Origin: Octopus vulgaris
Taxonomy: Eukaryota
Reading direction: 5' to 3'
NCBI GenBank assembly: GCA_951406725.2
Contig: OX597829.1
Span: 10,292,001-10,356,000, forward strand
Length of the DNA stretch: 64,000 nt
Shown: in pieces, positions 1 through 64,000 of the stretch
Layout of the letters: every line of letters starts with the position of its first letter
Position numbering within the stretch: the stretch's first letter is position 1
Translations under genes and position numbers: made by a program
Notes under the pieces: generated by a model
What the model saw: only the letters and a program-made list of their open reading frames with translations
What the model was told of the DNA's origin: nothing
The model's database searches: none

Positions 1-2160
1 AATTGCCTTTGCACAGTTTCTAACACTGGAGATGTACTATAGTGTCAGCTGTTCACTACCAGTGAACTAAGGTAACACCTCTTATTTTTTGTGCACCTTC
101 CGGAATATTTGAGGGATTCCAAGCAGTGGTCTTTCTGCAAGTGCTCCACCCTTATTGCAGCCCCAATTTCTTCCACGTACTTCTCGAGATTTTTGCTCAC
201 TGTTCCCAGGGCACCGACAGTTATTGGTACTACCGCTACCTTTTTCATCGACCTCAACTGCTTAACTTCCCAAGCTAACCTGTAACATATCTCGACTTTT
301 CTTTCTACCTTATCGCATACCTCTTTGTCAGCTGGGCATGCTATGTCTATGATCCAGCATAGCTTGTTTTCTTTCCTAATTAAGACTATGGCCGGCTTCC
401 TATTCTAAATATCATGGTCGCTCTGAATCATAAAATCCTATCGGATCTTTATATTTCTATTTTCGACGATGCCTTCAGGTTTCTGGTCGTACCAATTTTT
501 TGCTCTGTCAAATCCATACTTGTTGCAAAGTGTCCAACGGACAAGCCTGGCTACATTGTCGTGGCGTCTCTTATAATCCTTCTGGGCTAATGGCGTACAT
601 TGGCTGGTAATATGCCATACGGTTTCACCGTTTTGTCCACAGATTCTGCACTTATAACTTTCTGATGTGTTGTCTATTCTGTATTTTATATAGTTTGTTC
701 TTAGTGCTTGCTTGTAAGCAGCACAGATTAGAGCTTCCATTTCCGGTTTTAAATCCCTTTTAGTCATCCACAGCCATCTTTTTTCTCTGTCTGTCTTATC
801 TTCAACATCCCTATGAAATTATCCATGCATTCTTTTCTTTACCCATATATTTTCAGTTTTATTCATTTTCAATTTCTTGTATATTGCTTTATCTTTGCAA
901 TCTTTCATCCTATACAAGCCTAAGCTTTTACTTCTAATAACAGCGGTTCTGTGGCATTTTTTACATACCATGCTATGCTGTTTTCTTCTGCTCTAATGCT
1001 GTACTCGCATCCAATAAGTCCTCTTGCTCCTTCTTTTTCTTGGTACATACAGTCTGCCTGTGTCACTTTTTGGGTGGAGTCACCCATATCTTTGTCTTTC
1101 TGTCTATGCTGTTTAATTCGCCTATAGTCCATGCGATTACTCCTGCTCCATATCTAAAGAGTGAAACCGCCCAGGTGTTGATAGCTTTAATCTTATTCTG
1201 TTCCTTTAATTTCGACTTTTGGATAAGTCTCAGTCTGTGCAAGTGCTCCACCTTAAGTTTCTCTCTCGTTTCTTTCTCCATCAATTTATTCATTTCCAAA
1301 ATCCTCAAGTATTTATAGCCTGTCTCTTCTATCTGCATCATAACCTCTCCCGATGATATCGTTAGCTCGTCCATACATTTTGATTTTGCCTCTCTTCAAG
1401 ACCAGCACTCCACACTTTCTCAGTCCGAACTCGATTCTGTTATCAGCACTGAAAGTATACACCGTATCAACGAAGGAACTGACTTGGGCTTCATCTTTAC
1501 CATAAAATTTGAGGTCATCCATGAATACCAAATGGTTGATTTTTTGTTGGCGACGTTTGAACACATATTCAGCTTTCGATTTCCTCAGAATCAGAGTTAG
1601 TGGTATCAAGTAAAGTACAAATATCAGTGGTGACAGGCAGTTCCCTTGGAAGATGCCCCTCCTAATTTCTACTCTCCCTAAACTTCTGTATGCTTCTTCC
1701 GTCCTCCAATTCGCCATACTTTTTCCATGCAATCGCTCAACATTCGATTCAATACCAAATAGCTTCATACACTCCATAATCCAAGAATGTGGGATCATAT
1801 CGTACGCCTTACGATAGTCGATCCATGACGTGGCTAAGTTACATTTCCTCCTCTTGCAGTCTTTAAATGCAGGGTTGTCTATCAGGAGTTGATCCTTGGT
1901 ACCTCTGTACTTAGGCATGTAAACCTTCTGCTTATGTGGTAGGAATCCATTTTTTCCTAAATGTTCGTACATTGACTCTGCGAGTATTCCAGTCAATAAT
2001 TTCCACATAAGTGGCAAACAGGATATCGGCCTGTAATTGTCTACTGTATTGCTTTTTCGATGTTTTTCAAGCACAGCACTGTCTTACCCAATGTCAACCA
2101 CACTGGTGTTGCTTGGTCTGCATTTAACAAGGTGTTGAGTTGCGCAGCTATTCGGGCATG
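1..2160 (-). mobile_element. Decayed R4/Dong-type non-LTR retrotransposon (RT plus C-terminal zinc knuckle and restriction-like endonuclease)
   Basis: ORF 1313-2074 has RT motifs [29 protein letters not shown] and [12 protein letters not shown] 438-767 has CRIC..HITSQC and RHD. ORF 45-257 has VVPITVGALG. Multiple frameshifts. Confidence 0.85.
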
Positions 2161-2399
2161 ACATTCACCAAATCTTTTGACCCAGTAGATTTGAACTCAA
2201 TTGGTCCCGGGGCCTTGCTTGGAAGGGGAATGGGTCGACGATGGTACTGGACTTTAGCTCGTACATGGGCGGCTTGCCATGAATCTCAGTAGCTGACGCT
2301 AGGTTATGTGAAAGGTCGATAACAGTCGCTGAAATTCGGGAGGCTAAGAGCGATTGCACTCGATTTGGATGGTCTGCCCGACGAACTCTATGTATTCAT

Positions 2400-4300
2400 G
2401 CGACTAGCAGCAGAATGGGAGAATTCTTAGTGCGGTTAGCAGAGATGTGATGACACTGCTGAGGAAGGACGCCGACAAAGGGGACGTACTAAATAATCTT
2501 TTGTCCATAACTCTGCTAAATACCGAGTTTAAGATTTTGTCCAAGATGTTAGCGAAAAGGTTGGCGCATGTCGTCGGTAGTGTGGTCGGAGAAGCACAAA
2601 CGTGCGCAGTCCCGAGCAGGTTTGTCTACAACAACTTCCACCCTATGTGATACATCATAGAGAGGGCTGGGACCACAATTGGCTTCGAGGACGCTCTGAT
2701 CCATTTGGATCAATCATAAAGCATTTGATAGAGTAGACCATCACTACTTTCAGAGACTGGACCGCTGCATTGCACAGCGGCACCTGTTCAGTGGTCAAAA
2801 TAAAGGCCACTTATCGGAGCCATTTGGTATCACACGCTCGGTCCATCAGGGCTGCCCGCGGTTGCCTCTTCTATACGTATTGGCACTCGAACCACTGTGG
2901 AGGACCCTGGAACAGTTAAGGGGCATCCCTTTCGAACTGGGACAAAGAAGGGCAGTGTCCCCATACGTGGACGATGTCACCGTCATGGTATCGGACTCCT
3001 CCGAAGCAGAGACGGTCGGCACCATCCTAAAGGAATATGAGTCAGCTGCAGGGGTTAAAATCAACGCTGACGAATCGGTTAGTTTGCTGTTGGACTCCTG
3101 GGGAGGCAGTACGATGCCATCGTACGGCTTCAGCGGACGCTGGACCGACGGACGAGTTAAAGTGCTCGGGGTCTGGTTTGGTTCCGACCTTCAAGTTGAT
3201 AAGAACTAGGACGAGGTGGCGAACAGCGTTGCCAGTCTTACGTAGAAATGGGCTGAGAGGAAGCTGTCCCTGAAAAGTCGGGCAGTGGTGGCGAATGATT
3301 ACATCGCCTCCATTATCATTTATCGCCTGACCGTTGTGCATTATCCCGGTAACTGCTTGACCATGTTGGAACGTCTCTTATTTAAATTCTTGTGGAAGGG
3401 ACTCGTTCAAATGGTCAGGCGATCAATCCATTGCTAGCATCCTCTGAGTGGCGGATTAGGTATGCTGTGGCTCCCAATGCAAAGACACACGCTTAGGTTA
3501 CACCACCTGCAGCGATTTCTGGACGGTAGGCGTGTGTGGGCTCCGTTTGTGAAGCTCGTCTTTCCGCAGCTCGTCTCCTTGACGGAACTGCGGTCCTGGG
3601 TGAAGAAAAGACCGTCTGGAACCTAGAATGTCGTTAGGTGGTCACCGCCCTCTTTCAGTCGGGCAATGGGATCGGTCGATGTACCGATTTACACATTTAT
3701 AGGAGATTAGTAGTGGGGGAAGTGCGACGACGTTCTCGGGGAGACTCTGGACGCCGCCGAGAACGAACTGATAAATCTGTTCCGGAGGACTTCCAGTCGG
3801 GAACTATTATGGATAATTTCCAGATGCCCTTGGCCTGGCAGTGCTAACGGGGAGCGCTACTGGTTCGAGATAACCTCTACATGTTCGGAGGTGCTGTCAG
3901 ACGGACTTGTCTGAGGTGGCGCAGAGCGACGAAACCATTCTTCACGCACTCGTTCAGTGTCCGGGCATTGTTGTCTTCTGGGATTATGTTGAACAGCTAC
4001 GGCCACATGTGGGGCGGATCCGTCTGTCGGTCTGTAGTAATGATTGCGGCGCCGCCCTCCTTCAATCGGGCAGGCAGGGCAGTTTTCCTTTACTTGGTGG
4101 CTATGGCGAAAGAGGTTGTTTGGTGGACGAGGCTGAAAAGCATGAGGACAGACATATTCCAGACATATTGACTTTTTCAAGTTTCCCTCGAAAAAGAAAT
4201 TGCGAATGGAGAGAGAAATGCTGTCGTGGAATGAGTTTATTGAAAAGTGGGAGAAAGGTGCGAAAATGGCAACAGTTAATGGTAGGCCTGAGAGTCGGAG
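2400..4300 (+). mobile_element. Decayed Tx1/L1-clade LINE ORF2 (RT plus C-terminal zinc finger)
   Basis: Fragments ITLLNTEFKILSKMLAKRL..QTCAVPSR, KAFDRVDH (~2719), LLYVLALEPL..YVDDVTV and ETILHALVQCP. Stops and frameshifts. Confidence 0.85.
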
Positions 4301-4511
4301 ACAAGGAATTGAAGAGGGCACTTGGTCTTGGTGTTTCAGAGAAATCTCAGACAGTGGGGTTCCTCGATCATTCCTAGAGGCGTTCCTGTATCAGGAGGGA
4401 CACATCTCTATCATCATCCTCGATGCATATGTCCCTAAGCAGCAGCGGCACTTTGTTACCCTAAGTTCGCTATTATAACCAGACACTTCCGCTTAAGAGA
4501 AGCGGAGGGCG

Positions 4512-4885
4512 CGTGTGTGTATGTGTATGTGTGTGTTTGTGTTTGTGTGTGCGTGTGCGTGTCTATTTGTGTGTGCGCGTGTGTGTATGTGTATGTGTGT
4601 GTTTGTGTTTGTGTGTGCGTGTGCGTGTCTATTTGTGTGCGCGTGTGTGTATGTGTGTGTGTTGGTGTTTGTGTGTGCGTGTACGTGCGTTACTTTCTGT
4701 GTTAGTGATCGTGAGTGATTGCGTCAGTGCGTGTATATGATAGTGTGAATGTGTTTGTGTGTGAGTGTGTGAGTGTGTATGTGCTCGTGTCCGTGTTAGT
4801 GAGCGGCGTACGTGTGCGCATCTGTTTGCGCATATGTTGATAAGTGTGAGCATGCGTATGCGTACCAATGTACGTGCATATGCAT
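4512..4885. repeat. Compound (GT)n-type microsatellite with an internal ~68-bp duplication
   Basis: Direct reading; the block gtgtatgtgtatgtgtgtgtttgtgtttg...gtctatttgtgtg occurs twice. Confidence 0.9.
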
Positions 4886-5182
4886 TCAGATTTGACTGCT
4901 TTGCTTAACTACAAATCCGCCTTCATTGTATAGAGAGTTATGATTAAAATACGCTCCGTCAGTGCCCAACTCTTTCCCTAGACGTATCAGCCCCAGCACC
5001 ACATCATCTAACGTGGGCTTTTCTAAGACGGTGCAATGAGATTTGATGAGGTTTTCATTGCTATTTCTAGAACATCGAACGCCCACTTAGAGGTCCTCTC
5101 ATTAATATGTTTGTGCGCGTATCTACGTCAGTGTATACACTCATGTTGAATTTATATACTAATATAGTTTTCTATCCGCTTT

Positions 5183-5391
5183 TATTCTCTTTCAGTGATT
5201 TGACTGTGGCCATACTGGAACACCGCCTCAAAGGGATTTAGTTGAAGAAATCGACTCAAGGACTTATTCGTTTTAAGACTAGTACGTATCCTATCGATCT
5301 GTTTTGCCAAATCGCTAACGTACGGGGCTGCAAACACACCAACACTGGTTGTCAAGCGATGGTGAGGGGAGACAAACATAGGTACAAAGAC

Positions 5392-5435
<44 letters not shown>

Positions 5436-5935
5436 TAATATCAGGGTAGAAAAAATTTAGAGATTTTTACTACCTGTGGCCTAGTGTGCAGAAAAATTAG
5501 TCAATAGACTATATATTATTCATATAAATACAGTGTACATTTAAACACATAAGAGGTATCCACCATAGGATTCCTTGCATTCTAGAACGAATAGCCAAAA
5601 TCCAAACCTCTATTAGGTATAAACTTCGAAGGGAATGAAAAATAGTAAATGTTATTAGTTTTCCTTCCTTTCGAACTTTATCCCTAATGGTGGTTTGGAT
5701 TTTAGCTGTTCCTTCTAGCGTGCCAGGAATCCTATGATGGATACCTCTTATGTGTCTAAATGTACACTGTATATATATATATATACGACGGGCTTCTTCC
5801 GTTTCCGTCTACCAAATCCTCTCTCAGGGCTTTGTTGGTCGGCTTAAGGCGCTAGTAGAAGATACCCAAGGTGTCTCGTAGTTCGACTGAACACGGAACT
5901 ATGTGGTTGGGAAAAAAAGCTCCTTACCACACACA
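5183..5935 (-). mobile_element. tRNA-derived SINE (family A) split by an insertion in its internal (TA)n
   Basis: 5785-5935 matches the head and 5183-5400 the tail of the copy at 17534-17937, on the reverse strand. Confidence 0.75.
5430..5771. mobile_element. (TA)n-flanked non-coding element with a 120-bp-arm hairpin
   Basis: Arms 5529-5648 and 5652-5771 are reverse complements (104/120 identical, no indels, 3-nt loop). Preceded by a ~100-bp leader containing GTGGCCTAG. Confidence 0.8.
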
Positions 5936-8060
5936 CACAAACTTAGAGTGTATACGAAAAGTATAATGCGTGTGTTTATAAGTAGGTATGATTATTCAGG
6001 GAAAATAAATGAAATTGATACTGTAGACAAAAGGGTTTAAATTTTCTTAACTAACGTAACATCGATGACTTTGGAGTTATGTAGGAGTTGATTCAGGTGC
6101 GCTTTCAACGATGAGTGCTCGGTCGTTCGATCCGCTAAGATCCTACCTGTGACATTAGTACGTAAATGACTGAATATTTCACACCTGTGTGGAATAACGT
6201 GATTCGAGTGTATAATCATGACACGTTGTGACAAAGCTGCATGTTGGAATTAAAGATACAGTCCAGTGAGAGGGAAAGAAGAGGACAAAGGGAGAGAAGG
6301 GGAGATGAGAGTGAGGAGAGAAGAAGAGTGGTAGAGAGGAGAGAAGAGAGAGGCAAGGTGGGGTGAGGAAGAAGGAGAGAAGAGAAGGGAAAGAGAGAAG
6401 AGAGAGGGAGGATGAGAGGAAGAGGAAGATGGGAGAGGGAGAAGGAAGGAAGTGAAGGAAAAGAGATAGGAGAGAGGAGAGTGAGAGAGGCGGAGAGAGA
6501 TGAGGCAAGATTACAAATCTAAGATTCCGAATGGTCCCTACATGTTATCTCCCTAGTTATTTATCGACGATGCTGAATGGATTAGAAGCAAAACAGGGTT
6601 TGAAAACAGAGCCGAAACTAAGAGCAAAAGGCATTCTATTCGACACGCAAACAGTTATGTCGATTCTATGTCTACTTGATGACAATAAAAGGACGCAGGC
6701 GTATAGCGAGAATGTTTGCTTCGCAAACCACGTAGATCTGGATTCAATCTCACTGCGTAGCAGGTTTTACTATAGCTTGGGCCATACCAAAGTCTTGGTT
6801 ATAAAACAGAAATAAGTGTAGAAGATGATCGAGGCCTTGAGTAGCAGGCATCATCTATTGTAATGTTTAACGCCACAATCCAGTTCGTTGGTGCCTTTAG
6901 AAGAATCCACTCTGTTTAATACCACCAGGTGGTTCTCTGGTTCGTTAGTATCATTCTACTACAAATCTTACAACTACTTCTCCAGTTTGAGAACAACTTT
7001 CTCCCTCTTCCTCCCGCCTTCTTCCCGCCATTTACAAGGATCCTAAATGGAGCATGGATGCTCCTTTTTTTTTATCCCTGACTAAACCGTAGGAAAAGTG
7101 ATTTGATTGCAGGTTGTTTTTAAAAGCGTGTGTGCATTTAATCAAAATCGTCTTTTGACGATCCTAATCCATATGGAACTTCTGAATTGCTACACCAAGA
7201 TTATAAACTTAATATTCTGAACTGAAAAAACTTAACATCACCAAGATAGTAGTTTAAGATAATTACCTACCGTATAGCATGTGCAGTTTTATCACAGTGG
7301 AAACAACTTATTTGCACAGTTAACTTCTTAGCCACGCCACCACATCAACGTAAACTGCTATATTGTCTTCATAAAATTGTATTGCTCTGTATGAGTTATC
7401 CATATCAGCTGTAAATGAAGACAGGCGTTATTTCCAAGAAACAATTTGCAATGGGAAAATGAATGATAATGCACAAGTCTGCCTTCTTTGTTAAACAGTT
7501 GTTTTTATCTTCTATATATTAAATTATTTAGGTTTAGATGCTAGCGATAGCTTTGAATTTAACTTTCACATGAACAGCATCTTCATTTGTCTTTTACCTT
7601 CTCAACACTTATTAAAATAAATCAATGACTAAATACCATGAATAAGTTACTTACTGTTGCACTCTAATCAGTTACATACACACTTTTTTTTTTACCTTTT
7701 CAATCTCTCACTCTTCTTCAACAGTTGCTGTTGCATCTGCTCCTCAGTGTTGGCCCCTTTGTGCGATATACACTCAAGGCAAACCGGGTTAACTGTCTCT
7801 TTTCTTTTTCTCACCCTTGATATGCCACCACCCTCAAGCACGAATCAAACACAACTATCTAATCTTTCCTCTCAAGAATGTCATTTTGAGGGAATATCTT
7901 CCCTGACCATGTTGTAGCTGCAACCGTCAACTTCCTACTATTGGTAAGCCTCTTAATTAGCAACAACACTGATATCTCTGTCTTGAAGTGACTGACAACA
8001 GTATGGCACCAGAATATTACCGGTATTTAGACCCTCACACACATTCACACTCACACACAC

Positions 8061-8092
<32 letters not shown>

Positions 8093-8177
8093 GCACGCAT
8101 GCACACAGGCAACTAATTACTAAATGACGCTCGTCACAGCCGCTTGTCAAAATGCGAAACATAAACCTAAATTTTAT

Positions 8178-8560
8178 TAGTGATCCGCAGTAATCGATAT
8201 CTAACAGCTAATGAACCGCTGTAACAGAATCAGTGAACCACGGAACTATTCTATATTGATACACAGAACTGCAGTAGTCGATATACATTAACCAATGATC
8301 CAATCTAATCGATATACAATAACCACTGGTCCACTCAATCAATATACAATAACCACTGAACTGCTGTAATCAATATACAATTGAGCCAATGTAATCGATA
8401 TGCAATAACCAGTAAACCACAGTAATCAATATACTGTAACTACTGATCCACAGTAATCGATGTACAGTCTTCACCGATCCATTGTAATCGATACACAAAT
8501 AAATCGTCAATAGCTGTAATCAATATACAGCAACCTGTAAACAACTCGTATCAATGTACG
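8178..8560. repeat. Diverged ~31-bp minisatellite with conserved TAATC(G/A)ATA core
   Basis: About 11 copies of the core; consensus approximately gatccacagtaatcgatatacaataaccact. Confidence 0.8.
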
Positions 8561-9545
8561 GTAAGAACTGAATTACTGCATGCCTTATTAGTACACTAAT
8601 TATTTTCATTAAAGAAGAAAACTATACGAATTTTATGAAAACATAAAAGTATATAAAAAAGGTTAATAATTATATCACTAATGATTCGCTCTTGGTGATC
8701 TTTTTTTTAACCAAGTCGGTTACACTTGGCAACTGAAAAATGATCCTTTGACACTCTGATAGTGTAGTTTCAAACAATTGATACACTTAAGTATCCTCTG
8801 TCTGGTGGCTCATCATCTACAGTTTATTTCTCTTTAGAAATGTACAAAGGTATCTAAGACAATTTTCGCTAAGTTTATGATTAGAAAGCCGAAGATTTAG
8901 ATGGGAAATATTTCTTCCTTCTACTCACATTGAACAGTAAATATGATTGAACTATAAAACTATTTTTGACACATCTCAAAGTACAATAAACTTTATATTT
9001 TTAAGGTAAACAAATTAAGGAGTAAAATACAGAAGGAGGAATTATCTCCTCTAAAAATATCGTCCATTAATTGAAATAGTTTTAGTTGGAGAAACAAAAA
9101 CGATAATTGTTAAGAACTCCCGCCGCAAAGGGAGATAATTTGAAGAAATTGTGAATTCATTTCACAAAATGAATTTAAAGGCTCCGGGAAAAATCTATTA
9201 CATTCCTAATTTGTTTTTAAATTATTACCTTTGGAAAATTCTTTTATGTAAACTACCATCCTATTCTAACATTAAAAATAAAAACTCCTTAGTCTGCTTT
9301 AGTCAATTAAAGCTTTGTTATTGCTTGCCTTTGGTTTCAATAGAGTAAAGCAATATATATATAGCAATGGGCTTCTTTCAGCTTCTGTCTACCAATTCCG
9401 CTGACAAGTGTTTGGTCGGCCCGAGGCTATAGTAGAAGAAAAGTTTTTTAAAATAATATTTGCGCAGTATTCAAATACAAGTGGCATTTTCCTTGTTTCT
9501 GTCTATCTCTGTCTCTCTTGTTTACTCTTGTGGGTTCGAGGTCGT

Positions 9546-9576
<31 letters not shown>

Positions 9577-11666
9577 ATGAAACTGAAGGTAATCGGTTAT
9601 ATATGTTTACACTATATATATGTTATAAGTAATAATAATCAGTCAATATTTCGGCGGCGAAATTGTAGTAATGATAATGAAGTACAATTCAATAGGCTTG
9701 CACCTAGACTATCTAGTTATATATAGCATCATGAAGATATATCATCTAGTTATATATGCATATTTTACAGTTGACATTAAACAGCTGAACATCATTAGCC
9801 TGAAGAGCTCATTTCAAATACTTTCAACTGATCGAAGTCCCAGCGTTGAAACTGAATCTTTGGTATCGCGGATGTTGGCACACCTTTGATGCAAGTCTGA
9901 TAAAGTGCTTCTCTAACGTCTAAAACCGCAAACATTTCATAAATTTTCATTTCGAATCTTTGCGTAAACAGGTGTTGGAAATAGAATCGGTACAGAAGCA
10001 ATTGTAATGAATCATTAAAGATGTGTTACAGTATTTTCCTTGATTTCTTCTTTTTATTTGGTGGGGGTGGGGTGGTGCTGAAACGTTCCTGGCTTTGTGT
10101 AAAAGAAACTAGAGGAAGATCAGTTAATTATCATTTAATTCAACTTATTTCTCACTCAGATTCACACATTGCAGTGATCCTTCAGTTTTTCTAAGCCTTG
10201 TGAAAGAAGTAGGAAGATTGGGCCTCCAACGAGTCTTTTCACGATACTCTTAAAGCCAGAAGCTTTACAGCACCTACCCGTATATATGTGATGGCTAACA
10301 ACTCGTTTGATGAGTAAGACTATGGCTGACTAAATAAAGTGCGTCACAGAATTACATTTTATGAGAAAGACGATGGCTTTTAAATCTTACAAGCGATTCA
10401 CAGAACTTGTTACAAATTCGACATTCATACAAATTCTTCTGACTTCTTGGTTATTCCGGATCATTCTGATGATTTCTCTGTGCATTTTCTATGCACCCTC
10501 ACATGTATATATTCAAAGTAGAAAGCCAGGAGTTGTGAGAGGCGAAAAGAAATAACCACATGACTCATATGATTACAGCCGTTTCGCAACCCGCTTCAAA
10601 TATTCTCCCAGTCTGTAGAAATGCCTAGTCTGTAAAAAGATTCACTGATTACTTCATTTCATGCCTGAAACTTAACCTAGAGATTCCAGAAAAAGAAAAC
10701 CATAAAATTATAATTACCAGACTTAAAAATTAAATCTTAGGGGTCGTTATGACCTGTGAAATCGTTGAAGGCGGTGCCCCAAAATATCTATAGTCCAATG
10801 ACTGATATAAATAAAAGCGTTATGCTGTGATAAAAGTTTTCCCTGGTTCAAAATTCTAACAGTAGGGGATGATGATGTAAACTATTAAGATCACAGAGAG
10901 AAGAAATACGATATGAGGCTTGAATTTCACACAGAACACTACTAGCTGATATGTTTCTAGTCTTTTAATTGAATGAGAGGAAACCATTTTAGGGCAAGTA
11001 AATGTTTTGAAAGATAACATGATATAATAGCCGTACGCACGCACGCACGCACACACACACTCATGCACATGCGCACGCACATAGACATACACACATACAT
11101 ACATAGATATATATATGAGCATACAAATATATAGTCGGTTACAAAAGTAGGTGTGTACTTTGCAGGAAAAGGGGATCTTCGTCGTTCAAGGATGAAGAAT
11201 TAGTTATACGGCATACTGAATTACCTTCTCCTAAACTTGAAAGTGGTTGACTATTCCTTAAACACGTGTAACTTAAGGTAATTCGTGAGGAGATTCAACG
11301 TGACACGGCGTGTGAGAAGTCTGTACTCTTTTTAATTACGTTCATATATACATACATTCAATCACACATGCGTTCATACAGGTACACGCTCACGCACACA
11401 CATATATGCATATATATATATATATATATAATTGATGCACTTGTCGTGAACGACAAACGACGGTTCAGTAAAATGAAGCGTTAATAGTGTTCTGTGAACA
11501 GAAATATGTCTCTTTCGGCAAATGGAACAAGTTGAGCATTCAGTTTGCTGAGTGCTTGCAGATCATTTCCTATGTGTTCTGTTAAGTAGATGGCAAGACC
11601 GAAACAAAAAATTATAGTTTATGCGTCTCGAATCAAACCGATAGAAATCTCTAAAAAATTCGTTAT

Positions 11667-11725
11667 TACCGTATTGGTCCAATTTCGGGGTTAATTCATA
11701 AGAAATTTCCCCATCTTCAGCGGCA
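11667..11725 (-). ncRNA. Minimal type I hammerhead ribozyme
   Basis: Minus strand reads UGCCG-CUGAAGA-U-GGGG..CCCC-GAAA-UUGGACCAAUA-CGGUA. The core is conserved, with one extra U before stem II. Confidence 0.7.
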
Positions 11726-12245
11726 AATACGCCAGATATAAATGAAATACTTACTCATACCCATGGAAAAAGCAAGCACTAAGCCCCAAATATATCCAAA
11801 ATAGAAAAATCTTCGGCGCACCTCGAGACACGTTTGATTCGAACTAGAAACTTTCACAGAGTGAGAGAATCCGGAAGTGAACACTAATCTATTTATAATT
11901 AATATAGGATAAAATTTTTTTCGGGAAAAAAATTTTATCAATGGCCAGCATATCAAAAAATGCGTTTAAAGGTAAAATTTATACATAATTTACAAGATAA
12001 GGGCAGAAGAAAAATTCTGATGCCAAATATGCCGAAAAAAAAAATCTTATCCTATATTAATTATAAATAGATTAGTGTTCACTTCCGGATTCTATCACCC
12101 TGTGAAAGTTTCTAGTTAGAATCACACGTGTCTCGAGGTGCGCCGAATATTTTTCCATTTTGGATATATTTGGGGTACTTAAATCTGCTCAGGGCTTGCT
12201 TTTTCCATGGGTATGAGTAAGTATTTCATTTATATCTCGCGTATG

Positions 12246-12304
12246 TGCCGCTGAAGAGGGGAAAATTTCTTATGAATTAACCCCGAAATTGGACCAATAC
12301 GGTA
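12246..12304 (+). ncRNA. Minimal type I hammerhead ribozyme
   Basis: Stem I UGCCG/CGGUA, CUGAAGA 12251-12257, stem II GGGG/CCCC, GAAA 12285-12288, palindromic stem III AUUGG-A-CCAAU. Cleavage triplet AUA, predicted cut after 12299. Confidence 0.85.
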
Positions 12305-12483
12305 ATAACGAATTTTTTAGAGATTTCTATCGGTTTGTTTCGAGACGCATAAATTATAATGGTCATCAACAATTCTGCCCTTATCTTGTAAATTATGTAT
12401 AAATTTTACCTTTAAAGGCATTTTTTGATATGCTGGCCATTGATAAAATGTTTTTCCCGAAAAAAATTTTATCCTGTATTAAT

Positions 12484-13212
12484 TATATATATATATATAA
12501 AACTCAACTTGTGTGTCTGTGTGTGTATCTGTCTGTGTGTCTGTGTGTTTAACTTTCCCAGCACATCTCCTCCTAGCTATTAAATGGTAGAACCACCAAA
12601 AATGGGTCACTTAAAGTTTAGACGAATGAAAATTGAACTGCGCTATTTCTGTTCCGAAATTCTTCTCGCAAGTGCAAAAATCGATAATGTGTTTGTTTAG
12701 GCCTTATCCCATGCATTGAATAATGAACTTTACTCAGTCAGCTGTTTGACGTGAACTGTGTTCACCACGCGTGCAAGAATGCGTAAATTGCATGAAAAAT
12801 ATTAAAAAAAAAAGATGTAAAAACGAATCGCCGTAAACATTGTAGAAATTCGGCAAAGAAAGGAATTTTCGGGATGTAGCCAGAAGGGTTTCTTCGTATT
12901 AATCGTTTGGACTTTGTGAACACATACCAATTGTTTTCATAACATTTTTAACACTTTGAATTAAATGTGACCATTTTGCGTTGAGTCTGCAGTTTGAATC
13001 AATTTAACCAAATTTTAGCAGGCCGGATTTTTGATCATCACGATACATCGCCAGCGACTCCCTGAAACTCTCCCATGAAATCCCCGTTGAGAAATCTATA
13101 TTTATAAAACTCAACTTGTGTGTCTGTGTGTGTATCTGTGTGTGTGTCTGTGTGTTTAACTTTTGGATCTACCAAGTTTCATTATTAAGGATGGAAAGTA
13201 GTGTGTAGCAAA
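12484..13212 (+). mobile_element. Helitron-like 5' segments (two extra 5' ends) stacked upstream of the Helitron at 13213
   Basis: The block tataaaactcaacttgtgtgtctgtgtgtgtatctgt...gtttaacttt occurs at ~12495 and at 13095, where it is preceded by A|TC. Confidence 0.55.
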
Positions 13213-13601
13213 TCTATATATATAAAGCTGAAGTTGTCTGTGTGTAGCAGGTTTGGTAGCCTTCAACTAACACTATCTCCTTCGAGACCCTGCAGCGCAA
13301 GTTGACCAAAATCGAGAGTATGATAGAAGAAGGCTTGCTCTTCATTCTGTTGAAGATAAAATTCAAATCGGATCATGTTAATACCAAAATTTATTTACAT
13401 CAAAAAGGTGCTTTTTTTCTATGAAAATCCCTATTTTTTACGATTTTTGACTGGTGTGTGACCATTTTTCGGTGTATTTCAACTGGTAAAATGTTCACTT
13501 GAAGAGAATAACAAGTTGCATAATGCAAAATTTTTACTTTTCAAAAATTCCAATTCTAAAAGGTCGAAACAAACCCAAGCAACACCGGGTGATACTGCTA
13601 G
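13213..13601 (+). mobile_element. Non-autonomous Helitron
   Basis: Starts A|TCTATATATATAAAG and ends with a subterminal hairpin (cccaagcaacaccggg) plus CTAG|T. No TSD. Confidence 0.8.
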
Positions 13602-13602
13602 T

Positions 13603-13642
<40 letters not shown>

Positions 13643-13748
13643 GAGTGTATTTTACCTTGTTAACAATTAACACGGAAAAAAAAAAATTTTGGAAACGTGT
13701 CGAAAGTAAAAATATTTTATTACACCTGCGTTAAACTCCATTTATTTA

Positions 13749-13812
<64 letters not shown>

Positions 13813-13814
<2 letters not shown>

Positions 13815-13972
13815 CGATGGGCTTCTTTCAGTTTCCGTCTTCTTTCAGTTTTCTTTCAGCTTTGGTCGGCCCGAGGCTATAGTAGAAGACACTTGCCCAA
13901 GGTGCCACGCAGTGGGACTCAACCCGGACCGATGTGGTTTGTAAGCAAGCCGCTTACCACACAGCCACTCCC
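13813..13972 (-). mobile_element. tRNA-derived SINE family A, 5' part
   Basis: Reverse complement of the head with A/B boxes and ccttgggcaagtgtctt. Confidence 0.8.
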
Positions 13973-14002
13973 AAGCCTGCATATATAAAATTAGAACTAC
14001 GA

Positions 14003-14281
14003 TGGTCCCGCTTGCACCGATCAGCTGAACAGCCTGCTTGTAAATTTAAAGTGCAAGCAGTCGAGAACTCTATAGACATGCGTACCCATAAGAGATTCTG
14101 CGTGACAAGGAATGGGACAGGTCTGGCCCTTTGAAATGCAGGTACCACACTGTTTTTTGCCAGCTGATTGAACTGGATAACGTGAAATAGAGTATCTTGC
14201 TCAAGGACACAAAACGCCGCCTGGAATCGATCTGACGACTTTACTATCGTGAGCCGGATACCCTAACCACTAAACCACGCT
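14003..14281 (-). mobile_element. tRNA-derived SINE family B
   Basis: Minus-strand tRNA-like head and tgtgtccttgagcaaga domain. Similar copies at 24340-24576 and 42610-42858. Confidence 0.7.
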
Positions 14282-14399
14282 CATTCACAAACACACACAC
14301 ACAACGCACACACGCACACATGTATGTAGAAGACTTTGCGCACTGGAAAGTATGCCAACTGTTTACGTCGGCAGATGATTCGATTAAGTGAGGAATTGA

Positions 14400-15152
14400 A
14401 ATTTGCTTTGATATGTTTGGTATGAAGCCAATGAAGACACGTAATCTTCGGAACTGGTGACAGAGAATGATAAGCTGGTGTTTTTTTTTTGGGGGGGGGG
14501 GGGTGATCCTCAAACAAAAATTCAGACCATGAAATGGCGTCACACTTCTTCTCCAAGGCCTACGACATTCAAGATCTAGCGGTCGATACAGAAAGTCACG
14601 GTGATTGCTTTAGCGGTTAACAAGTACGTCTTTCTCCTCGATTTTCTGGAGTGTGGCTGTACCGTGATCAGTGAAAGGTACCTCAAAAAGCTTAGAGAAA
14701 TCATTACGAAAAGCCAGAACAGGAATTTCAGAACGATCCGCATTCAATGTGACTGTGTAGGTGTGACACATTCTTGGCAACAAATAGAGCAATCGGCAAA
14801 TTGAGTTGATTATTGATCTTCCAACCATCGAACAATCTCGATTTTGTACCTTCCGTCTGCCACGTATTCTTCCCAGTGAAAGTCAGTATTTAGGAGACAA
14901 CGATTTGATTATACAAGCGAAGTAAAAATAGATGTACACAAATAGGTACGACAGAGTACAACTGAATTTTTCCAAGAAGATTTGAGTTCACCAATGGTAT
15001 AAATGCATAGATTATGATGCAGATTATGTTGAGTAATGTTTTTGTGTAGATGAATATATACTCTACCATCATGTGCAATTTGAACAACCTATGTGATTTA
15101 ATCAAAATGTCATACCCACTTTTCCATTTCTTCCGGTATAACCCGCGTGTAT
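14400..15152 (+). mobile_element. Highly decayed mariner-like transposon remnant
   Basis: Translation fragment FLLDFLECGCTVISERY, a PYSPDLAP-like region near 14820-14860 and a TIR-like end ..ttccggtataacccgcgtgta. Confidence 0.45.
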
Positions 15153-15194
15153 ACGCGTGTATAAACACACAATCACTCACAAAGACACACACAA

Positions 15195-15471
<277 letters not shown>

Positions 15472-17045
15472 TGTTTATTTATTAGCCACACAGGGCTGCA
15501 CACAGACGGGACAGATTACAAAGTAGAGCTTTTCTTTTTGGGGGAGAGAAAAAAAAGGGTGGGTTAGGCTTTCGATCAAAAGGGATTGTAAAAGGGAAAG
15601 AAGAAAAGAAAAAAAAGGGAAAAACGATCAATAGGGATCGTGTATCACAGTGTCATGGTGTAAAGTGTAAAGGGAGAAGCAGATAAGGTTTATCCGCAGG
15701 AAGAAAAGCCTAAGGAAAAGACCACGGTAACCTCGGTCAATGATGTTACATGTTACCACACTTGTTTGCAAGTGGGTAACCCTCTGTTTCCAATTTCCGG
15801 GTTCATAGGATTATGCTCAAGGTGGCTTCGTCATTCATACGTGCCATCCTTGCTACATTCACCCATCTTTTTTTTAAACATTCGCTAGACAAATCTTGCC
15901 TCTCTACTCTCACTTTCCTTTTCATGTGGTACTTGAAGAAGTTGATGAGAGATTGACCAGAGAGGAAAGTGTTTGTCTCCAATCCTTTCAGACGCGTCCA
16001 CCAGATACATTCTTTCGCCATAGCCACAAGGATGATGAAGATAGCTCTTCCTTCCCGTTTGAAGGAAGGAGGCGTGACAATAGTGACGATAGACTCGGCT
16101 GCTGATAAACCGACACGTCCCACACGTGACAGCAGTCGTTCGACATAAGCCCACAGGTCGGAAATTGTTGGACACTGCACGAGTGCGTGCAGAACGGTTT
16201 CGTCGCTCTGCTCGCATCTCGGGCAGGACGGACCCGTGTTTCTCGAGCCGTGTCTGTAGAGCTTATTCCGAACGGGTAGCGCTTCTCGGTAGCACTGCCA
16301 GGCCAAGGATCTCTGGAAGATGTCCATGTGCCCTGGCCCGAAAGTCGTCCTGAACAGGCGGGTCAGGTATTTCTCGTCGACGCCCAGTTTCACCCCAAGC
16401 TCGTCATCGTACCTCCCCTCCACTAATCCCCGATCGAATGCTTTGGTTGTGTTGAAGTCACTCAAGGTCGACCCGGGACGGCATAGTTACTTGAGAACAA
16501 CGCGACATTCGCAGTGCCATTCGCCCTTCCTTTCCACAAAAAGCGAAAGAGAATGCGTTCTAGTTTGGTGATGGTAGGGTTGGGACAAGGCACGACGGTC
16601 AGGCGGTAGTAGATGACGGACGCGATGTACGAGTTCGCCACCTCCGCCCGACCTTTTAGGGACAGTTTCCTCTCGGCTCATTGCCGGGCGAGAGTGACCA
16701 CTCTACTCGTTATCTCGTTCCAGTTTTTCTCCATTTGGAGGTCCGGACCAAACCAGACCCCGAGCAACTCGACCAGACCGTCGGTCCAGCGTCCCACGAC
16801 GGATGTGCTGGTGTACGGCATGGGCTTGCTTCTCCAGGTGCCGAGTCGCAATCTCACTGATTTTTCCTGGTTGGTTTTCGCTCCTGTCACCGCCTCGTAG
16901 TTTTCAGTGTCTCGCCGACCAGCTCGATATGCTCGTGGCTAGACACTATGACGGTGACGTCATCCGCGTATGCAGACACGCTCGTCCCGCATCCAAATTC
17001 TCGCGATATGCCCCTCAAATTTGCCAACTTCTGCAATAATGGCTT
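15472..17045 (-). mobile_element. 5'-truncated Tx1-clade LINE, same family as 2400-4300, with its 3' UTR
   Basis: VSAYADDVTV, GRWTDGLVELLGVWFGPDLQ and CPRCEQSDETVLHALVQCP. The 3' UTR ends in aataaataaacat adjacent to (TATC)n. Confidence 0.85.
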
Positions 17046-17533
17046 TATATACCTATAAATGTGTGTGTGAGAGTGTGTGTGTATGTATGTATAAACTACA
17101 TACATGGGTACGTTATGGGTACGTAAACACACCAGCATCGGTGGTCAAGTGATGTTGGAGAAATTGTATATAATGGAGAAATTGTATATAATGGAGAAAT
17201 TGTACAAAATGTATAAATAGATGATGAGTAAAGCACCGGCAAAGTTTCGATTCCCTGTTGTTATCCGTAGATTTACTGCAGGGACTTCGTAGAGGCGGTT
17301 GGGTTAACAGTATTAATAAAATAGGAGATGGAATATGTAATAGACTTTATTGGGTGCAACACATGTTTCGACCCTCTCTGCGTCTCAATAAAAATCTCAT
17401 TAGATATTTCTTGAGTTGACTTACGTACCATCAATTCGAGAATGAGTAAAATCAAGGAAAATTTACTGAAATGCAAAAAATTCAAATATGAACGTGGAAA
17501 GTATACTATGTATACTATATATACTATAATATA

Positions 17534-17937
17534 GGAGCAGGAATGGCTGTGTGGTAAGTAGCTTGCTAACCAACCACATGGTTCTGGGTTCTGTGTTCAT
17601 CCCACTGCGTGGCATCTTGGGCAAGTGTCTTGTGCTATAGCCCCGGGCCGACCAATGCCTTGTGAGTGGATTTGGTAGACGGAAACTGAAAAGAAGCCTG
17701 TCGTATATATGTATATATATATGTATGTGTGTGTTTGTGTGTCTGTGTTTGTCCCCCTAGCATTGCTTGACAACCGATGCTGGTGTGTTTACGTCCCCAT
17801 CACTTAGCGGTTCGGCAATAGAGAGCGATAGAATAAGTACTGGGCTTACAAAGAATAAGTCCCGGAGTCTATTTGCTCGACTAAAGGCGGTGCTCTAGCA
17901 TGGCCGCAGTCAAATGACTGAAACAAGTAAAAGAGAG
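17534..17937 (+). mobile_element. Full-length tRNA-derived SINE family A (resembles octopus OR/OK-type SINEs)
   Basis: A-box tggctgtgtgg, B-box-like gttcatccc, cttgggcaagtgtctt domain, internal microsatellite and tail gactgaaacaagtaaaaga. Multi-copy in this window. Confidence 0.85.
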
Positions 17938-17947
17938 TATGTATATG

Positions 17948-18594
17948 TCCAGAGAACAAGCTGTCATCATTCCCCTTCTCTCCTCCTTTGTATGGCTACA
18001 CCTTGAATACTACTGTCCACTGTGGTCTCCCCATACAAAACAAAATATCTCGAAAATTAAATCATCCCAGAGGTCATTCACTAAATGAATTAAGGGCATA
18101 ACTGATCTCGATTACTGGGACCGCCTTAACGCATTGAAACTCTACTCTCTCCAGCGCTGCCTCGAGCGGTATATCATTTGCACGATGGGGAGAATAAACC
18201 GCCAGCATTGTGCAAACGACCTGAACATTAGCTTCAAAATTCATCCAAGGCTAGGACCACGGGCCATACGTCCCCTACCCAGTTCAGGATCACAACACAT
18301 AAATACACTACGACACAATTTCTTTTACACAACAGGCCCTTCCCTATTTAACATTGTCCCAGATGAAAGAGGAAAAGGATCCCATCACCTATAAATGGCA
18401 TGTGGACAAATTTCTTCACGGAATACCAGATAAGCCACCTATGCCTGGGTACAATTTACTCAACAAGAACTTGAATGGACCATGATACCACAAGACTGAA
18501 CTTAAAAAGGATTTAGATAATCCTATCCATTGGTGCTTTTAAGTTAGACATGGCCTGGACCAATCTTTAGTCCAAACATATCTAAGTTTTCCAA

Positions 18595-18595
<1 letters not shown>
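17948..18595 (+). mobile_element. CR1-group LINE 3' fragment
   Basis: HLEYYCPLWSP-like and LKLYSLQRCLERY motifs. Homologous to 59948-61567, including the catatctaagtttt tail. Confidence 0.8.
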
Positions 18596-18650
<55 letters not shown>

Positions 18651-20696
18651 ATATATACATATATACATGTTTGTATGTATGTATTTGTATGAATGTATAT
18701 ATAAATATAAACATTAAACTTTGTTCTATTCCTAAACTTTAGGCTCTGGTGTACACATTGTCACACTGAGTCATGGAATAAACATTCGGTTTCTATTTTT
18801 AACAACACGGCTTTTTGATTCTTTTATTTTAATTTTATTTCTGTTTTATGTATTATTTATCTTCGCATTTATTTATTTAATATTTTCTTTCGCAGGGTAG
18901 GGACATTCCTCGTGGTGTTTGTTATACCAATCTCATCATGGTGATCTTTTACTAAATCTCACAACACAAGATTTTTAATTTGCATCATTTTTTTATTTCG
19001 TTCTTTTCTGCTTTTCCCCCTCCGGCTTCATTCTGTCATTTTGGATAATCTTTCTCTTCCCCCGTCCCCACATTCCTCTCTCAACTATAACCACCACAAC
19101 CACCATCACCACTTCCAACCTCCCTGATTATCAGAGGTACTGATTGTTCTTTGGTGCCAAATCCTGTTGATCTCTGCAGCTGATATTTTGTCATTCTGGA
19201 CTGTTTTGTTTTCTGCTAATTGGTTTTGTTGTTGTAGTTATTGTTGTTGTTTTGTTGGATATTTTTTATGTGTTACTTTTTTTTTTTTATTATATATTCT
19301 TCTCGGTGGCCTTTTAATTCCTTGCGCTATATTTCTCTGGTAATTTTTTTTCTCTTCTTTTGTTATTATTTGCGCTTCTGTTAGGGTGTCTATTTAACGA
19401 ATTACACAATCCTATTTGGGATTGTCACTGGCTTTAAAAAATGACAAATCTACAATGATCTGTCACAATTAAACCACACGCGCTTACGCTGCACGTGTGT
19501 GTATGCGTGTGCGTGTACAACGTATACATACATACATACATACATACATACATACATACATACATACATGTACGTATACATACACACTCAAACAGACATA
19601 TATATGCGTGTGGTGTGTGCGTGTATGTGTGTGTGTGAGTGTGTGTGTGTGTATGAGTGTGTGTGTGCGTACGTGTAATTATTAATGGTAGTACTCACTG
19701 CCTACTTTCAAGTTTCGCTTACAGTGGCTTCTTATAACTGTTTTGTGAAGCCAGTATCAGTTCAGTGTGTCTAGGTGAGTTGTGTAAGTGCTAATGTGAT
19801 GTGTGTATGTGTGTATTTGTGTGTTAATGGGTGGGGGTGAGTGTGTGCGTGTGTGTGCGAAATGAAATTGAATTTGAAGAGGAAAACAAAGAGTGGACTT
19901 GATAATTTTCGATGGCTCGATGACCATGGAACAAGAACTATTTTGAACTTATATCTTATTGTGGAGCGGCGAGAAAATCAGAAAAGCCGTAACATTGGCG
20001 GCGGAGGCAGTGGCGGAGGTCGCGGCGGAAGCGATGGAGGCGGCGGCAGATACTACGGTGGAGACTGCAGCAGCAGAGATAGTGGAGGTGGTGGTTTTGG
20101 TAGTGTTGGAGAGTAGAATGATTATTTGCTACGTTATGTGGAGGTAAAAAAAACAAGAAAAGGTATTCAATTCGGAGGTGGAAATGCGTTTGAAAAAAAG
20201 AGAAACAGAAGATACTTTTGAGAATCTCTTTGGTAAGTTCCTTTGTCGTTCTCATTAAATAAAACTGTAAAAAGTTGACTGCAAAATAAATAAATAAACG
20301 CGACGAGATTGAGGCAAGGATAATGTCAAAGTTGTCGCCATACATTGATCTTGTTTATATCAGTTATTTTTGTAGTAGTAGTTGTTGTTGATTAAACACA
20401 AATCCTCACAACGGAACCGATCTGTGATTACAAGAATTTCAGCCGTGGCCGTCCACACCCATTTTCAAATAGCAGGCGCGAGCGTGGCTATATGGTAATT
20501 ATATGGTAATTTTAATCTGCTTCCAGACTACTGCATGTTATCATGGGCAAGTGTTCTCTTTCAAAACCATGTACCGAGCCAGGCCGACCCAAGTACCGGG
20601 CTAGGCTTGTGAGTAGATTCGGTACACGGAAACTAAAAGAAGCCCGTCACACACACACATATATGTGTATGCATCAACATATTATTTTCTTTTCTG

Positions 20697-20741
<45 letters not shown>

Positions 20742-20754
20742 TAACATATATATC

Positions 20755-21088
20755 CACGGTAACTGCAGTGAATTTGCCTTTAGAAATAGAAGTGTCGCCT
20801 TAAGTTCTCGTATGCCTAATAACTGTTTGGCGCTGACACTGTTGAGCCTCTCGCAACCGAGCAGTCCACCAGCGCACCTCAGTCAACATTATTGACTGTC
20901 TTTTAGCTGCAGCTTTAAACCTGCACAGAGTTACCTCTCTTCGTTATTTCTCTTTGAGGAAGGGTGAAGAACCGGAAACGTTGCATCTGAAATTCCGATG
21001 GTTTCCAACGCTGGATAGAAATGGAATTTTTTACAGCTTTTATCAAAAGAGAGATCTTTCTCTCCATGGTTGGCCCTGATATTGTTCT
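20755..21088 (+). mobile_element. (TA)n-flanked non-coding element with a degenerate hammerhead
   Basis: TTGAGGA-AGGGT-GAAGA-ACC-GGAAAC-GTTGC-ATC at 20954-20987; microsatellites on both sides. Confidence 0.4.
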
Positions 21089-21091
21089 ATA

Positions 21092-21143
<52 letters not shown>

Positions 21144-21177
21144 TCAACATATAGACGGATAGGTACATAGGTTACAA

Positions 21178-23258
21178 CATTGCTGCCCAACGTCCGGCCC
21201 ACGAAGCCTTAGAATCCGGCCCGCTAGTCGGTCTTCAATTTATGGGTATCTGCGAAACAAATTACAAAAAAATGTATTCGTAGATCACAAAAAATCACAT
21301 TAAAGTATCCTTTTTATGTTGAGGAAGTGTGCTACACACAGGTCTTCTCCATACGTCATTATGAGACGTGATTCATCTGCGACAGAGATAGTTTTAAGCA
21401 TGCTGAGTCAGCTGCTGGCCGTGTTGTGGATGAATACCGATTTTCGGTGGCTGAAAACTGTAAAATCAAGCCGGCTCAAGCCAGCAGCCAATCACGACAT
21501 CGCTCAGTCAATGGGAAAATTCACCGCCTAAGAATTTCGATAGATTTTGAGCTTGAAGACCGATTCTCGGTGGATGAATGAATAATTCTATAAAACCGGC
21601 ATTTGAGATGATTTAATTTCAAATTTACTCAGGCACAACTTTTGATACGGAAAGAATATAAGAATACCGAAGAGCAAATTACAGTAGTTTCTTTTTCATA
21701 ATAAATTTCAAATTTTGTTCATCCATGGCATCGGCTAGAAAAATCAGAAAAGTAGACAAGGAGAATCGCAGGTTTAACGAGACATGGACAAATTTATATT
21801 TCTTTGTGGAATCAAATGCAAAATGTCTCTGTCTGACCTGTGGTGAAACAATCGCAGTTCCAAAAGTTGAAAATGTGAAACGGCATTACACATTAAAGCA
21901 CGCTTCGACCCATAATCGTTATGAAGGAGATCAACGCAAGGAGAAAGTACTTTTACTTCAAAGGAATTTAGTCTCGCAACAGAATTTTTTTGGAAAATAG
22001 ATGATGGATCGAAAAAATACGCCAAAGAAATTTTCGTCATTGCTGAAAAGATTACACGCAACATGAAACCTTTTTCGGAAGGAGACTTTATCAAGGAATG
22101 TATCACCTCGGCGATTGAAATTCTGTGCCCAGAGAAAGAGTAAACTATAAAATGTGTTAGCTTGTCGCGTAATACAATAACCCGAAGGATTGAAGAACTG
22201 GCCGAAAATAAGAAAATGCAGTTGAACGAACTTTGTAAAAACTTCGAAACTTACAGCATTGCCATCGACGAATCTACTGATATGACTGATACGCCACAAC
22301 TGGCGATTTTCGTAAGACGTGTTGATTCAAGTTTTAATATCACTGAAGAATTACTTGCTTTATGCCCGATGAGAAAAAATTACACAGGTGCTGCTGTTTT
22401 CAAAGAAATCGATATTGCACTCGAAAAGGCGGGACTGACTTACGATCGCCTGGTGGGAATTGCTACCGATGGTGCACCGGCCATGATCGGCAAGAAACAA
22501 GGCTTGAGTGGTATCATCCAAAAAAAAACTGGAATCCTGAATGTGAGTAAAGACCAAATATTGTGGTACCATTGCATTATACATCAGGAATCACTTTGCT
22601 CCAAAATAATTAAGTTTGATCACGTCATGGATAATGTCGTGAAAGCTGTCAACTTCATTCGGAGTCGCGCGTTAAATCATCGACAGTTTCGAAATTTTCT
22701 CGATGAGATAAACGCCGAATTTTCTGGCATTCCTTACTTTACCGAGATCAGGTGGCTCAGCCGTGTTCGTACTTTGAAACGCTTTTACGATATTCAAGAA
22801 CATGTGGCAGCATTCCTTGAAGCAAAAGGAAATTTATGCATCAATTTTGATGACGTCAAATGGATGAAAGCCATTTATTTGATCAAGTGTTTTTTAAATC
22901 TTGATCAATTGTTAAATTTGTTTTATAGGATGTAAGGTTCTAAATCAAAATTTGTAATGGTCATTTCGTATTCATATAATATCTGGAGACTATAATTTTT
23001 TTGATAGCAGAGAAGAAGTAATAGAAATAGTATCATATGTAGGACCCCTATGTTTAAATTGAGTTATGAATTATAATTGCATAATGGATAATTTCTATAA
23101 ATAGAATAATAGAATCAATGTTTTCAGTTCTGAATACTTTTTCAAATCATTTCAAATAGTTGTATTAAAAAATGAAAGGCTAGAAATGTGAGTCCGGCCC
23201 ACTATCATCGTTTTTTTCTTAAATCCGGCCCATGTTCGGAAAAGGTTGGTAAGCACTG
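21178..23258 (+). mobile_element. hAT DNA transposon (Charlie/SPIN/GTF2IRD2-like transposase), defective
   Basis: Perfect 8-bp TSD GGTTACAA (21170-21177 and 23259-23266), imperfect TIRs CATTGCTGCCCAAC / GTTGGTAAGCACTG and subterminal ccggccc repeats. Confidence 0.92.
21725..22935 (+). pseudogene. hAT transposase pseudogene
   Basis: BED-like CLTC..HYTLKH, SIAIDESTD, ATDGAPAMIG, HCIIHQESLC and RWLS motifs. Stops and frameshifts; C-terminus lost. Confidence 0.88.
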
Positions 23259-23761
23259 GGTTACAAGAACAAACACATATGGAGGCACGGATCCACACAT
23301 ATAAAGATGCACATCCATACATACAAACATGGTATATAGTTGCGTAACACACACACACAAGGAGACAGAGGTGCATACATATACAAACACATGCTCACAC
23401 ACACATACATAGAAAATACACAAACACGGACAGGCAAGCACATAAATATAGAGGATACGTACATACAGATGCACACACATACATACATATATACATATGC
23501 ATACACACACATACATACATACACATGCAAACACACACATACATACGTACATGCATGCATGTATAGGCACACACATACGCACAAACAAACAAAAGGGAAC
23601 GCAGTGTAAATAAGGGACAGAGTCAAGACTATTGAAAAGGTTGCAAGACGCAACGAAAATTTTAGGAAAATAAAAATAAGAAAAAAAAGTGGAAATTTTA
23701 CCGGTGAGTGTGTTATATTATAAGGCACTAAAAGAGAATGACTCTCCCCAGACACAACATA

Positions 23762-23802
<41 letters not shown>

Positions 23803-24339
23803 AATATAGGGACAGAGAGAGAGAGAAGGAGAGATGTGTGTCATTATGTTTTTGTTTGCGCTCCCACCTCACTGTCTGATATCCGGTATTAGTTTGTTCG
23901 CGTCACTCTAACTTAGCGTAACAGGCTTTAAAAATAAGTACTGGGGCGGATACGTTCGACAAAAATCTTTCAAATCAATGCCCCAGCATGGCCGGAGTTC
24001 ATTGACTAATACAAGTAAAAAATAACTTGATAACAGATATCAAGTATTTCACTTCTTCAAGATGTTAAGGTATGTATTGAAGAGACTTTTGGTTGTTATT
24101 TCTTTTAGATTTGTCGACATAGAAGTTCCCTTGTTGGTTCGTTTATATTTACGTTGAGCAAGTAAATGAAAATGTCCTCTACACTTTATTCTGCTGTTTA
24201 TTTGTTGTTAAAACTGATCGTTTGTTTATATAATAAATGCTTGGTTGCGACGTCTGAGTGCTCTCACTTGAAATGTCATCCCTTTTTCCAGAATTTAGTC
24301 CAAATTCTCATTACATTGTTAGTCTAAAGTGATGTTTCA

Positions 24340-24576
24340 TACTTCTCAGTGATTCTCTCCTCTCAGTACCACTGATGTTATCCAAGGGAAAGGCAAAGGC
24401 TGAAAGAGTTTGAGACCGGTGATGTCGAAACTCATTTCTACAGCTGAGTGAACTGGAGCAATGTGAAATAAAATGTTTTGCTCAAGGACACAACACCTAA
24501 CACAAATTCCCAGTTCAGGAATCGAACTCAGAACCTCATGATTGTGAATCCGATGCTCTAACCACTGAGCCATGCA
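24340..24576 (-). mobile_element. tRNA-derived SINE family B
   Basis: Minus-strand tggctcagtggttagagc..gagttcgattcc head. Confidence 0.7.
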
Positions 24577-24833
24577 CATATGTTTGTTATTTGTATGTGT
24601 GTATGCATGCGCGTGTCTTTATATGCATGCGGGATCACCAACAAATGACATCCTAGATTCTAGGGCCTTGTTTCCATTCATTCATGAAAAATGAATGCCA
24701 CTATTCCTGCTTGCATTTCGCCGAATTAAAAGTGAAACCGAAATAACCAATTTTGTTGACGCAGTTACAATTTCAATGCAGAGCACATTACACACATACA
24801 CGCACATACACACACATACACATACACACACAA

Positions 24834-24879
<46 letters not shown>

Positions 24880-25851
24880 GCTCACAAACAAACAAAAGCA
24901 CGCACACTTTACTTAAATTTAATTTAATACTCTTCAAAAACAAAACAAAAAACGAAGACAAATAAATAGAAAAGGAAAAGTAACAAGACACTAGACTTTA
25001 AGTCTTTCATCATTATACCAATTATGTCAAAGATCAGAGGTAAATGGAAGACAATGGGAAATACAAAATTTCATTACTTTTTTTTTTCAAATTATATCAC
25101 CGTGATTATATTTTAGAATTTCTGCTGATAGAAGTAAGCTGTGTGAGAAGAAGCAAAGAGAATATTTAATAGATTTTTGCTTATGTCGTTTCACAAAATG
25201 AAAATTATCTGCTATATTCATGCGCAAATGAAATCAGCTTAACTTATAACGGTGAAGAACTTGAAGAACAAGCATTTCCCAATATTTCGCACATACAACT
25301 CTACCGACTAACTTTCCATATTTATGATGGCGTCCGCTTTATGCACTTGTGCACAAATTCATAAACCCATTAATCCAGCCTGTACACACCTGTACAGATA
25401 CATTATAATAAGCGGTGACATACAACGAATGTCAAACATACGACGACAGCGAGTAAAGAGCAAAGTATGGGGAAAACGGCAAAAACAAAGCAAGGGACAT
25501 AACGGGAAATGACGTCATAAGATAACATTGCGCTCTAACTAGGTTCTTACGAAATTTGAGCAGATCTTCTGTAAGAGTAATAAGTTAAACACATGCACAC
25601 ACATGGTTGCATTCAATTATACACTCTGCCCCATTGAAGTTTTTCCTTCTGCTAAATCAATATGTATCCTCATATTGAATCTATCTGTATGACCGTCTCT
25701 CTGTCTCCTTCCCGGAATACACACTCTCTATCTCACTCCTCTCTCTCTCTCTCTCTCACTCCTCTCTCTCTCTCACTCACTGTCTGTCTCTCTCCCTTTC
25801 TCTCACTGTCTGTCTCTCACTCCCACACATTTTCTCACGTTAACACAAAAT

Positions 25852-25934
<83 letters not shown>

Positions 25935-26099
25935 TGTATGTATGTATGTATGTATGTATGTATATGTGTGTATGTACGTATGTATGTATACATCATATAT
26001 ATGTGTGTGTGTGTGTGTATGCAATTATCAATGTATCTAAATATTTATCTTTCCTATCCATCTGTCCTATTTTCTATCCAACGATCTGCCGTTTCAGCC

Positions 26100-26189
<90 letters not shown>

Positions 26190-26494
26190 TTGATATTTTC
26201 TTAATTGTTTTTTGTCATATAGTTTACTTACCTTTATTTTTCCAACACACGTGTAAATAATATGCAAATACCTCTCTGTGTGTGCGTATGTGTATAATAT
26301 ATTTTCATACATAGATATATGATATATGATATATGATTTATATATATGTGTGTATCTATTTGTGGCTAGAAAATGATGTCGACTGATGTCTAATATTTCA
26401 CTGTCCCTGTCTCTGTCCGTGTATACATACTCTCCATCACCCTATAACTACATCCTTTCAAGCATTAATCTGTCAACTTGCATATAGCTATATC

Positions 26495-26565
<71 letters not shown>

Positions 26566-26568
26566 CAC

Positions 26569-26610
<42 letters not shown>

Positions 26611-26720
26611 TGTGTACAGTGCTCAGGTGCACTACAACTCATCTAAAGTGTATATACATGTATATGTATGCATATATATATATACATATATGTAAATATA
26701 TATATATGCACATATTTAAA

Positions 26721-26765
<45 letters not shown>

Positions 26766-27025
26766 AACCATATGAATGCAATACAAGGTGGAAAAAATAC
26801 CGGAGGTAGAGTAATAAAGTATACACAGAGACACACACACACATACACATATATATACATATATATGTATATATATGTATATATATATATATGCATATAT
26901 ATGTATATATGTATATATATATATTTATATATATATATATACATATATATGTATATATATATATGTATAAAAACATATATATGTATATATATATACATAT
27001 ATATATGTATATATATATACATATA

Positions 27026-27086
<61 letters not shown>

Positions 27087-27291
27087 GTAATATATATATA
27101 TATGTATATATACATATATATGCTTATACATGTACAAATGTATGAATATATTAATGAAAATGTATTAGATTGTATATGAGTGTAACTGAGTGCGTACGTG
27201 TTTGTGTGTGTATGTGTTTACAATATATGCTCGGTGTCAATTTTGGGGAGTTCATCTTTATGTGTTTGCATGTGTGTATCCATATGTACAC

Positions 27292-27324
<33 letters not shown>

Positions 27325-27407
27325 CACATATATATATATATAATATATATATATATATACATTCACAAATATGCATGCATTTATATCTATGTATGTATAT
27401 GTGTATG

Positions 27408-27441
<34 letters not shown>

Positions 27442-27501
27442 TGTATGTATGTATGTATGTATCTATCTATCTATCTGTCTATCTGTCTGTTTTTTTATCT
27501 A

Positions 27502-27566
<65 letters not shown>

Positions 27567-27828
27567 ATGTATAACCATAGCTATGTATATATATATGCAT
27601 ATGTGTGTATGCATATGTGTGTGTATCTGTCTGATTTTCTCTGCGTGCGTCTCTATGATTGTCTGTATGTGCGTGGATTTGTGTGTATATGTACATGCAT
27701 ATACGAGTGAATATGTGTTAGTGTTTGTACAGATTTTTGTCCTTTTTTTCCTCTTTTTCACTCCCCACACCCCAACAATTCTATCTATTAATCGATGCAT
27801 GCATGTTTCACACACTCTGAGATACGTC

Positions 27829-27886
<58 letters not shown>

Positions 27887-28842
27887 ATATATATAAGGAG
27901 ATAGAAAGAATCAGAGATTTAGGGAGATATCATGAGAGGATGCGTGATAGAAAACTAACATATAGGATAAACACTTACATGTAAGCATACCACACAGGCA
28001 CACAGATACAGGAACCCACATACATTCGCATACTCGCACGACTGCACTCTCACATATGCATACATACACATGCACAACACTCCTTAATTAGATTTTCTAA
28101 TAAATCTTTCTAGGACCAATTGACTGTCACATCAAGTAGGAGAGTACATACGGCGCATACACACGGCACACAAGATAGCAACAGAGGGAAGGTTCGGCGG
28201 CAGGGAATGGCGGTTGGGGAGGGGGAAGCAGAATTATATGATGACGAAGTTCATGGTGATGCCAGTGGTGATGGTGACGATGATGGAGGATGTGCTGGTG
28301 GTGGTGGTGGTAGTGATGGGTGAAAGAGACATTCATATCTTCTCCCAACCAGCCCTCCAGCCAACCAACCCGAACCATCTCGCTTTTTATGTGTTGACGC
28401 TGTTTAGCCTTTTCCCGCGCAATGACGACCGACCGTCCCTTGCTTCCGCTGAAGCGGTTTGGCTAATTTTCTTTTTGCTTAGTGTTTGTTATTTCCCCAT
28501 TTTTTCTTTTTCTTTTTGATATTTCTTTTACTTTTATTATTTGTATTATTTCTCACTCTTCCTCTTTGCTTCCTCCCTGACTGTCTGTCTTTCTCTCCCT
28601 CTCTCTCTCTCACTCTGTCGCTTTCCTATCTTCCCGCGGAACAGATGTTGTCTATTTGCTCAATGGCATCGAGTGGAAATAGTTAAGCCTGGCAACTTGA
28701 CTGAAAATGCAGTGTAAAATCGTCTTCGATACGCTATAGCTAGCTACCAAACCCTTTACTCTACCTTCCTGTATGTGTAGTCAAACCAACACACACAGAC
28801 ATACGCAACACACACACACACACACACACACATGAATATTCG

Positions 28843-28959
<117 letters not shown>

Positions 28960-29027
28960 GTATCGATATTCATAAATATAAACATAGATATATGCATACA
29001 TATATATCTCTTTATACATATATGCAC

Positions 29028-29063
<36 letters not shown>

Positions 29064-30035
29064 ATATACATTTGGGTATGAGTTTGTGTGTATTATACAT
29101 GCACAGCATACAGCCCCACATATGCATAAGTTTAGATCGTACGCTAACTTAATATGAAGTACTATCATATCACTATAATTGGTACTTTATAAAATCTATC
29201 ACCTCTATTTGTAGACAGACAGGGACAGGCGGAAACAAACACACATTCACTCACACATATCTACACATGCTTAGATACACACACACACGCACACACACAT
29301 GTATGCTAACAGTGACATATATATTCTAATGTGTGTAAATACACACAAACGCTTATACACACAAGCACGCATAGGCAGATAAAAGTTGTCTGCATGTTCG
29401 TACGAAAGTATTTACATGTTATACTTCATACGCGTACGCCGTTTTATTCGTACAATTTGTAAGTGTATATAAATGTGCAAGCAGACAAAAAGTAAAAAAA
29501 AGTTGCGTCTCTTTATATCTGACGGCAATATGCAAGTACATGGTTCTGTTCTTTTATATTTGTTATCCTACGCACGGCCATTGTGGTTGGAACTCACAAG
29601 CATACTTATATTGCATATAGACGATCTCCTTTAAAATTACACAGACAAGATACTTAAAGGATTTTTGTTTTCTGTTTTTGCTCACTTTAGGGAAAGAAAT
29701 AGAAGAGGTAAACAAAAGATAAATCATTGTAAAGAGATGAGTTATGATGCACTTAACGTACGATAGAGATTTAGGGCTTGTTCACTGATAGTTACGATGA
29801 CAAATATGCTTTAAATCACAATTTGAAGTCATGGTTAAAAGACGCACGCACACAAACACACAAACACGCACACACACACGCACACTCATATACCTCACAT
29901 CCGCACAAAATTGTTTCTAGTAACTAACGCAATAAATTACTTGACAACGATTGATAAATATTAAATAACAAGTATCGGGAGGAATTTCCATGTTAGAAAA
30001 TATCTTGCTATTTTCAGGTTTTGTTTGAACTTATA

Positions 30036-30219
30036 TCATCATCATCATCATCATCATCATTATCGTCGTCTTCATCGTCATCATCGTCATTATCGTCAAC
30101 GTCATCGTCGTCTCCACGTCGTCGTCGTCATCATCATCATCATCATCATCATTATCGTCATCGTCATCGTCATCATCGTCATTATCGTCAACGTCATCGT
30201 CGTCTCCACGTCGTCGTCG

Positions 30220-30251
<32 letters not shown>

Positions 30252-30312
30252 GTCGTCATCGTCGTCGTCGTCTTCTTCGTCATCATCGTCGTCGTCGTCA
30301 CAATCAACATCA
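30036..30312. repeat. (CAT/CGT)n trinucleotide repeat with internal duplication
   Basis: Direct reading. Confidence 0.9.
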
Positions 30313-32850
30313 ACAGCACTGATCGGTTGAACTGTGACCTTTCCGGAAGCTTGCCTGCCAGGGACTGACAGTTGAGTTTTCTTCAAGCCACCAGGTAAGC
30401 TGGTTAGCGATCATTCTTTCAAGAAGTTTCCCCATAGTTGAGGTTAAGGCGATTGGTCGATAACTCCCTACATCTGCCGGATATTTCCCTTTTTTGAGGA
30501 AGGAAATGACGGTTGCTGTTCGCCACAACTGAGAGCGGCATCTCTCCATCCAACTACTGTTGAGAATGGTGAGTAGTTTGATTTTTGCCGACATGGTCAT
30601 GTGTTTTAGTAGGTTGGGTGCGTTCTCGTCTGGACCAGCTGCTTTATGCGGCTTGATTTTTTTCAGGGCAGCTATCAATTCACCGAGGGTGAAGGCTTCT
30701 TCAATCTGTTGTCGCGGGCGGCCGAGCCGTAGGCCTTTCATTTCTTGCTTAAGCTCTCGAGCAATCTTTCTGGTTGGTTTAGAACTCTTCTTTCCGCTGA
30801 TGGCGACTCTTGCACGATAGCCGAAGTCTTCTCTCGGTCACTGGCGTAGACGTCACCGTTGTACGTCAAGGAGAGATCAGTGCCTTCGATTGTCTCAATT
30901 CAACGCAGATGGGTTCCAATCGTCGCAGCGCCTTCGCACCACCGCTACATTCTTCGATTTCAGCAAGGCGTTTGATCGTGTCTGGAGAACCGGACTACTG
31001 CAGAATATGCTGAGGTTAGGCGTTCCCCTACGTTTCATCGGCTGGCTCTCGACTTGGTTTACTAACTGTACAGCCAGAGATCGCATCAATACCACAACCG
31101 ACAGAAGTCCAAGGTGTAGTCCTCACCCCCATACTTTTTACCATCTACATCAATAGTCTCTTCGACCAATTCCATCAAAATACTCACATCAGTGCCCATG
31201 CAGATGACTTGGGGATTGCATGCAGGGGCAAGAAGAAAGAAGACGTCGCGGTTGCTCTACAGAAAGAAGTAGACAAGGTTGCCTTGTAGAGTCAAAATGC
31301 AAGATTAACGTTAATACTTCTAAGTGCGAGACCAGCTTCTTCAGCATAGACAGCGCGGAATCAATATCAACGGAGCACTCCTAGCCCACAATCCCAATCC
31401 TGAATTCCTTGGAGTCACCTACGACCGACAACTCACCTTCGGCGAGCATGTCAGTAACATCTGTCGTACGATACAGGGGCGAAATAATCTGCTCCGTGCC
31501 TATCCGGCACCCCCTGGAGATGACATAAGGCAGATCTCCGTCAGGTCTACACTGCGATTCAACGCAGCCTAGCAGAATATGCAGCGCCAGCCTGGACACC
31601 CTGGTAGTCAGCCACAAACATCGGCAAACTCGAGGGACTGATCACCAAACAAATACGCTCGACTCCTACCGAAGCGGTCCATGCAAAAGCCCAATTACTA
31701 AGACTTGCATCTCGCTTTTCTACCCTCTCACTCCTCAAAGCAGATGCATCAGCAAACCTACCGCAAGTTGATGAGCATTATAAAGTTCTGAACACCTACA
31801 CCCATAAACGACTCAAGCGGACATACTGGAGAAGTCAACAACTCCCAACCTTAGCACGGCTGAACATGGTGCCCCCCTCTCCAACGCACGGCGTCCACCT
31901 CTGCAATGGGGAAATCCCCCTTCCCATACTGCCGTCTACACTCCCACAAGGAAGCAGATGCCCGTCGATGTACAACTGCTGGCAGCTCAACAAACACTTG
32001 CCAGCCTACCCAAGTCCCCTGACGTTACACTGATGGATCGTCTTGTGAAGGCACAACCAACGGTGGCACCGGTGTGGTGGTGCTGATACACGATGCGGTG
32101 GTCCACGAGTGGCACGCCCCGACTGGTGCTCACAGCAGCTCATTCCACTCCGAGAGAGCAGCATTTAACGAAGACCTCCGATGGCTACAGTCCAATGACA
32201 ACTGGGCCTCCGCAGCAACAGTCTCCGATTGCAAATCATTGGTTGAAGCGCTAGACAACCCATTCCCCGCAGACCCGACAATTAGAGAATTGCAACAAAC
32301 AGCAGCCCTTGTAGCAGCTGGCAAGATTTTGACGGTGATCTGGGTGTCAGGCCATTGCAACCTCTGCGGCAATGAACCCGCAGATATGCAGGCGAAACAT
32401 GACTCGGCGCTGCCACAATCGGATGCCGCCATCGATACAGCCATTCGTCAGGCGGTTATTCGTCGAACGTTCAGGCCAGCGTCAATTCAACACCCCCGTC
32501 TGAAGGAAGTCTTAACGAAGAAACCGGATGAAAGAACCGAAGCAGCCCCCTCAAAGGCAAACTTCACAGACATGATACGCTTCCGTAGTGCTCATCATCC
32601 GGCACTCAGGTGGTGGCAAAAAATGGCAGGACTAAGCGACACAGATCAATGCAGACTCTGTAATGAGGAGGTGGAATCTGTAGAAAATCTCTGGCTGAGA
32701 TGTCCGGCCGTGATGGTGGAACGCTATATCCGCCAACTAGGGGTTACAATGGATGAGATGATTCATCTCCCTTCCGTGGCTCTAGCGCTTCTGAGAGTTA
32801 TCCTCAGGCGCTTGAGGTGACTACCACCACCAACAACAACAACAACAACA
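30313..32850 (+). mobile_element. I-group LINE (RT plus RNase H plus CCHC) with 5' inversion and (CAA)n tail
   Basis: 30313-30874 encodes the RT N-terminus on the minus strand (KAAGPD, YRPIALTS, ..STDQC). From 30875 the plus strand continues DQCLRLSQ..DFSKAFDRVW, RNase H (TDGS, SDCKSL, WVSGHCNLCGNEPAD) and CRLC..ES..C. Confidence 0.85.
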
Positions 32851-32875
32851 GCAGCGGCAGCTCCTTCATCATCGT

Positions 32876-33310
32876 CATCGACTTTGCCTTTCATCGTTTC
32901 GTGATCGATTAAATGCGTGGGGTCGATGTAATTGACTTCCCCACCTCATATTTGCTCGCCTTGCGTCAAAATAATCGTTCAAATTCTGCCAGTTTCCACT
33001 TTGCCTTTCATCCTTTAGGGGTCGATAAAATAAGTACCAGTTACGTACTTGGGTCGATCTAATCGATTTATCCCCTCCCCCAAATTTGCTTGCCCTGTAC
33101 TAAAAACCTTAAACTATTATTTTTCTACCTTTTTAATAGTTTCTATTAGAATCGTTACTACGCCGGGCAAAAATACTGAGCGGCACCTCATCCATCTTTC
33201 TTTTCTGAGTTCAGATTCCGCTGAGGTTGATAAATAAGTACCAATTAAGTCGATTACATCGACACACCTTTTACCCCGAAATTGCAGGCCTTGTGCCAAA
33301 ATTTGAAACG
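32876..33310 (+). mobile_element. Three tandem fragments of a third SINE family
   Basis: Repeated actttgcctttcatc..gataaaataagtacca..gccttgtgccaaaatttgaaac blocks. Confidence 0.6.
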
Positions 33311-34053
33311 AATATTTTAAAGAGTGGTAATAAATGTTTTACAAGGTACTGAGTATTATACGAAGCCACCAAATAGCAATTCGCGGTTTTTCATATGATG
33401 ATGTAATAAAATACACGGAAGAAAGAATGTTACATTGATTTTATGGGTAAATTATAAACTTTTAGTGGAATTTCGTTATTCTTCCTGTTGTTTAGCCCTG
33501 GGTCGGAAGCATTCCAGATGTGAGCAACACCTTTGTTTCCTGGAGTGTTCTATCTAATACTGCATTATCTGCAATCGCCTCTCCTTCTTGTTTGCTTTGT
33601 TTACCTTTGATTTTGACTCTGTTTTTCAAGACTGTACAGAATGTATATCGTGAGGGACATATGTCTGCTATTTTCACCAGATGGAACAACTTTATAAAAA
33701 TTCCACCCTGAACTGTTGTTTCGTTCTTCGAGTGTCGTAGAGCAATCGCTTGGTAAGCCGAGGCTGGAAAAAGAAAGAGTGCGCGCGTGAGAGATTTCAA
33801 TTCGGATAACCTTAACCCTAAACCTAACATTAACCAGTCCTCTGCTTGAATTCATTGAACATGTTTCTCACGTTGCGAAAAACTGCCCTTTTCTTGTTGG
33901 CCTTTGTGACGATCGCAAAAACAAGTAGCCAAAAATATACTTTCCTAAAATTAAGATGGTTTTAAAACTTTTTAAAGTTGTCCATCATTATAATGAATGA
34001 AGACGAATTATACACCCGGGACAGAGATAGCAAAATTTCTATGATTATTTCTA

Positions 34054-34890
34054 GGCTGACCGGCTGGTATTTCTCAGTTAATCAACCACTGCACCATACC
34101 CACTCATACCCGAAGACGTGTCAAAGTGTTGTCATCTGCCTGTCGGCTCTACTCCTGCAACTCAACTTGATTTCGAGCCGGGTCGTCTGCTGCTGGAGAG
34201 GACCGATCAGGTAAAGGACCTGGGTATCTTGGTGGATTCCTCCTTTTCGCCTTCGGCCCAGTGCGTCCATGCTGCCAACAAAGCACGCGGAATTCTGTTC
34301 TTGATTCGACGGTCATTCGGAATGCTCAGAGCAGCCATATTCCTACCACTCTATGTCACACTGGTGAGACCCATATTGGAGTATGGGATTCAAGCCTCTT
34401 CTCCTTATCTCCTCAAAGACATACAGCATCTCGAAAGAGTCCAGAAGCTGGCTACCCGCATGATTCATGGTCTCAAAAATTTGTCCTACGAAGAAAGGCT
34501 GAGGACGCTCGACCTTTATTCTCTTGAAAAACGCCGCCGCCGTGGTGATCTCATTCTAGCCCACAACATTATAAGCGGAAAGTGTAACCTCTCGAAAGAG
34601 CTGTTCTTCACTCCTGCTCCAGAGCGTCGGCTGCGGGGTCATTCCGAAAAGCTCTACCTGCGACGATTTCATCTCAATCGAAGGAGAGGAGCTTTCTCCG
34701 TCCGGGTTGCGGATCCGTGGAACAAGCTGCCAGACGAGATGGTGAAGATGCCGACGACCGCTTTGTTCAAAGCCTCCCTGGACCTCAAGTGTCCTGAACT
34801 CTTTACATGAACACCACCCTGTACTTAACTCCATGTCCCCCTACATGGCCTTGCTATTTGCTTTTGAGCCAAATTAACTAACTAACTAAC
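34054..34890 (+). mobile_element. Young 5'-truncated CR1-group LINE
   Basis: Open ORF 34118-34810 (VKDLGILVD, LYVTLVRPILEY, RRRRGDLI, WNKLP), (AACT)n tail and candidate 7-bp TSD ATTTCTA (34047-34053 and 34891-34897). Confidence 0.85.
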
Positions 34891-34936
34891 ATTTCTACGA
34901 TCGATTGCTATAATGAAGTTTGTTTCATCACCTGTT

Positions 34937-35055
34937 GCTGCTGCTGCTTCTTCTTCTTCTTCTTCTTCTTCTTCTTCTTCTTCTTCTTCTTCTTCTTCTT
35001 CTTCTTCTTCTTCTTCTTCTTCTTCTTCTTCTTCTTCTTCTTCTTCTTCTTCTTC
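34937..35055. repeat. (TTC)n microsatellite
   Basis: Direct reading. Confidence 0.95.
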
Positions 35056-35407
35056 CAATCAGGACTCACGCCATTAGCTCTAATTCGAGCCTATTCTAAG
35101 CTACTAAGAATGCGTGTGGCAGTTTGAAGATCCACCCACCACACGCCATAGACTGGCGGTTGCACGGGCGTAAAAGCTACGTTGTTATCCCCATAACGGT
35201 GGCTTTTAACGGGTGGAGAGCCGAACCATCCTGGAATACAGAGGATTCGCAATCTAGACTAGGGCCTGAAAGTTTACCACACCACAGTGGGTTGCACCAT
35301 GGTTCCTCTGCTTTGTGGAAGAAGTAGGAAGAAAGAGTGAGAGAAACTTGTGGTGAAAGAGTACAGCAGGGTTCACCACCACCACCCGCCGGAGCCGCGT
35401 GGAGCTT

Positions 35408-35905
35408 AGAAGAAGAATTGGAAGAAGAAAAACAAGAACAAGAAGAAGAAGAAGAAGAAGAAGAAGAAGAAGAAGAAGAAGAAGAAGAAGAAGAAGAAGA
35501 AGAAGAAGAAGAATTGGAAGAACAAGAACTGGAAAAAGTAGAACAACAACAACAAGAAGGAGAAGAAGGAGAAGAAGAAGAAAGAGAAGAAGAAGAAGAA
35601 GAAGAAGAAGAAGAAGAAGAAGAAGAAGAATTGGAAGAACAAGAACTGGAAAAAGTAGAACAACAACAAGAAGGAGAAGAAGGAGAAGAAGACGAAAAAC
35701 AATTGGAAGAAGGAGGAGGAGAAGGAGGAGGAGAGGAAGAAGAAGCAGGAGGAGGAGGTGGGGGAAAGGGGGTGGAGGAGGAGGGGATAAGAAGAAGAAG
35801 AAGGAGGAGGAGTGTAGAAGAGGATCCGATGACGGTGACGGTGACGACGACGACGTTGGTGATTATGATGATGACGATGACGATAATGATGATGATGATG
35901 ATAAC
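35408..35905. repeat. (GAA)n/(GGA)n/(GAT)n compound repeat with higher-order duplication
   Basis: The block ttggaagaacaagaactggaaaaagtagaacaacaac occurs twice. Confidence 0.9.
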
Positions 35906-36422
35906 GACATGGAGGGGATGGGAAGGGTGAAATGAGATCATGACTTTCAAAGATGTTGTAAAGCCTCGGCTTGCCCTTAAATCCAGGACTATGCCACAGT
36001 CAACAAGATGAGCTGAAGAACGGCAAGTTGCTTTTGACAATCGATCAGCATACTTACTCGGAAGCCAGGAATCTCCGAAAATCAATGACATTAACGCTTT
36101 TCTATATATCATCAACGAAGAGTCAACGAATTCTCCAAGCAAAGACTCTTGGCCCTAGTTAGATCACCTGACACAAGCAGAACCTGAGAATTTCCCTCCA
36201 GTAGAAGAGTAAGTGATGATACTCTAATCTCTTCAGACGAAAACCGGATGAAGCCATGAGGATCTAACTCTAATATATGACGAACGTGATGAAGATGTTC
36301 AAAATTCTGTTTAGACATTTTACGGATACATTCATACACATAAATGCGCCAACACACACACACACACACACACGCACACACCAACACACATTCTCTCTAT
36401 ACACACACTGAAATATACATAA

Positions 36423-36457
<35 letters not shown>

Positions 36458-36529
36458 TATTTCTAGCTTACAGGGAAAAATTCAATTCAGAAATACTAAA
36501 TCAAATTTCACAAAATATAATATATATAT

Positions 36530-38090
36530 ATAAATTAGAAAAAACCCACCTTTTGTCAATTCAAAATGAACAATTAAATTACACCATCTAGAAAATTACG
36601 TATAATAGAAATATTAAACATAAAATAACAATAATATACCGATGATTAGGTAAATTGCAAAATAATAAATAAAATGTATATATTTGGTAGAATAACGACA
36701 CGTGTTTCGTGGCTATTTTAAAGAAATGATTATAGTAAAAAAATTAATAGTAGTAGTAAAATCACTTTGATATAAATATAGCCACTCCTCAGGTTAAAAA
36801 TAAACTACAATAATAAAATAATTAATTATTAAAAATACGTAAATAATCTTTTAAAATATAAATATATTCTTTAAATATATATATATAATATATATATATA
36901 TAAGATACTAAATATACATTAAGTGAAATCTAAATACTAATATACACAATGCTAGCACAAGCCATTAATATTGTAATCAAAATCAGAAATGATTCAAATA
37001 TAGACAAACTCATTAAATAAACTAACTATATAATTATATAATTAATATATATGTGTAGTTTCTATAGATTTAATATATAACTCAATAATATAGTTGACCA
37101 AATATCAATTAATATAAAACCTAATTTACCTAAATTTAATACTACTTATAAATATACCACCTAATTATTAAATAATATATTGTCTAACAAAAATTAATTC
37201 TCAAATTAAATTATATGTAATACATTAGATCCCTTTATAAAAATAATAATAAATCATTCTAAATAAATAGATATCATAATTAATAATATATAAATGATAT
37301 AATGGCGAAAATTATTTACTAATGAAAAGTAAGAAACACATCTAAGCCCCTTAAATTAAAGAAATGTGCAAAAATATATTAGAACAAATGAACAATACAC
37401 TATGAAGACATTCAGCTACAACCGACAGTCCACTACAAATCCAGTCAATGACAATAATAATAATAACAACAACAATCAAACTCAATAAAATACAAGTTCC
37501 AAATAAAATTGATAAACAAACAATGTTACGAAGTTTATCTATTAAATTAATCTATCTGGATTTTAAATGTATAAAAATAGGTTTTAGCTTCTTATTAATA
37601 TACCCAATGCTGTTACTAGTCATGAATAATATAATAAAAAAAAGGAAATGGTTCAAATAGACCCAAATCCATTAAATAAAATAACTATATTATTAATATA
37701 TATGTAGTATCTATAGATTTAATATTTCACATGATAATAAAGTTTAACATAATATTAATTAATATAAAAACTAATTTACTTAAATGTAATACTACTTAAT
37801 AAGAATATTACCTAATTATTAAATAATGTACAGTCTAACGAAACTAATTCTCAAATTAAATTATATGTAAAACGTTAAATCCCTTTTTAAAAATAAATAG
37901 ATATCATAACTATTAACGATCGTATATAATAACTATCAAGAAACTATAAATAAATAATATTTCAACAACAATAATAATAATAACAATAATAATACTGATT
38001 TCAAACCCTAAAACGATTCAAAATCCAAATGAAATAGATAAATAATAAAATGTAACTTAGCTTGTACACACATACATATAAAGATACATA
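36530..38090 (-). mobile_element. Very AT-rich, (TA)n-flanked non-autonomous element with a hammerhead and an internal ~270-bp direct repeat
   Basis: Hammerhead at 36693-36796; 36991-37280 resembles 37650-37910; no ORF. Confidence 0.55.
36693..36796 (-). ncRNA. Minimal type I hammerhead ribozyme
   Basis: Minus strand reads UAAC-CUGAGGA-GUGGCUAU...AUAGCCAC-GAAA-CACGUG-UC-GUUA. It has an 8-bp stem II, palindromic stem III ACACGUGU and a GUC cleavage triplet. Confidence 0.85.
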
Positions 38091-38130
38091 CATACGTACG
38101 TACATATATATACATGCATAAAAATATGTA

Positions 38131-38220
<90 letters not shown>

Positions 38221-38248
38221 GTTTGTATGTATATATATATAATGTTTG

Positions 38249-38290
<42 letters not shown>

Positions 38291-38293
<3 letters not shown>

Positions 38294-38488
38294 AAAATAA
38301 GGGTGAAAAAATTGAATATTAATTAGTAACATCAATTTAAACACCAAGTGGCCTAGCGTAGAAAAGACTGAGATTCAGTAAATATTATTAATACAAAACT
38401 ATGAGAGAGAATCCAGTATGTGGACGCTTTGCGTATCTATATCTAGCGTTAGAGCGTCCACATAGCGGATTCTCTCTCATAGTTTTGT
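38291..38488. mobile_element. (TA)n-flanked element with leader plus 36-bp-arm hairpin
   Basis: Hairpin 38393-38488 (ACAAAACTATGAGAGAGAATCC..TATGTGGACGCT and its complement). The leader contains agggtgaaaaaatt and GTGGCCTAG. Confidence 0.75.
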
Positions 38489-38769
38489 GTATATATATAT
38501 ATATATAATGTTTGTATGTATATATATATACATGTATGTATGATTATTTATATAAGTATGTATTTGTGCATCTGTTTCCACCCCCCACCCCACCGTCGCT
38601 TGACGACCGATGTTTTTGTATTTATCTCCCCGAAACTTAGCGGCTCGGTAAAAGAGACTGATAGAATAAGACCTGGGGTAGGTTTCTTTGACTAAAAGGC
38701 GGTGTTGCAATATGACCGCAGTCAAATGACTGAAACAAGTAAAAGAATATAAGAATAAGTATAAAAGGA

Positions 38770-39191
38770 TATGCATACATACATACAAAACATACACACA
38801 TACATACATGCACACACATACATACATACACATACATATACATACATACATGCATACATACATACATGTAAGCATACATGCATACATACATACACTCACA
38901 CATACATACATACACACACACATACATACATACATCCATACATACATCCATATACACATACATACATACATACATACATGCATACATACATACATACACA
39001 CACACATACATACATACATACATACATACATACATACATGCATACATGCATACATACATACATACATACATACATACATACATACATACATACATACATG
39101 CATGCATGCATGCATACATACATACATACATACATACATACATACATACATACATACATACATACATACATACATACATACATACATACAT
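38770..39191. repeat. (TACA)n microsatellite
   Basis: Direct reading. Confidence 0.95.
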
Positions 39192-40140
39192 AGTTTCTTT
39201 TCAGTCCATTCCTTGATGGCTTTTGGCTACACTGCTCGTAGCGTAAATTTAGTTCGTGTCAACTTGCTGTATTGGTCAGACCAAACCAGATTCGGAAAAA
39301 CTTAACTAGTCCATTGTTGTACTTCACAACGATTCTACATGAGAACAAGGACTTCTCCCGGCAGGTACTAATCACCAAACCCAAATATTAGTTCGAGCTA
39401 ATTGTTTCCCTTGTCACTAGCTCGTATTCCTTCAGTTGGCGTCCATTACTTCGATCTCCATGGTAATGTCATCTGCATGCGCTGGGTTAGTTTCGTATCA
39501 TCGACACCTCCACCTTTGCCCTGGTAGATGGAGTTTCGGTATATTCAGAAATTGTGGAAGCGGACACTTTTATCTAATTGAGCATGGTGTTCAAAACAGT
39601 TTCGATGAGTGGTCATTTAATCTGAACATAGAGTTGATATCACTTTGCATTGTAATGATCCAGTCTTCGAAAATGTTGCCGAGTCGGGTTTCTACCGAAG
39701 GGTCGACAAGCATCGCTGATTTGACACTATCAGATGTATTTGGCTGTCAAAAATTCCTCAGTGCCCCATCCATTCCACGCCTGTTTCATATCCTTTCAAC
39801 GGTATACTGTATCAGGTAGATGTATCTGTTTGTTTCTCGCAGGTATACACGCTTGTAACCAGTAACGAGGTTAAGCTCCAGGCTGTTTGAAAGCACAGTT
39901 ATCAAAATCTCGAAGTCAATGTCCAGCAGAGATAAGGGCAGTAAATTCCCAATTATATCTCCCGTTTCCAGGCCCTTCTTCAGCAACTCTATCTTTGCTC
40001 GGCTAACGTTTCTAGTATGCTTACATTTTGGAAATATGTGTGTCAAAAGAAACAGAGGGGGTAAACAAATCTGCCGTTTAGCCATAAGGCTTGTACGGCA
40101 GACCATCCAAACCACCATTAAATTTATTTTTCGTAAAACC
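39192..40140 (-). mobile_element. Heavily decayed Tx1-like RT fragment
   Basis: LLKKGLETGDIIGNLLPLSLLDIDFEIL, a HADDIT-like motif and GLVXPI..WTEKK parallel the other Tx1 copies. Confidence 0.55.
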
Positions 40141-41129
40141 TCTCATCGTCAACCGTAATTGAATCGCCAAAATTTATTTTTCGCAGTACTCCACCTCTTT
40201 CCTCTTGAGAGCATGGCAAGCAGACGAAGTATTATTATAACGTCCATAGTCTCCAGTTCAACGCTACACTCCAAACAACCGGAGAAAGTGCTGCTAAGAA
40301 ACCGTTCAACTTGGAATAGAATAATGGATGCCACTCTAATACACGCAAATATTCGTGTATCAAAGACCTGGTTTAGACTTCGTTTACAAATCTTGTCTTT
40401 ATTTTACTTGAACGTCTTGTGCGATCTTGTATCTAATAGCAATCACTTTAACTCTAACACTGTAACCTTCATATTTTGAGTCGAAGAAATGAAGAAATAG
40501 CGCTGTTTTCATTGCTAGCATGGCAATCTCGATGCCATTCCTTATCGCTTCTAATTTGCTGACTAGTAATTCTCTCCAATCTATTGTTCACTATTACTAC
40601 TTCTTAGCTTTACCCTATTGATTCTACAATGGTTCTCTGTAGGCAATATATGAAAAAAGAAAGAAAACACAAACGCTCAGAATATTACACACACACACAC
40701 ACACACACACATACAAACATACACACACACACACACACAGACATGCATACGCACGCACACACATGCACACACTCACTCACCTAATCACACATAAACACAT
40801 ACAAACACATACGCACGCTCACACATATGAACATACATAAAGTACACTCATACATACAATCGTACAAGCATATGTACATACATATCTATACGCACATACG
40901 CACATATATTATGCATACATACATGCCTATATATATTTGTATATGTATGTGTGTGTGTATGGTATGAGGTAGGTGGATCTGTTTCTTTCTCGTACGGTAT
41001 ATGCGTGTATATATGTGTGTGTACGTGCGTGCGTATGTGTGTATGTGTGTGTGAGTGTGTGTGTGTGTGTGTAAATGTACACACACGTATGTATATAATA
41101 AAGAAGACACCCTGAGAATAAAAGAAAAG

Positions 41130-42600
41130 CTTATGCAAATGCTATGAACGAAAGCCTACGGGATAAGACGTCTCAAAAAGAAAAGATCTGTTTCTTCCAC
41201 GAAAACATGGTAGTTGAATGAAACAGAGACATTTATTAAAGAAAAAAAGCATAATACACTGGATGACACGCCAACAACAACAGAAGTTCAACAATACTGA
41301 CTGGGGTGGGGAGTAATATGTAATAACAGTTTTCGGTGTGATCAAAAGAGACAATTTATCAGAAAAGAGAAAAGGATTAAAACATACAACAGCGTTGGTA
41401 AACATCGCCTACCATAACTAGCAAGGTATTCACTGACACATTAAAAGTTACTTACAGCTGGAGAGCCCTTTGGATTGACAAAGTCCCAAATTTCTGGCTT
41501 AAACACCAAACCAGTATTTGTGAAATTGTAGCAGCGGCAATCAATGAACTAGAAAGCACACCGGAGTCAACAACTCGGTGATTTCTGTGGAAGAGGACAA
41601 TATTGATTTCCTAAGACAAAAATACGGGAGACTCAAAAACCTACAGACCCATGTTATTTCCCAACAACCTACAAAACCATTACATCTATATTCTATAATA
41701 AATATACATCTCACCTGGAAAGCAATAACCTATTAAACGAGCAGAAAGGTTTCCAGCAAAGGATATATGACTGAAAAGCACAGCTTTGGTGGTGAAACGA
41801 GCAGTTATTGAATACGGCAAGAAGAATAAAAGTAAATAAATAGATAAATAAACAAACAGAAATGTGTATGAAATACATTGATTATCGAAAACTGTTTCGT
41901 AGCATCTTGGCTACTGGATATGCTACACATAAATATAGCTGCTCCGATACTAACAATGTTTATCAGCCATGTCAAAGTAGAAAGCAATCTTATAGCAACA
42001 ACATAAGAGAAAATAATTAAAACCAGCCTTGCACCCTACGAGAAGAAACTTCCAGGAAGGCTATACTTATCCGCTGTACTTTTCTGTCTAGCTTTGACTT
42101 CATCGACAAATCTGTTGAATGAAACAACCAATATAGATTCTACTGGCTAACAATAAACCATTTCTTTTATCAGGGTTCAATTAAAAATATTTATATGGGA
42201 CAACCTTATAAACAACTATAAACCTGCTAACAATTTTAGAAACCTACTAACAGTTGAAGTAGCAATTTAACTAAAACGGTTAGTATTTAATTAAATTCAG
42301 GTGTGAAAAGCAGAAAATCAGGTGAGAACTAACCATATAATTGCTTGAGAGTAGATGAACCTCATAAAATTCAGCTAAAGGGGGGAAAATTAGAAAAGAG
42401 TACTTCAGAAGTTTCATTCTAAGAGCAGGTAATCCACCCAGTGATAGGCATAAGATAATAGGCATAAATTTTCTAACGATCCTGGTTATGGTTATGCAGT
42501 TTATGACTTCAATATAATATATTGGAAGTTAAATGATCTGAAGAGCTGAGACAATATGACTAGAAAACTACGAACAGCACTTCTTTGCAGCCGACCTAAA
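41130..42600 (+). mobile_element. Heavily decayed R4/Dong-like RT fragment
   Basis: Remnants DKVPNFWLKH, NYRP..PTTYK, EQKG and EQLLN. Confidence 0.5.
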
Positions 42601-42609
42601 TGCAAGTAG

Positions 42610-42858
42610 ATAAAGTAAAGTTCTTTCCCGAGTCATGTAGACACAGGGCCGGTTTCCCGGCTTCCATGGCGTACATATTCACCGCCTGGAAAGGACAGCG
42701 GTCTGTCGCAGGTACTACTCATTTTTGCTAGCTGAACGGACCGGAACAACGTGAAATAAAGTGTTTTGTTCAAGAACACAACACATCAACCAGACCAAGA
42801 ATCGAAACCATAATCTTACAATCATGATTCCTAAACTTTAACTACAAAGTAATGCGCT
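42610..42858 (-). mobile_element. SINE family B copy
   Basis: Similar to 14003-14281 (gctgaacggaccggaacaacgtgaaataaagtg..caagaacacaac). Confidence 0.6.
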
Positions 42859-44646
42859 TCTACTTCAAACATATTAGAGACTGTGTATTCAGTCCCGTGT
42901 TTAAAGAACAACGATATGAGAATGTGAAACGTTGAATGGTGAGGAAAGAAGGTAAAACTGGACAGTTAGAGAGACTGACATTCTGAATCGTAGTCAGGTG
43001 AAGAGACGGTGAAGTGGAACGGAGAGGTGTACTGAAAAATGATGAAGAAAGAGTGAAAGGAATGAAAGATGGAAAGACAAAAAGAAAAAAAAAGAAAGAA
43101 AGAAGGGAAGGCGAAAAGAAAGAGAGTGAGTTAGAGAGAGTTGAAATGAAAGAGGGAAAGAGGGAGAGGGAGAGGAATGAAATAAAAATTGATAGAGTAA
43201 TATGTATGATAAGATATACAATGAGAAAGACTAATGTAAAAAACAAGAAAAAAAGAAAGAAGAAAAACAAAAAGAAATAAAGAAGGAATGAAGGAAAGAA
43301 AAGGAACGAACGTATGAATGAAAGGAAGGAAATGCGTGAAAGAAAGAAAGAAAGAAAGAACGAGAGTGTCATGGAAGAGAAAATAATACATAAAGGCACA
43401 CGAACCGATACATACAAGGCAAACACACTCACGTACACGTGCAAACGCATTGAGAAACTCCTACACAGCCATACATACAAGCACTTTACATACACATGCG
43501 CACGCAGGCAGGCGCATACACACACCCAAACACACATAAACACACACATAAACAGACTATATGCACACGGTCATATATTGTTATGGTCAAGTTGTCATAT
43601 TGTCCGAGGTTGGTTGCTATGACTTAGGATATCAGACGTGAAATCTTCACTGTAAAAAAAAAAAGAAATGAAAGGAAAAAAAAAAAACAAGAAAAGTACC
43701 GTTTGGGTAAATGTTCGATCGCACACAATATCACTGATTAAAAACACAAGTCACTTATGATTAATACAACAAATTAAGCCAATAATAACCTCACAATTAG
43801 TTGCAATTCGTTTATTCGTTGGGAAATTTTTTTCCTGATTTTCTTTCTTTATTTATCTCTCTATATATATCCTTTATGTATTATGTTATTTATCATATAT
43901 TTCTTTATTTCATTTACATTATATATTTTGTATTTTATTCTAATGGTATATCAATAGATGTGCAGGATATCCTGCGTGTGAAATTTATGCATTTAAAGTA
44001 TTGTTTTCCTGTGTATGTGTATATATATTATATATATATATATATAAATATATATATGTATATATATATATATATATATGCATATATATATACATATATA
44101 CATACATATATATATATATATACATATAAACATACATATATGTATATATATGTATATGTATATGTATATATATATGTATATACATCACATACATGTACAA
44201 AAATGTATATATATATATGTGTGTGCGTATATGCGCATATATATATATATTTATATATATATTGTTATATTCCTGTGTGTAAGTGTGTGTGAATGGCTAT
44301 GTCCGGCTGCCTGTCCATAACTTTGCACCTGTGACAGACAGCATTATGTGCGTGCGAATATATGCTCTGAGTATGCATGTATATATGTATATGTGTATAC
44401 GAGTGTGTGAGTATTCATGCATGCATCGTGCACATTTCGCTGTTTGAAAAGCACAGTAAGTTGTGTTTCACTGCGTGTATCTGAAGTATTTCGAATGAGT
44501 ATGCGTGTGTTGCTTCTTTTCCGAATTACATATACTAAAAAAAATAACTTGCATGAAGATGGGTGTGTGTGTATGTGTGAAGATAGATATATAGATAGAG
44601 CGATCGATTGATAGATAGGCAGACAAGCAAACAAGCAGACAGACAC

Positions 44647-44684
<38 letters not shown>

Positions 44685-44685
44685 G

Positions 44686-44719
<34 letters not shown>

Positions 44720-45154
44720 TAGATAGATAAATAGATAGATAGAGAGAGAGAGAAATAAATAGATAGAAGGACAAACACAATGACACATAGAAGGACAGAT
44801 AGATAGATGACCGTATGAGTATATAATACATATTGACGCCTATAAACCTAAATCTACCCGTAAACTTCCAACTATTCAATCACCAATTTACTGATACATG
44901 TATGTGTAAATATGTTTTTGTTTGTGTGTGTGTGTGAGAAAGAGAGAGAGAGAGAGAGTGAGAGAGAGAGAGTACGTTTCCCTCTTCCTCATGTCGATAG
45001 TGACATACAGACAGACAATCAGTCTAGGAAAAATATATGGACTAAAAAAATTTATATAAACTTTTACTCTTTGTTATTTGTTATTTATTTATTTTATATG
45101 GTCTTTCTCTTTTTTCCCCACCTCAGTTCAGCTTCATTGCACACGCACAAACAA

Positions 45155-45196
<42 letters not shown>

Positions 45197-46059
45197 TGGT
45201 GTGCACAAGCACAGTTCCACATAATCTTTATCACAATCTCTTGAACACTGTGACACATATATATACACACATACATACACCCACCTACACTCAATCTCAC
45301 ACACACACACACAGAGGAAAATCATCTTTAAACATTATATACAGAGAAGTGGTGATAAAGAAGTAAAGAGAGAGAGAGAGAGAGAGAAAGTGAGAGAGAG
45401 AAAAGGCGAGAGAGAGAAGGCGAGAGAGAGAGAAGGTGAGAGAGAGAAGGCAAGAGAGAGGGAGAGTGACAGAGAACGAAACAAGGAAAGAGAGAGAAGA
45501 GAAATGAGGAAATAGAGAGAGAGAGTTTATGTGGTTGTGTTTGAGAGAGAGAGAGAGAGAGAGATGGAGAGAACGAAAGAGAGAGAGTGTGTGTATGTGA
45601 GTGTGTGTCTGTGTGTATGTGTATGAGAGAGAGGGAGAGAGAAAGTTAGAGCAAGTGAAAGCTAAAGAAGAAGAAGAAGAAGAAGAAGAAGAAGAAGAAG
45701 AAGAAGAAGAAGAAGGCCAGGAATGTCATGATTTTGGAGGAGAAGTAAGAGAATGCATAAGAAGATGACGATGAAGATGAGGATTAAAAACTGGAAGAGA
45801 AGTACACAAAAATAAAGTAAAAAGAAATAAATGACAAAAACAAAAAAGGAAAAAGGAAACGAAAGCCAATTATTTGTATGAAATGTAGACTATGGCCGTC
45901 AGCAGTGCTCGAACAACGTTCGATGTGGTTCGACAGTCTTTCAGGAAGGTGGCAATTCTCACTTTGGGAACGAAAGAGAAAGACAAAAAATAGATAAATA
46001 AAAATAAAATAAAAATAATAGGTGATGATAATGATGATAATAATAAGTAAATAAACTGA

Positions 46060-47008
<949 letters not shown>

Positions 47009-47229
47009 AACTAGGGAAAAGGGAAAAAGAAGAAAAAATTAGACAAATATAGAAAATGAGAGAAGTGAGCAGAAGCAAGATTAATGGCAGAGCATCGTGT
47101 TACGGACACGCTGAGACAAACATACATACAATCAACAGAATGACTAGAGTCCAATGTTTCATACGCATTATCTACATAAAAGGGATCCTATACAGATTAA
47201 TTAGCTGACAGATACACAGAATCTCTCTC

Positions 47230-47276
<47 letters not shown>

Positions 47277-47705
47277 CCCCTCTCTCTCTCTGTAACCCTC
47301 TCACTCTTTAGCACCCTATATATATATGTGTGTGTGTACTTGTGTCTATATATATGTATATGTATGTATGTATATATATTTATATATATACATAAAGATA
47401 CATACATATATATATCATACACATATTCATAGATATATGCATACACTTGTGCATAAAAACGCCTACATACACATGTAGTTATACATATATAGCATATATA
47501 ATGATAACCACATCCTCACATATACAGACATACACGCACGCACATATACACACATTTATGTGCGTATATTAGTGTGTTTATGTGTGTGTGTATGTGTGGG
47601 TGCAGGTCTGTGTACACACTTGCATCACCGAAAGAAACGCACACATATGAATATAGATATGTTTATAATAAATGCACACAACACACACACATACGTGTGC
47701 TTTTG

Positions 47706-47739
<34 letters not shown>

Positions 47740-48135
47740 GAGACACACGTACACTTATATACTGGAGTCTTAAGCGAATACATAGTGGATATAAATGCAT
47801 ACATACCCCCCATACACACACATTCCCACACGGAAACACACACTGTCACGTATATCCACCTGTCCAATCAGTTAAATACGCAGTTATCAATACATTCTCA
47901 CATACAGAGATAAGCAGGCGTGGAAGCACGTACAATTGTACACATAGACTTGCAAACATAGACTGATACACGCGCGTACACAACACACACATGTGCATAC
48001 ACATACACATACACACACATACATACATACACCCACACATACATGGACGTCGTCGTTGTTGTCTCATCATTGACATACACAAAACAAATTAATTGACAAT
48101 CACGAAATATCAATCCATGCATTGACACACATACC

Positions 48136-48169
<34 letters not shown>

Positions 48170-48177
48170 AACATTAT

Positions 48178-48460
48178 CTCCGGCTGGCCGTAACCCTGCC
48201 AGGCCGTGCCCCTACCCTCGCGCGCCTCACGCGCCAAACCACCAATCCCTGCCCCTTATAAACATCCTTTTTAACGTCTGTCAGTATAAACATCGATCGC
48301 AAAGAAATAATGGCATACGCTTCCCAGTACTTTTTTTTCTTCTTCTCTCTCCCACATTCGCTCTTCCCGTCTCCACTTCGTAATGTCTCACTTATATCAG
48401 CTAATTGACGCCCGACGGGACGTGGTGTGGTGGGTGAATCAGGGAGGACAACAGAATGGT
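48178..48460. promoter_or_regulatory. GC-rich promoter/enhancer-like island
   Basis: E2F-like GCGCCAAA 48231-48238, CCAAT 48242-48246, TATAAACA at 48257 and 48285; CpG-rich within microsatellite background. Confidence 0.4.
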
Positions 48461-49233
48461 TCTTTTTTTATTTATTTGTTTTGTTTATTAATTTATGTAT
48501 TTATTACTGCTCCTCCATCTTTATTTCTCTGCTTTCCATATTTCTGTCTTTCTATACATCCATCCATCCATCCATCCATCCATCTATACATCCATCAATG
48601 CATACATAGATACATACATAAACACACATACATACAAACACTCATACATACATACATACATACATGCATACATACATTTATATATATGCATATATATATA
48701 TATACATATATATATATATGTATATATATGTGTGTGTTCTTTTAGGATTTTGTTTATCTCTTTTTCTCTCCTCATCTCCAGCCATCCGTACATGTATGTT
48801 TGTGTCAGTGTGTGTGTAAGTGTGTCAGTCTGTATGTGTGTGTATGAGTGTGTAAGTGTGTGTGTATGTCTGTGTGTAAGTGCATGTGAGAATGTACGTG
48901 CGTGTATAAGAGAGTGTGTATATGTGTGTGTATGTGTATGTATACACGTATCGTTGCATGTATGTTCGCATATATTTTGTATTTCTATCGTAGATAAACA
49001 CAATCTGTCTTTTCTCTCTTCCCACTCCCTTTTTCTCCCTTCTATATCTCTCTCCACCTTCTCTCTCTCTCTCTGTCTCTTTCTCTCTCTTTCAAATCAC
49101 ACATGCACACACTTACCCTCATTCAACCGCACACCGTCTCTCTGTCACTATTTGTCTTTCCAATTGCGCGTCCTTTCGTATATCTCGTCCATTTTCTCAC
49201 TTTATTTACCTATCTGTTCCTCTCTCTCTCTCT

Positions 49234-49284
<51 letters not shown>

Positions 49285-49464
49285 CATATATATACAGGAT
49301 ATATATATATATATATATATATATCATATATAAGTAAATACATATATATGTATGCACAGATTTATATACACATATAAGTGTATATGTATACGCACATATT
49401 GGTTCTTGCTTCTCTCTCCTTCTCTCAAACCCTCTCCCCTCCGACAACTCATCCTCTACCCTGA

Positions 49465-49626
49465 TCGTCATATGTCAGTTATATTTGCAAATTGACTCTC
49501 CAAGAGAGCGGTTTCATAAAATGTCTCATCTTCTCTATCTTATGTACAAACTGCCAAGCCGAAGCTTTGAGGGAGTGCTGGTGGCTAGTGTGTGTTGCTA
49601 GGTAACAAGGGGCGTGGCATGGCAAT
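49465..49626. promoter_or_regulatory. Candidate enhancer with RFX X-box and Sp/KLF GC box
   Basis: GTTGCTAGGTAAC 49594-49606, GGGGCGTGGC 49609-49618, CATATG/TGTCA 49469-49477, ATTTGCAAAT 49483-49492. Confidence 0.45.
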
Positions 49627-49879
49627 CGTCCGTATGCTTGTGTTTGTCCATAATGTGTGTGAGTGTGTGTTTATGTTTGTATGTATATATATATTGGCTT
49701 GCATGATTGTATGTATACGTTTACGTGTAACAGTTTTGGCATGAACGTTTATATCTCAGTTCCTTGCATGTATGTGTTTGCATGGTTTTTGCATCTATCT
49801 ACGTGTTTCTATGCGTATATGTATGCATGTGTGCCTATATGTATTATGTGTGTATGTGTGTGTGCGTGTTTGTATGTAC

Positions 49880-49954
<75 letters not shown>

Positions 49955-50945
49955 GTATATATATATATATATATATGTATGTATATATAAATATATATGC
50001 ACATATGTGTGTGTGTAGGTATATATATATATGTGTGTGTATATACACATGTAGATATATGTGTCTTTGTGTGTGTGTGCGTGTATATGTGTATATACAT
50101 GCATGTATGTATGTATATATGTATGCATGTATGTATCTGTGTATTTATGTACATCACTCTATGTACGCGTACAAGTATACACATATATGAGTGTGTATCT
50201 GTGTGTACAAGTGTGTATGTGCGTGTGTGTACGCGTATGTCTGAGTATAAATATGTGTTCAGATGTGTGCGTGTAAATGTGACTTTATTTAGAAATGTTT
50301 CTGTGTAAGTGAACATTTGATTTTCTTACATTAATTTACATGTTTATTTATGAATATATATCAATACTTATATAATTGTGTGTGTGTGTAAATGCTTGTG
50401 TATACTGAGGAGCATATAGTATAAAATAGTGTGTGAAAGTTCTTATTTACATCAGGAATGTTTACAGTTAATAACAGATAATCTATACATGTTTGTGAGT
50501 TTGTGTATTTAGTTTCCTCTGTTTGGGTATAAAAGTGTCAATTTTTCGGTGCTGCTCTCCGTTCTGTGCAGTTATATGTTCAACGCCATCTACCGGCTGG
50601 TCATATGAATACTGTCACTATTACACCGCCTGATGAACGATACAGTTCTTGAAACAGAACGTTCTATGGTGGGACAGTGGCCACGTTGACCAATGGCGGA
50701 TATTGCCTTTACATGTAGCAGAAGAAACCTTTCTCGTCTATTTGTCACCCACTATAGTCATTTCTGGTATCTTCCAATAATTCGCAATATATGTATCAAT
50801 ATTTATTGAACTATTATTCTGAAAAGTACTTTGCTAACAATAATTATGACGTACATCGTGGAGTACGTATATGACTTATTAACCATCTTCCGTGAATATG
50901 TGTGTGCGTGTTTACATGAATATATGTGTGCGCACATCTCACTCT

Positions 50946-50984
<39 letters not shown>

Positions 50985-51164
50985 ATATATACACATATAT
51001 GTATGTAAGACTAGATGCATGCATTTATACGTGCATGTCTGGTAATTTTTATGCTTGTGTGAGTGTCTATATGTGTATGTGCAACTCAATTATATTCTAT
51101 GAAGAAGGTGACAAACGATTGTTTAATTGCATAAAGGGTAGCCGTGCCTAAATATTTTACAATA

Positions 51165-51553
51165 CGCAGGAGTAACTGTGTGGTGAGTACCTTGCCTCCC
51201 AACCACATGGTTCTGGGTTCAGTCCCACTGCGTGGCACCTTAGGCAAGTGTCTTCTGCTATAGCATCGAGCCGACCAAAGTCTTGTGAGTGGATTTGGTA
51301 GACGGAAACTGAAAGAAGCCCGTCATATATGTATATGCGTGTTTGTGTGTCTCTGTTTGCCCCCCCCCCCCCTCCAACATCGCTTGACAACCGATGCTGG
51401 TGTATTTAGGCCCCGTAACTTAGTGGTTTGGCAAAAGAGACCGATAGAATAAGTACTAGGCTTACAAATAATAAGTCCTGGAGTCGATTTGCTCGACTAA
51501 AGGTGGTACTCCAGCATGGCCGCAGTCAAATGACTGAAAACAAGTAAAAGAGT
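51165..51553 (+). mobile_element. Full-length SINE family A
   Basis: Near-complete match to 17534-17937; B-box ggttcagtccc. Confidence 0.88.
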
Positions 51554-51655
51554 ACGCTTGAAAAAAAGGAAGTCTCGTATTCCAAAGCCACTCTGCATTA
51601 ACAAACAACAAAAACACACTGACTATATATGGCGGTGCCTTGTGAAAGCTACATA

Positions 51656-51901
51656 GGCGCAGGAGTGGTTGTGTGGTAAGTAGATTGCTCATAAACAACA
51701 TGGTCCTGGGTTCAGTCCAACTGCGTGGCACCTTGGGCTAGTGTCTTCTACTATAGCCACGGGCCGATCAAAGCCTTGCGAGTAGATTACAAAGGCTTAC
51801 AAAGAATAAGTCCTGGGGTCGATTTGCTCGACTAAAGCCGGTGCTCCAGCATGGCCACAGTCAAATGACTGAAACAAGTAAAAGAGTAAAAAGAGTAAAG
51901 A
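51656..51901 (+). mobile_element. SINE family A copy with internal deletion
   Basis: Head and tail present; middle missing after gagtagatt. Confidence 0.8.
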
Positions 51902-52922
51902 GGGTGAGCATATAATAGGTAGGGCTAAAATCCGAGAGTCTGTAGTTCTATGTCAGGCATGAGGACGACAATGTTTGGCTCTTACAGCGCATGTAGTTAC
52001 TCTTTGCTTTCTAAGTAAATCTACTACGTCCTACTTGCATTAGTTCAGTATGAACTTGAAGTCGGAATGCCAACAGCTACAAGAAATACCGCAAGCCAAC
52101 GCATCAGGCTAACAATATCACCGACCCACAGTCACAGACTGGTACATTATTTATCGCCACTGGAAGGTAGCAAGAACTGAACTCAGAACGTAAGGCAGCA
52201 GAATAAACACAGCAATACATTTTGTCTGGCTCTTTGATGCTTCTGTCAATTCGGCACCAGCGTTTTCTATAGTTTTGTTTCTCTATATATATGTGCGTGT
52301 TTATTTGTATGCCTATGTGTGTGTATGAATACGAATACGAATGCATGTACATGTGTTTTTCTATGTATGTATTCGTGTCTCTGTGAATGTGTTCTTCTAT
52401 GCATTCGTGTTAAAGTGCTTTCTGTACGTATGTGTTCAATAAATGCATATGTATGTGTGTTTGCGTGTATTTATGTGAATTTGAGAATCTATGTTGGAGT
52501 TTATGTGCGTGCAATCGTGAATAAACGTGTATATGCATGTATGTGGATGTGATGTGCGTGCATGTGCACATACGTGTGTGAGTGTGAGTGTGTGTCTGTG
52601 TGTGTGCGCGTGTGTATGATTGAATATATTTGGTGAAATTATGGCCTGTTCTGAGTGTCTGTGCGTAACATATGCTGTCAATGAGCGTTTTCTGATCATA
52701 GACAGCATATCAATATGGTAAACGTTGTCTTTTATCTTATCTACTTTTTTAATACTCCGTGCATAAGTAGTTTTCCATTTATTTATTATTATTATTTTTG
52801 TTTTTGTGGAGTATTTTTGCCATTCTTCATCCACACACACCAGGATTATACGCATACATATATATGTACGTACATACATGCGTGTATATATGTATGTGTG
52901 CATTTATATATGTCTATATATT

Positions 52923-52968
<46 letters not shown>

Positions 52969-52978
52969 TATATATATG

Positions 52979-53040
<62 letters not shown>

Positions 53041-54336
53041 TATAGACATATATATACACACACCATACATAACTATACACACACATACACATATATGTGT
53101 GTGTGTGTTTGTGTATGTATGGTGACCATAAACTCTGGATCCACTAGTATCACTACTTGTTATTTTCTTCCGCAGATTGTGTATTAGTTTGTCCGTTTTG
53201 CCTACGTATACAAACTTTACGATATTTGAAACGTGAAATAAATAGTTTTATTAAACATGCATTTTAGCCTCGCTATGAATAAAAAGTGATCGATGTGTTT
53301 ATTTTCTGGTTTTGTTACAACTTTCATTGGAGAATGTTTATCCAACTTCTACCCACAGGCAGATTAGTAGCTTATAGATAGACAGTCTAAGTTGCATAAC
53401 AGCACTTGTGTTAACAACATGATTTAATGCATTCATTTACTCGTTTGCTACACAGCTTCTCTTGGATAATTTGAAGTATAGGGTATTCACTCTTAGTTAG
53501 CCTACTGTGAAACAAAGTAGCTACATCGTATTTTTGACACATCCATATTTGCAGAACATCTGCGCGCGCGCGCAAGTGTGTGTGTGTGTGCACGCGTATG
53601 TCTGAGTGTTTTGTTTATCTTTTGTGCTATTTTTCTCTCTCGAACACTTAAACATTTTATGAAATGGCGGACTTCTTCAACAAATATAGGCCGTTATGCA
53701 ACTGTATAATTAAGATTAGAAGTTTTCTGAGCAAGGAAAAAAAAAGATGTCTTTAACTTATCTCTTTTGAGTAAATTGTTCACATTAAATAAAACAACGG
53801 GACTACAACAACGTATTTCTGTCCCAGATAACTATGTTTGGTCTAACGTGTTTCTATTCGGGTGAAATTTTGATTGGAATGATCCATCAAATTGTTGTAT
53901 TGTTGTATATTCTATTTGTGAAAACTTTATGTGAGCATCGTTCGAAGATGATGCCTAAATGGTAACTTAGTTCATCTGTTGATTTTATCTGTTATGACTT
54001 GCATAAATCTAGTGATATATACGATATCTCTTTCGCATGTGTGGAGTTTTAACGTATCATATTTTCCATATTAATAAATAGCTTTCGGAAACAATTTATA
54101 GACCTAAGTCGACAACCACAAACTCTAACGTGTTGGATGTAACTGTTAATAGTCCAATAGGAAATGAGCACCAGGTCGAAGTTCTAATCAATTTACTTTT
54201 TACATAATCACAGCAAAGCGTTTTGGTTTTTTTGTTTGTTTGTATTTGTTTGTTGTAGTACGTGGTTGTTGCTTGGCGTGTTGTGTTTATTTTACCGATT
54301 ATTATTTCTATATCCAAAAGCTCGGCCAGAAGGTTA

Positions 54337-54712
54337 GGCGGCAGTGTGATAAGAAGCTTGCTTCCCAGGCAGATGGTCCCGGAGTCAGTCCCACTGCGTG
54401 ACACCTTGGGCAAATGTTTTCTGCTATAGCCTCGGGCCGACCAACTCCTTTTGAGTAGATTTGGTAGACGGAAACTGAGAGAAGTTCGTTGTGTACGTGT
54501 CAGTGTGTATGTAAGTGTGTGTGTGTGTCTTTGTGTCGGTGTTTGTACCCACCCTCTCCACTGCTTGATAACCGGTATTGATGTGTTTACATCCCTGTAA
54601 CTTAACAGTTCGGCTAAAAGGCTAGGATCAAAAAGAATAAATACTGGGGGCGATTCATTTGACTAAAGTCCTTCAGCATGGCCGCAGGCTGATGACTGAA
54701 ATAAGTAAAAGA
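54337..54712 (+). mobile_element. SINE family A
   Basis: Matches the other copies throughout. Confidence 0.82.
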
Positions 54713-54724
54713 TAAAACGTATAC

Positions 54725-54824
<100 letters not shown>

Positions 54825-55567
54825 AAGTATACATGTTTGTACATATGTATACATGCATGCAGTTATGTACGTATGTATGTATTTAATAAAATCTGAATTT
54901 ACAAGAAGATACAAGTAGATTCAGTTTATTGGATGCAATATGAGAAGAAAAGCGTTACTCTCTGAGTGACAACCGGAAAACCGACTGGAGGGAAACCCAA
55001 TGAAGACTATGAGACCAGATTCTCCGAACCCTTACTAGTTTGTGTCAGTACTGCCGCCCCAGCAACATGTTGATTGCCAATGCCTGCAAGCATGGCACCC
55101 GAACAACGTGTATGTATTTATGTAACCATGTAAGAAGTCATGCTCCTTTAATCTTTTATTTAGGAAACAAAGCACAATCACTGGATGTATTTAGATAGCA
55201 TTAACTGTGTAGGAACATATAGAAATTTTGAAGTTATGCATATATATATATATATACATATTTTTTTTTTTACTAGATTGCGAACAACTAGATTGACAAC
55301 TAGATGTCAGGTTTTCTAGTAACTTACTTTGTCTGAAATCTCGATTTTTCGCCGAACCGCTACGTTACGGGAACGTAGACACAACACCATCGGTTGTCAA
55401 CCGATGTTGGGATAACAAACATATATATATATATACATAAATATATATATACATAAATACATACATACATACATACATACATACATACATACATACATAC
55501 ATACATACATACATACATACATACATACATAATACATATATACATGTATATATATGTATATATACAT

Positions 55568-57692
55568 GTTGGTTGGTTGGCATCCTTTTTGTCTCGGGAG
55601 ACAATGGAGTTGCGCATAAAATAGTCTACTCCGGCTTTTACATTTCATGTCCTGATACATTTCCTGCTGTGGCTGTGTAGTCCTATCCTGGACAAACACT
55701 TCCTCTGGCAGGTACCGCAAATGTAGCGAAGACTGTTCCTGGCTGGTTGTAATGTCATAGTTTCTTGTTGACGTCTTTTCTTGTCTTTCCATTTCTCCTC
55801 TCTCTCTCTCTCTGTCACTACTTTGTATTCCCTCGCCAATCTCCACGGTTGCTGGCAATTGCTTACCAATTGCTAATATTGATGTTGCAGGCCTTCATGT
55901 CCCTTTTGCAAACATCATTGTAACGTAAGATCGGTCTACCTACAGACCTAGTACCCCTAGCAAGCTCTCCGTAGAGTATGTCCTTGGGGATTCTGCCATC
56001 TTGCATACGGCTAACATGCCCAAGCCATCTCATACGTCTTTGTGTGAGGAGTGCAAACATGCTTGGTATTCCTGCTTGCTTGAGGACATCTTTGTTGGGG
56101 ATATGATTCTGCCATTTGATGCGAAGGATTTTCCGGAGGCAGCGCAGGTGAAAGATGTTTAGGTGACGCTCTTGGCGTGTGTATGGCGTCCAAGTCTCAC
56201 TCCCATACAGTAGAGTGCTAAGTACACATGCCTGGTAGATCTTTATTTTCGTGGTCTTGGTCAGCTTATTGTTGTCCCATGCCCGTTTGGAGAGTTGGGC
56301 CATCGCAGCAGCTGCCTTGCCAATGCGTATATTGAGTTCAGCGTCAAGGGATAGGTTGTAGGTGACGGTAGTGCCAAGATAGGTAAACGTCTCTACGTCC
56401 AGTAATCTGTGGTCTCCAATATGTATGTTTGGGATGTCCGATGTAGCCTGACACATGATGTTGGTCTTCTTTAGGCTGATATCTAAGCCAAAGTCGTTAC
56501 ATGCTTGCTCAAAACATTTAATGAGCCTTTGGAGGGCTTCTGTGTGTGATACCAGAGCGGCATCATTAGCAAATAGCATCTCCTTGATCAGGACGCTTCT
56601 GATTTTGGTCTTGGCACGCAGGTGCGAGAGATTGAACAGTTTCCCGTCACTTCTACTGTGCAGAAACACTCCATCATCTGATATTTCAAAGGCATGTGAC
56701 AGCAACAGCGAGAAGAAGATGTCAAATAATGTAGGAGCGAGGACACAACCTTGCTTTACCCCGTTTTTTATTTGGAAGGCGGCTTATGTTGAACCATTGT
56801 GCTGTATGGTACTTTGCATATCATCATGGAAAGACTTGATAATCCTCAACAGCTTTGGTGGACATCCGATTTTTGGAGCAGGATGAAGAGGCCTTTTCTA
56901 CTTACCGAGTCAAAGGCCTTTGTCAGATCAATGAAGGCCATATATAATGGCATTTTCTACTCTCTGGACTTCTCCTGAAGTTGGCGTATGGAGAATATCA
57001 TGTCAATAGTTAATCTGCTTCTTCTAAAGCCACACTGCGATTCCGGATAGATTCGAGAAGCAAGTATTTGTAGTCTGGCAAGGATAACGCGAGCAAAGGT
57101 CTTTCCAACAGTGCTTAGAAGAGATATTCCACGGTAATTGTTACAATCACCACGGTCACCTTTGTTTTTGTAAAGCTTAATGATGTTAGCATCCCGCATA
57201 TCCTGAGGGACTGTACCCTCTTCCCAGCACTGACACAGAAGCTCATGAAGGTGCCGAAGCAGGATGGTGTTTTGGCCGGCTTTGAGGATCTCTGAGGGGA
57301 TGCCGTCTTTTCCCGGAGCCTTGTTACTTGCTAGGGAGTCAATAGCCTTGGTGATCTCTTCTATAGATGGTAGACTGTCAAGTTCACACACAACTGGCAA
57401 GATCTTGACACCCTCGATTGCAGCCTCAGCTACTGTACTCCCGTGAGTAGAGATTCTGGTAGTGCTCCACCCATCTATCCATTTGCTTGCTTTGATCCCT
57501 GATGGGATCTCCAGTAGTTGATTTCAGAGGGGCTGACTTGGTTGCGGATGGACCGAGGACCTTCTTCAAACCGGCATACATCCCACGGGTGTCGCCCCTG
57601 TCAGCAGCTGACTGGATACTCTGACAGATTTCCTGCCAATACCTCTTTGCACAGCGTCTGGCTGTCAGTTGGGTTTTATTTCTTGCCTTTCT
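55568..57692 (-). mobile_element. 5'-truncated RTE (BovB-like) LINE
   Basis: KAPGKDGIP, NNYRGISLLS, PESQCGFR, DLTKAFDSV, VKQGCVLAP, MLFANDAAL, LLYGSETW, RWLGHVSRM and a C-terminal C2H2. (CAAC)n tail. A few frameshifts. Confidence 0.9.
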
Positions 57693-57725
57693 GAGTATAT
57701 ATATGTATATGCATATACATGTATA

Positions 57726-57789
<64 letters not shown>

Positions 57790-59013
57790 ACATATATATA
57801 TATATATATATGTATATACATACAAACATACACACGGTCACACACTGTGTATATGTTTGTGTATGTATATATTTACATTTTATGCATGTACATTCCATTT
57901 ACGTAGATGTTTATGTGTCTTTTTTTACCTTTATGAAGCGTACACACACACCCATTCATACATGCGTACAGAAAGGGTAAGAGACGGGGAGAGAGAGTGA
58001 CGGAGAGAAAGAGTGAGAAAGAGAGAGAGAGAGATGAGGTTGTATGTGCGTGCGTGCAGAGATTTATTTCAAGAAACTTAACATGTGTCTGCACAGTATT
58101 TTTTGAAACGGAACACGTGACTTCCCAATGTAGAGTTATTTATTGGGCTTCGCCTAAAAGGATTCAAAATACTTCTCTCTCTTTCTCCTCTCTCTCTCTT
58201 TATCTCTCTTTGTCTCATTCTGTCACTCTGTCATAAACACGCATACTCACACGCGTACCACACACATTACGTATATGTATGTATGTATGAATGTAAGTAT
58301 GTATATATGTATGTATGTATGTATGTATGCATGTGTGTATGTATGTATGTATGTATGTATGTGTGTGTGTGTATGTATGTATGTATGTATGCATGTATGT
58401 ATGTACGTATGTATGTATGTATGTATGTATGTGTGTTTGTTTGTATGTATGTATGTATGTATGTATGTATGTATGTATGTATGTGTGTGTATGTATGTAT
58501 GTATGTATGTATGTATGTATGTATGTATGTATGTATGTATGTATGTGTGTATGTATGTACGCCATTCACTCATTTCCAAATGATTTTTCCTATGTTTGTT
58601 TAAACAATATCTAAACATTTAATTATAGTATTTCGGTCTGTTTTATTTTCATTTATTTGCGAAAGTAACGAACTTTCCAGCCTTCCTTTATCAAGCTTAG
58701 AATATTCTGTAGCAGTGATTTAAATCTAAAAGAGATGTGATCTTTTAAACCTAATGACTAGGTGTAGATATAAGAGCGTAGTTGAGACAAACTAATTCCT
58801 ACTTGTTAAGAATGGTAATTAAGCACAAGAACTAATCGACAAAGCTTCTGTAAGTTGGCTGAAGTGTGCAGACTTTTTCGGTCTACGTTCTTTCTATGTG
58901 ATATTTATCTCTTTTTAACAGCACCGAACTGGAATCATCCGCCTACTCTGCATTCCTCAATTGAATCAAATTGACATTGTCAATAATTAATTTTTTAAAG
59001 ACATTCACACGTT

Positions 59014-59118
<105 letters not shown>

Positions 59119-59712
59119 GTATAATATATATGTACACACATTCATACATACAGACTTACATATATGTACATGTATGTGTGTGTTCGTGTATATGCATGCA
59201 AGCACGTATTTATATGGATGTATATACACATATAATGTGTATACATATAATTGTACATAAACATATGCATGTATTCATTTATGTAAGAGGCAAGGTATAT
59301 TTGTAAGCGTAAGAGAAACAAACATATGTACATAAAGACATCTACTCACATATGCATCACGTATGTGTGTGTATGTCCGCTCACGCATATGCATGTATGC
59401 GTGTATAACGCATGCACACGTGTATATATATATAAATACACATACAAATACAAACCTACGTTTCTATACACATATATTTATGCATGTTTCAAAGCATGGT
59501 TGCATTTGTGTATACTCTTATACGTACGTGTGGATATGCATGCATCGTGCATATATATATGCATGTATATATATATATATATATATATACATATATGTTT
59601 GTATAAATAGATATATACAAAACGTACATGCATATGTATACATAAATTCACACATAATACACATACATATATGTATATATATGCATACATACACACAGTC
59701 ATATATACATGT

Positions 59713-59768
<56 letters not shown>

Positions 59769-59947
59769 GTATATATATTATAGTATACATGTACATATAT
59801 GTATCATAATATACATGTATATACATATATATACAAATATATATGTGTATGCATATTATATGTATGTATATATATATATTATATTATACATATATATCTT
59901 CCTACACAAACATACACACATACACACACAGATATATATAAATATAA

Positions 59948-61567
59948 AAAACTTAGATAAAACTTAGATATGTTTCGACCAAAGATTGGTCCACGCCATG
60001 TCTAACTTAATAGCACCACCTCATAGGATTATCTAAATCCTGTTTAAGTCAAGTTTTGTTCAAGTTTTGTTTGTGGTCCATTCAAGTAGTGAGTTTTTGT
60101 TGGGTGAGTTGTATCCAATTATGGGTGGCTTATCTGGTATTCCTTGAAGGAATCTATCCAGACTCCGTTTAAAGTTGATGGGATCCTTTTCCTCTTTGAT
60201 CTTTTTCGGGACAATGTTAAATAGGGCAGGGCCTGTTGAGGAAAAGAAATTATGTTGCAGTGTACATATATGCTGTGGTCCTGAATTGGGCACGGGACGT
60301 ATGGCCCGTGGTCCCAGTCTTGGATGAACCTTGAAGCTAATGTTCAGGTCGTTTGGGCAAAGTTGGCGGTGCATTCTCCACATTGTGCAAATGATGTACC
60401 GCTCACGGCGACGCTGGAGAGAGTAGAGTTTCAAGGCTTTAAGGCGGTCCCAATAATCGAGAGCAGCCATGCCTTCAATTCGTTTAGTGAGTGCTCTCTG
60501 GGGTGATTCAATCCTCAAGATGCTTTGTCTTGTATGGGGAGATTACAGTGAGCAGCAGTATTCGAGGTGTGGCCGTACAAAGGAGGAGAAAAGTGGTATG
60601 ATGACACCTTGTTCTCTGGACCGGAAGGTTCTTAAGGTCCAGGAACTCATCCTACAAGCTGTATCGACCTTATTGTTGATGTGTGCACTCCAACTGAGAT
60701 CGTCATCAACAATTACGCCCATGTCTCTGATATTGTTAGAGACTGTGAGCGGTTCCCCTGAAGGAAGAGAGTATGGCTGTTTTAGTGAGGAATTTCTTCC
60801 AAAATGCATCAGCCCAAATTTTCCCTCGTTCAGTTGCATTTTGTTTCTGTCTGCCCATTGACTCACAGCATATAGATCAGACTGGAGTTGAGTTCGGTCT
60901 GCTTCTTCATTCACGATTTGCTGGAGCTTAGTGTCATCAGAAAATATTTTCCCTTTGCAGTAATGTACGACACTGGAAAGGTCGTTTATATAAATTATAA
61001 AGAAGAGCGGGCCCAAGACAGTCCCCTGGGGGACACCGCTGGTGACTTTTGCTAGGCTTGAGTGGACTCCATCGGCTACAACATGTTGTGTTCTATTTGC
61101 CAGGAAATACTTAATCCAGTGTAGAAGTTTTCCACGGATTCCAACATTTGCCAATTTTGAGAGTAGGATATTATGGTCAACCCTGTCGAATGCTTTACTG
61201 AAGTCAAGATATATGACATCGGACCTCGAACCTGTTCCCAAGGCTTTAAGTATATCTTCAATGTAGTGTAAAAGCCATGCTGATTTGCATTTAGGAGTTT
61301 GCGGGTCTCCAGGAAGTCAGCTATCCTTGATCTTAACACTCTTTCAACCACTTTAATGATGTGGGAGGTGAGTGAGATTGGGCGATAGTTGAGTGCGAGG
61401 GATCTGTTTCCCTGTTTGAAAACCGGGATGACAGACTGTGATAGAAGCTGTTTCGGTATATAACCTGAGTCTAATGAATTTCTCCAGAGGTTGGTCAGAG
61501 GGACTGCAAGTTGGTGTCTACATTCCTTCAGGAGATTAGCAGGGAATCTATCAGGGCCTACAGCAGA
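59948..61567 (-). mobile_element. 5'-truncated CR1-group LINE
   Basis: NYRPISLTS, YLDFSKAFDRVDH, SGVPQGTVLGP, FSDDTKL and RPHLEYC. Tail (atctaagtttt)x2. Confidence 0.9.
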
Positions 61568-61662
<95 letters not shown>

Positions 61663-62741
61663 GCCAGAGATAGGAGGAGAGGGAGAGAGAGAAGATTAAT
61701 ACACACCAATAGAAACATACTGACATACACGCACACGTATATTTACATATACACAGCATAGATAACATGCTATGTATAGTAGGCTATACATACCTACATA
61801 TATACATATATACATACATACATTTATACATACATATATACATACATATATACATACATACCTAGAAGTAAACTTACCTACATATATACAGTCATACAAA
61901 TATACATTCACAGAAATTATATACGCACCCATAAGTACGTATAAATGCATATATACATGCATGCGTATGTGCGCGAATGTATGAAAGGTTACATTCACAG
62001 ATTAGAATGGATGTGTAAGGAAAGCCATCTTATTAAGGCGGGTACGTTGATAGCGGGAACGCTGGGGTAGGATGAACGGCTGTTTGCTGCTTTCGGGTAT
62101 AAAGAATGGGTAAGAAATCTAACTGTTGATTCCACCTAACCTCCCTGACTACGCTTATATGTATATTTATCAATGTGAGAGAATATGTGCTTCAGACAGA
62201 CAGACAGACAGACAGATAGATAGATAGATAGATAGATAAATAGATAGACAGACAGACAGACAGACTGACAGATAGACAGACAGACAGATGGACAGATAGA
62301 TAGATACATACATACATATATACATACATGCATACATACATACCTACCTATCTACATACATACATACACACTCAAATGTATATCTATATATAGTTCCATT
62401 AACAGCTTTTAACATTAATTTCTTAATCAGTTTTCTCGTTCTCTTTAGTTTTGTGGAGCACAAACTTTTCAGCATTGGTCTATAAGTTAACCAATAATCT
62501 CTTGTAGGAATGTAAATTTAGAATCCGGATGGAATGTCTGTAGATTTTTCATTAATTTGACATATATACTTTCTTAATCATTTTATCTTGGACATTATGT
62601 TGGAGAACGTTGGTTAACAGTGCTTAACATAACCTCAACTGCTGTGCACATTTTCTTTCTTCGACTTCACATGATAATATCTTATTTGTTTAGCTTACAT
62701 TTGTTTGAACTGGAACATTTCACCAGTATTGTGTCATATTA

Positions 62742-64000
62742 CACTGGTCAACAAAATGAAACTTTTTTAATCATCAGAGATGCTGATTGACTTTTCTTGG
62801 TTAATTTTTGATGCTGATTACGAATCTGAAGTCCGATTTCCTCCATCAGGTCACATTTTCATATTAATGATACCTGCTGTTTTAACTTATAGGATACGCA
62901 AAGCATGTCTATATAAAGTATATTGAATACAAGATACAATAATTTCATGGCTTTTTATTGCACGAAATTAAAATTATTGTGTACAAATAAGTTAGAATAC
63001 ACTCAAATGCATAACAACTTGAAATCTTTGGGATTTGGACTTTCTATGGTGCTTTGTCTCAGGCTCATCCCTGTATAACATCCAACAGTAGTCAACTAAC
63101 ATTACTGCATTCCCAAATCCTTGATATTGTTGTTTCAACGATGCAATACCTTGATGAAAGTGTTCCTCTTGCACATCAGACACTGCTCCAAGGTTCTCTG
63201 CAAAAAAGTCCAGATGTGAATCAAGGAAATGGACTTTTAGTCACATCCAACAGCCCATTGCAGCGTAGGAGTCTAGAAGACATTTCACTCCATTTCTAAA
63301 TTCTAGAGATCTCTTGTTGCCTAGGAAATTTTCACAGAGCCATTTGAAGGATTCCCAGGCTTTAAGCTCAATCTCATCCAGTGCTGTTAGGAAGTGGTTG
63401 CCCTTCTGGAGTTCTTTTATCTGTGGACCTATGAATACGCCCTCCTTCAGTTTTGCCTCGGTGATTTCTGGAAATTTGGCATATTTCACATATTCAAAAC
63501 CTTTTGACCTTTGCCTGGCAAATGTCTTCACGAATTGTTTCATGAGGTTAAGCTTTATGTGAAGAGGGGGAAGAAGAACATTTTCTGGGTTTAAAAGTGG
63601 CTTACTCTGAACGCTAGAAACCCCCGGCTCATGATTTTCGCAAAGGCCGCTTTGGTTGCACATAGTACTTGTTAGTTGCACGCCTGTCCCATAGGCATAA
63701 AAAGCAACAATATTTTGTGAACCCAGATTGCATTCCCATCAACATTACAATCACCTTCAAGTCTCCACATATTTTCCAGCTGTAGTCTGTATACTTTATG
63801 GCTTTGAGGAGTACTTGCATGTGTTCATAACACTCCTTCGTGTGCACTGAATGTCCTATGGGAATGGATGGTTTCTTATTGCCGTTGTGTAGTAGTACTG
63901 CCTTGAGGCTTCTCTTAGATGAATCAATGAATAAGTGCCATTCGGCTGGAACATGCTCTTGGAACAAACAGCGAAATAACTCATCAGTGTTATTAATGAA
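62742..64000 (-). mobile_element. Chapaev3-like (CMC superfamily) DNA transposon, 3' part, defective
   Basis: WHLFIDSSKRSLKAVLLHNGN, ICGDLKV, CFLCLWD, LLPPLHIKL and KLKEGVFIGPQI. Terminus TTA|CACTGGTCAAC at 62742. Confidence 0.75.

Follow-up and report, generated by a model that had tools for sequence, protein, structure and literature searches.

Two inverted copies of a hammerhead-bearing repeat in Octopus vulgaris and their probable origin by Penelope-type copying

Two copies of a short repeat lie head to head in a 64-kb stretch of Octopus vulgaris DNA, here called the window, and each of them contains a hammerhead ribozyme motif. This raises the question of how the two copies came to be in opposite orientations and from what kind of template they were copied. 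The window is microsatellite-rich, animal-like DNA, with 145 tandem-repeat rows and fragments of LINEs. The element is an isolated insertion, there being no further piece of it in the rest of the window. It is a non-coding, hammerhead-bearing, multi-copy repeat. Both of the 2-kb bins that hold it have a GC content of 0.34-0.36 and the longest frame that overlaps it, counted from stop to stop, is of 82 codons, in keeping with the initial annotation, which had called it non-coding. It is probable that the locus is one insertion of a ~460-nt repeat, a non-autonomous derivative of Penelope-like elements (PLEs) of the type known as animal non-LTR retrozymes, and that a PLE reverse transcriptase (RT) copied an RNA longer than one unit into AT-rich DNA.

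Layout of the locus

The features identified are as follows.

11599..11610, minus strand: uncertain 12-nt end piece, either element end or target, from its likeness by eye to a family motif
11611..12041, minus strand: inverted copy, almost one full unit; it begins within the 3' module, spans the junction and has a hammerhead inside
11667..11725, minus strand: hammerhead (type I) within the inverted copy, with the core CUGAAGA at 11720-11714 and GAAA at 11686-11683; cleavage is predicted after 11672
11908..11939, minus strand: hairpin with 15-bp perfect arms adjoining the family's usual 3' end, from the inverted-unit copy and family loose ends at 11895-11926
12032..12041, no strand: inversion junction with 10-nt microhomology CCGAAAAAAA, which both copies share at their start
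12032..12488, plus strand: direct copy, one unit and about 35 nt of terminal overlap, from repeats and alignment
12126-12137 with 12340-12350, plus strand: predicted long-range stem of about 10 bp around the hammerhead domain, from circular MFE folds of both copies
12246..12304, plus strand: type I hammerhead of the direct copy, from descriptor and fold, predicted cut after 12299 (triplet AUA)
12442..12473, plus strand: hairpin immediately preceding the direct copy's 3' end, from repeat analysis
12480..12499, plus strand: (TA)n, in which the end of the element runs together with the 5' start of a Helitron-like neighbour, from repeat comparison

Three pairs of inverted arms are 95-96% complementary (11611-11784 with 12187-12360, 11784-11921 with 12038-12175, and 11887-12008 with 12373-12494; 174, 138 and 122 nt), bearing out both the coordinates and the claim of two inverted, permuted copies joined head to head. 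Pairwise alignment of 12032-12360 with 11927-11611 gives 299 matches, 15 mismatches and one 12-nt gap, and there are 6 mismatches between the 3' modules of the plus and minus copies. Overall the two are 95% alike, with 21 differences in 446 aligned letters plus two indels. The minus copy passes from the 3' module over the unit junction into the 5' module and, because it crosses this end-to-start junction, the copies are different permutations. The initial annotation had the minus copy cross the junction, as it does, and placed its limit at 12008. This limit has to be moved to about 12041, because 12009-12041 is at family depth; the family cover over the inverted copy has an abrupt onset at 11610 and extends to about 12045. 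Just beyond the other end, 11599-11610 resembles the U-rich CGG motif of the family in 10 of 12 letters, by eye.

Each copy has its own deletion. The inverted copy is missing 12 nt at 11783/11784 that are present in the plus copy and in other copies of the family, and the direct copy is shorter than other family copies by about 40 nt at 12372/12373. The ttatcc motif at 12047 is found again at 12469, and this spacing of 422 is the length of the plus-copy unit because of the loss of the 40 nt. The unit of ~420 nt originally proposed is correct for the spacing at this locus but not for the family, the unit of which is about 458-462 nt from the sum of bridges and indels. The direct copy continues beyond one unit, with 12038-12072 repeated at 12460-12494 as a 35-nt direct repeat. 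The length of this overlap may have been set by the microhomology and not by two RT start sites. One arm of the hairpin contains the microhomology (12032-12041), which is found in reversed form in the 3' module too.

At six sites (11705, 11887, 11890, 11899, 11904 and 11962) both copies share a letter where the family alternative makes up about half or more. One template and one event are favoured because the copies share letters at these variable sites. The 21 mismatches in 446 letters and the two indels would also be compatible with two separate insertions.

Hammerhead motifs, folds and variation

A search of the window with a descriptor for type I hammerheads gives two sites, both of which are in the element (cores at 12251 on the plus strand and 11720 on the minus strand). 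Across 150 block-wise dinucleotide shuffles the loosest setting gave a mean of 0.047 sites per window and two stricter settings gave none. Both copies have CUGANGA, GAAA, UH and three helices with helix I open, as is required of type I. In the plus copy, stem I is 5 bp (12246-12250 with 12300-12304) and leads to the core CUGAAGA at 12251, stem II consists of four G-C pairs with an 18-nt loop followed by GAAA, and the palindromic stem III has an A-U pair and 3 bp with a 3-nt loop. The AUA cleavage triplet is slower than GUC. In the minus copy the register of stem II is shifted by two private changes (11713 and 11709). The family has G at 11713 in 98-100% of the depth, thus it is the plus copy that has the common form of stem II, the register in the minus copy being shifted. 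Descriptor and fold agree on the complete hammerhead that had been noted at 12246-12304, including the cut predicted after 12299, and the minus copy has a hammerhead of its own, as claimed. A match to hammerhead models was not obtained: Rfam gives none in the 64 kb, at the gathering score or up to E 10, and the call was made by the descriptor. No other Rfam family reaches its gathering score in the 64 kb either.

Two other candidates were discarded. An Rfam match to MIR8007 (44 bits, with a cut-off of 195) simply reflects the inverted repeat. Donor-like motifs of an intron are present at 12211 and 12217, upstream of the hammerhead; the acceptor pattern applied gave no match and none of the listed joints skips the stretch. 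Further along, TTTTTTAG was seen by eye near 12313-12320.

In the monomer fold, the predicted pairing probability is 0.66-0.99 for stems I and II and about 0.1 for stem III, which is computed at +1.8 kcal/mol as a hairpin versus -8.9 kcal/mol as a self-duplex. As a monomer the hammerhead is predicted to have weak activity, and it would depend on a dimer or on the PLE protein. A dimer-dependent design is known for PLE and other animal hammerheads, which are poor cleavers in vitro (PMC4209133). The hammerhead of an anole PLE has been described as needing the protein for activity, and as not required for insertion (PMC11167929). For retrozymes of Xenopus, 1 of 9 dimers is reported to have been cleaved in vitro (bioRxiv 10.64898/2026.07.22.740005), therefore activity of the hammerhead cannot be assumed here.

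The 11 invariant core letters are without a variant in the best 40 of 56 variant rows, although with 33-40 variable sites in about 430 the chance of missing 11 core positions is about 0.4. Within the same best 40 of 56 rows there are two variants in stem I and both keep the pair. A loose end in run X9 represents, by eye, a subfamily with another letter at N7, a free position of the core. This pattern of variants is compatible with selection on the hammerhead and is no proof of it. Against the whole-unit fold the variants are mixed, with 9 pairs kept, 11 broken and 20 unpaired, and lend it no clear support. Conservation of the core and stems had been named as a check on the element; within those 40 rows it is seen in the core and in the stem I pairs, and not clearly in the fold of the whole unit. 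Folded as circles, the sense strands have z values of -4.5 (minus copy) and -2.5 (plus copy), compared with -1.4 and -0.4 for the antisense (40 shuffles). The range for all sense-strand folds is -1.5 to -4.5, with the linear fold at -3.5, and that for the antisense is -0.4 to -1.4.

Family copies, ends and target

The stretch or part of it is contained in 20 listed public runs with four organism labels from ten studies, the best of which may be the source of the window. Contigs were compared for 4 of 24 listed runs, over 11470-12060 at 82% likeness. Matching contigs number 4033 in DNA run X1 (organism A) and 3351 in DNA run X3 (organism B). Summed depth is 3e4-8e5 within 11610-12049 versus about 70 on the single-copy flank at 11470-11509; this gives an order of magnitude and not a copy number, and is taken as hundreds to thousands of copies. 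Further copies, among which the initial annotation had proposed to look for tandem and permuted ones, are abundant, with thousands of contigs; end-to-start joints occur in X1 and X3, and the element is not single-copy.

Among 13 listed family joints, 3 run back from 12044-12045 to 11611-11619 (X1 and X3), and in the best 12 of 18 rows there are 8 bridges from 12038-12045 to 11607-11619 with 11-22 extra letters. Since other copies also join end to start, the closed cycle is a trait of the family. The join is likewise not private to this locus because six contig records (4, 6, 14, 21, 22 and 30) cross the unit-junction region near 11887-11919. The 12 nt that are absent from the minus copy are seen in each of the four runs, in loose ends at 11783-11787. 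The left junction of the inverted copy is present without any difference in contig 1 of X1. In bioRxiv 10.64898/2026.07.22.740005 a retrozyme counts as active if two tandem units follow each other, both with a complete hammerhead. The locus here is head to head, and at 72-317 letters none of the listed contigs could reach from one hammerhead to the next. A change of strand occurs in 6 of the 13 listed joints, three of which have one side at 12009-12045; each is a single contig, and joints of low likeness can arise from repeats.

There is no RNA run on record among the listed public runs that contain the stretch. Two runs guessed to be RNA have 114 and 141 family contigs, with the single-copy flank uncovered. 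Coverage of the unit in X9 relative to X1 is about 0.0005-0.011, below that of an unrelated repeat at 11510-11549 (about 0.014), and argues neither way on expression; contigs carry no information on level, strand or ends. Exact-motif scans of metagenome contigs and viral contigs gave no match.

Loose ends before 11895-11926 make up 5 of the best 24 of 420 rows. This position corresponds to the 3' end of the plus copy, just past the hairpin with 15-bp arms. Four of the five rows pool 12-23 contigs with an agreement of only 0.59-0.66, and two contain (TA)n. The end signal may partly be local divergence, because there are seven variant rows at 11887-11904. No pile-up of copy ends is found at the cleavage site among the best 24 of 420 loose-end rows. 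The hairpin at 12442-12473 is likely to be the region in which reverse transcription started, by comparison with the stem-loop start described in PMC11167929. The outer end of the inverted copy, at 11611 or perhaps 11599, does not reach the usual 3' end of the family and lies about 150 nt from it, thus an internal second priming or a later deletion must be assumed.

An AT-rich or (TA)n target is present at the common 3' end, both at the locus and in family loose ends. The neighbouring repeat has paralogs at 13096 and 13214 that open with the same TA-rich motif (3 matches, with 0.04 expected), and one copy (13213-13601) is bounded by TC and CTAG, presumably Helitron termini. Because the (TA)n also forms the first bases of this Helitron-like neighbour, it is most likely the target. 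The association with (TA)n put forward in the initial annotation therefore stands, in that 3' ends of the family are often near TA-rich DNA, but the run at this locus is probably target DNA. No target-site duplication of more than 3 nt was found at the insertion.

Origin of the insertion and comparison with known systems

Neither copy starts or stops at the cleavage site, thus the site was intact in the template. Both copies run through it and through the unit junction, and the template was therefore either an uncleaved multimer or a re-ligated circle, which upholds the view that it was longer than one unit. DNA alone cannot tell these two apart. The kinship with Penelope and retrozymes that had been suggested is supported by the type of hammerhead and by the architecture of the insertion. 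PLE insertions are described as having an inverted, 5'-truncated copy, a tail of 30-40 bp and (TA)n targets (PMC8557442), and in vitro an anole PLE nicks AT-rich DNA and starts internally in a stem-loop (PMC11167929). Linkage to an ORF for a Penelope RT with a GIY-YIG domain had also been proposed as a check; no GIY-YIG is present among 16 scanned of the 88 ORFs of at least 120 aa in the window, and no long ORF is in or beside the element. This counts against copying by a PLE, the autonomous partner being putative, as do the lack of a target-site duplication above 3 nt and the outer end of the inverted copy.

The element is likely to be an animal retrozyme of the ordinary sort, with a Penelope enzyme as its copying machinery. 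The head-to-tail genomic units seen in contigs would be transcribed as multimers. Judging by the ends of the family, nicking of TA-rich DNA by the PLE protein would be followed by an internal start, past the terminal hairpin, with TA pairing to TA. The protein would then copy one unit and about 35 nt, past the intact cleavage site and the junction, as seen in the sequence. An inverted stretch of the same subfamily is joined at the 10-nt microhomology, and may have been added through twin priming or fold-back template switching. Twin priming is reportedly known for L1. The hammerhead would trim the multimers and might allow circles to form, and is dispensable for explaining the locus.

A doubtful, though not far-fetched, form of this explanation is that hammerhead cleavage gave a re-ligated circular RNA of ~460 nt and that rolling reverse transcription of it produced permuted copies longer than a unit; being a form of the preferred reading, it shares part of the probability assigned to that reading. 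Copies that cross both the intact cleavage site and the unit junction would be expected from a circle, and retrozymes of mussel, coral and axolotl are described as forming circles (PMC7229834). The sense strands fold as circles better than their shuffles, unlike the antisense. However, the linear fold is equally stable, linear read-through yields the same pattern because head-to-tail units exist in the DNA, stem III has a low pairing probability in the monomer, and uncleaved RNA is reported to be the dominant substrate of purified PLE protein (PMC11167929). That the pieces are truncated pLTR ends of an autonomous PLE, with no independent short element, is improbable. The hammerhead is of the PLE type (short stem I, G10.1-C11.1 and palindromic stem III; PMC4209133), the architecture is PLE-like (PMC8557442), and PLE hammerheads are mostly found in truncated copies (PMC4209133). 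Yet in the minus copy and at the start of the plus copy the hairpin leads directly into the segment upstream of the hammerhead, with the same continuation in contigs of all four runs (depth 35,039 at 11887 in X1), family contigs close the cycle on its other side as well, and the longest overlapping frame is that of 82 codons. An autonomous parent with the same ends as the element may well exist. It is very improbable that the family spread by satellite-like amplification at the DNA level, with the inversion added later by microhomology-mediated repair and the hammerhead an inherited relic. The 10-nt microhomology and the lack of a target-site duplication above 3 nt would fit such a history, and tandem amplification by unequal crossover has been discussed (bioRxiv 10.64898/2026.07.22.740005), but the insertion is isolated within 64 kb, the ends of family copies gather next to the hairpin and have mixed, TA-rich flanks, and changes of strand are met again at other loci.

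The preferred reading, an RNA longer than one unit copied by a PLE enzyme, concerns a class that has already been described (PMC7229834) and for which a PLE origin has been argued (bioRxiv 10.64898/2026.07.22.740005); the single locus, on its own, is an ordinary example of it. PLEs are considered a strong candidate for moving retrozymes (PMC7229834), while the mechanism of mobility is said to be still in need of working out (bioRxiv 10.64898/2026.07.22.740005). The movement of animal retrozymes has so far been argued from co-occurrence and kinship with pLTRs. What is added here is that the scars of insertion point to target-primed copying of the PLE type. With thousands of copies, a common 3' end and recurrent inversions in a family, such scars would become countable and the choice between multimer and circle as template would become testable. 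It is unlikely that the scars (a fixed 3' end at a hairpin, (TA)n targets, and inverted copies in another permutation joined by microhomology) go back to a re-ligated ~460-nt RNA circle that a PLE copied by target priming and that also served for twin priming of the second strand. If the template was a circle, this would be direct genomic evidence for a retrozyme life cycle that is proposed and unproven.

No description of a cephalopod retrozyme was found in the literature, in a search of main texts that lay outside most subscription journals. Among known systems, the Chlamys element MRC1 is similarly a non-autonomous passenger of PLEs, with pLTRs and head-to-tail insertions, but the Chlamys elements, including MRC1, are algal and belong to a clade without canonical hammerheads (PMC8557442). 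Pairs of minimal hammerheads on opposite strands, 100-700 bp apart, were noted in Schistosoma mansoni in 2014 (PMC4209133). The two hammerheads here are likewise on opposite strands, about 530 bp apart. The Schistosoma mansoni pairs were ascribed to truncated PLEs and have a helix II of 7-8 bp, whereas the unit here closes on itself, with 4 bp in helix II and with a helix III.

Endonuclease-bearing PLEs (Penelope/Poseidon, Neptune and Nematis) share with the element an inverted copy on the 5' side and perhaps a short terminal extension (PMC8557442), as well as an AT-rich or (TA)n target, a 3' end at an internal stem-loop and a palindromic helix III (PMC8557442, PMC11167929). The element differs from them in having no RT-GIY-YIG ORF. 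Its inverted copy does not extend to the usual 3' end, stopping about 150 nt away, and in this is atypical of the inverted pLTR of PLEs, and its hairpin is U/A-rich where the described start hairpin of PLEs is AC-rich.

The closest likeness in the sequence is to the animal non-LTR retrozymes (PMC7229834), for example the 350-390-bp repeats of mussels, which are also short, non-coding and low in GC, have one type I hammerhead per unit, form a head-to-tail family of very many copies and have a sense strand predicted to be self-paired. The locus here differs in being head to head, the words 'inverted' and 'opposite' being absent from the main text of PMC7229834. Animal non-LTR retrozymes are further characterised by expression as linear and circular RNA of monomer length and by the lack of an LTR, primer-binding site and polypurine tract; the only direct repeat in the element is the 35-nt overlap. 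The unit of about 460 nt is slightly longer than the 150-450 bp given in PMC7229834 and lies inside the range of 51-972 bp in bioRxiv 10.64898/2026.07.22.740005. As judged from its sequence features, namely a short unit, a GC content below 50%, head-to-tail arrangement and many copies, the element belongs with the animal non-LTR retrozymes.

Variants of the hammerhead repeat family

A single contig of the hammerhead repeat family (depth 85), from X3, the public DNA run of organism B, joins position 12038 to position 11738, so that the entire hammerhead domain is absent and the remaining cycle is kept. This contig is a ribozyme-free derivative, which probably originated by deletion. A subfamily carries one additional letter in the loop of hammerhead stem III, at window position 11678. 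This letter accounts for less than 1% of the depth in X1, the public DNA run of organism A, 8% in X3, and 19-30% in two runs guessed to be RNA.

The left flank of the probable retrozyme (11510-11580) is a piece of a different repeat, with a lower copy number. Summed contig depth in the public runs, which gives an order of magnitude only, is about 5,000-11,000 at these positions, versus about 70 on the single-copy flank.

Dispersed repeats and transposase-like fragments

Numerous copies of a SINE-like family, 70-93% identical, are spread over the window. These copies and the other repeated or transposase-like features are:

5179-5420, 5770-5933, 9353-9439, 13801-13971: SINE-like copies
17531-17945, 38532-38752, 51165-51891, 54340-54723: further SINE-like copies
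22144-22935: transposase-like fragment, weak DUF4371 match
36935-37257 and 37593-37907: direct repeat, about 320 nt, 80% identity, spacing about 655
45997-47006: (AAT)n array, 1 kb, 337 copies, internal strand flip
63241-63738: transposase-like fragment

The first transposase-like fragment has a hAT-like appearance; the second has no Pfam match. The hammerhead motif is absent from both copies of the direct repeat.

Neighbours to the right of the probable retrozyme

Two elements lie here:

12487-13163: 607-bp unit, TA-rich motif and (TG)n tract at its start, plus a 70-nt repeat
13213-13601: short element with TC at its start, CTAG at its end and A|T flanks

The 607-bp unit is followed by a 70-nt second copy of its own start (96% identical), and together they resemble a non-autonomous Helitron-like element in incomplete tandem. 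The 5' motif of the short element is related to that of this neighbour, and the two ends of the short element, with their flanks, have the form of Helitron termini.
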